From the sequence record PQ478073.1: a DNA stretch of 64,000 nt; one strand, written 5' to 3'. This DNA is from a phage. The notes beneath the pieces are model-generated. The model searched no databases and was not told where the DNA came from. It saw nothing but the letters and a program-made list of their open reading frames with translations. The position numbers and the translations under genes are program-made. This document shows positions 1 through 64,000 of this stretch, one piece after another. Numbering within the stretch: position 1 is the first letter of the stretch; the number at the start of each line of letters is the position of its first letter.

Positions 1-102
1 GTTAACATATCATGTTACTTTCCTCCCTTACATAATAATGATGCGTTATTATATTTTCATTTTGTTCTTATTCCCCTTTTGGTACAAAATCATTTTAGTA
101 CT

Positions 103-128
103 GCCCCGATCTTCGGGGCATTTTTCTT
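103..128 (+). terminator. intrinsic terminator hairpin GCCCCG-loop-CGGGGC followed by T-run
   Basis: perfect 6-bp GC stem 103-108/114-119 then ATTTTTCTT. Confidence 0.6.
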
Positions 129-146
129 ATCTAAAATTGAGGATAT

Positions 147-542
147 ATGAAGAACAATATTGGAACTTCAATAATTAAACCACTTTCTTATTACCTTGAA
201 AAATTTAGAAGCACAAATGGTAATAAATTTAATAATATATTTCAGTTCTCTCATAAAGAATATATTACAATTGATCATTTTTCAAAGAAACTAATGTATG
301 TAAATGATAATAGTCATATTATTAAATTATCATTCGATATTGAGTTAGATAAATTAACATTTACGGAATACATTAATCAAAAAACTTCTTTTTTATGTCA
401 ATACAATAGGAAAGTATATAGTAATATTTCTATGTATCTAAATGATGAATATCACTTTCAACAATCTACAATAGAAGAAGTATTGTTCAGTACTGAAGAA
501 TTAAAAGAACTATATTACTGGTATAATTATTTCACATCTTGA
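147..542 (+). CDS. hypothetical protein, EE-x-FFQxST C-terminal motif family
   Basis: ORF 131 aa; SD GAGGA upstream; C-term NDEYHFQQSTIEE. Confidence 0.6.
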   Translation: MKNNIGTSIIKPLSYYLEKFRSTNGNKFNNIFQFSHKEYITIDHFSKKLMYVNDNSHIIKLSFDIELDKLTFTEYINQKTSFLCQYNRKVYSNISMYLNDEYHFQQSTIEEVLFSTEELKELYYWYNYFTS

Positions 543-597
543 CATTATTGTGGGTTTATCCTACAATACATGATGATGCTGCATTGAGGATAAATTT

Positions 598-1008
598 ATG
601 AGTTTAGATTTACACAATGAACTAAAATATTTTTTAGATTTGGACATATCAGAATTGAACCACCACGTCAATCATATGACTAGTACTGTATGGTGGTCTA
701 ATGATCAAGACGACCCAATTATCCAACTAAGTGATGAATCGTCAATTATGCGATTTTATAAGATTAATTATAAAACGAACATCAAGATCACATATGTACC
801 ATACAAAAACACACTACTAGTCGAAACACTTAATCCAAGTTCTTTATTAAAAATCACCGATTTAGATACATTACAAACAAGTGAATCTTTATTCCAACGT
901 TCATTAGTTGATGATCTTGGTGGTATTACTTTTGAAGATATATTACAATTGAAGAATATGTATAGTGAATTGTTGGAGATTAAAAACACTTTAGTAATGG
1001 GGAATTGA
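598..1008 (+). CDS. hypothetical protein, FFQ-motif family
   Basis: ORF 136 aa; SD GAGGA; C-term SESLFQRSLVDDLGGITFEDI. Confidence 0.6.
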   Translation: MSLDLHNELKYFLDLDISELNHHVNHMTSTVWWSNDQDDPIIQLSDESSIMRFYKINYKTNIKITYVPYKNTLLVETLNPSSLLKITDLDTLQTSESLFQRSLVDDLGGITFEDILQLKNMYSELLEIKNTLVMGN

Positions 1009-1009
1009 T

Positions 1010-1414
1010 ATGGTAAGTTTACTAGATATTGATAATACCAGTTTAGTGCTGGTGAAAAAAGGTTTAATTCCAAATTCTAAAAAAATTGATTATGCTGTTA
1101 TTGAAACAAATATTGGAAATATCTGGTACGACTCTGAAAGGGATATTGTGTTTAGCTGTGTAGACAGTGATCGTTCTGAATGTTGTAGAGTCGGTCATGA
1201 CGGACAATTTGTTTTTGAATTTCGTTATTGGAAGGACGCAAAATTTCACCAAGAACTGGTTGCTTTGTCAAATGAACTATATACAGAAGAATCGTTCTTC
1301 ATGGCTAGTACTATTAATGATTTTGGTTCAGTTACATTTGAGTACTATAAAAAAATATACGCACTATCCAGAGAAGTTATGAAAATTATCAGAACTGCTG
1401 AAGGTAAAGAATAA
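1010..1414 (+). CDS. hypothetical protein, FFQ-motif family
   Basis: ORF 134 aa; C-term TEESFFMASTINDFGSVTFE. Confidence 0.6.
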   Translation: MVSLLDIDNTSLVLVKKGLIPNSKKIDYAVIETNIGNIWYDSERDIVFSCVDSDRSECCRVGHDGQFVFEFRYWKDAKFHQELVALSNELYTEESFFMASTINDFGSVTFEYYKKIYALSREVMKIIRTAEGKE

Positions 1415-1415
1415 C

Positions 1416-1793
1416 ATGACTACTATATATGATATTTTGGGTGTTCTGAGTAGAAATATAGATGATGATTTTGTTATTGTTCAAGATACTAGAAATACAT
1501 TTCAACTACCAATAGGTTCACCAGATAGGTTAATTTTTAATAGATACTCAAATGAACTAACTTACATCCATGATGGGATTGCAATTGTATCAGTTTCTAT
1601 AAACGACTATACAATACGATATGTATATGACTTCAACGATTATTGTACAAGAATCCACAGTATTGATATTTCCGAAGAGGAACTATTCCAATTGTCATTG
1701 ATTGAGAAAAATGTAATAGGAATTACAGAAATTGGTATTATTAAAAAAGCATTAAACTATACAAATATAAGAATTAATGGTGGGTGCGGATGA
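1416..1793 (+). CDS. hypothetical protein, FFQ-motif family
   Basis: ORF 125 aa; C-term SEEELFQLSLIEKN. Confidence 0.6.
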   Translation: MTTIYDILGVLSRNIDDDFVIVQDTRNTFQLPIGSPDRLIFNRYSNELTYIHDGIAIVSVSINDYTIRYVYDFNDYCTRIHSIDISEEELFQLSLIEKNVIGITEIGIIKKALNYTNIRINGGCG

Positions 1794-2245
1794 ATGTTGA
1801 CGAAATAAAAAATCATTTTGAAATTGCAATGTCATGTGAATTTGACACACAACGTGTTCATGACCCGAAAGAACATATACGAATTTGTTGTGAATTGTCA
1901 GATGATTGTAATATTTTTATTGGAAAAACCTATGACATGATCGATCTTTCATGTATAGATCCATTGGAAAGAAAAACAAAATATTTATATCTGTACAACA
2001 CAACATCAGATACGATTGCAATACAACTAATATCAACCACAACATCCCAAAGTTATTATAACATAACTGAGGTTAGTAGTTTAACGTTAACCGAAGAAGG
2101 ATTCTTTCAACAATCGCTTATTCGTGAAATTGGTGTTAGTTATGATGAGTTAAATGTATTAATAGATTGTTTCGAAAAATTGAGTACTTTTGTATTATCC
2201 CTTTTTAATATACAGTCGCAAAATCCAATGGTGGTGAAATGCTAA
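1790..2245 (+). CDS. hypothetical protein, FFQ-motif family
   Basis: start moved to ATG overlapping upstream stop (ATGA); C-term TEEGFFQQSLIREIG. Confidence 0.55.
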   Translation: MNVDEIKNHFEIAMSCEFDTQRVHDPKEHIRICCELSDDCNIFIGKTYDMIDLSCIDPLERKTKYLYLYNTTSDTIAIQLISTTTSQSYYNITEVSSLTLTEEGFFQQSLIREIGVSYDELNVLIDCFEKLSTFVLSLFNIQSQNPMVVKC

Positions 2246-2679
2246 ATCCAAGTAAATTTCTCCACTTACTTTCGATAACATCAATACCGGATCTTACCAG
2301 TGAAACTAATGAATATCGTGAAGCTGGGGTGGTGTCTATGGAACTCGATACATTTGACCACAAATGCTATGTGACATATGACCCACCGCGTTATGGTAAA
2401 GAACATTCTTCTTTTATTTTTGTATTCGTATACACTGTATATGATAATACAACACTTGATGATGTTTGTATTGACACTTACGAAATTTGTGATAATATCA
2501 TAACTGATGACAACAATAATTCATTTGATATGTCACTATATAACACAGAAGAATCGTTGTTTCAACTTAGTACTGTTATTGATGCACCATCATTAGAAGA
2601 TATAAAACAATTTCAAGAACATCTTGACGCAGTTCGTGAGATGTTCTATAATCATTATCCAGAAGTAGAGTTCAATTAA
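2239..2679 (+). CDS. hypothetical protein, FFQ-motif family
   Basis: ORF 146 aa; C-term TEESLFQLSTVIDAPSLEDI. Confidence 0.6.
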   Translation: MLNPSKFLHLLSITSIPDLTSETNEYREAGVVSMELDTFDHKCYVTYDPPRYGKEHSSFIFVFVYTVYDNTTLDDVCIDTYEICDNIITDDNNNSFDMSLYNTEESLFQLSTVIDAPSLEDIKQFQEHLDAVREMFYNHYPEVEFN

Positions 2680-2693
2680 CTAAAGGTAATAAG

Positions 2694-2954
2694 ATGACTA
2701 AAGTAGTTCGTAAACGCCACATGATGAACATGGATGAATTTCGCACATTTGACAAATATCGTACTATGTTTCGTATGCTTTCACAGGGCCGTCCAATCGT
2801 CATTGTAACAGAGAATTACATGTCACCTGAGATTATGTTTGGTAATTATGAAAAGGTCTTCATGTTGTACGTGAAGCGTGGATTACTTACAATCAAGACA
2901 TTAGCTGAAGCAACTGATGAAGATATGGATGGTGATAATACCTTTACCATGTGA
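2694..2954 (+). CDS. hypothetical protein
   Basis: ORF 86 aa; SD AAGGTAA upstream. Confidence 0.5.
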   Translation: MTKVVRKRHMMNMDEFRTFDKYRTMFRMLSQGRPIVIVTENYMSPEIMFGNYEKVFMLYVKRGLLTIKTLAEATDEDMDGDNTFTM

Positions 2955-3026
2955 GGAAATATATGTCTGAAAAGCCAAAAGAACCATTAGATCGTGATGA
3001 TGATTTTTATGACGAACGATATGGAG

Positions 3027-3284
3027 ATGATGATGAGTGAACATAGTGATGTGCTTAAAAAGATTTTAAAGGAACTTGATGGTGAGTTTAATGTCACAGA
3101 AGAAGAATATCAGCATTGGAAGAAAGGTTTTGAACAACTAACCGAGTATGATAAAGTGTTCAATATGATTGGCGTAATTAGCCAGTACTTACTTGGTGGA
3201 GGACGTGCAAGTGCTTCAATTCTGGCATCTGCAATCATCTGTACATCACGATGGTGTGATGAAAAAAGTTTGGAAGATTTCTAA
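3027..3284 (+). CDS. hypothetical protein (start uncertain, run of in-frame ATGs)
   Basis: ORF to 3284; several ATGs 2997-3033; a tiny SD-preceded ORF 2963..3040 overlaps. Confidence 0.4.
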   Translation: MMMSEHSDVLKKILKELDGEFNVTEEEYQHWKKGFEQLTEYDKVFNMIGVISQYLLGGGRASASILASAIICTSRWCDEKSLEDF

Positions 3285-3336
3285 ATAAGATGCTATAATA
3301 TATTATAGTACCTTAACAATATAAAAAGGATTTTAT

Positions 3337-4197
3337 ATGAAACCTATCCGAGTACTTTCTCTTTTTAATGGAATGAGTGTGGGATATATGGCATTGCAAG
3401 ATGCTGGTATCCCAGTTGAAAAATATTATTCATCCGAAATTGACAAGTACGCAATAGCTGAATCTCAAGCTAACTTTCCTGATATTATCCAATTGGGTGA
3501 TGTAACTAAGTGGAGAGAATGGGATATTGAGTGGGATAAAATAGATTTATTAATGGGTGGTTTCCCATGTCAAGCCTGGTCAGTTGCAGGTAAACAGGGT
3601 GGTTTAAATGATATACGTGGGCAGTTATTTTTAGTAATGGTTGAAATTTTTGATCATATCAAAAGTCTCAATCCTAACTTGAAATTTCTGTTTGAAAATG
3701 TTAAAATGAAGGAAGATTTCAAAGAATACATTAATAGTATTTTAGGAATCACGCCAGTACTGATAAACTCCCAGCATTATACGCCTCACTTCAGGCAGAG
3801 ATATTACTGGTACAGTACTGATAAGCTTTTTATACCACCTGCATTATCCAATGCACCTAAACTTCAAGATATTATTGAAGATGGTTGGTACACTGACAGA
3901 ACCGCTTCGTACTGTATAGATGCTAACTATTTTAAAGGTGGTGATTGTAACCAGTACTTTAATAAATCCAGACGACAATTGGTGTTTCGTGACCCAGTGA
4001 TCAGTCGTCAATATCTATTAGAGAATGGCAAAAGAAATATTGACTATAGACACTTAAGTGTAGTAGAATGTTGTAAATTACAGGGTGTTCCTGAAGATTT
4101 CTTTAAAGTGTCTAGTAAGACACAAGCATACAAAATGCTTGGGAATGGATGGACTATGCCAGTTATATCACATTTACTAAGAGAGATATTCTTTTGA
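3337..4197 (+). CDS. DNA (cytosine-5)-methyltransferase
   Basis: 286 aa; motif I LFNGMSVG, motif IV FPCQAWSVAG (catalytic PCQ), motif VI ENV (LFENVKM), C-term GNGWTMPV. Confidence 0.85.
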   Translation: MKPIRVLSLFNGMSVGYMALQDAGIPVEKYYSSEIDKYAIAESQANFPDIIQLGDVTKWREWDIEWDKIDLLMGGFPCQAWSVAGKQGGLNDIRGQLFLVMVEIFDHIKSLNPNLKFLFENVKMKEDFKEYINSILGITPVLINSQHYTPHFRQRYYWYSTDKLFIPPALSNAPKLQDIIEDGWYTDRTASYCIDANYFKGGDCNQYFNKSRRQLVFRDPVISRQYLLENGKRNIDYRHLSVVECCKLQGVPEDFFKVSSKTQAYKMLGNGWTMPVISHLLREIFF

Positions 4198-4679
4198 ACA
4201 TAAACAAATACCAAACTTATATAAAACGTACAGAAAGTTTCAAACGGCTGGCTGTAAAATCTGAATTAGAATTTAATTTGTATTATCCTAATATTGGTGA
4301 TGAGGTATTTTATTGCTCTCATTCAAAGAATGGAACTTTACTTAAATCGGGTAAAGGAACTATTGTTGATATGACCGCAAATTTCAGAGGTAAACTTAAT
4401 GTAATGTACAAAGTACAAGATTCAAGTACTGAGTGTATTCATGAAGTGATGCATAACATACCTGCATATCCAAAAGATTTTGTTCAGCTAATATCTCGAA
4501 GGGAGAAACCTATGTTTTATTGTGGTTACGACAAATTAACCAAACAAATTATTCCTAATACTATGGGAAAATTTAAAAGTGATGTGAAATCTGAACTTGA
4601 AAAGAAATTTGGCACGTCATGGGAAACTGAAAACGAGTTTATCGAAATTCGTTTAATTGAAATTACTATACTTGAATAA
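4149..4679 (+). CDS. hypothetical protein (start uncertain; may begin at TTG 4194)
   Basis: ORF 176 aa overlapping MTase 3' end. Confidence 0.45.
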   Translation: MDYASYITFTKRDILLNINKYQTYIKRTESFKRLAVKSELEFNLYYPNIGDEVFYCSHSKNGTLLKSGKGTIVDMTANFRGKLNVMYKVQDSSTECIHEVMHNIPAYPKDFVQLISRREKPMFYCGYDKLTKQIIPNTMGKFKSDVKSELEKKFGTSWETENEFIEIRLIEITILE

Positions 4680-4683
4680 TTAC

Positions 4684-4708
4684 AAATCCACGCATTGCGT
4701 GGATTTTT
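4684..4708 (+). terminator. intrinsic terminator
   Basis: 10-bp stem AAATCCACGC/GCGTGGATTT, loop ATT, then TTTCA. Confidence 0.7.
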
Positions 4709-4721
4709 CATAGGTGCATAT

Positions 4722-5237
4722 ATGCCAATTCCTTATGTTAAAATTATTAATAATATTCTCGATTCATGGGAAGATGTTATTACTGGTAAAAAGCAACCAT
4801 CACCAGTACATGCTTTATCTGGGAAACTTCAATTCAGAATGTCAAACCAAACTGAAACATTTAATAATCATGATATTTGCATTACATTAAAAACACCTAT
4901 TAGTATTGTAATTAAAAAAAATAAAGATGATGAATTGACATTATCTATTGGTCGTGATAAAATCATTTTAAGTAATTTGTCTGAAGAAGAATTCTTTCAA
5001 AGAAGTACTATTATCGATATGAAAGATTTCACATATGAATCATTGGTTGAACTCAATACACGTTTTAACGATATTCAGGAACGATTGCGACCAATTCTTC
5101 GTATCGAAGAAGAAGCCTGGATTGAAAGTATTAGGAAGATGCAAGAAATGTTGAAAGAAAATATTAACAATCTGGGTAAAGCTACAATGGAATTTGGTAA
5201 AACTTTTAAACTGAACTTTTCAAAGGATCGTAAATGA
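4722..5237 (+). CDS. hypothetical protein, FFQ-motif family
   Basis: start moved from TTG inside terminator to ATG 4722 (AGGTG SD); SEEEFFQRSTIID. Confidence 0.6.
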   Translation: MPIPYVKIINNILDSWEDVITGKKQPSPVHALSGKLQFRMSNQTETFNNHDICITLKTPISIVIKKNKDDELTLSIGRDKIILSNLSEEEFFQRSTIIDMKDFTYESLVELNTRFNDIQERLRPILRIEEEAWIESIRKMQEMLKENINNLGKATMEFGKTFKLNFSKDRK

Positions 5238-5689
5238 AAATTGATAATTTGATTCATGTTTTAGGATCTTTACATAAAATATTATCACATCTACATGAGA
5301 TAAAGAAACTGGGATTTAACATCTCAAATTCAATTGAAACTACATTTAAATATCAATCAATTACTGGTGATGGTTATTACATAATCGAATATACTTATGA
5401 AACCGATCCAGACTTCTATCCTCTTACGTTGAGAATTTATCCAACAAATCCGAGAGGAATTCACGACATATCATCAATTTCACTTGATCCAGATGGTGAA
5501 ACGAGTATTGAATACAATAATGATTCAAAACCAGAATTTTACATTGATGATATTAAAATGATGTTCAACGATGAATATGTTTTCCAACAAAGTACTGTGC
5601 ATGATGTTGGAAGTACTAATGGACAATTTTGGAATACGTGTTATTATCATATGATTGAAATTTGTAAATTACTAAAAGGCGATGATTAA
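5234..5689 (+). CDS. hypothetical protein, FFQ-motif family
   Basis: ORF 151 aa; C-term NDEYVFQQSTVHDVG. Confidence 0.6.
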   Translation: MKIDNLIHVLGSLHKILSHLHEIKKLGFNISNSIETTFKYQSITGDGYYIIEYTYETDPDFYPLTLRIYPTNPRGIHDISSISLDPDGETSIEYNNDSKPEFYIDDIKMMFNDEYVFQQSTVHDVGSTNGQFWNTCYYHMIEICKLLKGDD

Positions 5690-6072
5690 TGAAATACAGC
5701 ATTGAAGTACATTACACTACAGGGGACACTGAAACTGAAGATTCAGTTACCAATACATTGGATGTTCAATGGGAATCAAAGGATGAGGCAGTTGTAGCAT
5801 TACAGTCGTTGAAAGAGCATTGGGTATTCTTTAAGAAACTCGATGATGCATATAGTAACGAACGTGCGACAATAATCGATGAAGCCAAACATAAAGAATG
5901 GTTTGATCCAATGTCATGTGAATTCTCTTTCTTTGTAAAAATTGGAGATGAAAAAATTCCAGTACGTACACCGTGGAACGGCTACTTTGAAACTCTTCAT
6001 AATGCACGAGTTGTCGCTGTTGATAATCCTGAACAAATCGATTTCGATTCATTGGACTGGAAAAAACTATGA
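5689..6072 (+). CDS. hypothetical protein
   Basis: ORF 127 aa; start overlaps upstream stop. Confidence 0.5.
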   Translation: MKYSIEVHYTTGDTETEDSVTNTLDVQWESKDEAVVALQSLKEHWVFFKKLDDAYSNERATIIDEAKHKEWFDPMSCEFSFFVKIGDEKIPVRTPWNGYFETLHNARVVAVDNPEQIDFDSLDWKKL

Positions 6073-6512
6073 CAGTACTGCACCAATTAAAGAAGGTTAA
6101 GCATCCAGTTGTATACGAGGATTGGAAACGACAGAAGTTGATGGGTGATTTTTATTTCCCAAAATCTAAAGTTCTTGCGAATTCAAGATGTACATATTTC
6201 AAACATAATGATAAAGATACAGTATTTGTTGAAATGGGTTTCAATCCATCAAATACAATGTTCAGCACTAACCAAACATTTTACAAATTTCATATACAAA
6301 AAGATTCATTTTCTATCATGATTTTAAAACTTTTAGTTGAAGATCTGCTATACCGTGGTGAACGTGTTCCTTTATCATTAGTGGATATTCCTTATAATAA
6401 TTTAGAGGAAATGTACTTCCAACAGTTGACAATACAAGAAGACTTTGGTATGATAGGACTTCAAGAGTTAGAGATGATTAAACAAATTCGTGATATCTAC
6501 TTTAAGGAGTAA
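6069..6512 (+). CDS. hypothetical protein, FFQ-motif family
   Basis: ORF 147 aa; C-term LEEMYFQQLTIQEDFG. Confidence 0.6.
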   Translation: MTVLHQLKKVKHPVVYEDWKRQKLMGDFYFPKSKVLANSRCTYFKHNDKDTVFVEMGFNPSNTMFSTNQTFYKFHIQKDSFSIMILKLLVEDLLYRGERVPLSLVDIPYNNLEEMYFQQLTIQEDFGMIGLQELEMIKQIRDIYFKE

Positions 6513-6514
6513 CT

Positions 6515-6658
6515 ATGCCAGTACGTAACAGTACTTCACGCTTTACGCTTCAACAGAAAGCAGATCTTTTGAATATGGCAAACAAAGATTCTAATTTTCA
6601 CTATCTAGTGCTCGGTGGGTCAGTAGAAAAGATTGACCTACGTGAGTGTATGAAATAA
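6515..6658 (+). CDS. small hypothetical protein (47 aa)
   Basis: ATG with strong SD AAGGAG 7 nt upstream; not in ORF track (<60 aa). Confidence 0.45.
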   Translation: MPVRNSTSRFTLQQKADLLNMANKDSNFHYLVLGGSVEKIDLRECMK

Positions 6659-6672
6659 CAAAAGGGGCTAAA

Positions 6673-6843
6673 ATGAGTCTACGTGAATCATGGGAACAAT
6701 TTAAAGAAGAGATTGGTTATCGTGGTGTTAAGATTGAACCAATCAATCGTACTGAAAGCATCAAAGCTAGTACTAATGGTACTACCTATGATCGTTATGA
6801 TGAAAAGTATGGTTTACATTCTAAACCAAAGGATACTGAGTAA
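6673..6843 (+). CDS. small hypothetical protein (56 aa)
   Basis: ATG with SD AAGGGG; track ORF 6646 starts at GTG. Confidence 0.45.
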   Translation: MSLRESWEQFKEEIGYRGVKIEPINRTESIKASTNGTTYDRYDEKYGLHSKPKDTE

Positions 6844-6986
6844 TGGTGTATATTAATATTTTTACTGGTATTATGCGTAAATTTATTAATGGTACTGGAT
6901 ACGTATCTAATGACAACGGTAGTACATGGGTAAAAAATAATACGTCTGAATCTTTAGTAAAAAGTCTTCCGTATTATAAAGCTTGA
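6843..6986 (+). CDS. small hypothetical protein (47 aa)
   Basis: TAATG stop/start overlap with upstream ORF. Confidence 0.35.
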   Translation: MVYINIFTGIMRKFINGTGYVSNDNGSTWVKNNTSESLVKSLPYYKA

Positions 6987-7011
6987 CACATGAAAATGGA
7001 GTATGTATAAT
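6983..7011 (+). promoter_or_regulatory. sigma70-type promoter TTGACA-N17-TATAAT
   Basis: consensus -35 and -10 hexamers with 17-nt spacer, upstream of 7044 gene. Confidence 0.6.
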
Positions 7012-7043
7012 ACTCCTATATTAATTAAACGAGGATATACGAA

Positions 7044-7616
7044 ATGGCTGGTGTTGATAAAATTTGTGAATTCAGTTCAGATTATGAAGGTTACGAGATG
7101 TACAAGTCCAAGCGTAATCACATTCAAGTACTGTCAAAGTACCGTAAAAAATTCAGAGGCCACAAAGCAACATTGTATGTTTTTGAGAATGGATATTCTG
7201 AAGTTTTCACAAGTGGTGGGTACAGTACAGCTAACATGGCACATATCAACCCAAACCCAACTGAAGATGATTGGAATAGTGGTAACGCTTTTCGTATTTC
7301 AATTTTGAATAAAATGAATCGTTACGACCGTTATTGTACATTCTTTGAAAATATTTCAGAATACAAGCAAGCATTAAAGAAATATAATCAACGCTTACTA
7401 ATGAATTATGATTACATTCTTCATGTGCCAACTGTTCCAGGTCAGGTTAATGGTCTGTATACGAATAGTACACATGATTTAACTGCGGTGAAGCGTCGCC
7501 TCAAACGTATGTTGGGTTGTCGTAATTTAACAATCAAGGTTGTGCGTAATGAATCAATGTATAACTTTTTAGATGTACTACACTACACATTGAAGGATAA
7601 TAATGGAAACGATTAA
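7044..7616 (+). CDS. hypothetical protein
   Basis: ORF 190 aa; SD GAGGA upstream. Confidence 0.6.
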   Translation: MAGVDKICEFSSDYEGYEMYKSKRNHIQVLSKYRKKFRGHKATLYVFENGYSEVFTSGGYSTANMAHINPNPTEDDWNSGNAFRISILNKMNRYDRYCTFFENISEYKQALKKYNQRLLMNYDYILHVPTVPGQVNGLYTNSTHDLTAVKRRLKRMLGCRNLTIKVVRNESMYNFLDVLHYTLKDNNGND

Positions 7617-7800
7617 GTTTATGTTTGAGGTGTTTGTTGCATTCATCTTATGTGCTGTATCTATTACTATTGCTTTAATCCCAGTAATCGTTTACCAAGT
7701 TAATGGTGGGACAGATCCAACAATTGATATTTTACTTCGTTGTTTCGGGTTTTTTATATGGTTGGCGATGTTTATGTACTACATGCATCTTGAGGATTGA
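7603..7800 (+). CDS. small membrane protein
   Basis: ORF 65 aa; two hydrophobic helices. Confidence 0.5.
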   Translation: METIKFMFEVFVAFILCAVSITIALIPVIVYQVNGGTDPTIDILLRCFGFFIWLAMFMYYMHLED

Positions 7801-8633
7801 TTATGTCATTAGAAAAAATAATCATTTCTGAATTCCGAAAGTATATCATGGATTGTGATAGAGATGTACAGCGTAAGTTCAATGAGTACCTTGACAAATA
7901 TCCGTATTTGATGTTTAATCCGTTTGAAACTGATGATGATTTATATCTTGGTTTTTACATAGGATTTACTCAACGAATTCTTCATAAAGATGAAATGAAA
8001 CAATCTGAGATTTGGGTAGAAACTGACTCATCCGAGTCTAATGTTTTTTATCTTTATACATATTATGCCGAAATTGTTAGAGATACGACACCTGATGGTT
8101 GTCTATTTGTACAATCTTCTGATATTGAAAGAATATATATCGAACCCATATCTTTAGATATGGTTGCACAGCTTCCAACTATCCAACAGCTAGGTGCAGA
8201 CGAATTAACTTATTCTGTATTTGAATATCTAGGTAGAGATGATTTGACTCAAGAAATTGATAAAATGGTTTCTAAATATACTTCATCACTTATTTCGAAT
8301 GGTAAACTTAAATTAGAATTAATTTTTGAAGATACTAGTATTAATCCAGTAAGAGGGGTTACAATTGGAAAAGTTACCATACGTGTTGTTTACGATAATG
8401 AAGTACTAGGATATATTTCAAAATGTGGACATGATTTATGTATAATTAGTACATTCGTTATTTCTCGTAAAAAATGGAATGATTTAATGCAAAAAATCGT
8501 GGACGGCAGTAAAATTCGTGATATAATATGTAATGACATGGTAATTATGAATCCTGATGTTGACTGTGATGTATATTTTCCAGTTCCTGGATTTACACGA
8601 GAAAACTTTAGTAAATTGAAGGATACGAAATGA
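7797..8633 (+). CDS. hypothetical protein
   Basis: ORF 278 aa; SD GAGGA. Confidence 0.6.
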   Translation: MIMSLEKIIISEFRKYIMDCDRDVQRKFNEYLDKYPYLMFNPFETDDDLYLGFYIGFTQRILHKDEMKQSEIWVETDSSESNVFYLYTYYAEIVRDTTPDGCLFVQSSDIERIYIEPISLDMVAQLPTIQQLGADELTYSVFEYLGRDDLTQEIDKMVSKYTSSLISNGKLKLELIFEDTSINPVRGVTIGKVTIRVVYDNEVLGYISKCGHDLCIISTFVISRKKWNDLMQKIVDGSKIRDIICNDMVIMNPDVDCDVYFPVPGFTRENFSKLKDTK

Positions 8634-8920
8634 AAATTTTAGAAGTCTTGCTAGAAAAAGATGCATCTGGTACTCTTTATGTTGGTAATGAGTTCAGTCC
8701 AGATCCAATTGATATGTTACAGAGAATCCAAACACTGACTCAAAACATCTCGGTTAAAAAACCGTTTCAGAAAGAATTGGAAATCTTTTGTGATAAAGAT
8801 ATTGAACAGCATGATAATGTGATTTCAGATATTAAAAGTCTATTGACAAAAAATGGTTATGTAGAGTATAATCCTCCTATCGTAATCGTTATTCCAGACT
8901 TCATGAAAGGAACAATCTAA
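8630..8920 (+). CDS. hypothetical protein
   Basis: ORF 96 aa; ATGA overlap. Confidence 0.5.
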   Translation: MKILEVLLEKDASGTLYVGNEFSPDPIDMLQRIQTLTQNISVKKPFQKELEIFCDKDIEQHDNVISDIKSLLTKNGYVEYNPPIVIVIPDFMKGTI

Positions 8921-9189
8921 TGACTAAAGACGAAATGAAATCTCGCTTAAGCGAACTGAAGAAAGAACGTAAACTAGTACGTTTAGACTGGGATATCCTT
9001 AACAGGAAAGATGAGCAATCATATGCTAACTGGAGTTCTGATAAAGTACGAAATGACCGTTCTAAAGAAGATGCAAAGCAATTCATGGCATTATCGAAGC
9101 GACTATCATCTTTGAACAGTGAAATTACTGGCCTTCAGAAAGAGATCATTTCCATTCTTAAAGCGGAGATTGAATCACTCTATGAATAA
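8920..9189 (+). CDS. hypothetical coiled-coil protein
   Basis: ORF 89 aa; K/E/R-rich. Confidence 0.5.
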   Translation: MTKDEMKSRLSELKKERKLVRLDWDILNRKDEQSYANWSSDKVRNDRSKEDAKQFMALSKRLSSLNSEITGLQKEIISILKAEIESLYE

Positions 9190-9478
9190 ACATGAAGTAA
9201 TTCATTTTGATGATAAGATCTATATTCCAAATATTGATAGTACTGAAACATATTACCTAATCAATAAGATTATGGCTGAAACAAATACGTGTTGTCGTCA
9301 ACAGCCAGGAAAATATGAGTTCAGTCAGACTATTGGTTATTACCGATATGATATGTTAGAATCATTTACAATTGATAAGTCTAAAGTTATTGACATTCTT
9401 GTACAGAATGGATATAATGAACAACGTGTAAATGATACAGATTTACCAGTTTCAAAAATTGTTCTTTCTAATAATTAA
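9182..9478 (+). CDS. hypothetical protein
   Basis: start moved to ATG 9182 (MNKHEV) overlapping upstream stop. Confidence 0.45.
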   Translation: MNKHEVIHFDDKIYIPNIDSTETYYLINKIMAETNTCCRQQPGKYEFSQTIGYYRYDMLESFTIDKSKVIDILVQNGYNEQRVNDTDLPVSKIVLSNN

Positions 9479-9481
9479 AAA

Positions 9482-9510
9482 TTGGACAAGAACAGATATT
9501 GTGATATAAT
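9482..9510 (+). promoter_or_regulatory. sigma70-type promoter TTGGAC-N17-TATAAT
   Basis: hexamers 9482-9487 and 9505-9510. Confidence 0.5.
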
Positions 9511-9593
9511 GTTTGTTATCGGCAGATATTAAAATGCAAACCATTCCTCAATGATGAGGGTTTTTCATAAAAAAGAAATAAAAGGGTATTAAA

Positions 9594-9803
9594 ATGGCTA
9601 AAGAAACTAACGCACAAGTACTAGATATCACCGACTTCGACCGCACTGTGAACTACATTCAATTCCAGATTCATCAAGCAGAAGAAGCTCTAGCAGTATT
9701 CCACGGTACTGGTGCAAGGCCAATCCGTTTTGCTCACTTGATTGCATGGAAGAAAAGTCTTCAAGAAGAACTATCTGAACTGCGTAAAGCAAATCGTAAG
9801 TAA
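9594..9803 (+). CDS. hypothetical protein
   Basis: ORF 69 aa; SD AAGGG. Confidence 0.5.
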   Translation: MAKETNAQVLDITDFDRTVNYIQFQIHQAEEALAVFHGTGARPIRFAHLIAWKKSLQEELSELRKANRK

Positions 9804-9814
9804 TTTATCTTACC

Positions 9815-9841
9815 GCCTCATCATTTTTGATGGGGCATTTT
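9815..9841 (+). terminator. putative intrinsic terminator
   Basis: stem GCCTCATC/GATGGGGC (one G-U) followed by ATTTTA. Confidence 0.45.
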
Positions 9842-9868
9842 AATCATATAAAGTAAGAGGATTTATAA

Positions 9869-10375
9869 ATGAGTGTTGAATATTGGTTTTTGTTTGTGTG
9901 TATTGGTACACTTGCATTAATCACCATTGGATTGATTTTCAATACCATGATTAGTGGAAGTAAGTACTTTAAGACATTCCAACTTTTAATGTCTGCTATG
10001 CCATATAGTGCTGATGCCGAAAAAACAATTTCTCTAATTTTAGATAAGTTCGATGCAAATCTTTTGGTGGCTAAAATTTCAGCATGTGATACAAATATTT
10101 CATTCTACTCGGTTGACACGGATCTAGATGGAATTGATACACAATACTCAAATCCAGTAGTTGCTGAAATTTTCATTGGTTCAAAATATTATGCCTATGG
10201 ATATGTAAGAAAATATTATTCAGAAGCAAAAGCTGAGTTGACGAAGAAGCGACCATCAATAAAAACTTTAAAACGCATCATTGCGTTGGAAAAATCACTT
10301 CGTGGTCAAACAAGCGTTAATGAGCCACCATCAGTGATTAAATCCAAAAAAAGTAATGTTGTGGAGTTGGAGTAA
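9869..10375 (+). CDS. membrane-anchored hypothetical protein
   Basis: ORF 168 aa; N-terminal TM helix; SD AGAGGA. Confidence 0.55.
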   Translation: MSVEYWFLFVCIGTLALITIGLIFNTMISGSKYFKTFQLLMSAMPYSADAEKTISLILDKFDANLLVAKISACDTNISFYSVDTDLDGIDTQYSNPVVAEIFIGSKYYAYGYVRKYYSEAKAELTKKRPSIKTLKRIIALEKSLRGQTSVNEPPSVIKSKKSNVVELE

Positions 10376-10665
10376 TGGAACCAGAAAAATCAAGAAAAAT
10401 TCTTATTGATGTCCAAACTAAATTACTAGATATTATGGAAATCATCAATGAGTTACCACAGGGTTATCAGTACAAAGTTCGTGAAATGTTATCTTGTGCC
10501 GAAACCGTTGTTTCTATGTATGATGATATTCAACATGGTATTATCCCTGATATTCTCAAAGATGACGTAAATATTAACACTGAGGTAAAAGAAACTAAAT
10601 TAGAATCAGAAACAGTATCTAATAAAAAAGTTCTAGACCTTAGTGGTATAAAAATTAATATCTAA
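10375..10665 (+). CDS. hypothetical protein
   Basis: ORF 96 aa; ATG overlaps upstream stop. Confidence 0.5.
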   Translation: MEPEKSRKILIDVQTKLLDIMEIINELPQGYQYKVREMLSCAETVVSMYDDIQHGIIPDILKDDVNINTEVKETKLESETVSNKKVLDLSGIKINI

Positions 10666-10687
10666 AAAACATCCAATAGGAGAAGTA

Positions 10688-10837
10688 ATGAGTAATCAAA
10701 AAATCGACTTAGTAGTAAAACTTCAAGAGATTCAAGCACTAGCTAAAGACCTTGATAACACACGTGCATCAGTAGTTGATTCACTATGTGCAACAATCCT
10801 GACTGTTTTTACAGATTACGAAAAGAAATCTGATTAA
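10688..10837 (+). CDS. small hypothetical protein (49 aa)
   Basis: strong SD TAGGAGAAG; followed by terminator. Confidence 0.45.
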   Translation: MSNQKIDLVVKLQEIQALAKDLDNTRASVVDSLCATILTVFTDYEKKSD

Positions 10838-10850
10838 ACGTTACTTTGTA

Positions 10851-10880
10851 AATACCCAGTACTTGACTGGGTATTTTTTA
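10851..10880 (+). terminator. intrinsic terminator
   Basis: 10-bp stem AATACCCAGT/ACTGGGTATT, loop ACTTG, then TTTTT. Confidence 0.7.
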
Positions 10881-10890
10881 AGGAAATAAA

Positions 10891-11283
10891 ATGACTGAAT
10901 CAGAACTACACGAAATGATAGATTTCATTTATGAAATGGTACAAGATAAAAATAACATCAATACAATTGCATCAGGCCCAAGACAAATTGGTAACCAAAT
11001 AACATATTCTTTGTCCTTATGGTTACATCCGTGCATTAAGGTTGATTGTTTGTATTTCCGTCCTGATATTGATGCTTATTATTTTGTCAATCATGATGCA
11101 TTAATGAAACCACATAATCGTCCAGTTGATGATACCTTTGTGACACACCCATTTTACCTGGCTGATTCCGAAGAAGATGAGTTTCAAAAGAACACAACGT
11201 TAAGCCCAGGTGAAATTTGCATCCCTTACGTACTTAAAGATAAAATGAATCACATCACAGAAGTTATGAAAACATGCTGGTAG
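10891..11283 (+). CDS. hypothetical protein (divergent FFQ-like motif SEEDEFQKNT)
   Basis: ORF 130 aa; SD AAGGAA. Confidence 0.55.
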   Translation: MTESELHEMIDFIYEMVQDKNNINTIASGPRQIGNQITYSLSLWLHPCIKVDCLYFRPDIDAYYFVNHDALMKPHNRPVDDTFVTHPFYLADSEEDEFQKNTTLSPGEICIPYVLKDKMNHITEVMKTCW

Positions 11284-11331
11284 ATGCAATGAAACTCTGA
11301 TATAATACAAATAATGATAATAGGAGGATAT

Positions 11332-11550
11332 ATGAAATTTATTGATTTTGATATTTCTAAGGCCAAAGAATTATTTGTAAGAAATGAAGTTTATGATATC
11401 ATGTTACATAACGGCACTGTACAAGAAGATGTTGTGTTGTTTTCGTTTGATGGTGAAAATCTCGAAACTATATATAAATTCAGCAACTTAGATGGTGACT
11501 TTTGGGAAACCAGTGCTGTTAAAATGTATAGAATTAAAAAGGAGCATTAA
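11332..11550 (+). CDS. hypothetical protein
   Basis: start moved to ATG with SD TAGGAGGA. Confidence 0.5.
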   Translation: MKFIDFDISKAKELFVRNEVYDIMLHNGTVQEDVVLFSFDGENLETIYKFSNLDGDFWETSAVKMYRIKKEH

Positions 11551-11551
11551 C

Positions 11552-12040
11552 ATGCCAATTCGTGGTGTACCAGAACCATTAATGGAAGTTATTAAGCATG
11601 TTCGCATTGGAGATCGAGAAGTTAATCTTCGCCGTAATAACATTTATTACTTTAAAACTTCAGAAATGAGTTCTGTACAGATTGTCATTGGTACATCTAT
11701 TAAGATCACTCGCGTACTTGATGGTAGTACTGACTTCGTTGAATATAATGTACTTACTAATAAAGTAACGCATATATATAAATGGAGTGGGTATAAAACT
11801 ATTAAGTATGAATTTGACTTAGCTAGAACTGAAGAAGAACGATTTATGCTGAGTACTATCAATCCAGCAAACTATCCCGATCTTGATGCATTTTTGCTAA
11901 TTTTAAAATTGTATAATGAAGCAAATCAGAAAGCTAAAGAGTATGATAGAATCATGTATGAACGCCGAAAAGAACGTGCACAAAAAAGTTATGTTCTGTA
12001 TGATAGCCCATACGTAAAATATAGTAAGGGATCGAAATGA
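11552..12040 (+). CDS. hypothetical protein, FFQ-motif family
   Basis: start moved to ATG 11552 (SD AAGGAG); TEEERFMLSTINP. Confidence 0.55.
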   Translation: MPIRGVPEPLMEVIKHVRIGDREVNLRRNNIYYFKTSEMSSVQIVIGTSIKITRVLDGSTDFVEYNVLTNKVTHIYKWSGYKTIKYEFDLARTEEERFMLSTINPANYPDLDAFLLILKLYNEANQKAKEYDRIMYERRKERAQKSYVLYDSPYVKYSKGSK

Positions 12041-12441
12041 ATAAAGAAGTTCAAATTATCATAACTCCACCTATACAAAGTCTGGATGTATCCATTAGTG
12101 ATTTTTTGGAAAAATACTATGAATGGTTTAATGAAGATTCAGTAATTTATAACCATTCATTGCCTGATGGTTTCGTTGAGCTTATTGAATTAAATGCCAA
12201 ATCACTATACTTCTGTGTTGAATACAATGATTATATGACAGATGAAGCATATCGTTTTCGTTGTACATTGTATCCTAACCATTTTTCCATTGGTTATAAA
12301 GATTACCAGTACTGTACCACTAACTATAGTGTTGAGGAAGAATTTCAGTACAATTTACTTTATCCTGATTTAGATTATACGATTGCAGTACTGTTGACTA
12401 AAATCATGGATTTTTATAAAGATAAATATAATGCAGCCTAA
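12037..12441 (+). CDS. hypothetical protein, FFQ-like motif (EEEFQYNLLY)
   Basis: ORF 134 aa. Confidence 0.5.
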   Translation: MNKEVQIIITPPIQSLDVSISDFLEKYYEWFNEDSVIYNHSLPDGFVELIELNAKSLYFCVEYNDYMTDEAYRFRCTLYPNHFSIGYKDYQYCTTNYSVEEEFQYNLLYPDLDYTIAVLLTKIMDFYKDKYNAA

Positions 12442-12616
12442 GACATTTGATGAGTGGTTTAATCTACACTATAATATAAATGCAGCAGATATATACTATT
12501 TTAAGCTTGAATTGTATATATCATTGCGTAACCCAATTGAGTACTATAACAACATTATCAATTGTGATGATTTTGGTACATATTTTAGTATAGCCGTTAT
12601 GGATATTAAGAGATGA
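12431..12616 (+). CDS. hypothetical protein
   Basis: ORF 61 aa, weak SD. Confidence 0.35.
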   Translation: MQPKTFDEWFNLHYNINAADIYYFKLELYISLRNPIEYYNNIINCDDFGTYFSIAVMDIKR

Positions 12617-12792
12617 CACATGAAGAATGGATGACAATGATGAAAAAACGTTATGACCAGTTTGGAAATGGATTTATTGATGGTCATTTCGATATTTTAC
12701 GAGACAAATATAAGTTCGAATCATATGTACTAGATGAGAATGGAAATCGTTGGTTCATCTATGAGCTTGCGGTTAGAGACAAAAAAATATAA
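12613..12792 (+). CDS. MTHEEW-family mini-protein (59 aa)
   Basis: MTHEEWM N-term, FGNG and W-F-I-Y-E-L-A motifs shared with 4 paralogs. Confidence 0.55.
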   Translation: MTHEEWMTMMKKRYDQFGNGFIDGHFDILRDKYKFESYVLDENGNRWFIYELAVRDKKI

Positions 12793-12870
12793 TAATCTTT
12801 TCCATTGTCCATTGCAATGCTTTCTTTACAGAAGAATAAATGAAACACTTAATTGAACTGGATACATAAA

Positions 12871-13047
12871 ATGACACATGAAGAATGGATAGAGTCACTA
12901 AAATATAAACATGATCATTTTGGATTTGGTATACGCCAAGGCCATTATGATGTTTTGAACGATAAAAAAACGTTCGAATCATTGGTTTTGGACGAAGATT
13001 CCAACCACTGGTTCATCTACGAGCTTGCTATTAGAGATAAAAAATAG
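12871..13047 (+). CDS. MTHEEW-family mini-protein
   Basis: paralog; track ORF starts at TTG 12853, ATG 12871 matches family N-terminus. Confidence 0.55.
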   Translation: MTHEEWIESLKYKHDHFGFGIRQGHYDVLNDKKTFESLVLDEDSNHWFIYELAIRDKK

Positions 13048-13052
13048 TAAGA

Positions 13053-13388
<336 letters not shown>

Positions 13389-13389
13389 A

Positions 13390-13572
13390 ATGACACACGA
13401 AGAATGGATGTCCAAACAGCATAAAGAACATGACTGCTTTGGGAATGGCATTCGTCAGGTACATTATGATATATTAAGAGATGAAAATCTTTTCAGGTCA
13501 TATGTTTTGGATACCAGAAAACCCTGGTTTATATGCGAACTGGCATTTAGAAAGTCAAATAATCAAAACTAA
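13390..13572 (+). CDS. MTHEEW-family mini-protein
   Basis: paralog; upstream DNA TTAATTGNACTGGATACATAAA shared with 12871 copy. Confidence 0.55.
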   Translation: MTHEEWMSKQHKEHDCFGNGIRQVHYDILRDENLFRSYVLDTRKPWFICELAFRKSNNQN

Positions 13573-13588
13573 ACAAGGAATACAAAAA

Positions 13589-13807
13589 ATGAAAACAACT
13601 TTATTTGAAGTTATTCAATCATTAAAACCTGAAGATGAGGTTCAAGTACTACTACATGGTTATCGTGTAAAAGGTACTGTGGTTTTAGTCAATGATACAA
13701 CATTGGTTATTACAGAAACAAACCCATATGATAGTAATCAACTTGCCAATATCCATATCGATATCACTGGAATTATTGGTGTCGGTGTATCTAAAACACT
13801 TGCATAA
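13589..13807 (+). CDS. hypothetical protein
   Basis: start moved to ATG 13589 (MKTTLF), SD AAGGAA. Confidence 0.45.
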   Translation: MKTTLFEVIQSLKPEDEVQVLLHGYRVKGTVVLVNDTTLVITETNPYDSNQLANIHIDITGIIGVGVSKTLA

Positions 13808-13860
13808 ATCATTAATTCATTATATAATGATTATCACTGGTTCTAGATGAGGATAATATT

Positions 13861-14133
13861 ATGCATTTTGAAAAATTCAACGTAAATCGTAACACACGCA
13901 TTGAAGTTCTTTATGAAACTCAAGACACCATTAGTATTCGTACAAATAGTGGGGATGTATATCATGACTGTACGATTGGCTGGGAACAGGGAAGAACGCG
14001 TAGTGCAGTATTTGATAATTATCGCTTTTATCAAGGAGACACTACGATTTGGCCTGAATACGTAGAAGATATTGCGTTTGAAGATGAACATAAAGATGAA
14101 TTTATCAAATTTAATCCTCAAACTGAATCATAA
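13861..14133 (+). CDS. hypothetical protein
   Basis: ORF 90 aa; SD GAGGA. Confidence 0.5.
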   Translation: MHFEKFNVNRNTRIEVLYETQDTISIRTNSGDVYHDCTIGWEQGRTRSAVFDNYRFYQGDTTIWPEYVEDIAFEDEHKDEFIKFNPQTES

Positions 14134-14150
14134 ATAATGGGACATCACAT

Positions 14151-14266
<116 letters not shown>

Positions 14267-14270
14267 AAAT

Positions 14271-14372
<102 letters not shown>

Positions 14373-14377
14373 AAACC

Positions 14378-14538
14378 ATGACGCATGAAGAATGGATGAA
14401 TGACATTAATTTTAGATATGCAGGTTTCGGTAACTGGAGAAAGTATCATTGGGAAATCATGTCAGACCCAGCAGAATACGATAAACTTATAAACCATGAA
14501 GCGTATCCGTGGTTCTTTATTGAAATAATGGTACGAAC

Positions 14539-14542
<4 letters not shown>
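14378..14542 (+). CDS. MTHEEW-family mini-protein (54 aa)
   Basis: paralog immediately after tRNA pair. Confidence 0.5.
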
Positions 14543-14704
<162 letters not shown>

Positions 14705-14713
14705 AAAAAAAGA

Positions 14714-15126
<413 letters not shown>

Positions 15127-15193
15127 CTAAATAATTCAGTACTGAGGATATTAATATGTTTAAAGATGAACGTCCAGATTTGTAAAAAGTACT

Positions 15194-15221
15194 TGACTAA
15201 ATAGTTTAGTACTGATATAAT
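15194..15221 (+). promoter_or_regulatory. promoter cassette TTGACT-N16-TATAAT with CAGTACTG-like box
   Basis: copy of 14714 cassette; followed by ~360 nt lacking a convincing ORF. Confidence 0.55.
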
Positions 15222-15585
15222 GAATTCCACAATCAGACGTATATGGTGTAAGTTACGTCGATGCAATCCAGAACAAGATCTCTGGTACTCTAGGAAGTGG
15301 TGAATGTTAACCTAGACGGGTTTGATAATTGGACGATAGGCAATTATTACTTGACTAGCAGGTTGAAACTAGAGGTGACAGTCCTTCACCAAACTGGAAA
15401 ACCGGATGGACTTTTATTTAAAAGGGTAAGGCGTGGAAATATGTTTACAGAAGTTGCTTTTAGTAGCCTGTACGCCCCACGTCAAGGTAGCCGAAAGGCA
15501 AGTTAAAACGGATGGTTATAAAGCTGAATTAACAGCGGCGTTTAAAAGCGTCACCATCCATTTTTTTTTAATTAAAGTTGGTGAT

Positions 15586-15964
<379 letters not shown>

Positions 15965-15975
<11 letters not shown>

Positions 15976-15994
15976 TTTTCAGTACTGATATAAT
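15965..15994 (+). promoter_or_regulatory. putative promoter (TGGACA-N18-TATAAT) for tRNA-Ser(GCU)
   Basis: -10 hexamer 7 nt upstream of tRNA 5' end. Confidence 0.45.
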
Positions 15995-16000
15995 TAATTT

Positions 16001-16237
<237 letters not shown>

Positions 16238-16310
16238 CTTTTTAATTTAAAAGTACTTTACTGTAGTGTTTAGTACCGTATAATGTAAACAAAAGGATAA
16301 AATAAAACTC

Positions 16311-16835
<525 letters not shown>

Positions 16836-16857
16836 TTAAAAAATCAGTACTTTATTA

Positions 16858-17242
<385 letters not shown>

Positions 17243-17255
17243 TTCACATGATATA

Positions 17256-17931
<676 letters not shown>

Positions 17932-17943
17932 CGGGTATTATAA

Positions 17944-18353
<410 letters not shown>

Positions 18354-18354
18354 T

Positions 18355-18489
<135 letters not shown>

Positions 18490-18491
18490 TA

Positions 18492-18548
<57 letters not shown>

Positions 18549-18549
18549 A

Positions 18550-18581
<32 letters not shown>

Positions 18582-18633
18582 TACCAAGCAGCTTGAAGAA
18601 CTTTGTAGTGCTGCACCTATGCCGACTCTTGGC

Positions 18634-18734
<101 letters not shown>

Positions 18735-18746
18735 TATCTTACTTCT

Positions 18747-18836
<90 letters not shown>

Positions 18837-18842
18837 TACACT

Positions 18843-19268
18843 ATGACATACAACATTGTTAAAATGGTGAACTATGTATTAAAAAACAACGCATGGTCAC
18901 TGCATGATGTACAATTAGAAGATATTGGTGAAGTTAGAGTATTTTGCTATGATCCAGATTTGAATCAAACCACAGATTTGAGTAAATGTTTTAATATTTT
19001 TCTTGGTTATGAATTCAATAATCATTTTTATTCATTTGATGTGTATTTTGAAAAAGTTATATTCAGAAGTTATGAATGTGATAATGAAGATTATGATTAT
19101 GATGATGAATCAATTGAATTGAATGTTAACGATATTGATACTGAAGAAAAATTCTTCCAGTACTGCCTCCTTAACGACATATTAGGATTAACATTTGAGG
19201 ACATTAAAGCTATACTTAAAGTTCAAAAGTTGATTCCAGAAGAGGTTCTAAATCCATTAAATGACTAG
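18843..19268 (+). CDS. hypothetical protein, FFQ-motif family
   Basis: ORF 141 aa; C-term TEEKFFQYCLLNDILGLTFEDI. Confidence 0.6.
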   Translation: MTYNIVKMVNYVLKNNAWSLHDVQLEDIGEVRVFCYDPDLNQTTDLSKCFNIFLGYEFNNHFYSFDVYFEKVIFRSYECDNEDYDYDDESIELNVNDIDTEEKFFQYCLLNDILGLTFEDIKAILKVQKLIPEEVLNPLND

Positions 19269-19626
19269 TCTAATAGTACGTATAATGCAAGATGTTTGTA
19301 ATAACCTTTATACAGGCAATTTTGACGATCCGAACATAAAAATATTATGTTATGATGGTTTTACAATGGTACATCCAGCCTATTCAAATAATATCTACGT
19401 AGCATATACAGGTGAAAATCTATTATATCAATTTGATATATATAGTACAATGACAAAGATAATTTTGGATGCCTCTAAACCAGCAATCTTTATTGCTTCT
19501 CATGATTACCATTACACTGAAGAATCACTATTTCAGTACTCAATGATTAATGACATTGGTGGGTTGACATTGGATGAGGTTAATGCTATACTAGCTGTCT
19601 CACGTTTGGTTAAAACCCACAATTAG
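19261..19626 (+). CDS. hypothetical protein, FFQ-motif family
   Basis: ORF 121 aa; C-term TEESLFQYSMINDIGGLTLDEV. Confidence 0.6.
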   Translation: MTSLIVRIMQDVCNNLYTGNFDDPNIKILCYDGFTMVHPAYSNNIYVAYTGENLLYQFDIYSTMTKIILDASKPAIFIASHDYHYTEESLFQYSMINDIGGLTLDEVNAILAVSRLVKTHN

Positions 19627-19635
19627 GAGATTCAT

Positions 19636-19827
19636 ATGTTCTGGAATTTATTATGCTTGTTTGGTCGTACATTGGTTCTTGCTATTATTCATACACCTGG
19701 TATTCGTAATTATGTTTCTTATGAATTTAAGAAAAATTATCACAACAATACTGAAGTTCGTACAACTAAGATGTGCAAAGACTTCAAGGTAGATGTTCCA
19801 CCATTCAAGAAGTACGAGGATGAATAA
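19636..19827 (+). CDS. hypothetical membrane protein
   Basis: ORF 63 aa; SD AGGAG. Confidence 0.5.
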   Translation: MFWNLLCLFGRTLVLAIIHTPGIRNYVSYEFKKNYHNNTEVRTTKMCKDFKVDVPPFKKYEDE

Positions 19828-20111
19828 TGGAATTCATTGTTGCACCTGATGAACTTAAAACATTCACGTTCAGAGATAATAACAATTATCCTTATACAAA
19901 TCATTCATTGAATTCATTACATGTTATTGCAATCATTGCATCTGAATACAGGGATAATCCATGTATTGATTTTAAAACCACTGATGGCGAATATACATGG
20001 GTGATCCCAAAAGATAAATATAGTTATCAAGGGGCAGTAGAAATTCGTGACTCGATTCTAAAACAAATCGAAGATGGAAATACTCATCCTAAACTAAACA
20101 CTCAGTACTGA
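19827..20111 (+). CDS. hypothetical protein
   Basis: ORF 94 aa. Confidence 0.5.
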   Translation: MEFIVAPDELKTFTFRDNNNYPYTNHSLNSLHVIAIIASEYRDNPCIDFKTTDGEYTWVIPKDKYSYQGAVEIRDSILKQIEDGNTHPKLNTQY

Positions 20112-20300
20112 AATCGTTTAACCCGATAGCTTCTAGTCAGTACTGATTCCTCCTTATGTATAGAAGCTATCACTTTTTTACGTATAATGATATTACCCTC
20201 AAATTCATTATATTCGTTACCCTCTAACAGTATCTTTTTATTCCTCTTGGATGCTGTAATTTAGAAGTTGACTTTTTAACTTCTACTGTGTTATACTTAA

Positions 20301-20327
20301 GGCTGATTCGATGAATCGGCCTTTTTT
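20301..20327 (+). terminator. intrinsic terminator
   Basis: stem GGCTGATTC/GAATCGGCC (one G-U), loop GAT, then TTTTTTC. Confidence 0.6.
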
Positions 20328-20345
20328 CTTATATAGGTGAATGCA

Positions 20346-20765
20346 ATGAGTTATTTGTTTACTTTAATTGATAAGTATGTTGACATTGTATACCGTCAAG
20401 TTTGTAGTGATACGTTTGAAACAAAAAACCCAATTAGAGATGGCATTTTTGATGTTGTCGTTGGATCATTTTTGAATGGATACACAGAGACATTATACAA
20501 CAGTAATAATATTTTTATTTCAGTTCAATCCAGACATACATCAGACTATGCTGTTAGCATTGATATTTGGGAAAATAATATAGAAATAGATATAACGGAA
20601 CATACTAACATTCATGTTGATGATACATTTAATCAATTAACTGAAGAAATGTACTTGCAGTTGAATTTTGTACATGATCTTACAAATATCAGTTATGATA
20701 CATTAAGGAAAATATGTTTTCTTAGTGGGGTGATCCGTAGTAATATGAGTAAGGATGGGAAGTGA
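20346..20765 (+). CDS. hypothetical protein, FFQ-motif family
   Basis: start moved to ATG 20346 (SD AGGTGA); TEEMYLQLNFVHDL. Confidence 0.5.
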   Translation: MSYLFTLIDKYVDIVYRQVCSDTFETKNPIRDGIFDVVVGSFLNGYTETLYNSNNIFISVQSRHTSDYAVSIDIWENNIEIDITEHTNIHVDDTFNQLTEEMYLQLNFVHDLTNISYDTLRKICFLSGVIRSNMSKDGK

Positions 20766-20766
20766 A

Positions 20767-21183
20767 ATGTTAAAAATTCCACCTAAGTCGTTAACACATC
20801 TTATTGAATGTGGTGTAATATTTTCCGAAGGTGATACCTCATCATACACATTGGTCGATGAACCTTATAATTTTTCATACCAATCTTATAAAAATAATTC
20901 TAAAATTTCTTGTAGATATGCTGAAAACATATTAATAGATGTTTCGTTACATAATGTTCCGAAATTTTACATTGATATCTTTGGTGATTCTTTGACAATT
21001 CGAACATATGATTATTTTATTAATAAAGACCTCTTGAGTCTTCCAATTGAACATGATACTATAGATTCAGAGATGTTCTTTCAGCTATCAACAGTTTACG
21101 ATTTACAGGGTTTAACTGTTGAGCAGTTGAATGGAATATTTGAGATTTCACGAAACATACGAAGCAGGAATAAAAATGTCTAA
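20767..21183 (+). CDS. hypothetical protein, FFQ-motif family
   Basis: start at ATG 20767 after upstream stop; DSEMFFQLSTVYDLQGLTVEQL. Confidence 0.55.
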   Translation: MLKIPPKSLTHLIECGVIFSEGDTSSYTLVDEPYNFSYQSYKNNSKISCRYAENILIDVSLHNVPKFYIDIFGDSLTIRTYDYFINKDLLSLPIEHDTIDSEMFFQLSTVYDLQGLTVEQLNGIFEISRNIRSRNKNV

Positions 21184-21586
21184 TATTTTAAATGAAAAAA
21201 CAGTTGATGTTGTTATTGGTGTTCTTAACACCGCAACTTCATTTCAGAAGAAACACAGTGTTGTATACTTTGGTGAAGATTGTTGGCTGAACTATACTAA
21301 TAATTCGTTTATAATTCGTGTAGAGGCTGATGATATTGGATTAACCGTTCAGGTAGGATGTGCCAAAACTGACAAACAAATCACTGTCATTGTTGATAAA
21401 CTTACGTCTTCTTTTTATGATAGTATAGATGATTGTGAACACTATAGTTCAACATTTTATGATACAGAAGAAGAACATTTTATGGAAAGTACTGTTCAAG
21501 AGTTAGCTATTCCATATAAGCTAATGAAAGCCGTGAGTGATTTAATTTTAAAATATAAAAAAATAGGAGTTACTAATGCAATTTAA
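21176..21586 (+). CDS. hypothetical protein, FFQ-motif family
   Basis: start at ATG 21176 (MSNIL); TEEEHFMESTVQEL. Confidence 0.55.
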   Translation: MSNILNEKTVDVVIGVLNTATSFQKKHSVVYFGEDCWLNYTNNSFIIRVEADDIGLTVQVGCAKTDKQITVIVDKLTSSFYDSIDDCEHYSSTFYDTEEEHFMESTVQELAIPYKLMKAVSDLILKYKKIGVTNAI

Positions 21587-22022
21587 TGGTAAAGTTTCCA
21601 AAGTAGGTTTGGTTTTTGAAAACTGTGAATTTGTTGATATTGATGTAAAGAATGTTTTATGGATGCATATTGCTGATGAGAAGACTCTTTGTAGCCGTTT
21701 TTCAAACGGACTGACAATTAGTACTGTTATCGGTGAGTTCGGTATTGCATTACGCAGAAATACACCATCGGATTTCATGGACAACTCTACACTGTTAGAC
21801 CGTTTAAAAATGCGTGACGTTACACACGTTTATCTATATGATACTAACGGTGTTGAACAGCGTTATGTAGTTGAATGGGCTAATTATAACCTTAGTGATC
21901 AATATTCAGTAAACCAGCGTGTTCAAATCACCCCTGGTGGTAATATTGTGTTTGTTAGTTCAACTGGTAAATTAATCAGTGTAGATGATAAAAACATTGA
22001 CCTATTCACAGCATATAACTAA
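21576..22022 (+). CDS. hypothetical protein
   Basis: ORF 148 aa; SD AGGAG. Confidence 0.55.
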   Translation: MQFNGKVSKVGLVFENCEFVDIDVKNVLWMHIADEKTLCSRFSNGLTISTVIGEFGIALRRNTPSDFMDNSTLLDRLKMRDVTHVYLYDTNGVEQRYVVEWANYNLSDQYSVNQRVQITPGGNIVFVSSTGKLISVDDKNIDLFTAYN

Positions 22023-22033
22023 TACGAGCTTCC

Positions 22034-22453
22034 ATGAAAACAATCAAAATTCATTTCAAAGACACTTGGACAGAAGTAAGTACTGGTAATATTCAGGATA
22101 TTTTATATAGTACTGAAACTATTCATGTTTATGATGAAGAGACTGCTTCCGAGCAGTTAAAAGTTTTGCATCGTAGTGTTGGTGTGCACACTGAATATGG
22201 CATTAAACATACTCGTGAATTACTTAATACTAATCACATTGAAACCCGTAAAGCAAACTTATCAAAAGAAGAAATGTTCGATTTCATCCTGAACCATAAA
22301 GTTCATATTGAGCCTGATGGGTCTATATGGGAGAACACTGCTGGACAAAAAGTGCTGAAAAAATATCATGTTTCAATTGATAATGTAAAAATGTCAGGGT
22401 ATGATTTGGAAGATGCAATTAATGAATATGTATCTAGGCAGAGGGCAAATTGA
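22034..22453 (+). CDS. hypothetical protein
   Basis: ORF 139 aa. Confidence 0.5.
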   Translation: MKTIKIHFKDTWTEVSTGNIQDILYSTETIHVYDEETASEQLKVLHRSVGVHTEYGIKHTRELLNTNHIETRKANLSKEEMFDFILNHKVHIEPDGSIWENTAGQKVLKKYHVSIDNVKMSGYDLEDAINEYVSRQRAN

Positions 22454-22824
22454 TGAGCTTGATAACATTTACAATTATTTGTTGCATTACTATTGTACTT
22501 TGTCGCCTGATTCATGTATACTCATATCATAAAGCGTTGCGAATCGAACAAGAGATTTACAACGAAAACCGAGAACCAGAACCAGTCAAGAAGCCACCAT
22601 CACCTTATGGGTTGAAACGTGAGATGCATTCTCAAAGTAAAAAGTGGGGTTATGCAATTACTAAAAATGGCTACATCTATACTGCAAGTAATGGTTATTT
22701 TCAAATTCACCACGAATTAGAAGTGGCAGTTCAAATTTTGTGGGAGATGGAGGACATTGGTGGTTATGAGCGTACTAAGTTTGAATTCATATCAAATGAT
22801 CCAGGAACTTCACGAGAAACATGA
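22450..22824 (+). CDS. membrane-anchored hypothetical protein
   Basis: ORF 124 aa; N-terminal TM helix. Confidence 0.5.
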   Translation: MMSLITFTIICCITIVLCRLIHVYSYHKALRIEQEIYNENREPEPVKKPPSPYGLKREMHSQSKKWGYAITKNGYIYTASNGYFQIHHELEVAVQILWEMEDIGGYERTKFEFISNDPGTSRET

Positions 22825-22858
22825 TATAATTGTTGATGTGGAGAAGAAGGAAGTCGTT

Positions 22859-22969
22859 ATGAAAAAGCAAGCATATAGAATTTTAGAAGACTTCCATCTA
22901 AAAGCATTTATAATGAAGTTCTGTACAGATGAACATCTTACCGGACGAGTAATACGTAAGGAGTTGTAA
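22859..22969 (+). CDS. small hypothetical protein (36 aa; start ambiguous)
   Basis: ATG with SD GGAGAAGAAGGAAG; longer track ORF 22757 overlaps upstream gene. Confidence 0.3.
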   Translation: MKKQAYRILEDFHLKAFIMKFCTDEHLTGRVIRKEL

Positions 22970-23311
22970 ATGAACTTAAGTTCAACAATTCAGTACTTGA
23001 GCAGTAACTTCGAGAAAATTATTTCTCGCGGTGGGATGATTGTACACCCAGAAACAGAGGAAATGTACATCATTGGATTTGATAAAAATTCTTATGATCA
23101 AGTACTTGTAATTTCCAAGTTAGAAAGTTATAATGAAGTTGTTCAGTTTTGCTGTACCGAATTTGGTATCTATATTAAAGACGCTGAAACTAATACAATT
23201 TCGCATTATTTTTACCACACACTGATGGGTACTAAAGACTTCGGCTTGAAGTTCGATGATTTAGTACAATGTCACTATATGTTTAAAACCTTCCCAGCTA
23301 GTGGGCATTAA
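22970..23311 (+). CDS. hypothetical protein
   Basis: ORF 113 aa; SD AAGGAG. Confidence 0.55.
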   Translation: MNLSSTIQYLSSNFEKIISRGGMIVHPETEEMYIIGFDKNSYDQVLVISKLESYNEVVQFCCTEFGIYIKDAETNTISHYFYHTLMGTKDFGLKFDDLVQCHYMFKTFPASGH

Positions 23312-23324
23312 GGAGTATATCAAT

Positions 23325-24113
23325 ATGAGCAACATTTTCTTCAAAACTATTTCTTTCAAAAAAGCATCTTACTCCTACGCCTACGTTGATGGTAAAGTGC
23401 TTAATATTGTACTGGATGGTGTTGACGTACCAGTTGAATTTAAAACACATGAAGAAGCAGTTGAAGGTGCTAAAGAATTGAATTCAATTCTTAATGGTGA
23501 AGTAAGTCAAAAACAACATGTAAAATCTGATTTAGATGTACTTTTGGAAAAAATCAAAACTGGTGAAGTATTAGAAATTTTAGACAACTGTAATGAAAAA
23601 CTTCGTAATGTAGTTAATAATGTTCGTGACCAGATTCAAGAAAAAGCACTAGAGCAAGCATTCAAACATGTATCCAAGAATGCTGAATCTCGTATTGACG
23701 GTATGGTTAAAAATCTTGATGATGTACTATCCCATCTCTTTACTAAAGAATACGAACAAGAAGTTGAAGAAGAACCAGTAAAAGAAACTAAAAAAGAAAA
23801 ACGTAGCTTTGGCTCAGGTGATGATGTGTTTGGTTTTACGAATGTCAGAACAAGTGCAGATGAACCAAAAGAAATTAGTGAGATGCTCATTGGTGACATG
23901 ACAACTAAGCAGCTTCGTAATGAAATTGACAAGTTTGTAACTAGTTGTATCAAATCAGAACGTGCACAAAGTATGTTTAAAAGCATTAGTGAGAACTTTG
24001 GTCCAGAAGCAACTGAGCAGGCACTAACTGCATTTAAAGAATTGATTTATAATGTAGCCATTAGCAATCCAGATAAAACACTTGAAGAAGTTCTACGTGA
24101 CAATTTCAAATAA
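23325..24113 (+). CDS. hypothetical acidic coiled-coil protein
   Basis: start moved to ATG 23325 with SD AAGGAG. Confidence 0.55.
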   Translation: MSNIFFKTISFKKASYSYAYVDGKVLNIVLDGVDVPVEFKTHEEAVEGAKELNSILNGEVSQKQHVKSDLDVLLEKIKTGEVLEILDNCNEKLRNVVNNVRDQIQEKALEQAFKHVSKNAESRIDGMVKNLDDVLSHLFTKEYEQEVEEEPVKETKKEKRSFGSGDDVFGFTNVRTSADEPKEISEMLIGDMTTKQLRNEIDKFVTSCIKSERAQSMFKSISENFGPEATEQALTAFKELIYNVAISNPDKTLEEVLRDNFK

Positions 24114-24128
24114 TTAGATAAAATTAAA

Positions 24129-24154
24129 GCCACTACAATGTAGTGGCTTTTTTT
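24129..24154. terminator. bidirectional intrinsic terminator between convergent genes
   Basis: stem GCCACTA/TAGTGGC, loop CAATG, T-run on + strand and A/T-run on - strand. Confidence 0.6.
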
Positions 24155-24155
24155 A

Positions 24156-25310
24156 TTATGCGTTGTAACCAACTATTACGACTGAGCAGTCAAGCGGTTC
24201 TACTACTTTAAGAATTACATTATCATCTTCATCCACTTGTATTTCACTATGAACTACATGATTGTCTGAAGAATATAATTGAACTTGTGGTAGTGCTTTA
24301 CCATGTTCAGTTACTGGAACTGAGATAGAGTACATAGAGTCTTCACCGAGAACCCACTCACTTAAAGTATATTCTTTATGGAAAGGAGTAGTATGCAGTG
24401 TTTTTCCGATTATACTCAAAGAAACAGGTAAATTATCAGTTTGATACACAGTAATATTACCTTCTGCGTCTACAGAAAGATCTACACCAACTTGATATAA
24501 GTCACCACTGTATGCTTGAAGTGCTAAGTACTGTCCACGATCATGAACATCAAATGGAACAACCGCAGAAAATACACCTTCCGAAACAGGTTCAAATTGG
24601 GATAGAAGAACTGATGTAACAAAATCAATATCCTCACCACTTTCAAGAACATCAAATTCCACCACTTTAGTGTTATAATATGGAGAAGTGAGTGTAGCAG
24701 TACCTTTCCCTGATTGTGTGATAACATCAACTGGAATTGTAAATGCATCATTAACAAATTGGGTAGTAAAGTATTCTGTCCCGTCTGGTAATACGATTGT
24801 TATTACCATACCGTTAGTATCAATTTCTGAACCAGTGTTGAATAATTTACCACTAATTGAGTCATTACCAACAAATACTGGTGAAATGAGAATATTATCT
24901 ATATCACGATCTATAATACCACATTCAGGTGTATACATATGATACAAGGTTTGTGAACTACCTAAAATTGTTTTATGTAGCATAAATTTATATACAAATC
25001 CAGTATCAGTTTCTTGTGGCTCTTCAGAATATCCACGAACAAAGAAACAATTTTTATTAATTTCACTTAATAGTTGGTCATTAGTTTTATTGTAATTTAA
25101 TAGATAACCTTTATTATCTTTAGTTGTTATTTGTACTTTACGATATATTATATTAGTTCTTGGATCAACTAAATCATATAATCTATGGCTTCTTTGGCGA
25201 TAGATTCTAATATTTTTTAGTCTAGTTCCATCATTGAGGATTGCACCATCAACAACATAACCACATTCACCAAACTTATAGCGTCCAGCCGCAGCAATTG
25301 ACCTTGACAT
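24156..25310 (-). CDS. hypothetical beta-rich protein (possible structural or adhesin-like)
   Basis: 384-aa ORF on - strand with SD GGAGGG and TATAAT upstream. Confidence 0.65.
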   Translation of the reverse strand: MSRSIAAAGRYKFGECGYVVDGAILNDGTRLKNIRIYRQRSHRLYDLVDPRTNIIYRKVQITTKDNKGYLLNYNKTNDQLLSEINKNCFFVRGYSEEPQETDTGFVYKFMLHKTILGSSQTLYHMYTPECGIIDRDIDNILISPVFVGNDSISGKLFNTGSEIDTNGMVITIVLPDGTEYFTTQFVNDAFTIPVDVITQSGKGTATLTSPYYNTKVVEFDVLESGEDIDFVTSVLLSQFEPVSEGVFSAVVPFDVHDRGQYLALQAYSGDLYQVGVDLSVDAEGNITVYQTDNLPVSLSIIGKTLHTTPFHKEYTLSEWVLGEDSMYSISVPVTEHGKALPQVQLYSSDNHVVHSEIQVDEDDNVILKVVEPLDCSVVIVGYNA

Positions 25311-25370
25311 TTATCCCTCCATTGGTATAATTATTATAACGTATTTATTATGCATATCCAAAAAATGAGC

Positions 25371-25399
25371 TTGACTGGTGTATGATTTGGTGTTATCAT
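25371..25399 (+). promoter_or_regulatory. putative promoter TTGACT-N17-TATCAT (divergent region)
   Basis: hexamers upstream of 25427 gene. Confidence 0.4.
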
Positions 25400-25426
25400 G
25401 TAGTGAATGAATAATGAGGTGTTTTT

Positions 25427-26011
25427 ATGAATGTTATTGATAATAGATTAGTACTGAAAAATGGAAAAATGACTGTTAAGTTATATAAAGATGAAGCTGA
25501 TTCCTTTATGGCAAAAGCGATTGAAAAATCAGAAAGATATAAACTTTTGGCTCCAGCAAGTAAATCGCCATATGGTTTTAATCATGCACATAGTCATTTT
25601 GTTGGTATGGTGTGTGAGCACGCATCTTTAGTACTTTTTAATGAAATTGAAAACAATACTGGTATTAAACTTAATATCGATCCAGCATTCCAAAATGAAG
25701 CACGTGACGGTGAATGTGATATTAAGGTAAACAATCTTCGTATTGAAGTAAAAGGTATCAAGTATAAATCATGGACTGACTTTGGACCATGTGTTAGTAC
25801 TCGACAGTTAAAAAATATCCAGAAAAAAGCTGACGTAATACTATGGGTATTGTATAATGAGAAAAAACAAGAGTTCACGTTTGAGGGATTCAACTATGTA
25901 AAAGATATTAGTTCTATCCCAGTTGTCCTCACTGGTGTACCAGGGCGACCAATGATTGAAAATCACCCAGTACTCGGTATTATGAAACCACTACAGGAGT
26001 TACCATTGTGA
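25427..26011 (+). CDS. hypothetical protein, possible PD-(D/E)xK nuclease fold
   Basis: 194 aa; D-x-n-E-V-K pattern (GECDIKV ... LRIEVKG). Confidence 0.5.
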   Translation: MNVIDNRLVLKNGKMTVKLYKDEADSFMAKAIEKSERYKLLAPASKSPYGFNHAHSHFVGMVCEHASLVLFNEIENNTGIKLNIDPAFQNEARDGECDIKVNNLRIEVKGIKYKSWTDFGPCVSTRQLKNIQKKADVILWVLYNEKKQEFTFEGFNYVKDISSIPVVLTGVPGRPMIENHPVLGIMKPLQELPL

Positions 26012-26235
26012 TTACTGCAACTGTATATCAAGATATCAATGAAGAATTTCATTCTAAAATTGCGTTCTTATCATTTCCTGTACTCCCAGTAGTTGGGTCA
26101 ACGTTGAATCTTACCATTTGTGGGTTTGAGAAATATTATAAAGTTCTAGATATTGAGTACTGTGCTGATGTGTATTCATGTAATAGTGAAATTGCAATTC
26201 CAGTATCAATCGATATTATTGTAAAAGAGGTTTGA
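26008..26235 (+). CDS. hypothetical protein
   Basis: ORF 75 aa, GTG start with AGGAG SD. Confidence 0.4.
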   Translation: MITATVYQDINEEFHSKIAFLSFPVLPVVGSTLNLTICGFEKYYKVLDIEYCADVYSCNSEIAIPVSIDIIVKEV

Positions 26236-26237
26236 TT

Positions 26238-26693
26238 ATGTTTAAGAATTTTATGGTTATCGTAGCAGTACTGTTTGGCACATCATGTTTTATTTCCCCA
26301 GTACACGCAGAAGAACAACGTCAAACTATTAAAACTATTGGGACTGGTAAAACTCCCCCTAAACGTACTGCTGACGAATACATGCCTGAAATGCGTGAAC
26401 GTTATCGTCAGACATACAGGGAAAAACATGCTAATGATAAACCCATCAAGAAGCATAAATGGGAAGTTGTTAAATCTCCTTCATTTTGTGCTGGATATGC
26501 TAAAGTAAAGATTGAGCAGCACAAAAACCAGTACTATAAAGATATGTATTCCTTCTATGACTCCAGAATTTCTGACACAGATATGATGGCAGGGAAGGTT
26601 GATAAAGAAGAATTTCTACAAGGCTATGATATGATGGACGATGACAAAATCATGGAATGCGTTGAAGTGTATGAAAAATACAGAGGCTTCTGA
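26238..26693 (+). CDS. secreted/periplasmic hypothetical protein
   Basis: start at ATG 26238 (SD AAGAGG); N-terminal signal peptide ending VHA-EEQ. Confidence 0.55.
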   Translation: MFKNFMVIVAVLFGTSCFISPVHAEEQRQTIKTIGTGKTPPKRTADEYMPEMRERYRQTYREKHANDKPIKKHKWEVVKSPSFCAGYAKVKIEQHKNQYYKDMYSFYDSRISDTDMMAGKVDKEEFLQGYDMMDDDKIMECVEVYEKYRGF

Positions 26694-27169
26694 TGTTAAC
26701 AATAGTGTTGTTGGTAAGTCCATTTGTGTATTTTGTGCTGTATAATATTTTTAGTAATGCTAATCATTTTAAATATGCACAAACAATTGCAAAACATGAA
26801 GGATTTTGGAATTTTTTCCCAGCGTTACTATGCTCATATCTATACCATGAACGCTATTTCATTTTTCCTGAATATAAAAATTATGGTTATGATTCTAAAG
26901 TAAATGGTATAATTGAGTACTGTATAAGAAATTATCTTAATAATAATGATAACGTCCAAGTAAGAATAGGAAATGGTAATATATCAAGAATAGTTTTCAT
27001 ACCTGATATACAAGACCCAATATACTTATATCCATATGATTATAGTATTAGTGTAGGTTGTTCGATACATGGTAGTAAATCTATGTACGATTACTTTATC
27101 TTACCACCAACACAAATTAAATTAATAGAAAAATATTTGAGGGAAAAGTTTGACAACAAAGATTCTTAG
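26693..27169 (+). CDS. membrane-anchored hypothetical protein
   Basis: ORF 158 aa; N-terminal TM helix. Confidence 0.5.
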   Translation: MLTIVLLVSPFVYFVLYNIFSNANHFKYAQTIAKHEGFWNFFPALLCSYLYHERYFIFPEYKNYGYDSKVNGIIEYCIRNYLNNNDNVQVRIGNGNISRIVFIPDIQDPIYLYPYDYSISVGCSIHGSKSMYDYFILPPTQIKLIEKYLREKFDNKDS

Positions 27170-27210
27170 TATTATAATTAACACACCAAGTAACCCAAGG
27201 GGGATGGAAA

Positions 27211-27669
27211 ATGGATGTATTAGCTACAAATTTCAAACGTAATGTTGAAGAGCGTGAAGGTTATTTTAGTATTAGTGAAGTTGTCGATGACAATTTTAAA
27301 CAATACATTTTTAATAGTGCAATTAAATTAAAATGCACAAAAGATTCACCTGATCGTAGCTTTACTAAATGGATTGCGTATTGGGAAGATTCACCAGTTG
27401 CAATTGAAATGACTGTGATTACAACAGTACTTGAAACTGGTTACATCAAAGCCATTATAGTTGATAAGAAAGTCCGTACTCTTGATGAAATTAATCCATA
27501 TCCAGCCCGAAATTCTAAAGTTTTTGGTGTGTTGGTTGATGGTAAATTTATGATAGAAAAAGATGCAAAGGAATATGTAATTAATAAACTTCAAACTACA
27601 TCAGAAAAAAAGGAAGTAGTGGACCAAAACTCTGTTGATGCAATCAAAAAAGCATGGGGACTAAAGTAA
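27211..27669 (+). CDS. hypothetical protein
   Basis: ORF 152 aa; SD AGGGGGA. Confidence 0.55.
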   Translation: MDVLATNFKRNVEEREGYFSISEVVDDNFKQYIFNSAIKLKCTKDSPDRSFTKWIAYWEDSPVAIEMTVITTVLETGYIKAIIVDKKVRTLDEINPYPARNSKVFGVLVDGKFMIEKDAKEYVINKLQTTSEKKEVVDQNSVDAIKKAWGLK

Positions 27670-27670
27670 T

Positions 27671-28093
27671 ATGTTCACACTAAGTAATGCAAAATATCTT
27701 TTTCTTATTAGTATTATTGGTTGGGTTATGGCTCCAGTGCTAAATGCACTGGGGTTTTCCGATGAACATAAACTTGTAAATGTTTCAGGTTTAATTCAGG
27801 GTATTTCATGGTATACATTAATTACATTTTCAGTGTGCATCAATACATTTGCCCGTGATTATCGACGTTTGTTATATCTGAAAGTATTTGGAACTACACG
27901 ATATAGTTTTGTTTACACTTTCATTTTATTACCGTGCATGTTATATGCATTTGTATTTGATTACTATACATATCTATGGGTATGTGGAACTATGTTTGTT
28001 ATGTTGGAATACATCAGAACTGTTCAAAACTCATATGCCGATGAGTTTCATGATCTAGAAGTTAAACGAAAATTAACGGAGCTAAACAAATGA
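27671..28093 (+). CDS. integral membrane protein
   Basis: ORF 140 aa; multiple hydrophobic helices. Confidence 0.5.
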   Translation: MFTLSNAKYLFLISIIGWVMAPVLNALGFSDEHKLVNVSGLIQGISWYTLITFSVCINTFARDYRRLLYLKVFGTTRYSFVYTFILLPCMLYAFVFDYYTYLWVCGTMFVMLEYIRTVQNSYADEFHDLEVKRKLTELNK

Positions 28094-28515
28094 GAGGCTA
28101 TAATAAGATTTGTATTTTTGTATTTTTAGTTTGTGCATTCAATTCGTTTGGTTACTACTGTACAGAAAATAATATTTCATATGGTTTAAATCCTTTGTGG
28201 TTTACAATTTCCAATGTAGCACAAATTGGTATTGCTCTTATGTCTGCACTTATGTTCTGTCCAATTGTCACTATGGATACGGATCATGAAAGGCTTGGAT
28301 TTCTCCGTGATACTGGAGACGAACCTTACAGTAGATTGATTGTGTTGTATCCATTTATTGTTATTTTAGGTACTAACATCCAACTTGGGTCATTATCTAA
28401 TAGTGTTACATCAGCAGCTATTGCTATATTTGCATTCACATTTTTTATGGTACACAAATCAGTACTTAATTGGTATATCACAAAAATGGCAGAAGAAGGT
28501 ACTAAAAATACTTGA
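28090..28515 (+). CDS. integral membrane protein
   Basis: ORF 141 aa; hydrophobic helices; ATGA overlap. Confidence 0.5.
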   Translation: MRGYNKICIFVFLVCAFNSFGYYCTENNISYGLNPLWFTISNVAQIGIALMSALMFCPIVTMDTDHERLGFLRDTGDEPYSRLIVLYPFIVILGTNIQLGSLSNSVTSAAIAIFAFTFFMVHKSVLNWYITKMAEEGTKNT

Positions 28516-28540
28516 CATAATTTAGTATGTTATATATAAT
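28512..28540 (+). promoter_or_regulatory. sigma70-type promoter TTGACA-N17-TATAAT
   Basis: consensus hexamers upstream of 28575 gene. Confidence 0.6.
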
Positions 28541-28574
28541 TATTTTGTTAAAAACAAATTAGAGTAAGGAACTT

Positions 28575-28826
28575 ATGAACATCGATACGGTCAAAGAACT
28601 TAGTGCTGCACTAATTAAGAATGAAGAAGTTTGTGAAGAACTTCGCAGTACTATCAAAGTTGAGTACGCACGACTCCAAGGTATGCTTCAAGAATCAGAA
28701 TGGGTAGTAACTAAATCTATCGAAGCAATCTATAAGGATATCGAATCCCTTTTCAACAAGAAAAGTAAGATTGAATCTGATTCATATAACAAACGTAAAG
28801 AGTTATCTACTGCACTTGGTATCTAA
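28575..28826 (+). CDS. hypothetical protein
   Basis: ORF 83 aa; SD AAGGAA. Confidence 0.55.
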   Translation: MNIDTVKELSAALIKNEEVCEELRSTIKVEYARLQGMLQESEWVVTKSIEAIYKDIESLFNKKSKIESDSYNKRKELSTALGI

Positions 28827-28900
28827 AAGTATTTGAGATAACAAATAATATGGAGTACAATGTGCTCCTAATTTAATTATCAGCTAAAAAGGAAAACATT

Positions 28901-29161
28901 ATGAAATCTATTCTCGTTGCAGTTAACCTGGTTGCTTCCCCATCTTTCAACTTCAAACAAGTTGTTGCTGATAATCTGAAGAAGATCTGTCCAAACGCTG
29001 AATTAACTTTCTGTGTGTTTGATTCAGAAAAAGTAACTAAAGTTGATCTAAACTATCTTTTGAACGAAGTAAAAAGCGTTTCTGGTGAAAGTAACTTAAA
29101 AGTTCTTCATGATATTGCAGAAGATTATGATGACACTCTAGTAATTTCGGAGAAATTCTAA
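28901..29161 (+). CDS. hypothetical protein
   Basis: ORF 86 aa; SD AAGGAAA. Confidence 0.55.
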   Translation: MKSILVAVNLVASPSFNFKQVVADNLKKICPNAELTFCVFDSEKVTKVDLNYLLNEVKSVSGESNLKVLHDIAEDYDDTLVISEKF

Positions 29162-29166
29162 ATCAA

Positions 29167-29586
29167 ATGATTACATTCATTCAGTACTTAATCATTAAAT
29201 TTTTTGGCTATCATACGATTGAAGGCAAAGCTACACTCGCACATAAAATCTTTGTAGCATTATGTACGGGTGATTATGACGTATTGAATAAGTACTGTAA
29301 ATCTAAAGCATGTATTGATATAATGGCACTTCGTATCTATGAGTGCCGTTCCAATAGATACAATTTTTACCAATACAGATTTGATGAAAAAGAATTTGAT
29401 AGCATCAAAATGCTTAAGAATTTATGTAACAATAAAAAGAATATGCATATATCAGAATTTGTTGCTTTGTATTTTTATTTAAAAAGTTCATTGTATATGA
29501 ACACAATGCAAAGATTCGATACTAGAATTAATGTATTCACCGATAAAGAATTTTATATATACGATAAATTCTTAGATAAGGTTTAA
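29167..29586 (+). CDS. hypothetical protein
   Basis: ORF 139 aa. Confidence 0.5.
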   Translation: MITFIQYLIIKFFGYHTIEGKATLAHKIFVALCTGDYDVLNKYCKSKACIDIMALRIYECRSNRYNFYQYRFDEKEFDSIKMLKNLCNNKKNMHISEFVALYFYLKSSLYMNTMQRFDTRINVFTDKEFYIYDKFLDKV

Positions 29587-29587
29587 T

Positions 29588-30085
29588 ATGACAACTGTTT
29601 ATATTGATAAACGATTAAATTTATTGATTACCGATTCTAGAGTTACGTCAACTATACCACGAAACTTATTTGGTTTTTTCCCACTAAGACCAAAATATCA
29701 ATATGGAGTTGTTAATCAAAAAACTTTATATGTACATGACCGTTTATTCAGTGCTAGTGGGGTAGTAAGTGAAATTGATAAAGTACTGGATTGGTTAATT
29801 AATAAAGTACCAGTTATACCTGACAGAAAGTTAAGTTGCCATTGTGTGCTTCTTTCTAAAGATTATGTTATTCATATGATTTTAACTAAAGGAAAGTTTA
29901 TTAAAAAACTTGAATATCTACATGAAGACTACACTTTCTTTATGGGAAGTGGTGGAGAATACATGCTAGATGCTGCTATTCATGAAGAACATACAACTTT
30001 ATATGATAAAGTGTTTAGTACTTTCATGGATGTGCACAACCATGATTGCTTCACAGATGATAATATTAATGTATATCGATTTTGA
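29588..30085 (+). CDS. hypothetical protein
   Basis: ORF 165 aa. Confidence 0.5.
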   Translation: MTTVYIDKRLNLLITDSRVTSTIPRNLFGFFPLRPKYQYGVVNQKTLYVHDRLFSASGVVSEIDKVLDWLINKVPVIPDRKLSCHCVLLSKDYVIHMILTKGKFIKKLEYLHEDYTFFMGSGGEYMLDAAIHEEHTTLYDKVFSTFMDVHNHDCFTDDNINVYRF

Positions 30086-30106
30086 TTTCGTCATTAGGAG
30101 ATGTAA

Positions 30107-31072
30107 GTGAAAAAGCTTGATTTAAATACAATTGCCGAAGAAGTTCTGGATGAATGTTTTGCTAATGAAGAAGTCAACACACTAGAAGCCTTAGATTTCG
30201 TTGAAGATAAAGATGATAATGAAGGTAAAGTACAAAGCAGTTTCAAATATAATATTACACTTAAGCGACCACCAAATGTTTCCAATGAAGATCTAATTCG
30301 TGATATTCAAGCTGGTATCAATGTAAAGAAAAACACTGAACTGTTAGTTCGTTACAATTATGGACTGATTATTGATGTAGCAAGTAAATGTACATGTTAT
30401 ATCCCATTTGAAGATAAGATTTCATATGGTGTTGAGGGGTTCATGAGAGCACTAAAAACCTTTGATCTTAATAAGAATGTTAAGTTCATTACCTATGCTT
30501 CTTCTAGTATTTACATGACAGTCTATAACGAAAGTTCTGACGCTAACTATATGGTACACTTCCCACGTTATATGAGTGTTCATAAGATCAAAGTAAAAAG
30601 ATTCTGTCAGGAATATATGCGTAAACATGGTGTTCGCCCAACTCCTGAAATAATCTCAGAGGGTACTGGGATTGAGATTCAGCATGTTAATAATTGTTTG
30701 TTATTTCAAAGCGAATACACTTCGCTGGATGCACCATTAGACGGTGTTACAGATGGTACATTAGGTGACATTATTCATTCACCTGCTTCTGATTTTAACC
30801 TCAATGTTGATAGTATCCGTGCACCTTTACGTTATGCTATCAATGAACTGACTAACGAATTGAGTACTAAAGAACGTGAGATTATCCAGCGTGTTCATGG
30901 TCTAGGTGAATATGAACCTGAAACGCTTCGTGAGATTGCTGATAATGGTTTTGTTGATGATAATGGAAAATATGTTAAATCCCGTTCATCAATACACCGA
31001 AAGTACAGTGAAGCTATGCAAAAGCTTAAGAAGTTAGTACTTGCAAAAGGGTACGAATACGAAGATTTCTAA
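30107..31072 (+). CDS. sigma-70 family RNA polymerase sigma factor (regions 2 and 4 recognisable)
   Basis: 321 aa, GTG start with AGGAG SD; region 2-like LVRYNYGLIIDVASKC ... VEGFMRALKTFD ... FITYASSSIYMTV; C-terminal HTH-like EREIIQRVHGL ... TLREIA ... MQKLKK. Confidence 0.65.
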   Translation: MKKLDLNTIAEEVLDECFANEEVNTLEALDFVEDKDDNEGKVQSSFKYNITLKRPPNVSNEDLIRDIQAGINVKKNTELLVRYNYGLIIDVASKCTCYIPFEDKISYGVEGFMRALKTFDLNKNVKFITYASSSIYMTVYNESSDANYMVHFPRYMSVHKIKVKRFCQEYMRKHGVRPTPEIISEGTGIEIQHVNNCLLFQSEYTSLDAPLDGVTDGTLGDIIHSPASDFNLNVDSIRAPLRYAINELTNELSTKEREIIQRVHGLGEYEPETLREIADNGFVDDNGKYVKSRSSIHRKYSEAMQKLKKLVLAKGYEYEDF

Positions 31073-31080
31073 AGAACAAG

Positions 31081-31105
31081 GGTTGGCTTATGCCAACCTT
31101 TTTTT
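31081..31105 (+). terminator. intrinsic terminator
   Basis: stem GGTTGGC/GCCAACC, loop TTAT, then TTTTTTT. Confidence 0.7.
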
Positions 31106-31629
31106 ATGGGATGAAGTAAAAGTTTGTGATATAATTATCTTGTACAATTCTGTTGGCATGATATTCATGTACCTGATCCACTCGAAAACGTAGAGGGCAG
31201 TTGAGCAGTCCGACAGTGCGAACAGCAAAAGAAACCCGTTAGATGTGGGCATAGTTTGAACCCCTCACGGCAATGCGGCTGTATAAAGAACCACGTTAGG
31301 ATAGCTGGTGGTTCCTTGATAGACATATAAGGATAACACCTTACGAATTATCTAAGGGAGAGTTATCGAATTTTGTACAGGAAAGTTGCGTCCAAAATTT
31401 GAGTACTCACATTAAGTATTTGATTGCATAGATACTTAATGAAGATACACTATGTTTAAAAGTGTAGACCGTCATATGAAACTGAAGTAGAGAGAAACAG
31501 GATGACCCGCTTTCGCACTCGTTATGAGTAATCTTCAATGCAATAGCTCTGATACCATCAGCGTCAAATTTCCCTCCTTGTGGGGGGAAGAAAAATCCCT
31601 TCCTCAAATCCCGTCAATATTAAAAGTCC

Positions 31630-31658
31630 TTGACAGTTATTAATCATTCGCGTAGAAT
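31630..31658 (+). promoter_or_regulatory. promoter TTGACA-N17-TAGAAT
   Basis: hexamers upstream of 31723 gene. Confidence 0.5.
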
Positions 31659-31722
31659 ACGTAGTATTAGAAGCGAACAGACATCTCGAAGAGATGGATG
31701 ATTAACCATTAAGGAATATCCA

Positions 31723-31932
31723 ATGAATTCAGTAATCTTTTTAGTAGTCGCTTTTTCTGTTAATTCCGGTGTACAAATAACCCCAATGAATTCCATGAAT
31801 CAATGTATAGCAGTACGTGATAGTACATACGAACAAGTAAACAAAGATATTTGGATTACAGTTAATAAAGAACAAATGTGGTGTTACAATAGTAATACTA
31901 ACACAAAGCTTATTGTAGGACAAACTCAATGA
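31723..31932 (+). CDS. small secreted/membrane protein
   Basis: ORF 69 aa; hydrophobic N-terminus; SD AAGGAA. Confidence 0.5.
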   Translation: MNSVIFLVVAFSVNSGVQITPMNSMNQCIAVRDSTYEQVNKDIWITVNKEQMWCYNSNTNTKLIVGQTQ

Positions 31933-32159
31933 GTTATGGTGTTCGTTTTGAGATTCGTTCTATTGTCATCGATGCAGAGAAACAAGTATCGTTAGATGGT
32001 GATATACGTGAAATTTATCTATCATGTATACGTGCGAAATCTGAAGCAGATGCCTTAGTACAAATGTATAGTTTTAACTTTTCAAATGGATTCTATTTGG
32101 TACGAGTTGTTGAAGTTAAAAAAGTAATTCTTGGTTGTTGCATAGAAGGAATAATGTAA
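31929..32159 (+). CDS. hypothetical protein
   Basis: ORF 76 aa; ATGA overlap. Confidence 0.5.
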   Translation: MSYGVRFEIRSIVIDAEKQVSLDGDIREIYLSCIRAKSEADALVQMYSFNFSNGFYLVRVVEVKKVILGCCIEGIM

Positions 32160-32948
32160 ATGAGCACTATCGATGAACTGATTCAACGGAATTCAAAATA
32201 TTACCAACCATCAGAAATTGTGGATAACATTACTAAATCTGAGTTTGGACCGAACACACGCAAACTCATTCATGTAATGTCACGTGATGGCTTTAAATGT
32301 GATTGTTGTGGTGAATCAAATGTAGTATTCACTTTACATAAGCACAGTACTAAAGAACGTTATAAATTCAGACCTTATGTACTTAAAGGGAAACGCCTTG
32401 TACGCATGACGTTAGACCATAATGTACTGGACTGTCTTCAGGGCGGTAATGATAAAGAGAACATGACTGCACTGTGTGAAGATTGTAACGCATTACGCCA
32501 GCATAAGTTTGCTGAATACAGTGAGTTTAAACACTGGTATCATAACGCGGATCGTTCAATCGAGCCTGACGTTAACTACTGCTTCATTGAGTACATTAAG
32601 AATGCCAAAGATACATACATTCTTAAATCAATGTCACCTATTACCGTGTTTCCTGAGAACCTATTCACTACATTAAAGAATAGTTTTATTGTAGGTGATA
32701 TTGATGCATTCAAGTATTTTGACAAAGGTGCAAAACATTTTGAAATTCAATGTCTTAGTACTGCACTATGTGAACTCATTAAAATTTACATAAAAGAGTA
32801 TTTGGGTATTGACAATGTACGTGTACCAGAGTATACTTTTTCTATTGAATTCGATTGTGAATCAATCAAAGAGTTTGGAATTCTTTTCAATAAACAAATA
32901 GAACTTGCAATTCAAAACGAAATCAAGTACTATACTACTAACATTTAA
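32160..32948 (+). CDS. HNH endonuclease domain protein
   Basis: 262 aa; CDCCGE ... H ... LDHN ... GGNDKEN ... LCEDCNALR (His-Me finger with Cys pairs). Confidence 0.7.
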   Translation: MSTIDELIQRNSKYYQPSEIVDNITKSEFGPNTRKLIHVMSRDGFKCDCCGESNVVFTLHKHSTKERYKFRPYVLKGKRLVRMTLDHNVLDCLQGGNDKENMTALCEDCNALRQHKFAEYSEFKHWYHNADRSIEPDVNYCFIEYIKNAKDTYILKSMSPITVFPENLFTTLKNSFIVGDIDAFKYFDKGAKHFEIQCLSTALCELIKIYIKEYLGIDNVRVPEYTFSIEFDCESIKEFGILFNKQIELAIQNEIKYYTTNI

Positions 32949-32963
32949 TCAGAGGAAATTATC

Positions 32964-33146
32964 ATGCAAATTATCATTCTTATCGTTGGCATCATGCTGG
33001 GTGTTTACGGTCACTCCTGGATGAACGAGAAGTTTCCTAATACGCGTCCTGAGTATTGCAGTACTAATGTATTCCAGAATGGTGAGAAACCAAAGGAAAG
33101 CATTGGTAAAAAGCTGGATAAAGTACTTGATGTGATCAATGAATAA
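32964..33146 (+). CDS. small membrane protein
   Basis: ORF 60 aa; TM helix; SD AGAGGAAA. Confidence 0.5.
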   Translation: MQIIILIVGIMLGVYGHSWMNEKFPNTRPEYCSTNVFQNGEKPKESIGKKLDKVLDVINE

Positions 33147-33357
33147 GGGCCATAAAATGTTTAAACCGAATTCCAATGTTGGTAAGAAAGTTCAATTACT
33201 TGAAGATGTATCCACCATGAGTGGAATTTTCCCAAGAGGTCACATCATGACTATTATTGCCGAAACATCCCGTGGGTGGGATTTGGAAGATGCTGATGGT
33301 AATCGCATCCTTGAGGCTGGATTCTATGGTCATCGTGAATATAAAATCATTGATTAA
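33139..33357 (+). CDS. hypothetical protein
   Basis: ORF 72 aa. Confidence 0.45.
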   Translation: MNKGHKMFKPNSNVGKKVQLLEDVSTMSGIFPRGHIMTIIAETSRGWDLEDADGNRILEAGFYGHREYKIID

Positions 33358-33454
33358 GGATACAACATGACTTTAGAGATTGTCTTTGGTATTGTTAGCT
33401 TAGTCGTCTGTGTGGGTTGGTTTGGGTATCTGATGATTTTTGGTGATTAATACT

Positions 33455-33482
33455 TGACATAAGATATCAGTACTGTATAATG
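33455..33482 (+). promoter_or_regulatory. promoter TTGACA-N16-TATAAT with CAGTACTG box
   Basis: same architecture as cassettes at 37418, 48045. Confidence 0.6.
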
Positions 33483-33574
33483 TTTATATCAAAGGGAATG
33501 CAGTGAAAGGAAAGACAGCATAATCGTACTCGTCACTGCGTTTCCACCCTTTTAAATTAAATGAGGAATTAACT

Positions 33575-33883
33575 ATGTTTCAAACTAACACTCAAGGTTT
33601 TGTAATCATTGATTTGAATCAAAACAGCGGTTATTGGATGAAACCTACTGACGCATGTATGCAGTTTGATTTTTTAGGTTACAGGATTAGTGTAAGTACT
33701 GGTGCTTCTGTACTGCGTGGTGGTTGTATCGTTGAACATCTGGTAACTGATCCAGAAGGTCGTGAGTATGAAATCGCAGGTTCAGTACAAGATGCCATTA
33801 TGTTTGTATGTCAGCGTGAAATGAATAGTTCGAATTCAAATGCACTGACTCATGCTCTTTCTCAAGAAGTGGAGGTTCGTTAA
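33575..33883 (+). CDS. hypothetical protein
   Basis: ORF 102 aa; SD TGAGGAA. Confidence 0.55.
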   Translation: MFQTNTQGFVIIDLNQNSGYWMKPTDACMQFDFLGYRISVSTGASVLRGGCIVEHLVTDPEGREYEIAGSVQDAIMFVCQREMNSSNSNALTHALSQEVEVR

Positions 33884-34128
33884 TGAAATATATCGTAGCA
33901 GTACTCGTCGCATTTCTACTCACTGCATGTGATGCTTCTACCAAAGAACGTACAAGTGATTTTGTTCTACCTGCTGAATTAAAAGAAGCAGGGTGTAAGA
34001 TTTATCGTATGCAACAAGATGGTGCTGGTGCGACTTTATACACTGTGTACTGTCCTAATGCAAATACAAGTACTGGATACACTAGCGGTAAAACACGAAT
34101 CAACACTTCCGTAATTCATGGAGAATAA
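33883..34128 (+). CDS. putative lipoprotein
   Basis: 81 aa; signal peptide with lipobox LTAC; SD GGAGG. Confidence 0.55.
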   Translation: MKYIVAVLVAFLLTACDASTKERTSDFVLPAELKEAGCKIYRMQQDGAGATLYTVYCPNANTSTGYTSGKTRINTSVIHGE

Positions 34129-34130
34129 CA

Positions 34131-34499
34131 ATGAGCCTTGATACAACACGTGCAGCAGATTTATTAACTCGTCTGAATGATGAAGAATATCTTGCTGAGA
34201 TAAAGTACAAGCTTGACAAACTTGTTCGAAGTGCTGAAGTAATTGAAGTTGAAGGTCACTTACCGATGGATCAATACCATAGGTTCAAGGAAGATATGGT
34301 TTATTATCCTAATGAAATTTGGATTGAGTGGCAACATTGGACTAACAAAACTCTTCGCATTGAAGGGTATTGTGTGAAGTATGAAAGTTCACCTGGTGAT
34401 GTTACAAAAACTCTATCAATTTGGTGTACAAAAACACATGAACTCGTTGAGGTGAATTTGAATTATATGAATGGCTTCCGTTGGGGTGATGTTCAATGA
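34131..34499 (+). CDS. hypothetical protein
   Basis: ORF 122 aa; SD GGAGA. Confidence 0.55.
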   Translation: MSLDTTRAADLLTRLNDEEYLAEIKYKLDKLVRSAEVIEVEGHLPMDQYHRFKEDMVYYPNEIWIEWQHWTNKTLRIEGYCVKYESSPGDVTKTLSIWCTKTHELVEVNLNYMNGFRWGDVQ

Positions 34500-34771
34500 T
34501 TAAAAAACTATTGACAGTTGTCTTTGTATTCTGTACAATGTTTCTTACAGCATGTAATGATGACGGCAGGTTTAGTGCAAAAGACTTAGTTCGTCAGGAT
34601 TGTACATTCACAGGTAAGTCTTTTATTAACGAGTATGAGGTATGTACACAATCAGGTCGTATCTGTGGTGGTTGGGAAAAACGACAGGAGCGATTGTATG
34701 TATATGAATGCCCTGGACATCACAACAAAGTACTAAGCACACACAAACTTGTTTATGATAAGGTTGAATAA
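34496..34771 (+). CDS. putative lipoprotein
   Basis: 91 aa; signal peptide with lipobox LTAC. Confidence 0.55.
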   Translation: MIKKLLTVVFVFCTMFLTACNDDGRFSAKDLVRQDCTFTGKSFINEYEVCTQSGRICGGWEKRQERLYVYECPGHHNKVLSTHKLVYDKVE

Positions 34772-34986
34772 TGACTACCAATGAAATGATGCAGGTTATT
34801 TGGGATAAAGGTTGTGATATTAAAATCACTAGTACTGATGTTCGTGTATTCAAAACTGAATATATGGAGTACTTGGACCTTGATACTTATAATAATATTG
34901 TATCAATTGAACACAAAGGTGCAGTACTGGAAACCATTGACGTAGTACTCAAGAAAGCTACCGACCTATTAGGAGTGGCAGTGTGA
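34771..34986 (+). CDS. hypothetical protein
   Basis: ORF 71 aa. Confidence 0.5.
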   Translation: MTTNEMMQVIWDKGCDIKITSTDVRVFKTEYMEYLDLDTYNNIVSIEHKGAVLETIDVVLKKATDLLGVAV

Positions 34987-35139
34987 ATAACAAAGAGTGG
35001 GAAGATTACCGCAAGAAGTGCAGGGAGTTTGATAAAGAACTTACTGGTACAGTGAATGCAGTAATGTGGGTATCTGTAATTATTGCAGTTCTTGCGTTGG
35101 GTGCTATTATTATTAATAAATTATTCTAAGGCGAATATC

Positions 35140-35340
35140 ATGTTTACTTTATATCTCGCAGTAGTTCTCACCAATGGTGAAATCACTCGTACTATTGGTG
35201 AAGGTGTATATAAAACACCAGACCAGTGCTACTCTGCCACTCATTGGCCTCGCGATAGTGGGGATGAAACTCGCACTGAATTCAAATGCATGAAAGTAAA
35301 AGGTGATTTTGTTAACCTTAAGGTTATCGAGGCGAAATAA
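35140..35340 (+). CDS. small hypothetical protein
   Basis: start moved to ATG 35140 (MFTLYLAVV), SD AAGGCGAA. Confidence 0.45.
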   Translation: MFTLYLAVVLTNGEITRTIGEGVYKTPDQCYSATHWPRDSGDETRTEFKCMKVKGDFVNLKVIEAK

Positions 35341-35858
35341 TGGATATTAATGAGTTGTTGAAATTAGTGTTTAATCGTGAACGCCGCGATACAAGACCAA
35401 TTGAATATCAAGATGTGATACGCATTGAAACTGATTTCTGTTATGGTAAAACAACTCATGACCTTTTGAATCTCTCTGGAAAACGCTATGCTGATGTTTG
35501 TTTTTCAGAGAGAAGTGATGGTTCAGAAATAACGAGTACTGATATTGTTTGTTACGCACGCAGTGCTGATAAATCTTATGAAATAGAACTTATATATTCC
35601 CCTAGTTCTAAAACAAATCATCACCGCCATATTTTATATGATGTTTACACACCACCTGGTATTGCTGAATATTTTGTTATTGATTATAGTACTGAAGAAA
35701 ATGTGTTTCAACAAAGTTTGATTTATAACTTTGAGGTGAATGATCCATTAGTACCAAAGTTGTTCAAACTACTTGACACCATAGATGTTGATTTTGAATT
35801 TGTTATGTGCATTAGAACTTCTTTATTCAATGAATTCATGGAACTTTTTAATATATGA
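35340..35858 (+). CDS. hypothetical protein, FFQ-motif family
   Basis: ORF 172 aa; STEENVFQQSLIYNF. Confidence 0.55.
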   Translation: MDINELLKLVFNRERRDTRPIEYQDVIRIETDFCYGKTTHDLLNLSGKRYADVCFSERSDGSEITSTDIVCYARSADKSYEIELIYSPSSKTNHHRHILYDVYTPPGIAEYFVIDYSTEENVFQQSLIYNFEVNDPLVPKLFKLLDTIDVDFEFVMCIRTSLFNEFMELFNI

Positions 35859-36076
35859 ATAGATACTATGTTGTGTATGAACACGTCTCTGAATTTAATA
35901 ACATACGCGGGTTTTCCAGAGTAGTCACCAAGATGGATGTATTCATTCGTGCTCTTAGTGAAGTAGATGCACTGTTTAAATTGTTTGATGAAATTACAAA
36001 GTATAACACACCTAAAACACACCGCTATGTGGAAACTGTACATAGCATTATGCTAACTGAAAGTGATGAGGAATGA
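35855..36076 (+). CDS. hypothetical protein
   Basis: ORF 73 aa. Confidence 0.5.
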   Translation: MNRYYVVYEHVSEFNNIRGFSRVVTKMDVFIRALSEVDALFKLFDEITKYNTPKTHRYVETVHSIMLTESDEE

Positions 36077-36079
36077 TAA

Positions 36080-36298
36080 ATGAATTTATATCTAGTTGAA
36101 GGTTTAGTACAAGTCTATAAACCAGAAGGTGAAGGTCAACGTTTTTCACACGTAGAAGAATTTAAGTACGTTGTACAGGCTGATGGTCAGTACGATGCGG
36201 AAATTCAAGTAGATGAATCATTCCGTAAGAAAAATGAAATTGGTAAATTTCAATACCAGAACTTACAATATAAAGTATGGCCTAGTATAAATGACTAA
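36080..36298 (+). CDS. hypothetical protein
   Basis: ORF 72 aa; SD GAGGAA. Confidence 0.5.
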   Translation: MNLYLVEGLVQVYKPEGEGQRFSHVEEFKYVVQADGQYDAEIQVDESFRKKNEIGKFQYQNLQYKVWPSIND

Positions 36299-36506
36299 GA
36301 TGTGGTGGTGTCATGGTGTATATAACGTGTATGTAAATGGTAGATATAAAATGTCTAGTACCTATGCAAGACGTGTTAATGCGAACAACCAAGTTGATGC
36401 TGCTTGTGAGATCATTGAGTGGTATGCTGAGTTCAATGCACCTGACTATATGTACGAAATAGTTACAATAAATGTTGTACAAATCGATACATCTTTGATA
36501 CAATAA
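36291..36506 (+). CDS. hypothetical protein
   Basis: ORF 71 aa. Confidence 0.45.
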   Translation: MTKMWWCHGVYNVYVNGRYKMSSTYARRVNANNQVDAACEIIEWYAEFNAPDYMYEIVTINVVQIDTSLIQ

Positions 36507-36538
36507 CCACATCAAAAAAATTGCATCTGAGGATACTT

Positions 36539-37201
36539 ATGTTAGTTAATCTTAATTTCATCACTTCACCTGACTGGGCATTACGTGGAGTTTCTTTAAA
36601 CTTCAAGGAAACTATGTTTGACTACATTGGTGAGTGTACATTGGTAAATGCAACTTTTGATCCAAATCATCCGTTTTGGGCTGAAATTCATGATCCAAAT
36701 GTAAACAACAATACATCTGTTATGACTATTGTCCAGACTAAACATGCAGGTATCCTTGCAGGTTATCGACCTGCACATGCAATTGAACACTTCACTGATT
36801 ACGATGTCGTGGATGAATACCCAATGATCCATGAAGATGGAAGTCTATACACATCTGAAGACTTCCGTGCTATCTTTAATAGTACTGATGATATTCTACC
36901 AAGTGGACGTCCACGTCCTGAGTCTTATCTTATGCATCCATCTTATGGTGTAGCAGATACGCTTGAACAGATTATGAATAAGTACAAGAACCTAATTGAA
37001 GGTCCAGAAGAAATTGTCCTGTGCTATCACCCAGTACTGAAGTCTGAACAACCAAAGGATGGTGGATGGCGTTGGCATAAGAATGGTGAGTATATCGGTA
37101 CTAAACGAAGTAAAGAACGTTTTGAGTACTTGTATGATGAGCCAGATGTTGATGTGGTTTTGTGTTATAATTTTATTAAGGTGAAAAAGAAATGTATCTA
37201 G
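36539..37201 (+). CDS. hypothetical protein
   Basis: start moved to ATG 36539 with SD TGAGGA. Confidence 0.55.
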   Translation: MLVNLNFITSPDWALRGVSLNFKETMFDYIGECTLVNATFDPNHPFWAEIHDPNVNNNTSVMTIVQTKHAGILAGYRPAHAIEHFTDYDVVDEYPMIHEDGSLYTSEDFRAIFNSTDDILPSGRPRPESYLMHPSYGVADTLEQIMNKYKNLIEGPEEIVLCYHPVLKSEQPKDGGWRWHKNGEYIGTKRSKERFEYLYDEPDVDVVLCYNFIKVKKKCI

Positions 37202-37434
37202 TACTAAGTTTTGTTGTTGCACTATTGTTTATGTTCTATCCTACACTAGTGGCATTAGCCACTAGACGAACGATGGTAGATCTCACTACTGTATTCTTGC
37301 TAAACGTGGCATTAGTACTGGTGTCTATTATCATTCCAGTGAGCTTTACAGTTATTGATATTATTTCGGTATTACTCTTCGTGTTAAGTTATCTTATGCT
37401 TATTGAAGAAACAAATGTTGACAAACGTTCGTAG
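37192..37434 (+). CDS. small membrane protein
   Basis: ORF 80 aa; two TM helices. Confidence 0.5.
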   Translation: MYLVLSFVVALLFMFYPTLVALATRRTMVDLTTVFLLNVALVLVSIIIPVSFTVIDIISVLLFVLSYLMLIEETNVDKRS

Positions 37435-37445
37435 TACTGTATAAT
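37418..37445 (+). promoter_or_regulatory. promoter TTGACA-N16-TATAAT with GTAGTACTG box
   Basis: consensus hexamers. Confidence 0.6.
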
Positions 37446-37491
37446 GGTTCCTGTAGTCTGAAACTTAACACTTAAACTTGAGGTAAAAAAT

Positions 37492-37818
37492 ATGCTATCA
37501 GTACTAATTTCAATTCCGTCTTTAATTCTGATTTGGCTTCTGGTTTACGAATGCTTTATTACTGATGATAATGATAAAAAAGAGTTCTCTGAGTTGTTTA
37601 TGCTTGATTCGCCGATTGTGCGTATTTTCTATACAGTCGTTGTGGTTTCAGTAATTGTATGGGTTTTGAGTTTTATCTTCCCACTCGGTGCAGTAGTTAA
37701 AACTTTGGATTTAGTTGAGAACTTTGTTGCAATTATGTGGCTAATCAAAGCACTATTTGCAGGAAATGTTAAAATTTGGATTGATATTATCAAATTCAAG
37801 TTCACGAATAAGATGTAA
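37492..37818 (+). CDS. small membrane protein
   Basis: ORF 108 aa; TM helices; SD TGAGGT. Confidence 0.5.
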   Translation: MLSVLISIPSLILIWLLVYECFITDDNDKKEFSELFMLDSPIVRIFYTVVVVSVIVWVLSFIFPLGAVVKTLDLVENFVAIMWLIKALFAGNVKIWIDIIKFKFTNKM

Positions 37819-37896
37819 CAGTGAAAATATCTCTATAGTATTAAATACTTCTGTACATATATATAGTACAGAAGTATTTCTCGTTAGAGGTTTGTT

Positions 37897-38256
37897 ATGA
37901 AGAGTTATATAAAATTAATAGCACTTGTGTGTGCATTATTTTCATGTTTTAGTTATGGTGCAGCAGCAGAAACATATTGTCGTAGTACTAAGGGAACGTG
38001 GCATGTATTGACTAACGACCCTAGAAATGGTAAAAATATAGTTGTTGATGGTGTGATTTATCGTTTTAAAGTAGAAAGTATTATCGGTAATAAAAAAATC
38101 TCGACTTATAGAGATGATTCTGGTACATTAGCAAACGTAATATTAATTGTAGACCCAAGAACTGGTAATGGTGATATCTATATAGTAATTTACTTGGACT
38201 CATCGGTACGCCGTGACCTAGATATAGATAAATTGAACTTACACTGTGAAATATAG
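37897..38256 (+). CDS. secreted hypothetical protein (paralog of 38648 gene)
   Basis: signal peptide ending YGAAA; C-x-x-x-G-x-x-H ... DG ... Y-x-F pattern shared with 38648. Confidence 0.55.
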   Translation: MKSYIKLIALVCALFSCFSYGAAAETYCRSTKGTWHVLTNDPRNGKNIVVDGVIYRFKVESIIGNKKISTYRDDSGTLANVILIVDPRTGNGDIYIVIYLDSSVRRDLDIDKLNLHCEI

Positions 38257-38267
38257 GACTTAAAAAA

Positions 38268-38645
38268 ATGGTAAACACTATTTTACTTTTGTTGTTGAAT
38301 ATTCCAATTATTCTGTCTTTTTTAATTTCTATTTTTATGGCAGGATATTGTTTAGTTGCAGTAATTCATTTCATTTTAACAAACAAATATGTCCTAATTT
38401 CTAAGCTTGATTCTATTTTTGCTTGCGATTCGATTGCTTATAACTTGTGGTTAATTTGTTCTTGCATTATGGGAGTAACTTTCCTTCTGTATGTATTTGA
38501 TGTCCTTGACCAAAAGTTCGTATACATCAGTACTGGATTGGCTCTTTATCCTGCTACGTGGTACTTGATTTACGTTGGTGATATATGGTATAGTACTTAT
38601 AAAGAATATCAGTACAAGAAATCACTTAACGTTGGAGGAAAATAA
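38268..38645 (+). CDS. integral membrane protein
   Basis: ORF 125 aa; hydrophobic. Confidence 0.45.
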   Translation: MVNTILLLLLNIPIILSFLISIFMAGYCLVAVIHFILTNKYVLISKLDSIFACDSIAYNLWLICSCIMGVTFLLYVFDVLDQKFVYISTGLALYPATWYLIYVGDIWYSTYKEYQYKKSLNVGGK

Positions 38646-38647
38646 TC

Positions 38648-38998
38648 ATGAAAATTATTTTATTTTTTGTATGTATGTTAATGTGTGGATTGTCATATGC
38701 TGAACCATTGGAAGGTTTAGTTTGTACAGATGGTAATATTAAACATATCTATCAAGGTGATAGTGACGATCGAGATATTGTATATATTGATGGACAATCA
38801 TATACGTTTGTTAAAGAGCATACAGTAGGCGACATTAGCTTCACTGAGTTTTCTAACGACACAGACCCTAACTTCTTAGCGTTTATTGAAGTAGATGTAT
38901 ATGAAGATAGTAATGGCACACAATATGCTAAATTAGTTATGATGCGTCGTGGTGCTAAAGAAACTAGTTTTGGTGGCTTGTGTAAATATAAGGATTGA
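38648..38998 (+). CDS. secreted hypothetical protein (paralog of 37897 gene)
   Basis: signal peptide ending SYA-EP; SD GGAGGAAA. Confidence 0.55.
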   Translation: MKIILFFVCMLMCGLSYAEPLEGLVCTDGNIKHIYQGDSDDRDIVYIDGQSYTFVKEHTVGDISFTEFSNDTDPNFLAFIEVDVYEDSNGTQYAKLVMMRRGAKETSFGGLCKYKD

Positions 38999-39002
38999 TA
39001 TT

Positions 39003-39194
39003 ATGTTGATTTATCAAAGTGATAATATTCGTGTTATGCAGCATCCCTACTTACAAATCTTTGATGTGCAGCAGTATATGGAAGGTGATGACCCAAGAAC
39101 CTATGGTCGTAAGTATGATTACTTCACTGTAAAGCAGTGTAAAAATATTAACGAAGTACGACAATTAGTTCAAGAACTTCAAAACAAAGGTTGA
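39003..39194 (+). CDS. small hypothetical protein
   Basis: start moved to ATG 39003, SD AAGGA. Confidence 0.45.
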   Translation: MLIYQSDNIRVMQHPYLQIFDVQQYMEGDDPRTYGRKYDYFTVKQCKNINEVRQLVQELQNKG

Positions 39195-39220
39195 CTTCGG
39201 TCAGCCTTTTTTGTTATAAT
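39188..39220 (+). promoter_or_regulatory. bifunctional cassette: terminator hairpin (AGGTTGAC-TTCG-GTCAGCCT, T-run) overlapping promoter (TTGACT-N18-TATAAT)
   Basis: UUCG tetraloop hairpin + T6; -35 TTGACT lies inside the stem. Confidence 0.65.
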
Positions 39221-39248
39221 TCTCTTAATAAATTAGAGGATTTTAATT

Positions 39249-39689
39249 ATGTATGTATATCGTTTTGAACTTAAATTTAGTTACATTGAACCTAACTTAG
39301 ATCCTGCACGAACTGTAGGTCCGTTTGCACGGTATTCAACTAGATACAGTACTAAAAATGGATTTGACCGTTTGCTTATGACTACACCTTCTCAATTCCA
39401 ACCTGAACCAACTGAGGATGGGATCTATTCAATCAAAAGTGGATGGGTATTTGGCTGTCAAAGTTTGAAAGATTTGTTCAGATTCTTCACTATGGACTTG
39501 GGTAAATTGCATCGTGCTGGGTTTGCTATATCTGTATATGAAGTTCCAGACCACCATGTAGACATTGGTCGTAATCAGGTTCAGTACTATTGCGGTAGTG
39601 CTAAATTAGTTCGTATCATGTCAGTTAAGGAAGCAAAGGATGAGTTCCGACAAAGTAAAAGAGAAACACATGAGGTAATATATGGATAA
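39249..39689 (+). CDS. hypothetical protein
   Basis: ORF 146 aa; SD AGAGGA. Confidence 0.55.
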   Translation: MYVYRFELKFSYIEPNLDPARTVGPFARYSTRYSTKNGFDRLLMTTPSQFQPEPTEDGIYSIKSGWVFGCQSLKDLFRFFTMDLGKLHRAGFAISVYEVPDHHVDIGRNQVQYYCGSAKLVRIMSVKEAKDEFRQSKRETHEVIYG

Positions 39690-40026
39690 AACTCAAATAG
39701 AATTAAAGAAATTTGTTTCATTCTATTTTCCTGATGACCCACGTAATTCACAAAAAGATATTGAATATTATAATATCCTATCTAAACAGTTAATGAGAAA
39801 GTTTCAACAGTGTTTAACTATATTCAATACAGATGGAAGACGTAGATACCGAATCGTTTCAATGAATGATGAAAACGCAAATTTCTTTGATTACGATGTA
39901 GTTTTTAGAGCATATAATGATGATCGTATAAAATTAAATTATGATCAAATTATACTTGACCTGAATGTTATATGTGTTATAATCACTCACGTAGCCGAAC
40001 TTAATGGTTTTAAAGAATGGTATTGA
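39682..40026 (+). CDS. hypothetical protein
   Basis: ORF 114 aa; SD GAGGT. Confidence 0.5.
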   Translation: MDKTQIELKKFVSFYFPDDPRNSQKDIEYYNILSKQLMRKFQQCLTIFNTDGRRRYRIVSMNDENANFFDYDVVFRAYNDDRIKLNYDQIILDLNVICVIITHVAELNGFKEWY

Positions 40027-40040
40027 ATAGAGGATAACAT

Positions 40041-40307
40041 ATGAAGCTTAAATTACAATATAATGGATTTACTTTACGTAATGATACTGAATTTATTAAT
40101 CGTTCTCCTGGTGCTGAACTGTTTTTACGAGAGATGAACATTCCTTTCATCATTACTACAGTGGGCGACCGTGAAGTTCTACAATATGCAGAGCATCCGA
40201 TTATTGATGTTCCTTGGTACTCTGAGCATATGTACATGGATATGGCACGTCGCTACAACTGTAAGTTCGTAGTTGAAGGTGATAAAATTACAGTCGAATT
40301 TAAATAA
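40041..40307 (+). CDS. hypothetical protein
   Basis: ORF 88 aa; SD AGAGGA. Confidence 0.55.
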   Translation: MKLKLQYNGFTLRNDTEFINRSPGAELFLREMNIPFIITTVGDREVLQYAEHPIIDVPWYSEHMYMDMARRYNCKFVVEGDKITVEFK

Positions 40308-40319
40308 GGTAAATTAAAA

Positions 40320-40613
40320 ATGATCAGTACTTCAGTTAATGAAAGCATCGTCGCTGACGTAGAAATGGTTAAAGAATGTGCAGATGAAACTCTTCGTGAT
40401 ATGTACATTAATGATTTAATTACTGAATACGGTAGTCGTGGTGTACACGAATTTATTCGTTTAAGTGGAGAGTTGATGAAAAATCGAATTCGTATGAAGC
40501 TTAACGTACATCCAAAAGCATGGGCATTTACATTAAAATACGCAGAAGATATTGTGAATTTGCGTCGAACTGAAGTATATGAACGTTTGCACAATGGTAT
40601 GTTAGATAAATGA
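40320..40613 (+). CDS. hypothetical protein
   Basis: ORF 97 aa; SD AAGGTAA. Confidence 0.55.
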   Translation: MISTSVNESIVADVEMVKECADETLRDMYINDLITEYGSRGVHEFIRLSGELMKNRIRMKLNVHPKAWAFTLKYAEDIVNLRRTEVYERLHNGMLDK

Positions 40614-40642
40614 TTGTAAAAAAGGAATTCTTAAATGAATTC
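40612..40642 (+). terminator. intrinsic terminator
   Basis: stem AAGGAATTC/GAATTCCTT, loop TTAAAT, then TTTGTTT. Confidence 0.65.
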
Positions 40643-40665
40643 CTTTTTGTTTATAAGGTATAGTA

Positions 40666-40887
40666 ATGAAATATATAGTACTTGTACTGATATTATTCAG
40701 TACTGTTGTAAGTGCTAAACAAAAAGAATATGTTAAATGTATAAATTATGAAGAGAAATATGTTGAAACATATAAAAAAAGTATAATTAAAAACGTTTCG
40801 ATTACTAACAGAGCAACAATCATTGTACTTAAAAATGGGTTAATTATGCTATATAAACCACACGTTAAATGTGAAATTATTAATTGA
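40666..40887 (+). CDS. small secreted protein
   Basis: 73 aa; signal peptide ending VVSA-KQ. Confidence 0.5.
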   Translation: MKYIVLVLILFSTVVSAKQKEYVKCINYEEKYVETYKKSIIKNVSITNRATIIVLKNGLIMLYKPHVKCEIIN

Positions 40888-40894
40888 GGAAATT

Positions 40895-41467
40895 ATGAAT
40901 CGTAAAGGTCGTTTTAAAGTATCAAAAAAGAACAAAAGTTCTAGGTTTAAACCTATTGTTTTAACAGTTAAATCTAACAAAGAATTAACTGCACTTAGTA
41001 AAAAGATAATTTCATCTAAGATTGAAGTATCATACGTAAATTCATTAAAATATATGAATGTCAAACCACTGGACCAACTCATTTCACTTATATTTGAACG
41101 TAATGATTTTGAGATATCAGTAGATGATTATAGAGCCTATAATGCTGGTTTCATTAATGTTACTTGTAATAAAAAACTAACTGAGTTGGAAAATTTGTCA
41201 TGTATAATAAATCTAGATAAAGGTGTTGTGAAGTACCATTTTGTACATTTCACTAATATCAATAATGGAATGGGTGTACAATCCAGACCTATAGTGCCTA
41301 CGTGTGATGTTACTAAATTAGCAAAGCTCAATGATGAAGAATATTTTCAAGAAAGCATTGTAACTGAGCATTTAGATGATATAATAGCTACTTACAAAGA
41401 ATGCATATGGGTGTTGAATGCTATAAAACCTAAATTGTGTTTAATGAATATTGTTCGTGATTTATGA
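40895..41467 (+). CDS. hypothetical protein, FFQ-motif family
   Basis: start moved to ATG 40895 (SD GAGGAAA); NDEEYFQESIVTEHLDDI. Confidence 0.55.
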   Translation: MNRKGRFKVSKKNKSSRFKPIVLTVKSNKELTALSKKIISSKIEVSYVNSLKYMNVKPLDQLISLIFERNDFEISVDDYRAYNAGFINVTCNKKLTELENLSCIINLDKGVVKYHFVHFTNINNGMGVQSRPIVPTCDVTKLAKLNDEEYFQESIVTEHLDDIIATYKECIWVLNAIKPKLCLMNIVRDL

Positions 41468-41480
41468 ATGGGGAATCGTA

Positions 41481-41924
41481 ATGAGTTGGGTAAATGTTAA
41501 TAGTATTGAACTTAACGAACAAGATATTTTTGCATTTGTAAATTTAACTAATAACACAGTACTAAAAGGGCGTTTGTTCAGTGCTAGTGATGGGTACAAA
41601 TGGATCTCTTTGATGGATGATAGTGGTGTGATTTATAATGTAATGCAATTACCCCAATGGGTATATAGTAACACTGCTGACGATGTTCTTACCGCAGTTA
41701 TGCGTGAGTTTGAAAAACTCCCAGGTGGTGATATCAAAAACAAAGTTTTTAATGCAGAACGTAAAAATTATACAGCACAGCAGTTGGAATCCCTTGCCAT
41801 TGCTGCTTATCAAGCTGCTATTAAGAAGCCAGAGTGCGTTATTCTTAAGTATGTACCAGACTTAAAACTTACGTTGGAAGACATGGATGCATTCATTTTT
41901 ACATCTGAACTTGATCAGTACTAA
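41481..41924 (+). CDS. hypothetical protein
   Basis: start moved to ATG 41481 (MSWVNV). Confidence 0.5.
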   Translation: MSWVNVNSIELNEQDIFAFVNLTNNTVLKGRLFSASDGYKWISLMDDSGVIYNVMQLPQWVYSNTADDVLTAVMREFEKLPGGDIKNKVFNAERKNYTAQQLESLAIAAYQAAIKKPECVILKYVPDLKLTLEDMDAFIFTSELDQY

Positions 41925-42039
41925 TTTAACTTTGGGACAACCATTCTTATTATGATATAATGTTTTATGTCATTCGATATAAATGACAACGGAACTATAA
42001 ATATTATAGTAAAATTTATCTCTTATAGGAGTTATAAAA

Positions 42040-42423
42040 ATGGTTGATAAATGGAATAAGAAAGATCCATCACATGATGTTGATATTTCTGGTCTAGACA
42101 ATGCACATAAGCACAAGTATCTAGATTCACTAGGTCTTCTAAAACCAGACCAAAGTCTTGCACATGATCGTCCATCCCGTGAAAAAGCATTTAGCCTAGA
42201 ATCACTAGGTCATGAGCTTAATCGTGTGTTTGAGGATCACCCAATCTATGTACGTGATATTATCGAGAAACTTAAAGTAACTCCTAAAGAGCACTTTAAA
42301 GCAACTGTACACTCTGCATTCCGTGCATTACATGAATCTCTAAAGAAAACTCACAATCTTCGTAAAATTCATGATGAAATCGTGAATGCAATCGAAAGTG
42401 AAAAACATAAGTTCAAGAAGTAA
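42040..42423 (+). CDS. hypothetical protein (shares LDSLGLL module with 42694 gene)
   Basis: ORF 127 aa; SD TAGGAG. Confidence 0.55.
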   Translation: MVDKWNKKDPSHDVDISGLDNAHKHKYLDSLGLLKPDQSLAHDRPSREKAFSLESLGHELNRVFEDHPIYVRDIIEKLKVTPKEHFKATVHSAFRALHESLKKTHNLRKIHDEIVNAIESEKHKFKK

Positions 42424-42430
42424 TAAAAAG

Positions 42431-42463
42431 GGGTTGACTAAGGTCAGCCCTTTGTTGTATCAT
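42431..42463 (+). promoter_or_regulatory. bifunctional terminator/promoter cassette (GGGTTGAC-TAAG-GTCAGCCC; TTGACT-N18-TATCAT)
   Basis: perfect 8-bp stem + T-rich tail; -35 inside stem. Confidence 0.6.
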
Positions 42464-42492
42464 AACTTCTCAATATAACTGAGGTATCATAT

Positions 42493-42606
42493 ATGCAAGG
42501 TTTGAAATTTGTAGTTGCTGCACTCATCGCCGCAGTACTGGTTGGTGGTGTATTCTATGTAGTGGATCAAAAAGTAAATCCACCTGCACAAGAACAATCT
42601 AAGTAA
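42493..42606 (+). CDS. small membrane peptide (37 aa)
   Basis: ATG with SD TGAGGT; single TM helix; bracketed by two cassettes. Confidence 0.45.
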   Translation: MQGLKFVVAALIAAVLVGGVFYVVDQKVNPPAQEQSK

Positions 42607-42613
42607 CAAAATA

Positions 42614-42645
42614 AGGTTGACTTCGGTCAGCCTTTTCTTTATACT
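42614..42645 (+). promoter_or_regulatory. bifunctional terminator/promoter cassette (AGGTTGAC-TTCG-GTCAGCCT; TTGACT-N17-TATACT)
   Basis: UUCG hairpin + T-run; -35 inside stem. Confidence 0.6.
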
Positions 42646-42693
42646 ATAAATATAGTCATAGAGAAAAAAATGAAATCTATGGAGAGAAATCAA

Positions 42694-44223
42694 ATGCCAA
42701 GTAATTTTACTGATAAAAATGGTGGTAACATGGCTGGTCACTCTGATAAATGGAGTGAACGCAACCGCCGTCCAAATAGTTATCAAGCAGGTCAAGGTTC
42801 ACGTGGGTCACGTAATCAAGGAACTGGTCTAGCTGGTAAAGCAAACGCAGAAGCAGGTGAAGTTAAGAGTACTGAGAACATGACTGAGCTAGAAAAGCTA
42901 CGTTATGTTAATTCATTGGGACTTCTTAATGCTACACAAAAACAACGTCTAGCTGATATGGAACGTGAAGAAAAAGAAAAGTCTGCTCCTGCGAAAGAAG
43001 AACCAAAACAAGAAGCACCAAAGGCGGTTAACCCTGTCAAAGAACTGTCTGATAAGTTAGGTAAGATTTTTGCTAATAAACCACAACTTATCCAAGGTAT
43101 TGTGAAAGAATTGCAATCTGTACCTAAAGAAGAATTAAAAGTCAAAGCACAAGCTGTACTTGATGCAATGAGTGGAAATACCAGTACTGAACCAACTGAA
43201 GTATTCAGTACTATAATGCGTGCACTTGAAGGTACGCAACAAGGTGATGTGCCTGCACAAGAGGAAGTAAGTCTTGAAAGCGTACTTAAAACATTTGATA
43301 GTATTGGTAAAGAAGACCGTGCTAATGCTCAACAAGTTAAGAATGTACTAGCTAAGTTAGAAAACCGTCTGGAAGGCAAAGACGATAAGATTAAATTAGT
43401 ATCTGATGCAGTTAACGATGCACTTAAATCTTATGTACAAGGTGAAAAGAGTCGTTTTGTAACTGCAATGGATGCTGCATTCAATACTATGAAAAAGTAT
43501 GAAGCTGATCATGGTGAGAAGGTTACACGAGATGGTTATCTGATGCGTGATGATGAAGAAGGTGCAGTTGACCAGAAAGATGCTGAAACATCTCATGATG
43601 ATTTACCTGATACTGTTGATATGGATGGTTACATTCATCGTCCAGAAATGGGAGAGTTTGGTTCTGACAAAGAAGGATTTGAACATGCAATGGCAGTGTA
43701 CAAAGCTCTCGTGGACAATCCAGATTATGCCAACCGATTTGTAGATGAGTTTGATAGTGCATGGAACAACTACAAAGACAAAGGTTATGACTTCCCTGCT
43801 GAGGCAGCATTCTTTGAACTTGGTAAACTATTAGCTAAACATGGAATTGATGTAGGTTCTAAAGATGGTACTGATACTGATGGCATGGAAGCAGAATTGG
43901 CTAAAGATCGTGAAATGAACGACAACTCCATTCATGAACTCCAAAAGCTAATGATGTGGATATCCGATATTGGTAAAAAAGCTGGTGCTGATAATAAGAG
44001 TATCAACAAAAACATTAGTTGGATTAAAAGTAATGTTGGTAAAAATGCTCGTAAACTACAAAAAGCATGGACTGATTTAGTAAATGGTGCTGATGATGTT
44101 GACATTGAATCACCTGAAGCATACGAATATGCATTAACTACTCTTGATAATTCCTTTAAAGATTACGATAACGGTAACGTAACTCCTTGGGAAAAGGACA
44201 TCATGAGCAAATACGGTAAATGA
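42694..44223 (+). CDS. large acidic hypothetical protein (K/E/A/D-rich)
   Basis: ORF to 44223; start placed at ATG 42694 with SD GGAGAG (track start 42670). Confidence 0.6.
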   Translation: MPSNFTDKNGGNMAGHSDKWSERNRRPNSYQAGQGSRGSRNQGTGLAGKANAEAGEVKSTENMTELEKLRYVNSLGLLNATQKQRLADMEREEKEKSAPAKEEPKQEAPKAVNPVKELSDKLGKIFANKPQLIQGIVKELQSVPKEELKVKAQAVLDAMSGNTSTEPTEVFSTIMRALEGTQQGDVPAQEEVSLESVLKTFDSIGKEDRANAQQVKNVLAKLENRLEGKDDKIKLVSDAVNDALKSYVQGEKSRFVTAMDAAFNTMKKYEADHGEKVTRDGYLMRDDEEGAVDQKDAETSHDDLPDTVDMDGYIHRPEMGEFGSDKEGFEHAMAVYKALVDNPDYANRFVDEFDSAWNNYKDKGYDFPAEAAFFELGKLLAKHGIDVGSKDGTDTDGMEAELAKDREMNDNSIHELQKLMMWISDIGKKAGADNKSINKNISWIKSNVGKNARKLQKAWTDLVNGADDVDIESPEAYEYALTTLDNSFKDYDNGNVTPWEKDIMSKYGK

Positions 44224-44232
44224 TAAAACAAA

Positions 44233-44265
44233 AGGTTGACTTCGGTCAGCCTTTTTTTGTAAATA
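44233..44265 (+). promoter_or_regulatory. bifunctional terminator/promoter cassette (weak -10 TAAATA)
   Basis: AGGTTGAC-TTCG-GTCAGCCT + T7. Confidence 0.55.
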
Positions 44266-44294
44266 CAAAAGAGGAATTAAGAAGAGGGATTACA

Positions 44295-44546
44295 ATGAAA
44301 AAATATATTATATTTGGAATTGTATTATTTTCCAGTACTGCTTATGGTGCAGATTATCATTGCTCCGTAGCAAGGCAGGATTTCAGAAATGGGGAGTTCT
44401 ATACTACCTCATACACAAAAGGAATAATACACGACACCGACAGAACTATTGGATTTAATGCGTTTGACAACAAAGATTCATATACTTCAGGTATACTATC
44501 TGAGCGTAAGACTGATGTAATGGGAATAGAAAAAGAGTTCCGGTGA
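44295..44546 (+). CDS. small secreted protein
   Basis: start moved to ATG 44295; signal peptide ending AYG-ADY; SD AGAGGGA. Confidence 0.5.
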   Translation: MKKYIIFGIVLFSSTAYGADYHCSVARQDFRNGEFYTTSYTKGIIHDTDRTIGFNAFDNKDSYTSGILSERKTDVMGIEKEFR

Positions 44547-44556
44547 TTCAGTAGCA

Positions 44557-44880
44557 ATGTGCAATGACATTGAAAGTACCAAAACAATTTATTATAATAA
44601 TGAACGTAACTATCGTTTTCATAATTTAACCACAAATAAAAGTTTACTATTTTACAATTGTAAAGAAGTAATACTCCCATCAGACAATAGCTGTACTCCA
44701 ACTAATCAACCCTCAGCACAATGTAATACTCCCTCTGAACCTGATAAAAATAAAAAAGACAAAGATAAAGATAAAAAAGAAGACAAAAAACCTTTAAAAG
44801 ATAAAAAGAAAGATAAAAAACCTAATCCGTTTAAAAATAATAAACCAGCACAACCCGATATGACGTGTAAAATAAAATAA
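44557..44880 (+). CDS. hypothetical protein with K/D-rich low-complexity tail
   Basis: ORF 107 aa; KKDKDKDKKEDKK repeat. Confidence 0.45.
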   Translation: MCNDIESTKTIYYNNERNYRFHNLTTNKSLLFYNCKEVILPSDNSCTPTNQPSAQCNTPSEPDKNKKDKDKDKKEDKKPLKDKKKDKKPNPFKNNKPAQPDMTCKIK

Positions 44881-45070
44881 GGATATATAATGAAAAAGAT
44901 TTTTTAAGTATTATTTTAGTACTTTTTAGTTTTAATGTATATGCAACAGATGCTAAACAGGTTGCAAATACAGTAAAAGATGTTATAGTAGATAATGCTC
45001 CTACATTAGAGGAATTGGGGTAAAAACTTGTGATATAGTAATATATAATTTAGTTAATGATGAACGAGTT

Positions 45071-45307
45071 ATGTTGAATACGTATGAACAAGTAGTCCCA
45101 TTGGTTGAATCTGGTGATGCTTTTAGCTTTACATATAAAGTTAAATTAACAGGAGGGGTTGAAGTTAATCTTGACATTGATACCGCTTCAGTACTAAAAG
45201 ATAAACTAGGATATGTGTTCAATCGTATTCGTGAAGAAGGTCATCTTAAGTATGTTTATGAAAGTAAAATACTAAAATGTGCAATAGTTATAGAAAACTG
45301 TAAATGA
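45071..45307 (+). CDS. hypothetical protein
   Basis: ORF 78 aa; weak SD. Confidence 0.45.
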   Translation: MLNTYEQVVPLVESGDAFSFTYKVKLTGGVEVNLDIDTASVLKDKLGYVFNRIREEGHLKYVYESKILKCAIVIENCK

Positions 45308-45315
45308 TAATAAAA

Positions 45316-45348
45316 GGGTTGACTTCGGTCAGCCTTTTTTGTTATGAT
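45316..45348 (+). promoter_or_regulatory. bifunctional terminator/promoter cassette (TTGACT-N18-TATGAT)
   Basis: GGTTGAC-TTCG-GTCAGCC + T6. Confidence 0.6.
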
Positions 45349-45376
45349 GTTGATATTAACTACAGAGGATAAAGTA

Positions 45377-46018
45377 ATGACTAAGCAAGAAATATTCAAA
45401 ACTTTAATTGACATTTTGCGTCCATCAAAAACTCGTTGTGCGATGGAGTTTGATATTCCTTATGCTGAACGCGTAATCTTTCCACAAGTTAAAGCTGCTG
45501 GACTTACTTTGCTTGGAATGGGGATGTACTCTGTAGTAGTTGAACATAAAAACTATCCTGGGCGTGCATTTAAAGTAACCACTTCACGCTGGGATGGTTT
45601 TCGTGCTTATGCAAAGTACTGCATTGAAAACGCAGGAACCAAGTTTCTTCCAGTGATCTACAGTGCCAACGAACAAGGAAACTTTGGATGGTATGAGATG
45701 GACAAGTACTATCCTATAATTAAACAAAAAAATAATTATGATGACTTTGTTAGTACTAAAATTGGAGATTTGTATTCGTATGCACATGCTGGTCAGTACG
45801 CAACTTCAGTGAATGATATGCGTGGAAATTCTGAAGAGATTGCTATTGCAACGGTCGCTGCTAACATCATGAAAGAGTTTCACGGGCGTTTTGTACCAGA
45901 CATTCATTCAAGTAATGTGATGATGGATAAAGATGGGAATGTATTCATTACTGATCCTCTTTCGTGTGATGTGCGTAGAGAAATACCAATTACTGAAGAA
46001 GATCCAGTTTTTTATTGA
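45377..46018 (+). CDS. putative atypical protein kinase / phosphotransferase-like protein
   Basis: start ATG 45377 (SD AGAGGA); G-rich loop GMGMYSVV, AFKV lysine strand, catalytic-loop-like HSSNVMMDKDGNVFITDP. Confidence 0.45.
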   Translation: MTKQEIFKTLIDILRPSKTRCAMEFDIPYAERVIFPQVKAAGLTLLGMGMYSVVVEHKNYPGRAFKVTTSRWDGFRAYAKYCIENAGTKFLPVIYSANEQGNFGWYEMDKYYPIIKQKNNYDDFVSTKIGDLYSYAHAGQYATSVNDMRGNSEEIAIATVAANIMKEFHGRFVPDIHSSNVMMDKDGNVFITDPLSCDVRREIPITEEDPVFY

Positions 46019-46079
46019 CAGAACTGATGTTCTGATGTATTCTTAATAAACCATAAAAATTGCGGTAAAGGATAAAATC

Positions 46080-46361
46080 ATGCGTTCATTTGAAAACTTA
46101 ATAGGTAAGCATCTTTTATCTGAAATTGATGCAGACGTTAAAGAATTATCCAAATCAAAAAGTTACATTCATTTGGATGAACTGTTTATTAAGTACGGTG
46201 AGATTGGTTTTAAGTCATTATTTGTTTTTACTATGAAAGTACATAGTTTAAAGTACTTCGATTTGAGTGCTAAAGATGGTGAACCGAATCTATATTACAT
46301 GTATTACCTTAAGAACAAAGATGAAGCTAATACATTACTCTCTGAATATATATTGGGGTAA
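46080..46361 (+). CDS. hypothetical protein
   Basis: ORF 93 aa; SD AAAGGA. Confidence 0.55.
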   Translation: MRSFENLIGKHLLSEIDADVKELSKSKSYIHLDELFIKYGEIGFKSLFVFTMKVHSLKYFDLSAKDGEPNLYYMYYLKNKDEANTLLSEYILG

Positions 46362-46363
46362 AA

Positions 46364-46702
46364 ATGGAACAATATTTTGAATTAATAAACAAAGTATCAT
46401 TTTATGTAGTATCTTTGGTTTGGGTGTATTATATGTTTTGCTACATTATTGCATTCTTCCGATACACTACTTTATATGAACGTATCTACTATGATGCCCC
46501 AATTTCATTCTTGATGTTTTGTGCATGTACGTGGGGAATATTAGAAGTACTGATATGTGGGTATAGTACTGATGAATTAAATCTGGTATCGGTCTTGACT
46601 GGGTTTTCATTTGTTGTTATGATAGCTGCCGTTCCAGTATGGTTGTTCTTTGGACTAGTTCATCGCATTGATATATGGCGTTCTAATATCCCTGAAAAGT
46701 AA
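46364..46702 (+). CDS. small membrane protein, tandem family A (1 of 3)
   Basis: 3 TM helices; C-term WRSNIPEK. Confidence 0.55.
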   Translation: MEQYFELINKVSFYVVSLVWVYYMFCYIIAFFRYTTLYERIYYDAPISFLMFCACTWGILEVLICGYSTDELNLVSVLTGFSFVVMIAAVPVWLFFGLVHRIDIWRSNIPEK

Positions 46703-46705
46703 GGA

Positions 46706-47053
46706 TTGGTAATGATTTATTACACTAACATGTTTGCCTATGCTGTTGCTTGCATTTACATTGTTTACTTCTTATTCGGTGGAGTACTGTGCTTCTTTAA
46801 GTACAAAACGTTGTTCAACCGAATGTACCCAAATCATCCAATTGTAGTTGTACTTTTGATTCTTTCAGTTTCTCAAATAATCGTTGAAACTACAATGGGT
46901 ATCAGTAGTGTACATTATAGTTTTGGCACTATAGTAATTATTACTATGCTTATTGCATACATTTTAGTACTTGGATATGGTATCTTTGGTAATATTGGTA
47001 TGAAAATGTATCATCGAATTAAAACATTACGTGATAATCTACCGGAGCGTTGA
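46706..47053 (+). CDS. small membrane protein, tandem family A (2 of 3)
   Basis: C-term LRDNLPER. Confidence 0.55.
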   Translation: MVMIYYTNMFAYAVACIYIVYFLFGGVLCFFKYKTLFNRMYPNHPIVVVLLILSVSQIIVETTMGISSVHYSFGTIVIITMLIAYILVLGYGIFGNIGMKMYHRIKTLRDNLPER

Positions 47054-47054
47054 T

Positions 47055-47399
47055 ATGTATAATTTGAACCTAATCTCATATATTATAACAACACTGTTTA
47101 CATTCTATGCCTTTGTTGGTATAATCCTACTGTACTTTAAATTTTATAAAGTGTTTAACCGTTTCTATCCTTCAATGGAGAATGAGTTTTTCTTTGTGTT
47201 GTACGTAGGTTACACATTAATGGCTACATGTTTCACTGTAGCCGATGGCGTCATCGGCATTAAAACTGATTCCCCAAATGGTAGTACGCTGGTTGCATTT
47301 ATTCTTACTGGATTCCTTGCAACTTATATTGCCTTCATTACAACATGGTCAGTGGTTGAATTTCTCTTGCGACTACGAAAGAATATGCCGAATCGATAG
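47055..47399 (+). CDS. small membrane protein, tandem family A (3 of 3)
   Basis: start ATG 47055 (SD GGAGCG); C-term LRKNMPNR. Confidence 0.55.
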   Translation: MYNLNLISYIITTLFTFYAFVGIILLYFKFYKVFNRFYPSMENEFFFVLYVGYTLMATCFTVADGVIGIKTDSPNGSTLVAFILTGFLATYIAFITTWSVVEFLLRLRKNMPNR

Positions 47400-47408
47400 G
47401 AGACATAT

Positions 47409-47663
47409 ATGTTTGCGTTGCGTAATAAAAACACTAAAGAATTATTATGTATTGATACCGTATGGGATTGTGCGGGATCAACTACAGTTCTTGAAGAAGG
47501 AACTGGATATTGCGTGTTTGTTGTTCATGATAGGAATGAACTCGAATTATTACTTGCTGAGTTCAATGCTGGTGGTAATCCTAACAGTACTGAATACCCT
47601 GAGATTATCAATCCAGCACCACCAGGCTCTTATGAAATTCTACAACTGTGGGAGTTGAAGTAA
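47409..47663 (+). CDS. hypothetical protein
   Basis: ORF 84 aa; SD TAGGAGA. Confidence 0.55.
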   Translation: MFALRNKNTKELLCIDTVWDCAGSTTVLEEGTGYCVFVVHDRNELELLLAEFNAGGNPNSTEYPEIINPAPPGSYEILQLWELK

Positions 47664-48043
47664 TGCGTCAAATGCACAAAGTAACCGAGCTAAACAAGCG
47701 TCTGGTTAAACAATCAATGTTCGAGGATAAAGAGTCTTATTATAACTTTAAACGTGCAGTAGAGGCTGCTATCCACATTCAGAAGCTTAAAGAACGTGGT
47801 TGTATTATTCTGGAAAATGGTTCGGAAGTTGTAACGGATGACTTTAGTGTAGCGTTTGATGTTTCACCTGACGGGACGCTATCAATGCCCCGCTTAGGAA
47901 CTGGAAACATGACTGTTTGGGTTGGCTTCACTATGGGGAATGTACCTGGTACTGTGTACGTAGATGATGCGGAATTGAAAGACAGTTTCAAAAACTTATC
48001 TTATCTTGAACCACAATACGCACATGAAATGAATTTATTTTGA
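47663..48043 (+). CDS. hypothetical protein
   Basis: start ATG 47663 (TAATG overlap, SD GGGAG). Confidence 0.5.
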   Translation: MRQMHKVTELNKRLVKQSMFEDKESYYNFKRAVEAAIHIQKLKERGCIILENGSEVVTDDFSVAFDVSPDGTLSMPRLGTGNMTVWVGFTMGNVPGTVYVDDAELKDSFKNLSYLEPQYAHEMNLF

Positions 48044-48044
48044 G

Positions 48045-48072
48045 TTGACAAACACATTCAGTACTGTATAAT
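48045..48072 (+). promoter_or_regulatory. promoter TTGACA-N16-TATAAT with CAGTACTG box
   Basis: consensus hexamers. Confidence 0.6.
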
Positions 48073-48119
48073 GCTTATCAAGGGGATGAACTTCTCATCC
48101 CTACAATCGAGGAACTACC

Positions 48120-48674
48120 ATGATTACTTTTAAGAAAACTGCTAACCACATCCATGAAATCTACATTAACGGTCACAAAGCTGGCCTTCTTCGTTTACTC
48201 GCCCATCATCCTGATGTTACCGTATCTGATAATGAACCTAAAGATTGGCGTGTATTTTTCTTTGGAAAGTACAGTGATTTTCAAGTATCAAACCTGAAGA
48301 ACATTCGTTCAGTATGCACGTTAACTGAAATTAAAGAAAAGTTAGAAAAAGCATTGAAAACTAATCCAGATGGTGTTCTTCCACCTGATAACTTTGTAGA
48401 GAAAGGTTATGCATTAGCTCATTTCAAAGATGGTACTATTCAATCTATCAGTACTGAATATGAATATCAATGGACTGAGTACTTCACTTATGGATCGCGT
48501 AATACATTGATGGCTTCACGTAGTAAATTGGAAGAAGTACTGACTCGTATGAATGAACGCGAACGTCAATTTTATGACAAACCAGAAATGTGGAGTTCAA
48601 CTTACATTGACCGTATTGACTATGTTATTATGACTCCAATCTTTGACACTGCTTACTATGATTCTTTGAAATAA
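48120..48674 (+). CDS. hypothetical protein
   Basis: ORF 184 aa; SD CGAGGAA. Confidence 0.6.
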   Translation: MITFKKTANHIHEIYINGHKAGLLRLLAHHPDVTVSDNEPKDWRVFFFGKYSDFQVSNLKNIRSVCTLTEIKEKLEKALKTNPDGVLPPDNFVEKGYALAHFKDGTIQSISTEYEYQWTEYFTYGSRNTLMASRSKLEEVLTRMNERERQFYDKPEMWSSTYIDRIDYVIMTPIFDTAYYDSLK

Positions 48675-48685
48675 GGATAACTTAT

Positions 48686-48862
48686 ATGAAACTACGTACT
48701 CGTAATAGACTGATGGATGCACTGTACCATGAACAGCTTTCACTGAATGAAGTGAAGCGTCAGTTAATGTACACATATCTGTTACCCGCTCGCATTGCAA
48801 AACAACGTGCTAAAGAATTGCTGAAAGAAGCAATCGAGTACTGGGAATCTGATTCGTACTAA
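48686..48862 (+). CDS. small hypothetical protein (58 aa)
   Basis: ATG with SD TAAGGA; not in ORF track. Confidence 0.45.
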   Translation: MKLRTRNRLMDALYHEQLSLNEVKRQLMYTYLLPARIAKQRAKELLKEAIEYWESDSY

Positions 48863-48901
48863 TATTACGTGATATGTCACGTTAATTAAGTGAGGCGATA
48901 A

Positions 48902-49153
48902 ATGAAAATATTATTAGTTCTAATACTACTAATAGTTTTACCATTTACTTTAGTATCCCCTGGACTTGCATGGAATGTATTTGTGTACTTAGTATGTACT
49001 ATTGTAGTAAATGGTATCTTGTTCTTAGTTCTATTCATAAATGGAATAGGACACGGTGGAGGATGGACCAGTACTGCTGATATCGTACATAAAACCACTA
49101 TGTCTTTATTTGTAATGTGGAATTTGTTCTGGACTTGGTTTGTGTTCTTCTAA
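48902..49153 (+). CDS. small membrane protein
   Basis: ORF 83 aa; 3 hydrophobic helices; SD TGAGG. Confidence 0.5.
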   Translation: MKILLVLILLIVLPFTLVSPGLAWNVFVYLVCTIVVNGILFLVLFINGIGHGGGWTSTADIVHKTTMSLFVMWNLFWTWFVFF

Positions 49154-49161
49154 TTAAAAAT

Positions 49162-49533
49162 ATGAATATAGATTTGAAAGGTGCAACCCGAACTGTTATC
49201 CTCATTGGGGAATACGCTATCAAGATTCCAACCTTCAAAAGCTGGAAGTTATTCCTAACTGGAATGATAGCTAACCTCAATGAACGTTCATGGATGCAGT
49301 ACTCCAATCGTAGTGATAGTGGTATCTGCCCTACTTTGTGGTCATCATGTACAGGACTAGTAACTGTACAGAAACGTTGTAAGCCAGTTCAACATAGGGG
49401 TTTATTTTGGGTGGAGTTGTGTGCTTTAGCATTGAATTCAGAGTTAAGTACTGACTTCTTTTATTCAGATGCGAAGCCAGAAAACTTTGGTTATCTGAAT
49501 GGTAAGTTAGTTAAACTTGATTATGGAGATTAA
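49162..49533 (+). CDS. putative minimal protein-kinase-like protein
   Basis: start ATG 49162; G-loop KGATRTVILIGEYAIKIP, catalytic-loop-like DAKPENFGY, DFG-like KLDYGD. Confidence 0.4.
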   Translation: MNIDLKGATRTVILIGEYAIKIPTFKSWKLFLTGMIANLNERSWMQYSNRSDSGICPTLWSSCTGLVTVQKRCKPVQHRGLFWVELCALALNSELSTDFFYSDAKPENFGYLNGKLVKLDYGD

Positions 49534-49534
49534 G

Positions 49535-49804
49535 ATGTACGCACTGTATAATAAAGAAAAGAAACGATTTGCTAAGGTTGAAATTTCGATTGATACCTTT
49601 GATATGTTGGAGTACTGTATTGTGACGGACCTATATGCTAACTTGTATTACGTTCTTGATGACGTATCAGTACTGCAACGATTGCTTGAGAATTCCAAAA
49701 GTCAATGCCAGGGCATCCATGATGGTTCATCTTATGAAACACCTGAGTGTTCCTACGGCTATCTGGACGGGTATGAGATTGTGAAGTTGGGGATTGTTGA
49801 ATAA
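49535..49804 (+). CDS. hypothetical protein
   Basis: start ATG 49535 (SD GGAGA). Confidence 0.5.
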   Translation: MYALYNKEKKRFAKVEISIDTFDMLEYCIVTDLYANLYYVLDDVSVLQRLLENSKSQCQGIHDGSSYETPECSYGYLDGYEIVKLGIVE

Positions 49805-49810
49805 AGAAAA

Positions 49811-49843
49811 GGGTTGACTACGGTCAGCCCTTTTTGCTATAAT
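49811..49843 (+). promoter_or_regulatory. bifunctional terminator/promoter cassette (GGGTTGAC-TACG-GTCAGCCC-T5; TTGACT-N18-TATAAT)
   Basis: perfect stem; cassette plus 5'UTR near-identical to copies at 51093 and 52814. Confidence 0.7.
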
Positions 49844-49871
49844 CATTTCATCGAAACGAGAGGATGAATAC

Positions 49872-50387
49872 ATGACACGCATTAACTTAGTACACGTTAA
49901 AGAACTTGCTGACCAACATCTGATGGCTGAATATCGTGAACTCCCACGTGTATTTGGTTCTGTACAAAAACACGTTCAAGCACGTAAGCGTGTACGTGAT
50001 TTCAAAATTAACAGTACTTACCTGTTGGGTTCAGGTCATGTAACATTCTTCTACAACAAGTTATTGTACTTACAGAAGCGTCATATTGATATTGTTAACG
50101 AATGTTTGCGTCGTGGTATGAAGATTCAAAACACTGAAGTAAACGACATTAGCGGATTCCCTGCTGAGTTTTGTAATGACTACGTACCATCGGAGTCAGA
50201 GATTAAAATGTCTCGTGATCGTTTGATTGAGAAGCTCCAGATGAAGCCTACGTGGTATAAGTTTACTGATGTTGAATGTCCACAGTACGTTAAAGATATG
50301 CAGAACGTAAGTAGTAAGAACGAATCTAGTACTGATATGTTCGACGAAATTGAAGAACAAATCAAAGATGAAATGAATAATTATTAA
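49872..50387 (+). CDS. denV: endonuclease V (pyrimidine dimer DNA glycosylase/AP lyase) with C-terminal acidic extension
   Basis: 171 aa; N-term MTRINL[23 protein letters not shown] ... KRVRDFKI ... [10 protein letters not shown] ... PTWYK matches T4 DenV from memory. Confidence 0.9.
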
Positions 50388-50425
50388 AGGAAAGGATTGA
50401 CTTCGGTCACACAAAGGAACATAAC

Positions 50426-50620
50426 ATGTTATTAGTATATTCAAAGCGTTTCTGGATTTCTTTCATTGTACTTTCGCTAATCGGCTTCGGTGTGAGTATA
50501 ATCTTTTCGTGGGATGAATTGGGTACATGGTATTATGAAGTTCCGTGGTACATGAAGATAGCTCCTTGTTATGCGGCATTGTTCGTGTCATTCCTTATTG
50601 TTGTCTTCAGCGAGGATTAG
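50426..50620 (+). CDS. small membrane protein
   Basis: ORF 64 aa; two TM helices; SD AAGGAA. Confidence 0.5.
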   Translation: MLLVYSKRFWISFIVLSLIGFGVSIIFSWDELGTWYYEVPWYMKIAPCYAALFVSFLIVVFSED

Positions 50621-50671
50621 TTGATGTAGTATGTGCTACACCAAAGTATTTGGATATTTTAGATATAAACA

Positions 50672-50700
50672 TTGACACCTGTTCTATCTTTCTGTATTAT
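50672..50700 (+). promoter_or_regulatory. promoter TTGACA-N17-TATTAT
   Basis: hexamers upstream of 50727 gene. Confidence 0.5.
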
Positions 50701-50726
50701 GTACATCACCAAATGAGGAATACAAC

Positions 50727-51086
50727 ATGGCATCTTTAAGTGAAATCGCAGAATACAACCCACTAACAATCTCAACAATTCAACGTACAAAAACTTTTTA
50801 TTTCCGTCCTGCTGATGGATGGAAACGTGGAATGAATGGTGACTATCGAGTACTGGAAGATTCACTAATCGAGCGTATCAACTCTGAACTACAGAAGTAT
50901 GAAGGTGTTAAAGTTGTGCGTTCAACTTCTCGTTATTTTGAGTACTACATTGAGTCTTCAACTGTAAATGAAAACTCATCATTATCGGTGGACAACACTG
51001 ATATTCTTCGTAATGCAGTTGGTATGTTATGCAACATTGCAGAAGAAATGGGATTAACTATTAGTACTATGAGTGAGTTAGAATAA
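50727..51086 (+). CDS. hypothetical protein
   Basis: ORF 119 aa; SD TGAGGAA. Confidence 0.55.
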   Translation: MASLSEIAEYNPLTISTIQRTKTFYFRPADGWKRGMNGDYRVLEDSLIERINSELQKYEGVKVVRSTSRYFEYYIESSTVNENSSLSVDNTDILRNAVGMLCNIAEEMGLTISTMSELE

Positions 51087-51092
51087 CATAAA

Positions 51093-51125
51093 GGGTTGAC
51101 TTCGGTCAGCCCTTTTTGCTATAAT
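51093..51125 (+). promoter_or_regulatory. bifunctional terminator/promoter cassette (GGGTTGAC-TTCG-GTCAGCCC-T5-GC-TATAAT)
   Basis: canonical copy; identical 5'UTR ATCATTTCATCAACTCAAGAGG as 52814 copy. Confidence 0.7.
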
Positions 51126-51151
51126 CATTTCATCAACTCAAGAGGCAACAC

Positions 51152-51385
51152 ATGAAACTATCTTTTATACGATTGGCTGAATTCTTTGGTACTGATGTAA
51201 TTACTCTACAACAAATCGCAGATAATACATCATTAACTACACAAGAAGTACTTGACTTAGATGTAATTCAGTGCGATAATACTTCCATCGATTACAAAGA
51301 AGGTCTTGTCGAAAAAGATAAGATTCAAGCTAAAATTAATGGTGCTGGACGGGTTCAGTACTGGAAAGGAGTTTTAAGTAAATGA
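51152..51385 (+). CDS. hypothetical protein
   Basis: ORF 77 aa; SD AAGAGG. Confidence 0.55.
   Translation: MKLSFIRLAEFFGTDVITLQQIADNTSLTTQEVLDLDVIQCDNTSIDYKEGLVEKDKIQAKINGAGRVQYWKGVLSK

Positions 51386-64000: not shown

Follow-up and report, generated by a model that had tools for sequence, protein, structure and literature searches.

A probable orphan DNA (cytosine-5) methyltransferase with a short target-recognition domain in an Asteriusvirus jumbo coliphage

The analysed stretch of phage DNA (sequence record PQ478073.1, 64,000 nucleotides, hereafter called the window) carries on its plus strand an open reading frame (ORF) at positions 3337-4197 that comprises 286 codons, starts with ATG and ends with TGA, in exact agreement with the position given in the original prediction. 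Its designation as a DNA (cytosine-5) methyltransferase of 286 aa (coordinates including the TGA stop) is based on profile matches, on the identity to homologues and on dN/dS ratios. Pfam PF00145 (C-5 cytosine DNA methylase) matches the protein with an E value of 4.1e-38 (132 bits against a cut-off of 22), NCBIfam TIGR00675 (dcm) with an E value of 1.6e-34 (120 bits against a cut-off of 100.65), and PHROG 116 ('DNA methyltransferase') matches residues 1-285 with an E value of 1e-60; the methyltransferase domain begins at residue 2. The AlphaFold2 model of the protein has a mean pLDDT of 93.2 and a pTM of 0.90. Because the profile matches lie above the curated thresholds and all catalytic motifs are present in canonical order, the protein is assigned to the C5 methyltransferase class.

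Conservation of the motifs, all encoded on the plus strand, was determined from an alignment of 40 sequences, comprising the window protein and 39 homologues with 49-87% identity. The AdoMet-binding loop of motif I (LSLFNGMSVG, residues 7-16, positions 3355-3384) aligns with VLSLFDGIATG of DNMT3 and has invariant L7, S8, L9, F10, G12 and S14; E34 and D55 are invariant in the same alignment. Motif IV (GGFPCQ, 3556-3573) contains the catalytic Cys78, which is invariant together with G75 and P77 and was checked at the codon level. Motif VI (E120-N121-V122, 3694-3702, codons GAA, AAT and GTT) is invariant, as are R153, R155, Y157 and W158 of motif VIII (RQRYYW, 3793-3810), R238, L240, E244 and C245 of motif IX (RHLSVVECCKLQGVP, 4048-4092) and G269, N270 and G271 of motif X (KMLGNGWTMPVISHL, 4132-4176). 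The target-recognition domain (TRD) is located between motifs VIII and IX (residues 159-237, positions 3811-4047) and has a length of about 80 residues. It features a core that is conserved in the 40 sequences (residues 187-214, DR.ASYCIDANYFKGG..QYF.KSRRQ) and a short variable part (residues 217-237), and it is modelled confidently (pLDDT 87-96 over residues 161-240). Since relatives in the alignment carry insertions of up to approximately 100 residues in the variable segment after the core, the window protein represents a minimal form. A complete C5 methyltransferase with all diagnostic motifs had been predicted for this locus, and the three profile matches and the invariance of the catalytic residues in the alignment confirm it. 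A check for a missing TRD found this domain to be present though short, with 83 residues between motifs VIII and IX.

The catalytic loop reads GGFPCQAWS in the window protein and GGSPCTDVS, together with an insert of 8 aa, in RaK2 and some metagenomic orthologues, and these proteins further diverge in the variable TRD segment. One homologue (P0005) is 96% identical to the window protein in residues 1-74 and 141-220 and only 59% in residues 75-140. Judged from such comparisons the catalytic-loop segment behaves as a swapped module, and specificity may differ between the Asteriusvirus copies and RaK2-type orthologues. The dN/dS ratio of the gene is 0.079 against the orthologue of phage fEgEco12 (dS 0.34, dN 0.027) and approximately 0.06-0.07 against those of RaK2 and GAP32, although the latter comparisons are saturated. 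The gene is under strong purifying selection. A reading as a pseudogene in decay was ruled out by the dN/dS ratio of 0.08.

A Shine-Dalgarno-like AAGGA, read directly from the sequence, is located 6 nt before the ATG (3326-3330). A candidate sigma-70-like promoter at 3270-3299 consists of TTGGAA, an 18-nt spacer and a TG-extended TATAAT (10 of 12 matches, TG present); with 12 sigma-70-like matches found and 12.1 expected in shuffled sequence, this match is no better than chance. The methyltransferase gene is followed on the same strand by an ORF with no assigned function. This ORF is annotated from an ATG at 4149, a start that would overlap the methyltransferase by 49 nt. The TTG at 4194 is the more likely start (ORF 4194-4679), and the most distant homologue of the ORF begins at position 16, which is TTG 4194 in the window. 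As this TTG overlaps the TGA stop of the methyltransferase in the form TTGA, the downstream ORF is probably translationally coupled to the methyltransferase gene. A G+C-rich palindromic hairpin at 4684-4706 (plus strand) is a candidate terminator; a terminator is annotated at the equivalent position in phage G17 (L001, 8188-8204, corresponding to window positions 4687-4703). The candidate promoter and the hairpin bracket just the methyltransferase gene and the downstream ORF.

The original prediction also held that no restriction endonuclease is adjacent to the gene, and this is supported by its surroundings. Among the four ORFs upstream and the four downstream no match to a nuclease or defence family was obtained in Pfam, PADLOC or NCBIfam, and in public annotations many kb around the gene contain hypothetical proteins only; an HNH gene approximately 27 kb away is the closest one annotated as a nuclease. 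An adjacent endonuclease gene, by which a Type II restriction-modification system is recognised, was thus not found among these eight neighbours. The gene is part of a long one-directional block of small genes with seven tRNA genes, a sigma factor and a T7 gp0.7-like kinase, and this block looks like an early region. For the downstream ORF only four homologue clusters were detected, all of them Asteriusvirus-like. Its middle module recurs in GAP32_391 (32% identity, E value 7e-7), whose reading frame overlaps that of the methyltransferase in GAP32, and the C-terminal module in RaK2 ORF195 (33%, E value 2e-11), which codes for 69 aa just after the methyltransferase. Profile searches with ORF 4194-4679 gave no Pfam or PDB match, and its AlphaFold2 model is poor (pLDDT 48.6). 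The methyltransferase homologue of phage phi92 has unrelated neighbours. In our view the downstream ORF is adjacent because collinear genomes have kept their gene order, and we do not take this as a sign of a partner nuclease.

Over 3 kb around the gene, the window shows 99.5-99.9% identity to the Escherichia phages E9.1, CRJP21, G17, Sharanji, SP27, phAPEC6, slurp01 and 121Q, and 98.9% identity to PBECO4. These relatives are jumbo myoviruses of approximately 350-370 kb that are assigned to the genus Asteriusvirus in the G17 record and in published papers. The window belongs to a 121Q/PBECO4-type Asteriusvirus jumbo coliphage and not to a T-even phage. At the protein level the methyltransferase is 100% identical to G17_00216, 99.3% to 121Q gp91, 95.5% to fEgEco12 g455 (with only two TRD positions differing), 75% to GAP32_390 and 64% to RaK2 gp194. 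The orthologues of the Cronobacter phage GAP32 and the Klebsiella phage RaK2 are found at the syntenic position; in Asteriusvirus and the Rak2-like phages this is the same gene at the same place, with essentially no difference for the Asteriusvirus copies.

An orphan C5 methyltransferase had been regarded as unusual for a T4-like genome, in which cytosine is replaced by hydroxymethylcytosine (hmC). This part of the original prediction is not supported. The contrast with T4 is inapplicable, because the genome is that of an Asteriusvirus, hmC genes are not reported for related phages and the DNA of a relative is cut normally. Glucosylated hmC DNA would not be cut normally by ordinary restriction enzymes, and the virion DNA of fEgEco12 was cut by ten such enzymes as predicted in silico. 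Genes for a dCMP hydroxymethylase or a glucosyltransferase were not reported for RaK2 (PMC3622015) or CBB (PMC5259590), and none is annotated in the span of E9.1 that matches the window. Asteriusvirus phages and T4 have only distant T4-type replication genes in common. The T-even frame was rejected on the grounds of the phage's identity, the hmC genes missing from these reports and the normally cut DNA. The likeness to T4 Dam and to the hmC modification of T-even phages lies in a phage-encoded, solitary methyltransferase presumed to counter restriction. T4 Dam, however, employs N6-adenine chemistry and T-even hmC is a base replacement via dCMP hydroxymethylase, whereas the window enzyme is a C5-cytosine methyltransferase.

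The gene is already known. In public records it appears as a DNA (cytosine) methyltransferase (121Q gene 91, G17_00216); 'haeIIIM' is its name in two records annotated with Prokka, and the name M.HaeIII appears in the slurp01 and Sharanji records. The authors of the phAPEC6 paper described an N6-adenine and a C5-cytosine methyltransferase, 'suggesting protective DNA methylation' (PMC7247149). Much the same was inferred for UE-S1 (PMC12805682), Sharanji (PMC11895373) and CBB (PMC5259590), and an anti-restriction role was also proposed for RaK2 (PMC3622015). Altogether, dozens of GenBank records carry an annotation of the gene, and at least five papers mention it, presuming that the methyltransferase is protective.

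Homologues of the protein were detected by tblastn in at least 253 phage records at E≤1e-20, and the family comprises at least 8000 protein clusters at E≤1e-10. The clade includes phages of Escherichia (Asteriusvirus and phi92-like phages), Vibrio (including ICP1), Bacteroides, Cellulophaga, Flavobacterium and others; orphan C5 methyltransferases of the PHROG 116 family are common in phages. Such orphans, for example phi92 gp043 and the proteins of the BASEL phage EmilieFrey, of ICP1 and of Bacteroides, Cellulophaga and Vibrio phages, are homologous to the window protein over the full length (33-52% identity) and correspond to it in motif order, in the conserved TRD core and in having no partner endonuclease. 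Behind the TRD core, most of them have 30-100 additional aa that the minimal window protein lacks. Our literature search found no published target for these phage orphans, and a fold search in the BFVD viral library yielded only methyltransferases with a generic name or none at all.

In fold and sequence the catalytic domain is closest to DNMT3, and the closest structural relative is the catalytic domain of DNMT3A/3B/3C. These enzymes have PWWP and ADD regulatory domains, whereas the window protein with its 286 aa has neither. Motif IV reads PCQ in the window protein and PCN in DNMT3; the RaK2 loop GGSPCTDVS resembles GGSPCNDLS of DNMT3, in contrast to GGFPCQAWS of the window protein. That the protein consists of nothing but a catalytic domain, similar to that of DNMT3 in size and shape, is a trait of the whole clade and not of this gene alone. 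According to Jurkowski and Jeltsch (2011), DNMT3 arose somewhere within the prokaryotic methyltransferases (PMC3227630). The Type II methylases M.HhaI, M.HaeIII and M.HpaII belong to the same superfamily and have the same catalytic motifs (E value about 1e-17). The similarity to M.HhaI covers only residues 4-124, in the N-terminal catalytic part, and ends before the TRD. An identity as M.HaeIII or M.HpaII was rejected as unsupported by sequence comparison, and the names 'M.HaeIII' and 'M.HpaII' used in some records and in one paper give no basis for inferring methylation of GGCC or CCGG.

The original prediction had left the target of the enzyme open. This is borne out, as no published target was found for the Asteriusvirus enzyme, and our literature search found neither a methylome nor a target for Asteriusvirus, phi92-like phages, ICP1 or GAP32. 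The one experimental statement that we found comes from the RaK2 paper (PMC3622015), which gives two results as 'data not shown': the only enzymes able to cut RaK2 DNA were those that tolerate Dam, Dcm, CpG and EcoKI methylation, and methylated CpG was seen after bisulfite sequencing. The CpG result fits a DNMT3-like enzyme. The dinucleotide odds ratios of the Asteriusvirus genome (CpG 0.74, TpG/CpA 1.23) fit the pattern expected from deamination of 5-methylcytosine (5mC), for which other causes are possible. SmaI, NruI and ClaI are blocked by CpG methylation, SexAI by Dcm-type methylation and HindIII by AG5mCT (NEB/REBASE tables). Digests of fEgEco12 virion DNA with these five enzymes were 'identical to predicted'. 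Because the DNA of this phage, which has a 95.5%-identical orthologue, is cut as predicted, the digests argue against general CpG, CCGG (inner C), CGCG, TCGA, CCWGG and AGCT methylation by the Asteriusvirus enzyme. It follows that the enzyme recognises another site or that methylation of the DNA is incomplete. The reports on RaK2 and fEgEco12 need not conflict, since the orthologues differ in the catalytic loop and in the variable part of the TRD.

A CpG-containing site is the best lead for the target. ACGT is the only NCGN context that is not depleted in Asteriusvirus genomes (1.01), a pattern to which we attach low weight because it is not reproduced in 41 kb of RaK2 (0.81). ACGT is also the only CpG-containing palindromic tetranucleotide that survives all constraints, namely the digests, presence and non-depletion. 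Sites that occur at normal frequency include GCNGC, CGCG, TGCA, ACGT, GTAC, CACGTG and GTGCAC. An assignment of the target from site frequencies was tried and is not decisive, as protection and deamination would shift the frequency of a methylated site in opposite directions. We offer as a rather speculative idea that the 286-aa protein is a minimal phage enzyme of DNMT3 architecture which methylates a short CpG-containing site, and that its clade could comprise the closest relatives of the DNMT3 domain among prokaryotic viruses.

Several short palindromes have unusual frequencies in these genomes. GCGC does not occur in the 64-kb window (approximately 25 expected), and none of the 373 GCG trinucleotides has C as its next base; in the related phage ECO103 4-12-1 (350 kb) the count is 0 against 160 expected. 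The same void is present in RaK2 (41 kb, 0 against 13.9 expected) and fEgEco12 (43 kb, 0 against 14.8), but not in phi92 (3 against 4.9), which has a methyltransferase homologue. Because RaK2 and fEgEco12 show the void and phi92 does not, it is a trait of the Rak2-like lineage that does not travel with the methyltransferase family; a tie to this family was ruled out by phi92, which has the homologue but keeps GCGC. Eighteen 6-bp palindromes have no site in ECO103 4-12-1, among them CTGCAG (0 of 54 expected), CCATGG (0 of 37), GGATCC (0 of 32), GGTACC (0 of 32), TCCGGA (0 of 24) and GCATGC (0 of 19). CAGCTG is found once in these 350 kb against 34 expected, and GATC at half of its expected count. 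GTAC, AGTACT and the 8-bp palindrome CAGTACTG are strongly over-represented, the last one most, and a subset of the CAGTACTG copies is located in promoter spacers of the form TTGACt-N-CAGTACTG-TATAAT. We found no report of the GCGC void or of the CAGTACTG excess in the searchable literature, which is not proof of novelty.

In our opinion the ORF at 3337-4197 very probably codes for a functional orphan DNA C5 methyltransferase of the already known kind. From its family we infer that the enzyme would follow the standard C5 mechanism, in which the target cytosine is flipped out. Cys78 of motif IV would attack C6 of this cytosine, while Glu120 of motif VI together with Arg153 and Arg155 of motif VIII would hold and activate the base, and the methyl group would pass to C5 from AdoMet bound by motifs I-III and X. 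The short TRD (residues 159-237) is predicted to read a short DNA site. The gene and the downstream ORF would form a two-gene unit behind the sigma-70-like promoter candidate that ends at the hairpin. Replicating phage DNA would become methylated at the short site, so that host enzymes cutting the unmethylated site would be blocked, and methylation would complement the main strategy of the phage, the wholesale removal of restriction sites. We slightly favour such an anti-restriction role over its absence. Most plausibly, the site covered by the methyltransferase is short, frequent and impossible to purge. The original prediction had named an anti-restriction or an epigenetic function. The former stands as plausible and is drawn likewise in the published papers, whereas the latter is reduced to a minor rival. 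Phages of the phi92 type, with a homologue of 51% identity, are reported to be exceptionally sensitive to restriction by the systems examined, which were all adenine-based, and this counts against a protective benefit in the family. Methylation of cytosine in a purine-5mC context would attract McrBC in E. coli K-12, the host of Sharanji.

Among the other explanations a regulatory (epigenetic) role fares best, although we consider it unlikely. The enzyme would methylate a recurrent phage element, for example GTAC, AGTACT or CAGTACTG in early-promoter spacers, or host DNA, and thereby time transcription or take over the host. The 204 copies of CAGTACTG in 350 kb (approximately 3.5 expected), which are found in all codon phases and in promoter spacers, are consistent with such a role, and with most restriction sites already removed from the genome protection may be less needed. 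However, nothing ties the enzyme to GTAC. GGTACC (0 of 32) and CGTACG (0 of 12) have been eliminated, which would be unnecessary if GTAC were protected by methylation, and GTA5mC is a purine-5mC substrate of McrBC, which counts against GTAC as the target. Moreover, the methyltransferase family is present in many unrelated phages, and in 9 kb of phi92, which has a homologue, GTAC is not enriched (22 observed against 30.9 expected).

We regard it as very improbable that the gene is one half of a two-gene restriction-modification or toxin-like cassette with ORF 4194-4679 as an unrecognised nuclease or specificity partner. The TTGA overlap of start and stop, the candidate promoter and terminator that enclose just these two genes, and the modules of the downstream ORF that are kept directly 3' of the methyltransferase in GAP32 and RaK2 would be in agreement with a cassette. 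On the other hand, the ORF has no similarity to any nuclease in Pfam, PADLOC, NCBIfam or PDB, and its four homologue clusters contrast with the at least 8000 of the methyltransferase family. RaK2 has just a fragment-sized module of 69 aa, the neighbours in phi92 are unrelated, and in collinear genomes adjacency is expected even without a functional link.

Still less probable is a methylation directed at the host, with a target that is absent from the phage genome (for example GCGC), so that only host DNA would be marked, for instance for an attack of McrBC on the host chromosome. GCGC is indeed absent from the 350 kb of ECO103 4-12-1 and from 41 kb of RaK2, and killing of E. coli by methylation-triggered McrBC is documented (PMC2614495). 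Yet eighteen 6-bp palindromes are absent as well, and ordinary restriction avoidance explains the GCGC void. The similarity to M.HhaI, the GCGC enzyme, stops short of the TRD, phi92 has a homologue and nevertheless keeps GCGC, and RaK2 virion DNA is reported to carry 5mC (PMC3622015). Equally remote is a protein that is not a DNA methyltransferase in vivo but a Dnmt2-like tRNA cytosine methyltransferase acting on phage tRNAs, a carboxymethyl-transferring variant or an inactive remnant; the CFT tripeptide by which Dnmt2 tRNA methyltransferases are recognised occurs 0 times in the 286-aa sequence.

The anti-restriction role is our preferred reading of this methyltransferase. Asteriusvirus-type phages evidently rely on deleting restriction sites, and any account of what the methyltransferase protects against must start from the restriction sites that remain.

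The tetranucleotide GCGC is entirely missing from the window (positions 1-64000), where about 25 copies are expected. The same absence is found in the 350-kb genome of ECO103 4-12-1 (0 against 160 expected), in 41 kb of the Klebsiella phage RaK2 (0 against 14 expected) and likewise in fEgEco12. In addition, 18 palindromes of 6 bp have no site genome-wide, among them CTGCAG (54 expected), CCATGG (37), GGATCC (32), GGTACC (32), TCCGGA (24) and GCATGC (19), and CAGCTG occurs once against 34 expected sites. This joint absence looks like an extreme purging of restriction sites in the Rak2-like lineage, of which we found no report in the searchable literature. Phage phi92, by contrast, has retained GCGC despite its homologous methyltransferase.

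Low CpG (odds ratio 0.74-0.76) together with high TpG/CpA (1.23) in the window and in related genomes resembles a signature of 5mC deamination. GATC is present at half of the expected count, both in the window (106 versus 212) and in the genome (600 versus 1203); this rarity stands beside, and despite, the N6-adenine methyltransferase that these phages are reported to encode (phAPEC6 paper, PMC7247149).

Automated annotation names the cytosine-5 methyltransferase gene (3337-4197, plus strand) 'Modification methylase HaeIII' or 'HpaII' in LT603033 (slurp01), in OR545507 (Sharanji) and in the homologous protein cluster P0005, and the Sharanji paper (PMC11895373) restates the HaeIII label as though it told what the gene does. 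Both assignments lack support from comparisons of sequence and of structure. Comparison of the window's protein with RaK2 and with the homologous clusters P0005, P0019, P0022, P0024 and P0026 revealed that residues 75-140 (window 3559-3756), which start at the catalytic loop and extend to motif VI, are mosaic among otherwise close orthologues: P0005 shares 59% identity with the window's protein inside this segment and 96% on either side. Three loop types are present, namely GGFPCQAWS, GGSPCQGLS and GGSPCTDVS, the last with an 8-aa insert. This pattern in the sequences suggests that the segment has been exchanged as a module through recombination.

The ORF downstream of the methyltransferase (4149-4679, plus strand) probably has its true start at the TTG at 4194, overlapping the methyltransferase stop codon as TTGA. 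It consists of two modules, a middle part common to GAP32_391 of the Cronobacter phage GAP32 and a C-terminal part common to RaK2 ORF195, each of which lies directly 3' of the orthologous methyltransferase. A search of this ORF for a known domain found none, and structure prediction gave no usable model. Further along, ARAGORN detected a cluster of seven tRNA genes on the plus strand (13075-18826): Gly-TCC, Ser-TGA, Ser-GCT, Met-CAT, Asn-GTT, Thr-TGT and a 'Ser' gene of 92 nt whose anticodon is ACT. In the annotation of the closest annotated relative, this region has one tRNA gene fewer. On the opposite strand, 57178-63888 holds a run of at least six paralogous-looking ORFs of 200-400 aa, whose counterparts in phage E9.1 (L014 7063-15101) are annotated as 'regulator of chromosome condensation' (RCC1-like repeats).

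GTAC reaches 1.4-1.5 times its Markov expectation across the window, AGTACT occurs 182 times, roughly eightfold above what base composition predicts, and for the palindrome CAGTACTG (8 bp) there are 38 copies in the window and 204 in 350 kb, where about 3.5 are expected. This heavily over-represented motif is found in RaK2 too. Its copies fall in non-coding DNA and in every codon phase, two of them within the methyltransferase ORF (3755 and 3813), and a subset occupies promoter spacers, with TTGAC as the -35 and TATAAT as the -10 element, for example at 14728, 15980, 16872, 33468 and 48059. This GTAC-type motif could act as an operator or as some other signal at the level of the DNA.

Follow-up and report, generated by a model that had tools for sequence, protein, structure and literature searches.

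An ORF-poor segment in the tRNA region of a jumbo coliphage

The window, by which we mean the whole 64,000-nucleotide stretch of phage DNA that was analysed (PQ478073.1), derives from an Asteriusvirus-type jumbo coliphage of the 121Q/PBECO4 group, and its positions 15100-15700 share 95-99.5% identity with JP4, SP27, slurp01, PBECO4 and 121Q. The segment under study, 15222-15585, is flanked by tRNA genes (14177-14266 and 16001-16090), all of which lie on the + strand. It is preceded by a promoter, its GC content (0.39-0.43 over 15200-15500) is raised relative to the flanks (0.25-0.32), and the nearest downstream ATG with a Shine-Dalgarno sequence is that at 15586. These features, along with two hairpins (GGTGACAGTCCTTCACC at 15374-15390 and GGTAGCCGAAAGGCAAG at 15486-15502) and an ORF with a GTG start, had been listed in an original prediction made from the letters of the window, and all of them were recovered where it had placed them. 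That prediction proposed a single small RNA for the segment. Strong covariation of a + strand RNA bears out the RNA reading, but in place of one molecule we found two independent RNA genes, here termed modules A and B. In GenBank records the region is either blank or called as hypothetical proteins, and these annotations should be corrected. The principal elements of the locus are the following:

15193..15221, + strand: sigma-70 promoter cassette (TTGACT, 17 nt, TATAAT with a TG extension; 11/12 matches)
15193-15198, + strand: -35 element of the promoter cassette before module A
15214-15221, + strand: extended -10 element of the same cassette
15222..15412, + strand: module A, a predicted structured small RNA (218 bits with covariance model R1; single copy in the window)
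15297..15506, + strand: 69-aa ORF with a GTG start, considered spurious; the GTG forms the 3' strand of the pseudoknot PK0 of module A
15412..15423, + strand: A/U-rich linker between the modules
15424..15569, + strand: module B, a predicted second small RNA of ~145 nt, with a promoter of its own in relatives

When single-sequence folding was compared with shuffles, the z-score was -2.6 both for the segment in full and for module B, and -1.3 for module A; given such modest values the folding energy alone is not convincing. The decisive data are comparative, in the form of conservation that is restricted to the segment and of compensatory base changes. Thus, the alignment to the Klebsiella jumbo phages K64-1 and RaK2 (81%) covers exactly 15224-15572 and excludes the flanking genes. 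In both of these phages, and in the contig L015, an insert of ~40 nt with a promoter of its own (TTGAAC-17-TATAAT) parts module A from module B. Other isolates are without one or both of the two: JNE01 lacks module A, with the promoter cassette sitting directly before module B, EJP2 has only module A, fused 16 nt upstream of a tRNA-Ser, and in phAPEC6 the promoter remains together with a 37-nt stub of module A, which is joined to the downstream gene. Blastn gives a similar picture for G17 and Sharanji, where the match to module A is confined to its first 37 nt. Given that isolates in nature have A alone, B alone or neither of them, the modules behave as separate and dispensable genes, and presence or absence within one genus (121Q-type phages, EJP2, JNE01 and phAPEC6) offers ready isogenic-like comparisons. 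From these alignments it is very probable that the segment encodes two independent non-coding RNAs on the + strand. Module A is an undescribed RNA and the representative of a new family. RNA-level selection on the + strand, the modularity and the lack of coding capacity are likewise shown by the comparisons among homologues.

The promoter cassette, which spans ~43 nt, occurs in six copies in the tRNA region, at 13791, 14705, 15114, 15184, 15957 and 16849, and identical or near-identical copies lie 6-10 nt upstream of the tRNA-Ser genes at 16001 and 16897. Since the -10 element ends 6 nt before the 5' end of the tRNA-Ser at 16001, near-leaderless tRNA transcripts are implied. From the promoter position, transcription of module A is predicted to start at ~15228, which would trim one base pair of PK0 in the window phage. 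Host RNA polymerase would transcribe both RNAs from this strong early-type cassette, and the neighbouring tRNA genes would be driven by a cassette of the same type.

Fold and covariation of module A

The structural core of module A spans 15227-15411 (~185 nt). Twenty sequences, 19 of them distinct, were aligned, and the covariance model R1 of 191 positions was built, after which its matches were realigned. The structure, comprising 54 pairs, was derived from inspection by eye, RNAalifold and a compatibility scan over all columns; minimum free energy folds of single sequences were not used, as they differ from the structure supported by covariation. Over the 19 distinct sequences 91.8% of the cells are paired, as against 26-40% in slid controls, and 28 pairs show changes on both sides (6-8 in slid controls), with a covariation score of 0.396 (0.06-0.08 in slid controls). 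It should be noted that these values rest on about four deep lineages and small variants of them, and hence on a limited number of independent events. The original prediction had suggested a check of structure conservation in related phages, and across the homologues the pairing of module A is indeed kept by covariation. The alignment supports six hairpins, a weak P7 and three pseudoknots, laid out as follows in the window:

15227-15230 with 15297-15300, + strand: PK0, in which the 5' tail CCAC pairs with GUGG in the P3 loop
15232..15262, + strand: P1 hairpin, with the conserved loop G-G/A-Y-G-U; 7/9 pairs change on both sides
15268..15285, + strand: P2 hairpin, variable and peripheral; the alignment is imperfect here
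15289..15316, + strand: P3 hairpin, whose loop receives the 5' tail; 100% paired, 5/6 pairs change on both sides
15324..15348, + strand: P4 hairpin, with the conserved loop GACGAUA; 5/8 pairs change on both sides
15349-15353 with 15359-15363, + strand: P5a, forming an H-type pseudoknot with P5b; 100% paired, 2 pairs change on both sides
15355-15358 with 15369-15372, + strand: P5b, forming an H-type pseudoknot with P5a; 100% paired, 2 pairs change on both sides
15374-15390, + strand: P6 hairpin, the first of the two hairpins listed in the original prediction; loop GUCC at 15381-15384
15394-15405, + strand: P7, weak and poorly kept outside the closest group
15381-15384 with 15408-15411, + strand: PK3, in which the P6 loop GUCC pairs with the 3' tail GGAC; 100% paired

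The two terminal pseudoknots illustrate the nature of the evidence. In PK0 the variable pair is C-G in 11 sequences and G-C in 6, and in KP13-16 a by-eye reading finds CCUC and GAGG, whose pairing would require a 2-nt shift of the register. One pair of PK3 is GC in 11 sequences, AU in 5 and GU in 1, another is UA in 12, CG in 6 and UG in 1, and the loop and tail accordingly appear as GUCC/GGAC, ACCC/GGGU, GCCC/GGGC, AUCC/GGAU and UCCC/GGGA. This pairing with the 3' tail fixes the 3' boundary of the module. With both the 5' and the 3' end buried in pseudoknots, the fold fits a stable RNA resistant to nucleases. The strand is likewise fixed as + by conserved G-U pairs; for example, U-G is kept at columns 137/147 in 18 of the 19 sequences. 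The core also carries invariant unpaired nucleotides, and the periphery is more plastic: in SdyM006, Proteus phage 1 and ZPAH1, shorter hairpins take the place of P2. Two further proposals, both assessed by eye on the alignment, found no conservation, namely a stem closing the 5' to the 3' end, and CsrA-type GGA motifs or anti-Shine-Dalgarno complementarity across lineages.

We also observed that, in every sequence, the strand 15369-15372 can pair completely either with its P5b partner, 15355-15358, or with 15394-15396. The latter pairing would extend P6 and excludes P5b, and in one lineage all three partners of these exclusive helices have changed together. Two conserved helices that are mutually exclusive in this manner could represent a conformational switch or a base triple.

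Distribution of the modules and organization of module B

Five phage groups that are otherwise unrelated carry module A, with identities of 70-92%. In blastn searches the first half of the segment (15222-15410) matched T4-like Bragavirus phages of Proteus, Morganella and Shigella and a T5-like Proteus phage at 85-92%, with weaker matches to T4-like phages of Aeromonas and to the rV5-like Klebsiella phage KP13-16. The copies that were delineated come from the Bragavirus phages PM2, SdyM006 and Mm5, the Aeromonas Emmerichvirinae, the T5-like Novosibvirus, KP13-16 and metagenome contigs, of which one pattern scan contributed five. No copy appeared when the same kind of scan was applied to 185,579 species genomes of bacteria and archaea, blastn returned no match in E. 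coli genomes, and scans of IMG/VR for module A, as well as one for module B, recovered known isolates only.

In the T4-like, T5-like and rV5-like phages module A fills an unannotated gap in a tRNA cluster, and in every copy its orientation matches that of the tRNAs. It lies between tRNA-Gly and tRNA-Asp in PM2 and SdyM006, between a CDS and tRNA-Glu in Mm5, between tRNA-Leu and tRNA-Ser in Proteus phage 1 and KP13-16, and between tRNA-Pro and tRNA-Thr in the Aeromonas phages. Its start falls 1-3 nt past the encoded CCA of the upstream tRNA in four phage groups, and its end is 5-9 nt ahead of the next tRNA in Mm5, PM2 and SdyM006, with a longer downstream gap in Proteus phage 1, KP13-16 and the Aeromonas phages. 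In the jumbo phages (the window, K64-1 and the metagenome contig L014) it is a promoter, and not a tRNA, that precedes the module. An all-against-all blastp comparison of the ORFs within 2.5 kb at 12 loci detected no protein neighbour conserved across lineages, and the sole cross-lineage matches adjoining module A were spurious ORFs overlapping it. This pattern of occurrence, as established by the comparison of genomes, shows horizontal spread of module A among unrelated phages through tRNA islands; it has passed among jumbo, T4-like, T5-like and rV5-like phages that infect Enterobacterales and Aeromonas.

Certain copies have additional elements in their vicinity. The Aeromonas phages carry a conserved extension of ~85 nt between module A and tRNA-Thr (3081-3169 of L003 and 1689-1775 of L011), with a hairpin and a TATAAT-like box. 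On the minus strand of L014, a second promoter and ~250 nt of ORF-poor sequence (560-812) follow module A before the next tRNA, and this stretch may encode another small RNA with no relation to module B. In SdyM006 a segD-like endonuclease gene (L002 2335-2940) adjoins the copy.

The second half of the segment has a narrower distribution, as its blastn matches are to jumbo phages only, with the addition of a 54-nt piece in Kuravirus podophages. From 5' to 3', module B comprises hairpin 1, a GAAA hairpin, an A-rich single strand, a two-hairpin domain closed by a stem, and a U-run:

15430-15483, + strand: hairpin 1, shared with Kuravirus
15490-15499, + strand: hairpin with a GAAA loop
15510-15516 with 15553-15559, + strand: 7-bp stem closing the two-hairpin 3' domain
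15561-15569, + strand: run of nine U (T in the DNA)

The consensus fold has 37 pairs and varies little among the jumbo phages, where sequence diversity is low and 2 pairs show compensatory changes. Comparison of hairpin 1 with the Kuravirus phages XT32 and 1-6af shows 3 compensatory pairs, with 97% of the cells paired as against 27-43% when slid. A promoter lies directly upstream of module B in JNE01, K64-1, RaK2 and L015, and its 3' end, where the stem is followed by the U-run, resembles an intrinsic terminator, the U-run being weaker in K64-1. The evidence that module B is an RNA gene, which comes from these alignments, is good, though thinner than that for module A.

Module B is like the trans-acting sRNAs that end in a terminator: it measures ~145 nt, has its own promoter, and consists of a structured domain at the 5' end, a single strand rich in A and U, and a hairpin with a U-run at the 3' end. 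It differs from them in that its terminal stem encloses an unusually large two-hairpin domain. Further, hairpin 1 is conserved in the way expected of a protein- or ligand-binding module, unlike an sRNA seed.

Related sequences were noted elsewhere. In XT32 hairpin 1 is one of several conserved modules in a 640-nt ORF-free region (L005 1230-1870), which gave no match in a Rfam search; another of these modules (~1637-1712) is common to Gamaleyavirus and Klebsiella phages and is at times annotated as tRNA-Cys or tRNA-OTHER. Blastn found two places for module B in each Klebsiella phage record, and in K64-1 a stretch just upstream of module A (L004 2960-2998) is similar to the 3' domain of module B, a domain that also finds a 75% match in EJP2, ~3.6 kb upstream.

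Relation to known RNAs and candidate functions

A scan against Rfam, as suggested by the original prediction, did not assign 15222-15585 to any family: with Rfam 15 only tRNAs reach the gathering score in the window, nothing credible appears on the segment at E <= 10, and module A of five divergent homologues gave no match either. Small RNAs in the tRNA region of T4 have been recognised since the 1970s, and the original prediction had drawn an analogy with them. The analogy holds for position, as module A is, like T4 RNAC and RNAD, a small non-coding RNA that is located in a phage tRNA cluster, is co-oriented with it and abuts tRNA genes. It does not extend to homology: the T4 RNAs have lengths of 119-139 nt, with a T-arm like that of a tRNA at the end of rnaC, unlike module A with its 185 nt, three pseudoknots and no tRNA-like arm; similarity in sequence or structure is absent, the R1 model has no match at E <= 1 in the 68.5-74.5 kb region of T4 that includes rnaC and rnaD, and no T4 record was returned by blastn searches with the segment. 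The role of RNAC (species 1) and RNAD (species 2) is still unknown (PMC3014915). Module A, whose fold of 185 nt is pinned by covariation, is a better-constrained small phage RNA than these precedents.

The complex structured phage RNAs GOLLD and ROOL, whose functions are unknown, are also often found near tRNA genes. They are three to four times larger than module A, belong to phages of other host phyla, and are present in Rfam, where they gave no match here. Structures of these RNAs are available (bioRxiv 10.1101/2024.12.08.627333). Among jumbo phages, PA5oct, which has been placed with 121Q/PBECO4/RaK2, has ORF-free, highly transcribed ncRNAs of unknown function that were defined by RNA-seq (PMC7318152). 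The present segment resembles them as a non-coding region of a jumbo phage; the PA5oct ncRNAs differ in being located in the terminal repeat and not in a tRNA cluster, come without a structure model, and are not homologous, as their loci have no match to R1.

Our best guess for the function, which we hold with low confidence, is a stable RNA that works in trans as a decoy or sponge. Taken together, the claim that the segment contains two RNA genes with a binding or sequestering role in trans appears reasonably probable; its functional part, according to which both RNAs would be abundant and nuclease-resistant and would bind or sequester a host or phage factor, is a tentative proposal inferred from their architecture. 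Such a factor could be a small ligand, or a protein involved in tRNA metabolism or in defence, and modules A and B would then be accessory genes for host takeover or anti-defence, like the tRNAs around them. Where module A exactly fills the space between two tRNAs, the nucleases that process tRNAs would also set it free, and in the jumbo phages it would be transcribed from a promoter of its own. Module B would be an RNA of ~145 nt that ends 3' in a hairpin and U-run and that, in relatives, is preceded by its own promoter. If module A is an anti-defence decoy, a sponge or a ribozyme, phage tRNA islands would rank as vehicles for functional RNAs beyond tRNAs.

A more doubtful extension of this proposal sees in module A a self-contained RNA machine that is swapped via tRNA islands and acts as a high-copy aptamer or decoy for a defence protein or signalling nucleotide, as a new ribozyme, or as a self-assembling RNA. 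The exclusive conserved helices, which hint at a switch or a catalytic cycle and not at a passive decoy, would be the working switch of such a machine. A self-assembling form would require that the end-to-loop pseudoknots form between molecules, and covariation is blind to the distinction between intra- and intermolecular pairing.

That module A is specifically a ribozyme, for instance a self-cleaving or processing RNA that helps to mature the adjacent tRNAs, is unlikely. Its start immediately past the CCA of the upstream tRNA in four phage groups, its multi-pseudoknot core with invariant unpaired nucleotides, and the conformational change suggested by the exclusive helices would all suit such an activity. 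However, the module is equally conserved where a promoter and no tRNA precedes it (the window, K64-1 and L014), the flanking tRNAs encode their CCA, and E. coli possesses a full tRNA processing machinery. No Rfam ribozyme family was hit at E <= 10, and the HDV family in particular gave no match on the segment or on the five divergent homologues. There is a precedent in the HDV-like theta ribozymes, which adjoin phage tRNAs and whose presumed target is the 3' trailer of the tRNA; these are minimal nested double pseudoknots of Bacteroidota and Bacillota phages, and their tRNAs mostly lack an encoded CCA (PMC10879173). Module A shares with them its pseudoknotted nature and its place beside phage tRNA genes, but is about three times larger, is associated with CCA-bearing tRNAs, has promoter-driven copies, and differs in host range and topology. 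We did not find in it the HDV-type arrangement of P1, P1.1, P2, P3 and P4 with a cleavage site at the 5' end of P1; instead the 5' tail pairs with the P3 loop, P5a and P5b form an H-type pseudoknot, the P6 loop pairs with the 3' tail, and two full hairpins lie between the strands of PK0.

It is also decidedly unlikely that the segment, and especially module B, is a cis-acting leader or attenuator controlling read-through into the gene at 15586. The hairpin and U-run do end 17 nt ahead of that start codon with no intervening promoter, and the order in JNE01 is promoter, module B and gene. Against this, K64-1 has a different downstream gene, with the alignment ending at 15572, phAPEC6 has a homologue of the downstream gene without module A or B, and hairpin 1 of Kuravirus lies in the 640-nt ORF-free region. 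What comes after module A also differs from phage to phage (a tRNA, a promoter, module B or unrelated ORFs), an arrangement that does not correspond to a riboswitch or leader.

An element acting at the DNA level (a homing-endonuclease target or cargo boundary, a recombination site or a replication signal) or a decayed tRNA remnant would accord with the mobility between unrelated phages, with the endonuclease genes nearby (the HNH ORF at 16311-16835 and the segD-like gene beside the SdyM006 copy) and with the spacing of P5b and P6, which in a by-eye reading of the alignment recalls the tRNA D and anticodon arms. Such explanations are highly improbable in view of the compensatory changes that keep the pairing, the conserved G-U pairs that work only as + strand RNA, and the orientation, which always follows the tRNAs. 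A tRNA-like P5b/P6 was rejected, as the supposed D-loop is itself paired in P5a with covariation and the supposed anticodon positions covary with the 3' tail; moreover, neither ARAGORN nor the Rfam tRNA model calls a cloverleaf on 15222-15585 or its homologues. Finally, a 69-aa protein encoded by the ORF 15297-15506, doubted already in the original prediction, has hardly any chance of being real and is effectively refuted by the alignments: the ORF exists and similar ORFs remain in the closest relatives and Proteus phage 1, but it is broken by stops or frameshifts in most homologues (K64-1, RaK2, PM2, Pm5461, Mm5, L014, L017 and all those of Aeromonas phages), its substitutions are even over the codon positions (131-148 each) with no third-position bias, it spans two modules that are found apart from each other, and its GTG start has no Shine-Dalgarno sequence.

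The surrounding tRNA region has further features of note. Right after the tRNA-Ser at 14177-14266, the stretch 14271-14349 gives a tRNA-like match exactly at the Rfam threshold (29.3 bits) with no call by ARAGORN, and may be a degenerate or unusual tRNA. The tRNA-Ser called by ARAGORN at 16897-16988, preceded by a promoter cassette, has the unusual anticodon ACT. The ORF at 16311-16835, inside the tRNA cluster, encodes 174 aa, whose translation reads as having putative HNH/homing-endonuclease-like features. Between 12800 and 14560 the repeat families D2 and D3 mark paralogous small ORFs starting with MTHEEWM (at ~13390, 14378 and 14539), which are interleaved with the tRNAs, and a further copy of the repeat lies at 12849-12890.

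Follow-up and report, generated by a model that had tools for sequence, protein, structure and literature searches.

This locus raises the question of which kind of sigma factor a jumbo phage encodes here, which promoters this factor might read and what the long stretch without ORFs behind its gene contains. The window, i.e. the whole stretch of 64,000 nt that was analysed, represents an Asteriusvirus jumbo coliphage with 99% identity to 121Q, slurp01 and phAPEC6. The gene at 30107-31072 (+ strand) is exactly as the initial annotation described it, an ORF of 321 aa with a GTG start. A Shine-Dalgarno sequence AGGAG (30096-30100) can be read off the sequence 6 nt 5' of the GTG, and this start is supported because all homologues begin with the same N-terminus, MKKLDLN. 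The product is a sigma-70-family sigma factor, orthologous to gp167 of 121Q, and falls into a jumbo-phage-specific clade. As such it is already known and not new, since 121Q gp167 is annotated as "RNA polymerase sigma factor" and has been treated in print. About 20 GenBank records carry the gene under a sigma-factor label, and some of them name the orthologues RpoS or RpoD. It is treated in the papers on CBB, Sharanji and phAPEC6 and in the jumbo-phage survey of Iyer et al.; publications refer to the gp167 family as RpoD-like and ascribe it to Group 2 jumbo phages. The gene is under purifying selection (dN/dS of 0.095 between the window sigma and its UE-S1 orthologue).

The proposal of a full sigma-70-family factor, made from the sequence alone, agrees with Pfam, NCBIfam, PHROG and PDB searches, and profile searches, named beforehand as the decisive check, did find sigma-70 domains. 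Among the Pfam models, Sigma70_r3 (PF04539) matches aa 162-226 with 37.8 bits (cut-off 25.3), Sigma70_r2 (PF04542) matches aa 80-140 with 23.0 bits (cut-off 24, E 7e-5) and Sigma70_r4 (PF04545) matches aa 251-279 with 23.8 bits (cut-off 24.1, E 3e-5); precomputed PF04542 matches exist for several orthologues. The NCBIfam model RpoD_Cterm covers aa 79-283 (E 6e-25), the sigma-70 superfamily model TIGR02937 scores 44.7 (cut-off 42.9), and the sole PHROG matched by the protein is PHROG_351, "RNA polymerase sigma factor" (E 1.9e-60). With phmmer, RpoD, SigA and RpoS chains in the PDB are matched with E-values down to 7e-17. Structure prediction, which had also been suggested as a check, points in the same direction: the domains are modelled by AF2 with pLDDT 75-89, and Foldseek against the PDB gave 173 matches at E ≤ 0.001, essentially all of them sigma chains among the 50 of 173 matches listed, with sigmaS (5ipl_F, E 4e-10) as the best match and SigA in holoenzyme structures also at the top. 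The low global TM-score of 0.34-0.38 is expected, because the query is a free multi-domain model.

The protein is thus a member of the sigma-70 family with sigma2, sigma3 and sigma4 domains. Its acidic N-terminal region (aa 1-49, 30107-30253) is predicted to be disordered (AF2 pLDDT < 50) with the exception of a helix at aa 6-19, and the first approximately 25 residues of this tail (MKxLDLNxIxEEVLDECF) are the best conserved ones in alignments across the clade. The sigma2 domain (aa ~59-147, 30281-30547) is delimited by Pfam r2, by AF2 (pLDDT 75-89) and by alignment to RpoD and RpoS, in which N84, D103, G108, G111, F127, Y130 and A131 are conserved; the peptides quoted earlier as a region-2-like core are indeed the equivalents of regions 2.1-2.4. 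It is followed by the sigma3 domain (aa ~154-226, 30566-30784; Sigma70_r3 and AF2 helices within aa 154-199), which the initial annotation had not mentioned, and by the sigma4 domain with the helix-turn-helix of region 4.2 (aa ~233-313, 30803-31045), which rests on the partial Pfam match, on AF2 helices at aa 233-249, 254-264, 274-279 and 293-313 (pLDDT 76-88) and on an alignment through the recognition helix. The predicted C-terminal region-4-like helix-turn-helix is therefore present but divergent. Between its two helices lies a clade-specific insertion of nine residues, ADNGFVDDN (aa 278-286, 30938-30964), directly followed by the recognition helix SRSSIHRKY. Pfam r4 matches only at positions 4-28 of its 50 because this insertion splits the helix-turn-helix. 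It occurs in every member of the clade down to 31% identity, is absent from RpoD and RpoS, and is modelled by AF2 as a short, beta-hairpin-like excursion. R293 of the recognition helix is conserved with RpoD and RpoS in one alignment and replaced by K in GAP32 and XaC1.

With the E. coli factors RpoD and RpoS the window sigma shares the sigma2-sigma3-sigma4 architecture, the fold, the framework of regions 2.1 and 2.2 and the FxTYA motif with Y430, but the identity is only 24-26% and the recognition helix reads RSSIHRK instead of RERIRQ. Neither region 1.1 (PF03979) nor region 1.2 (PF00140) was detected by Pfam in the window sigma, whereas PF00140 is present in many distant cellular matches. 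The equivalog cut-offs are missed by far (TIGR02393: 88.2 versus 354; TIGR02394 for rpoS: 70.4 versus 378.7; PRK05658: 63.9 versus 555). Group 3 sigmas (FliA/WhiG, SigB/F/G) have a similar architecture without region 1.1, but here, too, the scores remain below the subfamily cut-offs (TIGR02479: 55.5 versus 189.6; TIGR02980: 56.5 versus 234.35). The nearest cellular proteins are 24-35% identical, with a large gap to the phage clade. The differences reach into the DNA-contacting residues. The motif with the -10 melting and recognition residues is FITYASSSIYMTVYN in the window sigma as opposed to FSTYATWWIRQAITR; at alignment positions that we take to correspond to the E. coli sigma-70 residues Y430, W433, W434, Q437 and T440, the W433/W434 pair is replaced by S/S, Q437 by M and T440 by Y, and the equivalents of H455 and E458 are changed as well, whereas Y430 remains, as does the FxTYA motif. 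The WW pair is missing from the whole clade, which has SS or TT instead; it is also missing from the alternative sigmas FliA and SigF. W433, W434, Q437, T440, H455 and E458 are used by E. coli sigma-70 at the -10 and extended -10 elements, and since these residues are lost, recognition of TATAAT by the window sigma is not a given. Judged by sequence, the window sigma belongs to an orphan phage clade of the sigma-70 family and is an orthologue of neither RpoD nor RpoS.

This clade is coherent. Full-length orthologues are found in every genus of Rak2-like jumbo phages, down to 31% identity, with 99% identity of the window sigma to 121Q gp167 and 31-45% to the proteins of RaK2, Munch, GAP32 and XaC1. 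The sigmas of Group 2.2, i.e. the Rak2-like phages (121Q gp167, CBB_513, GAP32_490, RaK2_244 and Sharanji WNN14470), are the same gene family; common to all of them are the N-terminal motif, the replacement of WW by SS/TT and the insertion in region 4.2, and there is no substantive difference between them. Published descriptions assign regions 2, 3 and 4 to them and count their genes among the early ones (PMC5259590; PMC7824862). Our literature search found neither an experimental characterisation of any Rak2-like jumbo-phage sigma nor transcriptomic or biochemical data for any Asteriusvirus.

The view that this is a transcription module distinct from the T4 gp55 type also held. T4 gp55 consists of sigma2 only and reads TATAAATA; like the window sigma in its proposed role, gp55 (with gp33 and gp45) is a phage factor that gives the host RNA polymerase new targets as part of a temporal cascade. 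The window sigma matches neither of the gp55 families phrog_234 and phrog_12791, whereas the same species possesses a separate gp55-like late sigma, 121Q gp591 (phrog_12791: 2.7e-154; phrog_234: 8e-18). The gene of gp591 adjoins sbcCD-like genes, as does gene 55 in T4. Since 121Q has its own gp55 homologue, the window sigma is an additional, different module. The phage sigmas gp28 of the Bacillus phage SPO1 and gp36 of phiEco32 replace the host sigma on the host core polymerase for middle or late genes. They follow the same principle, but they are shorter and show no close sequence relationship; Bacillus-phage sigmas were matched only at E ~1e-5 with 26% identity.

The sigma gene sits in an early operon behind host-type promoters. 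The nearest one upstream, TTGACA-N17-TATAAT at 28512-28540 (+ strand), agrees with the consensus at 12 of 12 positions, and consensus scoring revealed two further sigma-70 promoters of the same quality at 25304-25331 and 27150-27178. It is likely that the promoter at 28512-28540 drives an operon ending in the sigma gene, as there is a single weak terminator-like site between the two (28852-28868) and the strong terminator of the operon comes only after the sigma gene. This strong terminator had been noticed before; it is an intrinsic one (31078-31108, + strand) made up of a stem-loop at 31078-31101, with a 10-bp stem including 5 GC pairs, and a subsequent T-run, and the records of UE-S1 and G17 show an annotated terminator at this position as well. 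The next operon is served by another host-type early promoter, TTGACA-N17-TAGAAT (31630-31658, + strand, 11 of 12 positions), and comprises ORFs from 31723 onwards, including an HNH endonuclease gene (32160-32948).

A second promoter class emerged from k-mer enrichment over the whole 121Q genome. Its consensus is TG(G/A)(G/A)ACA-N16-TGnTATAAT, and the pattern G[AG]GAC[AG]-N14-18-TA[TC]AAT occurs at 22 sites in 121Q, as compared to 2.5 ± 1.5 expected from 30 dinucleotide shuffles (maximum 5). All 22 sites lie on the + strand, 17 are intergenic and 18 have a spacer of exactly 16 nt. They are found upstream of the primase, exonuclease, topoisomerase II and nudix genes, the DNA-polymerase region and the gene of the gp55-like sigma gp591. 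The class is distinct from the many TTGACA-N17 early promoters, precedes a different functional set of genes and has a -35 box that is consistently of non-TTG type (G[AG]GACA, GGAACA, GAAACC). A related class (TGAAACG + TATA) is reported to precede DNA-synthesis genes and the gp55-like gene in CBB and GAP32 (PMC5259590). A literal search of the window for the CBB box TGAAACG stayed at chance level (7 matches versus 7.9 expected); Asteriusvirus uses the -35 variant G[AG]GACA. The difference in the -35 box between Asteriusvirus (G[AG]GACA) and Mimasvirus (GAAAC[CG]) parallels that between the recognition helices SRSSIHRKY and SKATLSRRY, a comparison of two clades only. The search for the promoter class read by the sigma, which the initial annotation had recommended among the downstream genes, was thus successful as far as the class itself is concerned, with one site at 31108-31135; that the window sigma is the factor assigned to it, and that it binds core polymerase, we infer. 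The k-mer enrichment yielded no further motif that would fit as the sigma's own promoter, and the late motif ATAAATA is enriched 18-fold upstream of genes. The functional slot of the class, a sigma-70-like -10 element with a non-canonical -35 box ahead of replication genes, is the one occupied by MotA and AsiA in T4, but the mechanism differs, as 121Q has a complete extra sigma instead. A T4-style appropriation was rejected, since tblastn with AsiA and MotA against 121Q gave only chance-level matches (best E 0.055).

We consider it reasonably probable that the gp167-type sigma retargets the host RNA polymerase to phage middle promoters within a cascade of three steps, leading from host sigma-70 via the gp167-type sigma to the gp55-type sigma. 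The sigma gene would be transcribed early by the E. coli sigma-70 holoenzyme from TTGACA-N17-TATAAT promoters, and its product would bind the host core polymerase via sigma2 and sigma4. The polymerase would then be redirected to the "middle" class TG(G/A)(G/A)AC(A)-N16-TGnTATAAT, which might drive genes for replication and nucleotide metabolism, the gp55-like sigma gene, the four genes of structured RNAs and one or more tRNAs. This second phage sigma would finally read TATAAATA late promoters. The altered region 4.2, with its insertion and changed recognition helix, would explain why the -35 box is not TTGACA. A polymerase gene of its own is lacking in the phage. Group 2 jumbo phages are described as possessing sigma factors but no RNA polymerase (PMC7824862), and the relative PA5oct is sensitive to rifampicin (PMC7318152).

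It is also conceivable, if rather unlikely, that the protein is a working sigma but that host sigma-70 reads the TGrrACA-N16-TGnTATAAT promoters, and that the window sigma serves another set or, in a variant of this idea, takes over TATAAT-type promoters from sigma-70 when the host factor has been inactivated or has become limiting. The TG and -10 elements of the class (TGnTATAAT) are identical to the sigma-70 consensus, and sigma-70 can use extended -10 promoters whose -35 box is poor. Promoters of the same type are found in bacterial islands devoid of a phage sigma, and the window sigma lacks the residues with which sigma-70 recognises -12, -11 and TG. However, a -35 box that is consistently non-TTG and a spacer of almost invariably 16 rather than 17 nt do not fit well to the host factor; nor do the separation of the class from the TTGACA-N17 early promoters, its own functional gene set and the failure of the k-mer enrichment to provide any other candidate promoter for the window sigma.

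Two further explanations concern the sigma itself. The names RpoS or RpoD in some GenBank records, the rank of sigmaS as best structural match and a loose alignment of the acidic N-terminal segment with the RpoS N-terminus might suggest a mimic of these factors, which reads host-factor promoters and sustains phage transcription in stationary-phase or stressed cells without a temporal class of its own. We regard this as improbable, given scores far below all equivalog cut-offs (88 versus 354 and 70 versus 379 bits), the undetected region 1.2, closest cellular proteins of merely 24-35% identity and the changes of DNA-contacting residues in regions 2.4, 3.0 and 4.2 along with the insertion in the 4.2 helix-turn-helix. 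Hardly credible is a decoy or anti-host factor that binds core polymerase and, as a competitor of sigma-70, silences host transcription. Nothing direct speaks for it, although the missing WW melting residues might be taken to mean that the protein is no longer competent for initiation; FliA and SigF are alternative sigmas in spite of lacking this pair, and strong purifying selection has preserved all three DNA- and core-binding domains, with the recognition helix of sigma4 among the conserved parts, in a wide clade.

The proposed redirection to middle promoters by the gp167-type sigma also bears on the stretch behind its gene. The initial annotation had reported an ORF-free region of 620 nt. 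No conserved ORF was found here, in agreement with this, but the stretch measures 650 nt (31073-31722) and is not empty: it holds a promoter and a predicted structured RNA gene, both left unannotated in 121Q. The promoter (31108-31135, + strand) is a middle-like member with a weak -35 box, consisting of GGGATG (31108-31113), a 16-nt spacer, the extended -10 element TGa (31127-31129) and the -10 box TATAAT (31130-31135); in 121Q, the remaining three paralogues are preceded by the same class, and so are most homologues. The predicted structured non-coding RNA gene of approximately 480 nt (31142 to ~31622, + strand, 3' end approximate) is based on conservation, paralogues and covariation and comprises a core (31142-31569), a 3' hairpin (31570-31589) and the sequence CAAATCCCGTCAA (31605-31617), all three of them conserved. 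Its DNA is conserved at about 70%, reaching distant genera. There are four paralogues in 121Q and four per Rak2-like jumbo phage genome, and in most cases one of the copies follows the sigma gene at a distance of 0-5 kb. The RNA is not strictly linked to the sigma gene, because the 318-aa gene upstream of the Munch copy does not code for a sigma factor (BLASTP E 0.11).

RNAalifold predicts 63 pairs, with compensatory changes on both sides in 41 of them. In the alignment 95.4% of the cells pair, as opposed to 77.3 ± 0.6% in shuffles (0 of 500 reach the observed value) and 35-42% in slid registers, and the covariation score is 0.52 versus 0.07-0.09. The structure is specific to the + strand because it contains many G-U pairs. 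Single-sequence folding was uninformative (z-scores of -1.3 for the + and -1.6 for the - strand), so the case for the RNA rests on covariation. A protein-coding explanation for the conserved region was rejected, as there is no conserved ORF and 83% of the gap runs in the alignment are not multiples of 3.

At gathering thresholds, no Rfam 15 family, including GOLLD, ROOL and HEARO, matched the RNA, neither in the window nor in the four bacterial loci examined. When permissive E-values were allowed, only scattered sub-threshold matches at chance level, with no family in common, were obtained for the window copy, and six diverse phage loci gave three matches, all outside the RNA. We did not find the RNA described in the literature, and nhmmer at maximum sensitivity detected no match to ncRNA001 and ncRNA002 of PA5oct, which are supported by RNA-seq. 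GOLLD and ROOL are large (>400 nt), conserved multi-helix RNAs of phages and mobile elements, and the window RNA may be compared to them by analogy in size, in multi-helix form and in its carriers, but without an Rfam match. A different analogy is offered by primer or origin transcripts such as ColE1 RNA II or the middle-promoter R-loops of T4 oriF and oriG, since the window RNA likewise seems to occur in dispersed copies behind middle-type promoters. Each paralogue is, to judge from its promoter, a putative independent transcription unit behind the class TGrrACA-N16-TGnTATAAT. The RNA might function in replication, acting in cis or in trans as an origin or primer RNA; alternatively, it could be a ribozyme or form part of an RNP.

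Copies of the RNA are not restricted to phages but also occur in integrase-bearing islands of Enterobacterales, with Citrobacter, Serratia and E. coli LR-29-1 among the carriers. A collection scan with the 14-mer CACGGCAATGCGGC returned mostly chance matches in unrelated contigs, and a pattern of 17-18 bases was used instead; 4 of its 41 matches and 71 of its 80 genome matches were due to chance and were removed by the profile. These islands are small integrated elements in which the RNA, with the same promoter type, is flanked by the integrase on one side and by a CI-like repressor on the other. A middle-like promoter precedes nine of nine bacterial copies, and the islands carry no phage sigma, which fits either a reading by host sigma-70 or a deliberate dependence on an infecting phage. 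Possibly the islands are satellites or serve in defence, and react to infection by a jumbo phage, or take advantage of it, via the phage sigma. The jumbo-phage satellite islands described in PNAS in 2025 are a different kind of element, found in Pseudomonas next to tmRNA, and no RNA is mentioned in that paper. Our overall reading of the RNA is put forward tentatively, with a chance that we put a little below even: an undescribed family of large RNAs (~450-500 nt) with promoters read by the sigma, and islands that are maybe satellites or defence elements responsive to jumbo phages.

For the sigma factor itself, the present analysis adds little, since it confirms an existing annotation. It does correct the labels "RpoD" and "RpoS" in some records to an orphan phage clade of the sigma-70 family, and it provides an explicit three-step cascade for Rak2-like jumbo phages, which serve in phage-therapy work, with promoter sequences that make it testable and a sigma whose changes in region 4.2 can be set against those of the -35 box. 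The RNA is the larger pay-off. It is well supported, present in several copies and common to a clade of giant phages and to integrase-bearing islands of their hosts, and it is missing from Rfam and left unannotated by PGAP. To our knowledge, large conserved RNAs without a known function are rare. If it is shared by phages and candidate satellites, the RNA would bear on the replication or the parasitism of giant phages.

The gene at 30107-31072 (+) was initially annotated as a full sigma-70-family sigma factor, and it was found as described: the ORF has a GTG start with an AGGAG 6 nt upstream and encodes 321 aa, beginning with the MKKLDLN that forms the N-terminus of every homologue aligned. 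Profile searches for sigma-70 regions were positive in Pfam, NCBIfam, PHROG and the PDB. In Pfam, Sigma70_r3 scored 37.8 bits (cut-off 25.3), r4 23.8 bits (cut-off 24.1) and r2 23.0 bits (cut-off 24). The NCBIfam model RpoD_Cterm matched aa 79-283 (6e-25), the cut-off of the sigma-70 superfamily model TIGR02937 was exceeded, PHROG_351 'RNA polymerase sigma factor' matched with 1.9e-60, and a sequence search of the PDB returned sigma chains with E-values down to 7e-17. Structure prediction gave the same answer. An AlphaFold2 model based on an alignment of 29 sequences shows three helical domains predicted with confidence (aa ~50-147, 154-200 and 233-313; pLDDT 75-89), next to an acidic, disordered stretch at aa 1-49 and a low-confidence 3-4 linker, and Foldseek against the PDB found the sigmaS, SigA and RpoD chains of holoenzyme structures (best E 4e-10). 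The dN/dS relative to the 84%-identical orthologue of phage UE-S1 is 0.095.

The sigma factor is therefore real and was read correctly, but it is already annotated and known from the literature for this phage group. Its orthologue in the Asteriusvirus phage 121Q, gp167 (the name we use for the protein), is annotated as 'RNA polymerase sigma factor', and about 20 records name the gene similarly, some as 'RpoD' or 'RpoS', while some have 'hypothetical'. The orthologue CBB_513 of phage CBB has been described as a region 2/3/4 sigma of the early region (PMC5259590), a minimal and an RpoD-like type of jumbo-phage sigma have been set apart (PMC7824862), and the papers on Sharanji and phAPEC6 repeat the same description. 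Our literature search found no experimental work on the gp167 protein.

The 3-kb stretch around the gene is 99.1-99.5% identical to the Escherichia phages vB_Eco_slurp01, UB, phAPEC6 and 121Q, and its identity to PBECO4 and further phages is about 97-99%; all of these are Asteriusvirus jumbo myoviruses of ~350 kb. The window is collinear with ~59,150-123,000 of 121Q, is AT-rich (29-38% GC), carries its genes on the + strand as far as ~57 kb, and is crowded with small ORFs and consensus sigma-70 promoters, together with seven tRNAs. This character matches the early region described for CBB (PMC5259590). One tRNA (16897-16988, +) is assigned by ARAGORN to serine with the unusual anticodon ACT (unmodified A34), as also annotated in 121Q. 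At ~58,000-64,000 (- strand) the GC skew changes sign and a tandem array of paralogous genes begins (121Q gp234-248, annotated as RCC1-like 'putative DNA condensation proteins'), in which ~110-nt intergenic or N-terminal segments are repeated at ~90% identity.

What is new is, on the one hand, the definition of the sigma clade at residue level and the correction away from RpoD and RpoS. A database search returned 12 cluster representatives as close relatives (47-99% identity), all of which, where they lie on long contigs, are on contigs of jumbo-phage size; after a gap follow cellular sigmas with E-values of 1e-12 or weaker and 24-35% identity. By tblastn, full-length orthologues with 99% down to 31% identity are present in Asteriusvirus and other E. 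coli jumbo phages, RaK2/Muenster, Munch/SE_PL, GAP32/CBB-type phages, Serratia BF, Yersinia fHe-Yen9, Erwinia phages and Xanthomonas XaC1, and Bacillus phages, cyanophages and Lak phages gave only marginal matches. We aligned the clade with E. coli RpoD and RpoS; F427 to E458 below follow the E. coli numbering. The region 2.1/2.2 framework and F427, T429, Y430 and A431 are retained. The pair W433/W434 is S/S in the window sigma and T/T, S/A or similar in its relatives, never W; in the window sigma, Q437 is replaced by M and T440 by Y, and in region 3.0 H455 by Y and E458 by V. The 4.2 HTH carries an insertion of nine residues (ADNGFVDDN, aa 278-286) that separates its two helices, and the recognition helix reads SRSSIHRKY versus TRERIRQIE in RpoD. 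The Pfam r4 match is confined to the first half of its profile because of this divergence and insertion. The 4.2 insertion, the absence of the WW pair and an N-terminal motif, MKxL[DN]L..I..E[VI]L[DE]E.F, are common to the whole clade. No region 1.2 or 1.1 profile of Pfam matched, and the NCBIfam equivalog or subfamily cut-offs for RpoD, RpoS, FliA and SigF were all missed by a wide margin. Rather than RpoD or RpoS, gp167 is rightly called a sigma-70-family factor of a jumbo-phage-specific clade. Its first ~25 residues (30107-30181, MKKLDLNTIAEEVLDECFANEEV) can still be recognised in orthologues with only 31% overall identity, and they show a loose alignment to the N-terminus of RpoS (KVHDLNEDAE…EVFDE); possible roles are a binding motif or an element like region 1.1.

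Three perfect sigma-70 promoters (25304, 27150 and 28512) lie upstream of the sigma gene, with no strong terminator between them and 31078. The strong terminator reported behind the gene was confirmed at 31078-31101 plus T-run, and no other strong terminator lies within 24.5-33 kb. The ORF directly upstream (29588-30085, +) encodes 165 aa beginning with MTTV…, and the matching region in the fEgEco12 record is annotated as 'ATP-dependent protease subunit HslV'; this ORF may share a transcript with the sigma gene and encode a proteasome-like N-terminal-threonine hydrolase.

The claim that this is a module distinct from T4 gp55 also holds, since 121Q encodes a separate gp55-like protein, gp591, which is annotated as sigma factor in the complete genome and matches phrog_12791 'sigma factor for late transcription' with 2.7e-154 and phrog_234 with 8e-18. 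Its gene adjoins sbcCD-like genes, as T4 gene 55 likewise adjoins genes of the sbcCD type. Homologues of T4 AsiA and MotA were not found in 121Q by tblastn (best E 0.055). T4 itself was picked out by the AsiA query with 100% identity, and the 12 hits sampled from 1,169 records were all in sequences of 183 kb or less.

On the other hand, we present a candidate promoter class and cascade, with numbers. Among 233 regions upstream of ORFs called on 121Q, enriched words fall into three groups. Group (i) combines a TTGACA-type -35 with TATAAT (TTGAC[AT]-N15-19-TA[TC]AAT: 52 sites versus 5.3 +/- 2.5 shuffled; CTTGCA variant: 16 versus 1.1) and takes in repeated composite modules at 39191-39220, 49814-49843, 51096-51125 and 52817-52846 (+). 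In these, an intrinsic terminator hairpin (GGGTTGACTTCGGTCAGCCC plus T-run) holds the -35 TTGACT of the next promoter (…TTTTTGCTATAAT), fusing terminator and promoter within about 40 nt. Group (ii), ATAAATA/TATAAATA, is 18-fold enriched in upstream regions and precedes structural genes. Group (iii) has the consensus aaaa.a.tGgGACAaa-N-gTGaTATAAT, and G[AG]GAC[AG]-N14-18-TA[TC]AAT occurs 22 times in 121Q versus 2.5 +/- 1.5 (maximum 5) in 30 dinucleotide shuffles. The 22 sites share the + strand; the spacer is 16 nt long in 18 of them, and 17 fall between genes. Behind them lie, among others, the genes for primase gp19, exonuclease gp29, topoisomerase II gp52 and nudix gp540, the region preceding DNA polymerase gp610, and the gp591 gene. 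Strong sites in the window (GGGACA-N16-TATAAT with TGa) are located at 41934-41961 (+) and at 14139-14166 (+), the latter directly upstream of a tRNA-Ser gene at 14177, so the class drives stable RNAs besides protein genes.

For CBB and GAP32, a 'divergent RpoD-like promoter' (TGAAACG + TATA) has been described before DNA-synthesis genes and the gp55-like gene (PMC5259590), and class (iii) appears to be the Asteriusvirus version of it. At homologous positions the -35 is TGAAACC in CBB and GAP32, and elsewhere TGGAACA (loci on ~354-371-kb contigs) or TGGGACA. The main rival explanation is that host sigma-70 reads the class (iii) sites, with their TGaTATAAT, as extended -10 promoters. We infer that gp167 is the more likely reader, because neither MotA/AsiA nor another enriched motif is left as a candidate, the sigma4 recognition surface is altered, and sigma and promoter class are co-distributed across the clade. 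Moreover, recognition helix and -35 box differ in parallel between two clades (SRSSIHRKY with G[AG]GACA versus SKATLSRRY with GAAAC[CG]). The most economical reading is then a cascade in which host sigma-70 would transcribe the early genes, gp167 among them, gp167 would read the middle-like class (iii) promoters including that of the gp591 gene, and gp591 would drive late transcription.

The region behind the sigma gene, described initially as ORF-free, indeed has no ORF in the 650 nt from the sigma stop to the next ORF, but it is not empty, as it holds a predicted promoter and an RNA gene. These 650 nt are unannotated in 121Q, and in UE-S1 a part is labelled 'repeat_region'. The central ~450 nt retain ~70% DNA identity in CBB, GAP32, Serratia BF and Erwinia, Yersinia, Munch, Klebsiella and Xanthomonas phages, where the region occurs in 3-5 places per genome and the adjacent sigma protein is only 31-37% identical. 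121Q has four copies, all on the + strand and in ORF-free gaps (90,303-90,728, the window copy; 192,808-193,254; 247,487-247,963; 326,645-327,060). A specific 23-nt pattern found 41 stretches in viral contigs, 2-4 in each genome and nearly all on contigs of jumbo-phage size or on fragments. For 27 representatives (<93% identity), RNAalifold gave 63 pairs in 14 helices, with compensatory double changes at 41 of the 63 pairs and several pairs without a broken case (for instance UA 11, AU 9, CG 7). In this structure 95.4% of cells pair versus 77.3 +/- 0.6% in column shuffles (reached by 0 of 500); a shift of the partners by 1-3 columns lowers pairing to 35-42%, and the covariation score is 0.52 versus 0.07-0.09 in slid registers. 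Many of the pairs are G-U, which ties the structure to the + strand. No ORF keeps its position or strand across the copies, and 83% of the gap runs are not multiples of three.

The family is large (~450-500 nt; window copy 31142-31622, +), and its conserved 5' end at 31142 lies ~7 nt past the -10 element of a class (iii) promoter (GGGATG 31108-31113, TGa 31127-31129, TATAAT 31130-31135, +) that overlaps the terminator T-run. Strong class (iii) promoters also precede the other three 121Q copies (192,743, 247,439 and 326,601), and most phage homologues have one. Rfam 15 had no match in the window, six diverse phage copies or four bacterial loci, a relation to the PA5oct ncRNAs was not detectable, and full-text searches found no description of the family. 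Dispersed, co-oriented and driven by middle-like promoters, the RNA has an anatomy consistent with an origin or primer-type element. The T4 origins oriF and oriG are driven by middle promoters. An endonuclease gene lies within about 1 kb of three of the four 121Q paralogues (HNH gp170, HNH gp513, endonuclease VII gp594); the HNH gene of the window is at 32160-32948 (+), and GAP32 likewise has an HNH gene directly behind its sigma gene. This proximity may have arisen by chance or may point to mobile DNA.

The same pattern, applied to bacterial and archaeal contigs (one genome per species), gave 80 stretches, mostly by chance, of which a profile search picked out nine as full-length copies, with E-values of 1e-72 to 1e-82. 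Enterobacterales assemblies account for eight (Citrobacter amalonaticus, Silvania, Buttiauxella, Enterobacter chinensis, two Serratia and two Enterobacteriaceae assemblies), and the ninth is on a 2.8-kb contig binned as Clostridium. One Serratia copy is on a complete chromosome (S. fonticola NZ_CP183218.1; locus L229, 3752-4152); the others are at L210 (3520-4027), L239, L201, L218, L176, L213, L184 and L237. A promoter of the form TGAAAC(A)/GAAATG-N16-TATA(A/C)T is retained by all nine. Seven of the loci have an integrase gene 0.1-2.1 kb from the RNA (five large serine recombinases, two tyrosine integrases), four have a CI/LexA-type repressor just past it on the opposite strand, and one, which borders on rof and tilS, additionally contains ParB-like genes. 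In two of 5,426 complete E. coli genomes, 40% of the query is matched at 70% identity. PGAP left this partial match unannotated; it is part of an island of ~11 kb flanked by ffs and ybaA (LR-29-1: locus L255, ~9001-9207).

A possible role for these small integrated elements is that of satellites or defence islands linked to jumbo phages, and their anatomy is consistent with exploiting or sensing Rak2-like phages via the RNA and its promoter. Jumbo-phage satellites have been demonstrated in Pseudomonas, although those islands differ from the enterobacterial elements and no RNA is mentioned for them (PMC12595487). The ORF-free region is a promoter with a large structured RNA gene of an apparently undescribed family, which is common to the phages and to integrated elements of their hosts.

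Follow-up and report, generated by a model that had tools for sequence, protein, structure and literature searches.

What occupies the ORF-free gap at positions 31106-31722 of the window, that is, of the 64,000-nt stretch of phage DNA analysed here (record PQ478073.1)? The window derives from an Asteriusvirus (121Q/PBECO4-like) jumbo coliphage. A first-pass annotation had proposed either a structured RNA or a regulatory hub for this gap. Our analysis indicates that it very probably holds the gene (31127-31622, plus strand) for a large non-coding RNA with an elaborate fold, of a class not described before, which would act in trans.

Results

The gap and its coding potential

The gap follows a sigma-factor gene (30107-31072; Pfam matches to sigma-70 r2, r3 and r4), and the terminator behind that gene closes the preceding transcription unit. 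Placement downstream of a sigma factor, to which the first-pass annotation had drawn attention, is true of the window, but the link is incidental: other genera have other neighbours, and several copies occur per genome. With a GC content of 0.394 against 0.335 for the whole window, the region falls on the 97.5th percentile of 617-nt segments, so that the GC richness noted earlier is real.

Only short chance ORFs overlap positions 31073-31722, the longest comprising 66 aa, and the longest ORF in the 49 homologues has a median length of 62 aa. Open frames on the minus strand are spread over all three frames (32/27/20), because the complement is pyrimidine-rich; thus, there is no conserved reading frame. 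The earlier claim that the gap lacks a credible ORF therefore stands, and it also holds for the relatives, which share no intact ORF at a common position or in a common frame. Short "hypothetical proteins" listed by GenBank in homologous gaps (GAP32_503A, 7t3_0445-0447 and Kaldavass CDS0100-0102) could be taken as a sign of decayed or unannotated coding sequence, either small ORFs or a pseudogene. However, no ORF is kept in position or frame, substitutions in the helices described below are compensatory, and the gap is unannotated in most curated records, which leaves this explanation a negligible chance. The "hypothetical proteins" that several GenBank records place inside the RNA element are spurious, and the annotation is hereby corrected.

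Homologues and paralogues in jumbo phages

Homologous ORF-free gaps were present in all Rak2-like phages examined, including Asteriusvirus, Eneladusvirus and Mimasvirus, in differing gene contexts. Each genome carries 3-5 copies at syntenic positions. The copies lie ~70-85 kb apart at conserved positions of a ~350-kb genome; Yen9-04, for example, has five (at ~24.5, 93, 174, 260 and 335 kb). Paralogue classes are common to several genera, and the paralogues appear to be ancient and syntenic, not recent insertions. Their core is constant, and only peripheral elements differ. The window copy matches the family profile over its full length (nhmmer E=1.4e-116 over 31137-31622) and contains the joiners CGGCAAUGCGGC, GAUAGACAUAU, AAGGGAG, GACCGU and AACCCGC by which family members are recognized. 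It is the single copy in the window, within which no internal repeats were found.

For a wider search, IMG/VR, metagenomes and GTDB genomes were scanned for motifs, which gave many chance matches, and the hits were then screened with nhmmer. Members that passed the screening came only from contigs of Rak2-like jumbo phages (or resembling these) and from one Enterobacteriaceae MAG; the plasmids searched contained no copy. No conserved partner protein was found beside the RNA, and the neighbouring proteins differ. We considered nearby ORFs of ~260 aa as candidates (window 32160-32948, BF_0519, CBB_524, XbC2_54 and EJP02_440), which lack any Pfam domain and, except for the BF/CBB orthologues, are mutually unrelated.

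A covarying fold with two pseudoknots

The structure model comprises 100 pairs in 18 helices with two pseudoknots (Table 1) and was scored on 49 non-redundant members. It is paired in 86.0% of 4,496 cells, versus 36.6-42.8% in slid controls. Double, that is compensatory, changes were found in 72 of the 100 pairs, and none of 500 shuffles reached any of the measures, a control that related sequences without structure can also exceed. Here, such a kinship artefact is made less likely by the slid controls and by the range of pair types observed. Independently, RNAalifold recovered P1-P7, P10, P12-P14 and P16. Each of the helices P11-P14 has 3-5 covarying pairs, and the pseudoknot PK was first detected in the covariation scan. 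In alignment A1, P15 is paired in 27% (misaligned columns) and P1 in 72% (wrong register); as a GAYGM-loop-KCGUC hairpin, P15 folds in most members.

Among the helix positions, 292 G.U cells stand against 137 A.C cells. This asymmetry, together with the compensatory changes, indicates that RNA and not duplex DNA is what has been conserved. The plus strand is strongly supported as the RNA strand. It is conservation across genera and covariation that raise the element above chance, and not the folding energy of the single sequence, which is ordinary (z = -1.6 for the plus and -1.9 for the minus strand). Comparative alignment for covariation, the check suggested at first pass, thus came out strongly in favour of the proposed structured RNA, which in addition has its own promoter and two pseudoknots. 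The G/C-rich complementary segments pointed out there are equally real: a CCCTCC..GGGGGG hairpin occurs in all members and is 86% paired, with only C/U changes opposite the invariant G run.

One hairpin module is relocatable. By profile search it was found in P8 only in 25 members, in P14 only in 10 and in both in 8, and an arm that lacks it often ends in a short loop, e.g. GAAA, GCAA or GUAA. Invariant joiners total ~110 nucleotides. No single strand was found to vary between paralogue classes in the manner of a guide; all paralogues have the same core.

Table 1. Features of the RNA gene and its flanks in the window
Feature	Position	Strand	Remarks
Intrinsic terminator of sigma-factor gene	31078..31101	+	Terminator scan; same terminator annotated in G17 record
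RNA-gene promoter	31107..31135	+	-35-like TGGGAT 31107-31112, 17-nt spacer, extended -10 TG-a-TATAAT 31127-31135
RNA gene, self-contained	31127-31622	+	~430-nt core, then conserved G-rich 3′ module
P1, long-range helix	31150-31156 / 31210-31216	+	Register from RNAalifold; up to 19 double changes per pair
Invariant joiner UGAG	Enclosed by P1 (31150..31216)	+	
P2, hairpin inside P1	31157-31161 / 31165-31169	+	17-26 double changes per pair
P3, hairpin inside P1	31173-31183 / 31193-31200	+	Loop GAAAACGUA; 91% paired, 7/8 pairs covary
P4	31222-31226 / 31278-31282	+	100% paired; three pairs covary (AU/UA, GC/CG, UA/AU)
Invariant joiners of P4 region	Within 31222..31282		GCAAAAGAAAC, CAAUGCG
P5, inside P4	31236-31239 / 31267-31270	+	100% paired
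P5a, inside P4	31247-31249 / 31261-31263	+	
P6, hairpin	31288-31294 / 31308-31314	+	7/7 pairs covary, 91% of cells paired; recovered by RNAalifold
Invariant joiner, P6-P7 spacer			GAUAGACAUAU
P7, hairpin	31328-31332 / 31339-31343	+	85% paired; recovered by RNAalifold
Invariant joiner 5′ of P8	31353-31360	+	UAAGGGAG
P8, arm with relocatable hairpin module	31360..31408	+	Stem 31368-31375 / 31393-31400
P8 module loop, conserved, 17 nt	31376-31392	+	UACAGGAAAGUUGCGUC here; family consensus UACAAUAUAGAUCCGUC
P9, hairpin	31410-31419 / 31432-31441	+	10/10 pairs covary, 90% paired
PK, pseudoknot of P9 loop with 3′ strand	31423-31429 / 31538-31544	+	99.7% paired, 7/7 covary
P10, hairpin	31446-31451 / 31461-31466	+	5/6 pairs covary; recovered by RNAalifold
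Invariant GACCGU	3′ of P10		
3′ pseudoknot core	31471..31544	+	Invariant GAAACAG and AACCCGC
P11, crosses P12 and P13	31471-31475 / 31502-31506	+	100% paired
P12	31483-31487 / 31533-31537	+	99.6% paired
P13	31490-31494 / 31510-31514	+	99.6% paired, 4/5 pairs covary
P14	31517-31520 / 31526-31529	+	89% paired
P15, hairpin GAUAC/GCGUC	31551-31555 / 31561-31565	+	Loop CAUCA; ends in CGUCAA; element 31550..31567
P16, C-run/G-run hairpin	31572-31577 / 31582-31587	+	G run invariant; 86% paired, one-sided changes only
Alternative pairing of spacer with G run, this copy	GGAAG 31586-31590 / CUUCC 31599-31603	+	
Invariant CAAAUCCCGUCAA	31605-31617	+	In 3′ module 31569..31622
Downstream sigma-70 promoter	31630-31658	+	TTGACA-N17-TAGAAT; promoter scan; outside RNA
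5′ leader of downstream small ORFs (ATG 31723)	Within 31630..31722	+	ORF list; outside RNA

Comparison with known RNA families

Rfam 15 (4,227 models) was scanned at gathering score and at E<=10. The gathering scan of the window returned only tRNAs, located elsewhere. At E<=10, positions 30900-31900 gave only weak unrelated matches at terminator-like sequences, and 12 homologous loci gave no match inside the element. That no known RNA class could be named at first pass was thus borne out by the Rfam check suggested there. With the tmRNA models, too, there was no match at E<=10 in the window or in the 12 homologues. ARAGORN found neither tRNA nor tmRNA at 31.1-31.7 kb (seven tRNAs lie at 13-19 kb). 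A homologue of GOLLD or ROOL was rejected as well, with no Rfam match. The literature searched contained no description of the RNA, none of its signature sequence strings and no transcriptome study of any Rak2-like phage.

In size, joiners, pseudoknots and place-swapping peripheral elements, the RNA resembles large ribozymes, and it is multi-copy and present in unrelated genomes. It might therefore be a ribozyme or the remnant of a mobile one (a divergent ORF-less group I/II-like intron, an RNase P-like or another mobile RNA), and mobility would then explain why it is present in several copies and has been transferred horizontally. Some motifs resemble what we take to be conserved regions of RNase P RNA (CAGUGCGAACAGCAAAAGAAACC; ACAG..ACCCGCUU) and P/Q elements of group I introns (CAAUGCGGC / AACCCGC). 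However, none of the ribozyme models of Rfam, whether for introns (Intron_gpI, group II and domain V), for RNase P or for other classes, gave a match at E<=10 in the window or in 12 homologues. The CR-V-like CUUUC pairs locally with GAGAG 16 nt upstream (P13; 99.6%, covarying) and not with the distant CR-I-like strand, and there is no long-range P4. An intron inserted in a gene was rejected too: the element lies outside genes, the upstream sigma gene has its stop codon and terminator, the conserved promoter is the element's own, and the flanks vary. As the paralogues are also ancient and syntenic, and neither target-site duplications nor terminal repeats were seen, a ribozyme of this kind is distinctly improbable.

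Promoters, terminators and the 3′ module

A promoter of the form TGRRAC-N17-(TGn)TATAAT lies upstream of nearly all family members, and the phage tRNA genes in the window are driven by the same type. The possible -10 element of the first-pass annotation is present, extended and conserved, but occupies 31130-31135 and not 31131-31136, an error of one position. Transcription of the RNA would start at ~31142-31144. In many paralogues an intrinsic terminator directly follows P15, so that P15 with its CGUCAA probably marks the 3′ end of the core RNA. The 3′ module (31569..31622) is found in 49 of 49 members and is retained 3′ of the terminator in those copies that have one. Its presence beyond the terminator in many copies is not explained by a simple "discrete RNA" model.

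The TTGACA-N17-TAGAAT promoter reported at the 3′ end of the gap was confirmed (11 of 12 positions match), and a TTGAC-type promoter is also found 3′ of other copies. It belongs to the downstream genes and not to the RNA, and nothing was found in support of a "regulatory hub". The downstream early genes could still be controlled in cis, by a leader or attenuator or at the level of DNA, with the RNA as a by-product: a promoter region lies 3′ of each copy, the window copy has no obvious intrinsic terminator between the RNA and the downstream genes, and in the 24-35 kb paralogue class a terminator-like hairpin sits immediately 3′ of the promoter. Yet the downstream genes vary by copy and genus and are unrelated between copies, and in many copies a terminator and then a separate strong promoter intervene; a cis-regulatory leader or riboswitch was rejected on these grounds. 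The neighbours of the chromosomal copies are unrelated as well, and the G.U versus A.C asymmetry with its compensatory changes points to RNA and not duplex DNA. Control in cis is thus very improbable.

The main rival is an origin or primer RNA. Each copy would be a replication origin: its transcript would stay in a lasting R-loop, perhaps aided by the invariant G6 run, and serve as the leading-strand primer, while the fold positions or processes the primer (compare T4 oriF/oriG, ColE1 RNA II and mitochondrial CSBII). T4-type phages have promoter-dependent R-loop origins. The conserved, widely spaced sites of the 3-5 copies favour this explanation, as do the strong promoter at each copy and the G run, which is invariant on the RNA-like strand just 3′ of the core and kept even after a terminator; moreover, capture by islands or prophage-like elements could exploit the replication machinery of a helper phage. 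However, ~110 invariant nucleotides in joiners, a pair of pseudoknots and a tertiary module that is relocatable are more than a primer would need, and many copies have a terminator between the RNA and the G run. The window locus shows neither a strand switch nor any other sign of an origin, and the islands described below have no recognisable replication or packaging genes. We thus consider an origin function unlikely.

Copies in bacterial chromosomes

Two of 5,426 E. coli genomes carry a copy of the RNA. The island of E. coli LR-29-1 contains a full-length copy (nhmmer E=1e-110) that adjoins PDC-M45, a candidate defence system, and this RNA module is the sole part of the island matching phage DNA. 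In the Enterobacteriaceae MAG, a full-length copy lies beside a CI-like repressor. The neighbours of the chromosomal copies are unrelated, and no recognisable replication or packaging genes were found in the islands that carry them. It is strongly supported that promoter, RNA, terminator and 3′ G-rich element moved as a unit into bacterial chromosomes.

Discussion

The best reading of these results is a trans-acting RNA class that is analogous in kind to GOLLD and ROOL and would be abundant and compactly folded. That the core of ~430 nt forms about 16 helices is strongly supported, with a 5′ domain (P1-P7) of multi-helix junctions and invariant purine-rich joiners and a 3′ domain (P9-P15) locked by the two pseudoknots. 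Host RNA polymerase would transcribe the RNA early and abundantly, and the multiple diverged copies would provide dosage without recombination between repeats. The RNA would then act stoichiometrically as a compact particle and would be neither a base-pairing guide nor a cis-regulator. This particle may bind a conserved macromolecule of host or phage through the relocatable hairpin and serve as its scaffold or sponge; alternatively, it may be a self-assembling ornate RNA like GOLLD and ROOL. We infer the start site, 3′ end and abundance of the RNA, and a catalytic (ribozyme) role remains conceivable.

More tentatively, we suggest that it may be a new RNA machine, either a large ribozyme or a self-assembling particle, that is used at high dose in phages and was captured by islands and prophages for conflict. 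A need for high dose in giant enterobacterial phages could then account for the 3-5 recombination-proof copies and the tRNA-type promoters, and the captured RNA could serve in phage-host or phage-phage conflict; in a defence setting it might, for example, act as decoy, sponge or antidote.

To our knowledge, large structured RNA classes of bacteria and phages are few (rRNA, RNase P, tmRNA, group I/II introns, OLE, GOLLD, ROOL, raiA and HEARO). Those known are each mechanistically rich. The class described here is strongly supported by comparison: there are 49 non-redundant members, and the fold includes two pseudoknots and a relocatable module. What is unusual in its biology is that several ancient paralogues occur per genome and that the whole module has been transferred to a defence-candidate island and next to a CI-like repressor. 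Function, partners and three-dimensional structure are directly testable, since its hosts are culturable coliphages (121Q, PBECO4, phAPEC6 and G17) that infect E. coli K-12.

Bacterial RNase P RNA is of similar size and likewise combines long-range helices and a pseudoknotted core with purine-rich joiners that are conserved; the phage also encodes tRNAs under the promoter type of the present RNA. It differs in that no model matches, the CR-V-resembling segment pairs locally without a long-range P4, and RNase P RNA would not be expected to have several paralogues. In T4-like phages, group I introns also occur in several copies per genome, measure 250-500 nt and combine a pseudoknotted core with peripheral tetraloop-type elements. 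The present RNA, in contrast, lies outside genes, has its own promoter, gives no Intron_gpI match and contains no recognisable splice-site helices. With ColE1 RNA II and T4 oriF/oriG it shares the form of a promoter-driven structured RNA of ~0.5 kb with a G-rich element near the 3′ end, and it is located at several sites of a genome with T4-like replication. But it is far more conserved in sequence and structure than known primers, and terminators lie 5′ of the G run in many copies.

The distantly related jumbo phage PA5oct has four ORF-less transcribed regions of 236-619 nt, ncRNA001-004, each a "putative lncRNA", two of which account for 2-5% of the phage reads over the whole course of infection (PMC7318152). 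Like the present RNA they are ORF-less and several per genome, and their phage is a relative of the 121Q/Rak2 group. A structure has not been described for them, and the region of the two that we compared, ncRNA001/ncRNA002, showed no similarity to the family profile (nhmmer, filters off).

GOLLD and ROOL (Rfam RF01998 and RF03087) are RNA-only homo-oligomeric cages, as seen by cryo-EM (PMC12286853). The present RNA has no sequence or structure homology with them (Rfam, E<=10), occurs in Enterobacterales jumbo phages with 3-5 diverged copies per genome instead of one, and does not lie beside tRNA genes, the nearest being 12 kb off. What it shares with GOLLD and ROOL is the kind of RNA: large (400-800 nt), intricate structured ncRNAs with many conserved joiners and pseudoknots, which are expressed from stand-alone genes of phages or prophage-like elements. 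The present RNA displays these traits in being large and stand-alone, with ~16 covariation-supported helices and two pseudoknots, in phage and prophage-like contexts.

An ORF-free gap that encodes a structured RNA

The window derives from an Asteriusvirus jumbo coliphage with 99-100% identity to G17, phAPEC6, 121Q, PBECO4 and slurp01 (BLAST against GenBank phages). Downstream of its sigma-70-family gene lies a gap that the first-pass annotation had described as free of credible ORFs, relatively GC-rich and possibly encoding a structured RNA. Indeed, the longest ORF in the gap comprises 66 aa, and the GC content is 0.394 versus 0.335 for the window (97.5th percentile of 617-nt windows). The TTGACA-N17-TAGAAT promoter proposed at its 3' end was confirmed. 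At the 5' end the proposed TATAAT is present, but one base to the left of 31131-31136. Preceded by TG, it forms an extended -10 promoter with a TGGGAT box read from the sequence 17 nt upstream. Taken together with the comparative data below, the gap harbours a stand-alone, promoter-equipped and strongly structured RNA gene.

Coordinates of the RNA gene, its helices and related features (window, + strand, unless another record is named; PK, pseudoknot; A1, alignment of 49 family members)
Feature	Position	Basis or observation
tRNA cluster	13075-18826	ARAGORN; 7 genes including three tRNA-Ser
Sigma-70-family gene upstream of gap	30107-31072	Pfam r2/r3/r4
Terminator of sigma-70-family gene	31078-31101	Terminator scan
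RNA gene	31127-31622	
TG / TATAAT of extended -10	31127-31128 / 31130-31135	
Conserved core	~31150-31567	Alignment
P4	31222-31226 / 31278-31282	100% of cells paired
P6	31288-31294 / 31308-31314	91% of cells paired
GAC/GUC pairing	31321-31323 / 31613-31615 (A1 columns 267-269 / 689-691)	RNAalifold; all positions invariant
Relocatable hairpin	31368-31400	
P9	31410-31419 / 31432-31441	90% of cells paired
PK (loop 9)	31423-31429 / 31538-31544	99.7% of cells paired; 7/7 pairs covary
P11	31471-31475 / 31502-31506	100% of cells paired
P12	31483-31487 / 31533-31537	99.6% of cells paired
P13	31490-31494 / 31510-31514	99.6% of cells paired
TTGACA-N17-TAGAAT promoter	31630-31658	
Small ORF bounding gap downstream	starts 31723	ORF list
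262-aa ORF	32160-32948	
AGGGTTGACTTCGGTCAGCCCTTTTTGCTATAAT, four copies	39187-39220, 49810-49843, 51092-51125, 52813-52846	Composite terminator-promoter
E. coli LR-29-1 copy	L086:7911-8545 (NZ_AP027515.1 ~3479.0-3479.6 kb)	nhmmer E=1e-110
MAG copy	L192:6390-7035 (CAUSEC010000004.1 ~182.4-183.0 kb)	E=8e-72

The gap is conserved across genera and present in several copies

Using the gap alone as query, sensitive BLAST detected it in 71 phage records, every one a Rak2-like jumbo phage of Enterobacterales hosts, plus two labelled Xanthomonas, with 3-5 separate matching places per record. Likewise, an IMG/VR scan matched the exact motif CGGCAATGCGGCNNNATAAA at several places per complete genome. 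Another motif scan and one of metagenomes contributed further members, and an nhmmer profile screen told true members, with E-values of 1e-33 to 1e-128, apart from fortuitous hits to the motifs. When 15 homologous loci were fetched with their flanks, all 15 contained an ORF-free gap of 610-770 nt. The alignments revealed conservation of the promoter, the core and a 3' module reaching to ~31622.

No ORF was conserved in frame among the homologues. The records of GAP32 (GAP32_503A), 7t3 (7t3_0445-0447), Kaldavass (CDS0100-0102), JNE01, BAU.Micro_ELP-22 and others place short 'hypothetical protein' CDSs within the RNA gene, on one strand or the other; these lack conservation and probably reflect over-prediction, and we regard a coding sequence as hardly tenable. 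In the UE-S1 record, part of the element is annotated as a repeat_region.

The flanking genes vary: the sigma factor adjoins the RNA in Asteriusvirus only, with other contexts in Eneladusvirus, Mimasvirus, 7t3 and Kaldavass, and the ~260-aa ORFs often found nearby were mutually unrelated. With such varied neighbours, the gene is very improbable as a cis-leader or DNA-level element. The 262-aa ORF of the window, named 'HNH endonuclease' in 121Q-type records, has Cys-rich motifs but no Pfam match at E<=0.01 and no link to the RNA in other genera; judged from its sequence, it may be a homing endonuclease.

While the window holds a single copy, Yersinia phage fHe-Yen9-04 carries five (at ~24.5, 93, 174, 260 and 335 kb) and phage 121Q at least three (at ~193 kb, ~327 kb and ~90 kb, the last being that of the window). 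Clustering revealed paralogue classes, named here by approximate genome position, that several genera share at syntenic positions (mean pairwise distance 0.32); the duplication is therefore ancient. The sigma-adjacent copy of ph0011 (L014) clusters with the 121Q '327 kb' type, and that of TH47 (L003) resembles the '193 kb' type by eye, which suggests that paralogues swap loci by recombination.

Covariation defines the fold

Covariation scanning and manual curation yielded an 18-helix model with two pseudoknots among its helices, which was tested on alignment A1 (49 members, <=96% identical). Standard pairs occupied 86.0% of model cells, versus 36.6-42.8% when 3' partners were slid by 1-3 columns. 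Both sides changed in 72 of 100 model pairs, and 725 double-change cells were observed against a shuffle mean of 219; none of 500 shuffles equalled the observed value in any measure. Thus, covariation and conservation across genera support the structured RNA suggested by the first-pass annotation. P11 crosses both P12 and P13. Independent RNAalifold analysis of A1 recovered P1 (in a better register), P2, P3-P7, P10, P12-P14 and P16, while folding the segment per member gave P15 as a GAYGM-loop-KCGUC hairpin in most members. Single-sequence folding energy was uninformative, with z = -1.6 for one strand and -1.9 for the other. Since helices contained 292 G.U but 137 A.C cells, and given the orientation of promoter and terminator, the RNA strand is the + strand.

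About 110 columns of A1 show no variation, and most of them fall in joiners: UGAG, GCAAAAGAAAC, CGGCAAUGCGGC, AUAAA, GAUAGACAUAU, AAGGGAG, GACCGU, GAAACAG and AACCCGC. RNAalifold also paired the GAUAGAC joiner, through its GAC, with the GUC in the terminal CGUCA, a motif that occurs twice, at the ends of P15 and of the 3' module.

The RNA lies outside every curated RNA family. Rfam 15 gave nothing in the gap at gathering thresholds, nor at E<=10 for the window region or 12 homologous loci, and ARAGORN found nothing at the gap. A divergent or mobile ribozyme remnant appears quite improbable.

Variable periphery, constant core

A relocatable ~33-nt hairpin, whose 17-nt loop is conserved (consensus UACAAUAUAGAUCCGUC), occupies arm P8 only in 25 members, arm P14 only in 10 and both arms in 8. 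The profile missed it in six, five of which have a variant module in P14 as judged by eye. Arms lacking it are often capped by GAAA, GCAA or GUAA. Paralogue classes differ solely in the periphery, namely in a P5a insertion, module position, terminator presence and, for the 24-35 kb class, a hairpin plus U-run at the 5' end. We infer that such variation is typical of a compactly folded tertiary RNA or one with a protein-binding handle. No guide-like variable single strand was found across the classes. Joiner cores are identical in all of them.

In the 24-35 kb class (L016, L017, L020, L029, L036, L037), the GC-rich hairpin and TTTTTT separate the -10 box from the conserved RNA start. Their sequence resembles that of an attenuator or 5' terminator, which could make expression of that paralogue conditional.

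Many copies have an intrinsic terminator directly after ...AUCAKCGUCAR (window ~31567), which the window copy lacks. The 3' G-rich module (C-run/G-run hairpin, spacer, CAAAUCNCGUCA) is present in 49/49 members with an invariant G run, even after a terminator. This is the main observation for a structured primer or R-loop RNA at replication origins, which we nevertheless consider improbable.

The RNA gene promoter is conserved among homologues. Its type also precedes tRNA genes of the window (e.g. 14158, 15986), several of which have their own TGnTATAAT promoter only ~10 nt before the start of the mature tRNA (e.g. these two and 16878); ARAGORN assigned anticodon ACT to one tRNA-Ser. In the AGGGTTGACTTCGGTCAGCCCTTTTTGCTATAAT elements, a TTGAC -35 box lies inside the terminator stem, the T-run serves as spacer and an extended -10 follows, so that a single 34-nt element terminates one transcription unit and initiates the next.

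Copies in bacterial chromosomes

A full-length member with its own TGATATAAT promoter, terminator and 3' module resides in the E. coli LR-29-1 chromosome, and also in strain EEC_W5 (second record, NZ_CM130020.1), a total of two among 5426 complete E. coli genomes; none was found in plasmids. The copy lies within a ~10.7-kb low-GC island integrated beside ffs, together with an IS3-interrupted integrase, a recombinase and PDC-M45, a candidate defence system with dual-OB, DUF488 and DUF4326 proteins. The island's match to phage DNA is limited to the RNA module (best 80.6% identity, 174-kb copy of Serratia phage BF). The ~700 nt downstream (L086:8550-9256) are likewise unannotated. In an Enterobacteriaceae MAG, a second chromosomal member occupies an AT-rich insertion downstream of thiM/thiD, with a divergent CI-like repressor (S24 peptidase and HTH) ~200 nt away, a site where moron or immunity-region genes sit in prophages or satellites. 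The module is thus able to spread horizontally as one piece, and presumably works without phage-specific neighbours.

A probable new class of trans-acting RNA

The gene belongs to a multi-copy family with ancient paralogues, and we consider it likely that its product is a structured RNA that is functional, acts in trans and represents a new class. Under this reading, an RNP scaffold or sponge is a tentative mode, a ribozyme unlikely and a homo-oligomeric particle somewhat less likely still, other modes making up the remainder. Host RNA polymerase would transcribe the RNA early and abundantly. Several diverged copies would provide dosage, and divergence with compensatory changes would also block repeat recombination. 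The RNA may act in trans in the form of a compact particle, which could scaffold or sponge up a conserved macromolecule or be a self-assembling ornate RNA like GOLLD and ROOL.

Full-text searches uncovered no description of this RNA, nor did its signature strings turn up in any relevant paper. Support for this new family of large phage RNAs is good, its genomics are unusual and it occurs in culturable coliphages; it is much more than a local curiosity. The related jumbo phage PA5oct encodes four ORF-less 'lncRNAs' defined by RNA-seq, two of which account for 2-5% of phage reads (PMC7318152). Its region with ncRNA001 and ncRNA002 has no similarity to the family profile; the PA5oct 'lncRNAs' are the closest published analogy.

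Follow-up and report, generated by a model that had tools for sequence, protein, structure and literature searches.

ORFs A and B of the phage DNA examined here belong, as true paralogues, to one lineage-specific family, and in related phages their counterparts are already annotated as virion structural proteins. By sequence identity or orthology to proteins detected by mass spectrometry (MS) in particles of those relatives, A and B count as virion structural proteins themselves. The features discussed are collected in Table 1, with positions counted in the whole 64,000-nucleotide stretch of record PQ478073.1 that was analysed (the window). The phage is an Asteriusvirus, a Rak2-like jumbo coliphage with 99.8% identity to SHEFM2K, and not T4. 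Taken together, A and B are probably late-expressed, non-enzymatic, alpha-helical virion proteins of a small Rak2-like family.

Table 1. Features of the locus carrying ORFs A and B.
Feature	Position	Strand	Description
Sigma-70-like promoter candidate upstream of A	41932..41961	+	TTGGGA-18-TATAAT with TG; 10/12 in consensus scan
TATAAATA before A	41996..42003	+	T4-type late-promoter motif, 37 nt before ATG
ORF A	42040..42423	+	127 aa, 14.8 kDa, pI 9.05; short paralogue
Hairpin T1 after A	42428..42453	+	Predicted intrinsic terminator, -17 kcal/mol, z = -4.81
Small ORF S	42493..42606	+	37 aa, one hydrophobic helix; between A and B
Hairpin T2 before B	42613..42634	+	Predicted terminator, UUCG loop, -12.4 kcal/mol, z = -4.88
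TATAAATA before B	42645..42652	+	Late-promoter motif, 42 nt before ATG; overlaps -10-like TATACT by 1 base
ORF B	42694..44223	+	509 aa + stop, pI 4.95; long paralogue
B residues 1-60	42694..42873	+	Basic N-terminal segment, rich in Gly/Ser/Asn/Gln/Arg
B residues 61-180	42874..43233	+	Module common with A: EKLRYVNSLGLL helix, variable K/E/P/A linker, helical bundle NPVKELSDKLGKIF...STIMRALEG
B residues 181-509 + stop	43234..44223	+	Acidic C-terminal extension, all-helical (AF2, charge profile)
Hairpin T3 after B	44230..44255	+	Predicted terminator, common GGTTGACTTCGGTCAGCC stem, -14.3 kcal/mol, z = -4.66

Both ORFs lie where a preliminary description of this DNA had placed them, and the four peptides that it quoted are all present in the translations. 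The length of 510 residues given there for B is the number of codons including the stop; the protein has 509. B is highly charged and acidic as described, D, E, K and R making up 32% of its residues. Some gene callers start B at 42670, which gives 517 aa. The start at 42694 is preferred because M1 and P2 are invariant in the family and the ribosome-binding site is better (GGAG, 9 nt upstream). ORF S corresponds to gp200 of 121Q, matches PHROG 35037 (E = 2.2e-29) and is annotated in 121Q, SHEFM2K, phAPEC6 and JP4; it is absent from all virion proteome lists. The gene order A, small ORF, B is common to the relatives 121Q, phAPEC6 and JP4. The surroundings of A and B are a region of small, early-type genes.

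The proposal that A and B are a paralogous pair sharing a module is borne out by BLASTP, which aligns them over 119 aa with 24% identity (E = 6e-8). The similarity includes the stretches originally quoted and is wider than these, covering nearly the whole of A including the N-terminal DKW. PHROG 16530 matches both A (E = 3.6e-56) and residues 1-180 of B (E = 5.5e-38), and PHROG 20398 matches B (E = 3e-218); both families carry the label 'virion structural protein'. A hidden Markov model (HMM) built from B-type proteins alone (alignment A2) picks ORF A, with E = 5.4e-9, out of the ORFs in all six frames of the window. HMM searches of the whole window and the whole phAPEC6 genome identified no third paralogue. 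In the 16-sequence alignment A1, the columns invariant in A- and B-types are W5, K24, Y27, L31, G32, L60, F64, P68, I74, L78, E84 and A117 (A numbering), of which W5 and E84 are only nearly invariant in the 38-sequence alignment A3. The shared module consists of a KxxY..LGLL helix, a linker and a four-helix bundle.

The family is confined to one phage lineage. Among 1.84 billion representative proteins 37 matches were found, all from Rak2-like phages, and the short members are basic, with pI 8.7-9.6. No Pfam match of A, B or ORF S rose above noise, and in sequence searches of the PDB neither the single proteins nor the B-family profile produced a match with E below 0.1. Foldseek against BFVD returned matches to the same family only. 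The predicted structures of A and B are all-helical, with no enzyme fold and no informative fold. No description of the paralogy, the domain layout or the promoters of A and B was found in the literature on these phages.

In A, a helix at residues 21-30 (KYLDSLGLL) is followed by a disordered linker and the four-helix bundle at residues 53-126. Except for DKW, A lacks the basic N-terminal segment of B. That segment is predicted to be disordered (pLDDT 40-52), yet it is strongly conserved across the family, with the consensus MPxxFxxKNGG..GHSDKWS..NRR..GSRGSRNQGTG..GKAN. The C-terminal extension of B adds about 330 aa. A is 100% identical to phAPEC6 gp037c, 121Q gp199 and JP4_541. B is about 84% identical to its orthologues in 121Q (gp201) and phAPEC6 (gp035c), and 44% identical to RaK2 gp275 over the first 267 aa.

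The suggestion that these proteins are packaged in the virion was right, since MS had already found the products in particles of related phages: both proteins in phAPEC6 and JP4, and B in RaK2. By virion ESI-MS/MS of phAPEC6, gp037c, identical to A, was detected with 5 peptides and 48% coverage, and the B orthologue gp035c with 8 peptides. The JP4 virion yielded 4 peptides of JP4_541, again identical to A, and 2 of the B orthologue JP4_543. In RaK2 virions gp275, the B orthologue, gave 20 unique peptides, a number exceeded only by the tail sheath. The MS abundances of the JP4 orthologues were 5e6 and 1.6e6, against 1.4e8 for JP4_352. Such values are far under those of the abundant virion proteins, so JP4_541 and JP4_543 are not major particle components in JP4; the main text on JP4 gives no gel-band assignment for either protein.

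The sequences in front of the two genes suggest when they are expressed. TATAAATA occurs three times in the window on both strands, against 13.5 copies expected, and the two copies on the + strand are those before A and B. Both are also present in phAPEC6 and 121Q. The third copy (1982..1989, minus strand) was rejected as a promoter and is taken as a chance copy, because it runs antisense to a + strand ORF that contains it and no gene follows it. The whole phAPEC6 genome has 15 copies where about 68 are expected. In eleven cases the distance to the following start codon is 24-64 nt, and a twelfth copy precedes gp347 by 195 nt. Carriers of the motif make up 7 of the 62 MS-detected virion genes of phAPEC6, the genes of the major head protein and the scaffold among these seven, and 4 of the 481 others (Fisher p = 4e-5). 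About 32 nt before RaK2 gp275 stands AATAAATA. In CBB the homologue is preceded by a sigma-70 promoter of consensus type, and its upstream sequence comes near to the late motif without matching it in full.

These sites resemble the late promoters of T4 in the identical TATAAATA octamer, its genome-wide depletion, its spacing from head and morphogenesis starts and the presence of a gp55-like sigma gene. In phAPEC6 the product gp237c, whose gene is outside the 64-kb window, is annotated as 'sigma factor for late transcription'. CBB likewise encodes a gp55-like sigma, and for CBB and GAP32 the sequence ATAAATA has been reported in front of structural genes (PMC5259590). A difference from T4 is that no gp33 or gp45 homologues were found in CBB (PMC5259590). 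We infer that the motifs before A and B are T4-type late promoters read by the gp55-like sigma. Read in this way, they imply that A and B would be made together with the head and tail proteins. The literature yielded no Asteriusvirus transcriptome and no mapped transcription starts.

Each of the two genes had been described as flanked by terminator/promoter cassettes. Hairpins do follow A, precede B and follow B; upstream of A a folding scan identified no terminator hairpin, and only promoter-like motifs are found. T1, T2 and T3 have stable G+C-rich stems, are each followed by a T-run and are oriented with the genes, as expected of strong intrinsic terminators. A and B each have a TATAAATA motif and an intrinsic terminator to themselves. 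T1 embeds TTGACT (42434..42439), with TATCAT (42458..42463) 18 nt later, and T2 embeds TTGACT (42617..42622), with TATACT (42640..42645) 17 nt later. The T3 hairpin is also the one that follows RaK2 gp275. T1, T2 and T3 belong to a repeated hairpin family that is present 8 times on the + strand of the window, where 0.06 copies would be expected. A genome has no more than 8 exact copies, of which 7 fall in a single 14-kb region, and in phAPEC6 seven of eight have a -10-like hexamer 17-18 nt after TTGACT. The sigma-70 candidate upstream of A is weak evidence, since such matches are no commoner than in shuffled sequence. A and B may be transcribed early as well, because a sigma-70-like promoter is found in front of each.

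The composite elements are reminiscent of the PeSL cassettes of T4-type phages, in which a repeated conserved stem-loop terminator and a sigma-70-type promoter lie between small genes (PMC2839356, PMC4122927). PeSL cassettes sit at the boundaries of indels or replacements between close relatives; here one hairpin copy, T3, borders on a recombined segment, at its right edge only. The present elements differ in their small number of exact copies, in that the -35 hexamer TTGACT falls within the hairpin itself, in its 5' arm and loop, with the T-run as spacer, and in that the copy before B is fused with the late-promoter motif.

From comparison of the genomes, gene B is a recombination mosaic among Asteriusviruses under purifying selection. 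The C-terminal two-thirds form an allele of its own in this phage, 80-90% identical to 121Q at the DNA level, and phAPEC6 and JP4 are without a segment of 276 nt that the gene has here. The right edge of the divergence island coincides with T3. Its left edges, at about 42,900 and 43,550, are inside the gene and not at a cassette. In the divergent segments dN/dS is 0.10-0.18.

A history that would account for this layout starts from a basic protein of about 160-180 aa, whose N-terminus is conserved, disordered and rich in Gly, Ser and Arg and is followed by an amphipathic helix (K-x-x-Y..LGLL), a variable linker and a bundle of four helices. The gene would have been duplicated in the Asteriusviruses. 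A would have kept the helix and bundle and lost the Gly/Ser/Arg-rich segment, while B would have kept all parts and gained the 330-aa acidic helical extension, which recombination passes from phage to phage. The shared module, we infer, may be the part through which both proteins dock into the particle during assembly.

The most likely place of A and B, given here as a tentative assignment, is the head interior with the DNA, as a component of the core or inner-body type. The basic character of the short family members and the Arg/Gly/Ser-rich N-terminus are consistent with an internal location, as are the position of the genes outside the tail and baseplate clusters and the inner body seen by bubblegram in phAPEC6. 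If A and B are internal to the head, the C-terminal part of B would be variable cargo. A fuller version, in which the family is inner-body or head-core material of Rak2-like jumbo phages, the module is a lineage-specific head-targeting device and the recombining acidic C-terminus of B is swappable cargo delivered to the host together with the DNA, is rather unlikely. The inner-body proteins of phiKZ offer a parallel: phAPEC6 is likewise a jumbo phage in which bubblegrams show an inner body, and A and B are a paralogous virion pair with a common N-terminal module and a differing C-terminal part. The phiKZ proteins belong to paralogous families processed by the prohead protease, and A and B differ from them in having no Pfam match (E <= 1) to the phiKZ internal-head-protein families. 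The phAPEC6 authors found no phiKZ inner-body homologues among the phAPEC6 proteins.

Virion proteomics is blind to position within the particle, and A and B might instead be external or tail-associated, decorating the capsid, anchoring the hair fibres of capsid or tail, or serving as tail accessories, with the variable part of B turned outward to the environment or host surface. The capsid of phAPEC6 carries unassigned decoration and fibre-anchoring densities and unusual hair fibres, and localised allelic replacement of the kind found in gene B is typical for surface-exposed host-interaction proteins. However, every B allele is under purifying and not diversifying selection, and the models consist of short-helix bundles and disordered linkers, with no beta-rich, Ig-like, trimeric coiled-coil or fibre-type domains. 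The genes are distant from the head, tail and baseplate clusters, and gp210, gp211, gp306c and gp347, small proteins with far higher coverage by MS, would suit a decoration role better. An external position is on these grounds somewhat unlikely.

That A and B are non-structural, being abundant late or DNA-associated proteins that co-purify with the particle, for instance with an SMC or 'chromosome segregation' type of function, is very unlikely. Jumbo-phage virion proteomes do hold unexpected proteins (ssDNA-binding protein, RecA-like protein, thymidylate synthase), and gp035c is annotated as a chromosome segregation protein in the phAPEC6 record. The 'chromosome segregation / SMC / SbcC' label was rejected as an artefact of low-complexity helical sequence. 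Detection in three independent proteomes from two genera argues against co-purification, as does the rank of the RaK2 orthologue of B, second in unique-peptide count.

The preliminary description had reasoned from T4, where highly charged proteins encoded near denV include the packaged internal proteins, and this reasoning found no support. It would make A and B homologues or mechanistic copies of IPI, IPII and IPIII, targeted to the core, trimmed by a gp21-type protease and injected with the DNA. There are likenesses: small charged virion proteins encoded off the main head and morphogenesis clusters, a T4-type (gp21-type) prohead protease (gp227c), TATAAATA late promoters, denV in the wider neighbourhood, and the allelic variability of B. 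The ip loci of T4 are likewise polymorphic. However, denV at 49872..50387 is 5.6 kb downstream and about 14 ORFs from A and B, near only in a loose sense, whereas denV of T4 abuts ipII and ipIII. Against the three T4 sequences the best pairwise BLASTP match has E = 0.33 and below 17 bits, profile scores are at most 1.5 bits, and there is no Pfam match to any internal-protein family. The N-termini, MVDKWNKKD in A and MPSNFTDKNG in B, lack the capsid-targeting sequence MKT(Y/F)(Q/K)EF...E.

Nor is any acidic cleavage motif for a prohead protease conserved between A-type and B-type sequences. NPVKE-LSD, invariant in the B-types, is not a credible cleavage site because the A-types have no aligned acidic residue and it lies within bundle helix 1. 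The T4 cleavage rule (L/I-x-E) can not be calibrated in this phage, since the major capsid protein is apparently unprocessed (42 kDa both predicted and observed). A head-internal place and injection, established for the T4 proteins, are for A and B only proposed. Homology to the T4 internal proteins is contradicted by the sequence and profile comparisons, and a copy of their mechanism is extremely improbable.

The main result is the re-finding of two annotated virion structural proteins. Added to it are the paralogy of A and B with their domain layout, and perfect late-promoter motifs for both genes inside an otherwise early-type region. The composite hairpin/promoter elements extend the PeSL idea past T4-type phages. 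If the family is inner-body material with a head-targeting module and swappable cargo, it would be a functional analogue of the T4 internal and phiKZ inner-body proteins built on an unrelated fold. The finding on A and B matters mainly because they are reasonable, directly testable candidates for the unassigned inner-body components of phAPEC6.

The two open reading frames are as given in the preliminary description, and every peptide quoted there is present in their translations. ORF A is the short paralogue and ORF B the long one (see table). BLASTP aligns them over 119 residues with E = 6e-8. Both match PHROG 16530, A with 3.6e-56 and B through residues 1–180 with 5.5e-38. Searched against every six-frame ORF of the window, a profile made solely from B-type proteins recovered ORF A (E = 5.4e-9); it found no further paralogue there or in the whole phAPEC6 genome. 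By each of these independent measures the paralogy is significant. The two proteins differ in charge, with pI of 9.05 for A and 4.95 for B, in which D, E, K and R make up 32% of the residues.

Features of the A/B region and of other parts of the window
Feature	Position	Strand	Description
Lone minus-strand gene	24156..25310	-	384 aa; matches phAPEC6 gp077 (virion protein, 10 peptides) by position, strand and length; no Pfam match
AATAAATA	25348		about 38 nt upstream of the lone minus-strand gene
GGTTGACNNNNGTCAGCC + T-run hairpins	39189, 42432, 42615, 44234, 45317, 49812, 51094, 52815	+	one ~14-kb region
ORF A	42040..42423	+	127 aa
Small ORF	42493..42606	+	37 aa, single hydrophobic helix, between A and B; PHROG 35037
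ORF B	42694..44223	+	509 aa, acidic C-terminal extension
Called ORF directly 3' of B	44220..44546	+	overlaps the terminator hairpin after B; true start probably ATG 44296, from which it begins MKKYIIFGIVLFSSTAYG..., signal peptide-like; the 121Q annotation is this shorter form
Terminator hairpin T3, after B	44230..44255	+	
107-aa ORF	44557..44880	+	low-complexity Lys/Asp-rich C-terminal tail (KNKKDKDKDKKEDKKPLKDKKKDKKPNP)
Annotated kinase ORF	45344..46018	+	T7 gp0.7-like protein kinase per 121Q and phAPEC6 annotation; Pfam scan, no match at E <= 0.001
Adjacent ORFs	46364..47053	+	112 and 115 aa, resembling tandem paralogous membrane proteins; PHROG 19285 for both in the SHEFM2K record
denV	49872..50387		PF03013
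Paralogous array	57178..63888	-	at least 5 genes, about 360-400 aa each; RCC1-like domain in at least one (E = 1.2e-15, under the Pfam threshold); their syntenic counterparts are phAPEC6 'DNA condensation' proteins found in virions

Both proteins belong to the virion. By position and sequence, A and B correspond to phAPEC6 gp037c (100% identity to A) and gp035c. ESI-MS/MS of phAPEC6 virions identified gp037c (14.83 kDa) with 5 peptides and 48% coverage, and gp035c (46.39 kDa) with 8 peptides and 28.8% coverage (PMC7247149). LC-MS/MS of phage JP4 detected JP4_541, the printed sequence of which is ORF A, with 4 peptides, and the B orthologue JP4_543 with 2 (PMC12648861 supplement); their abundances were modest. 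In RaK2 virions the B-type orthologue gp275 yielded 20 unique peptides, ranking second behind the tail sheath with 21 and ahead of the major capsid protein with 10 (PMC3622015 Table S3). Family members are annotated "virion structural protein" in the 121Q, PBECO4, SHEFM2K and JP4 records, and in the RefSeq records of RaK2, CBB, GAP32, Serratia BF and fHe-Yen9-04. Since these exact proteins are so annotated and detected by mass spectrometry, their being virion proteins is already known.

The earlier suggestion of virion-packaged effectors thus holds in part: the proteins are in virions, a role as effectors is hypothetical, and the likening to the T4 internal proteins does not hold. In a comparison of IPI, IPII and IPIII, taken from NC_000866, with A and B as well as the family profiles, no match rose above chance level (lowest E = 0.33 against the three sequences; profile scores of at most 1.5 bits). 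Neither N-terminus resembles the capsid-targeting motif MKT(Y/F)(Q/K)EF, and no acidic prohead-protease cleavage motif is common to A-type and B-type proteins. There is in any case no ground for assuming the T4 cleavage rule, as the major capsid protein, predicted at 42.2 kDa, is seen at 42 kDa in JP4. A denV gene is present, but at a downstream distance of 5.6 kb, or about 14 ORFs, whereas in T4 it adjoins ipII and ipIII. By DNA comparison, nt 41900..44300 share 99.8% identity with Escherichia phage SHEFM2K, 99.0% with slurp01 and about 90% with 121Q and PBECO4. All four are Asteriusviruses of roughly 350 kb in the Rak2-like jumbo-phage group. On this identity the source phage is assigned to the Rak2-like Asteriusviruses, not to the T4 type, which removes the premise of the T4-based inference.

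The family is small. Among 1.84 billion representative proteins, searched by profile, only 37 relatives were found. By tblastn they occur in Rak2-like phages of Escherichia, Klebsiella, Salmonella, Cronobacter, Pectobacterium, Serratia, Yersinia and Erwinia, with one lone match in a Xanthomonas phage. The most frequent form in the family is basic (pI mostly 8.7–9.6), 156–186 residues long and built of four parts. The N-terminus, MPxxFxxKNGGxxxGHSDKWSDKNRRxNSxxAGQGSRGSRNQGTGxxGKANT, is strikingly conserved, yet predicted to be disordered. Next come the amphipathic helix EKLKYFNSLGLL, a linker that is variable and rich in Pro, Glu and Lys, and a helical bundle of ~75 residues. B is this canonical protein with a C-terminal extension of ~330 residues. 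A likewise has the canonical form but lacks its Gly/Ser/Arg-rich segment; only DKW and PSHDVD are left. This paralogy and domain layout are new from our analysis. AlphaFold2 models, all-helical for both proteins, are consistent with the layout. The A model has a helix at 21–30 and a four-helix bundle at 53–126 (bundle pLDDT about 85). The B model has 22 helices, no strands of at least 3 residues and a pTM of 0.29; disorder is predicted at roughly residues 1–60 (pLDDT <50 at 10–16, 18–20 and 32–57), 98–110, 180–190 and 287–300. Pfam and PDB sequence searches gave no informative similarity, and BFVD matches were the family itself only.

The T4 late-promoter consensus, the octamer TATAAATA, is found 3 times in the window, where 13.5 copies would be expected. 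Its two plus-strand copies precede the ATG codons of A and B by 37 and 42 nt, respectively; the third is antisense within an ORF, with no downstream gene. The phAPEC6 genome was reconstructed (352,598 bp) and contains 15 copies where a first-order Markov model predicts about 68, a four- to five-fold genome-wide depletion. Eleven of the 15 lie 24–64 nt before a start codon, a twelfth 195 nt upstream of gp347, and three within ORFs. Seven are located before virion genes verified by MS, namely A, B, gp158c, gp225c (major head protein), gp226c (scaffold), gp238 and gp323c. Another four stand before plausibly late genes: endonuclease VII, a baseplate-cluster ORF, a portal-adjacent ORF and the GroES operon. 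The preference for virion over other genes gives p = 4e-5 (Fisher's exact test). phAPEC6 gp237c is annotated "sigma factor for late transcription", and AATAAATA precedes RaK2 gp275 by about 32 nt. For CBB and GAP32, ATAAATA has been described ahead of structural genes, and CBB also has a gp55-like sigma (PMC5259590). From these observations, and on motif statistics rather than transcript mapping, we infer that the motifs before A and B are late promoters, an assignment added by the present analysis. The lone minus-strand gene is predicted to be a third late-type virion gene within this early-type region.

Three strong U-run hairpins lie after A (-17 kcal/mol), before B (-12.4) and after B (-14.3), with z about -4.8. 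Upstream of A there is none, that stretch carrying a sigma-70-like match and the late motif alone, so the statement that cassettes flank each gene was slightly overstated. All three hairpins are copies of a repeated element, GGTTGACNNNNGTCAGCC, of which the window has 8 on the plus strand where 0.06 would be expected. Its stem carries TTGACT, followed 17–18 nt on by a -10-like hexamer; before B, this hexamer, TATACT, shares one base with the late motif. phAPEC6 also has 8 copies, 7 of them in 18.7–32.2 kb, all co-oriented with genes and 7 with a -10-like hexamer at the same spacing. An identical hairpin follows gp275 of RaK2, another genus. The hairpins are compact composite terminator/promoter cassettes of the PeSL kind described in T4-type phages (PMC4122927), here with the -35 box embedded in the hairpin. 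The small ORF is bracketed by two of the terminator hairpins and has a sigma-70-like promoter to itself. 121Q and phAPEC6 encode the identical protein, with one synonymous change in 121Q, and it has no entry in the virion proteome lists.

Gene B varies within almost invariant DNA. A, the small ORF and codons 1–60 of B are identical or nearly so in DNA sequence in the window, 121Q and phAPEC6. Identity to 121Q is 80–90% from about 42,900 to about 44,300 (dS 0.6–0.7, dN/dS 0.10–0.15). phAPEC6 remains at least 99% identical as far as about 43,550 and diverges to about 44,200, including a 276-nt deletion (codons 401–509: dS 0.79, dN/dS 0.18). Near-identity is regained in both comparisons just past the terminator hairpin after B, which marks the right edge of the island, and the flanking DNA is 99–100% identical. 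Local divergence at differing breakpoints with low dN/dS thus marks gene B as a recombination mosaic of functional alleles, which is also an addition of this analysis.

A and B would each be transcribed late from their own gp55-type promoter, and each transcript would end at the hairpin of its gene. Docking of both proteins into the assembling particle may be the task of their common helix-plus-bundle module, with the acidic extension of B as the variable functional part. A head-internal, DNA-associated location is the favoured candidate, though a tentative and somewhat doubtful one. It is suggested by the conserved basic Arg/Gly/Ser-rich N-terminus and basic canonical members, by the lack of fibre or decoration folds, by genes lying outside the tail clusters, and by the phAPEC6 inner body, whose protein components are without assignment. 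The surviving TATAAATA copies in phAPEC6, mostly before head and morphogenesis genes, provide a usable map of putative late promoters for Asteriusviruses.
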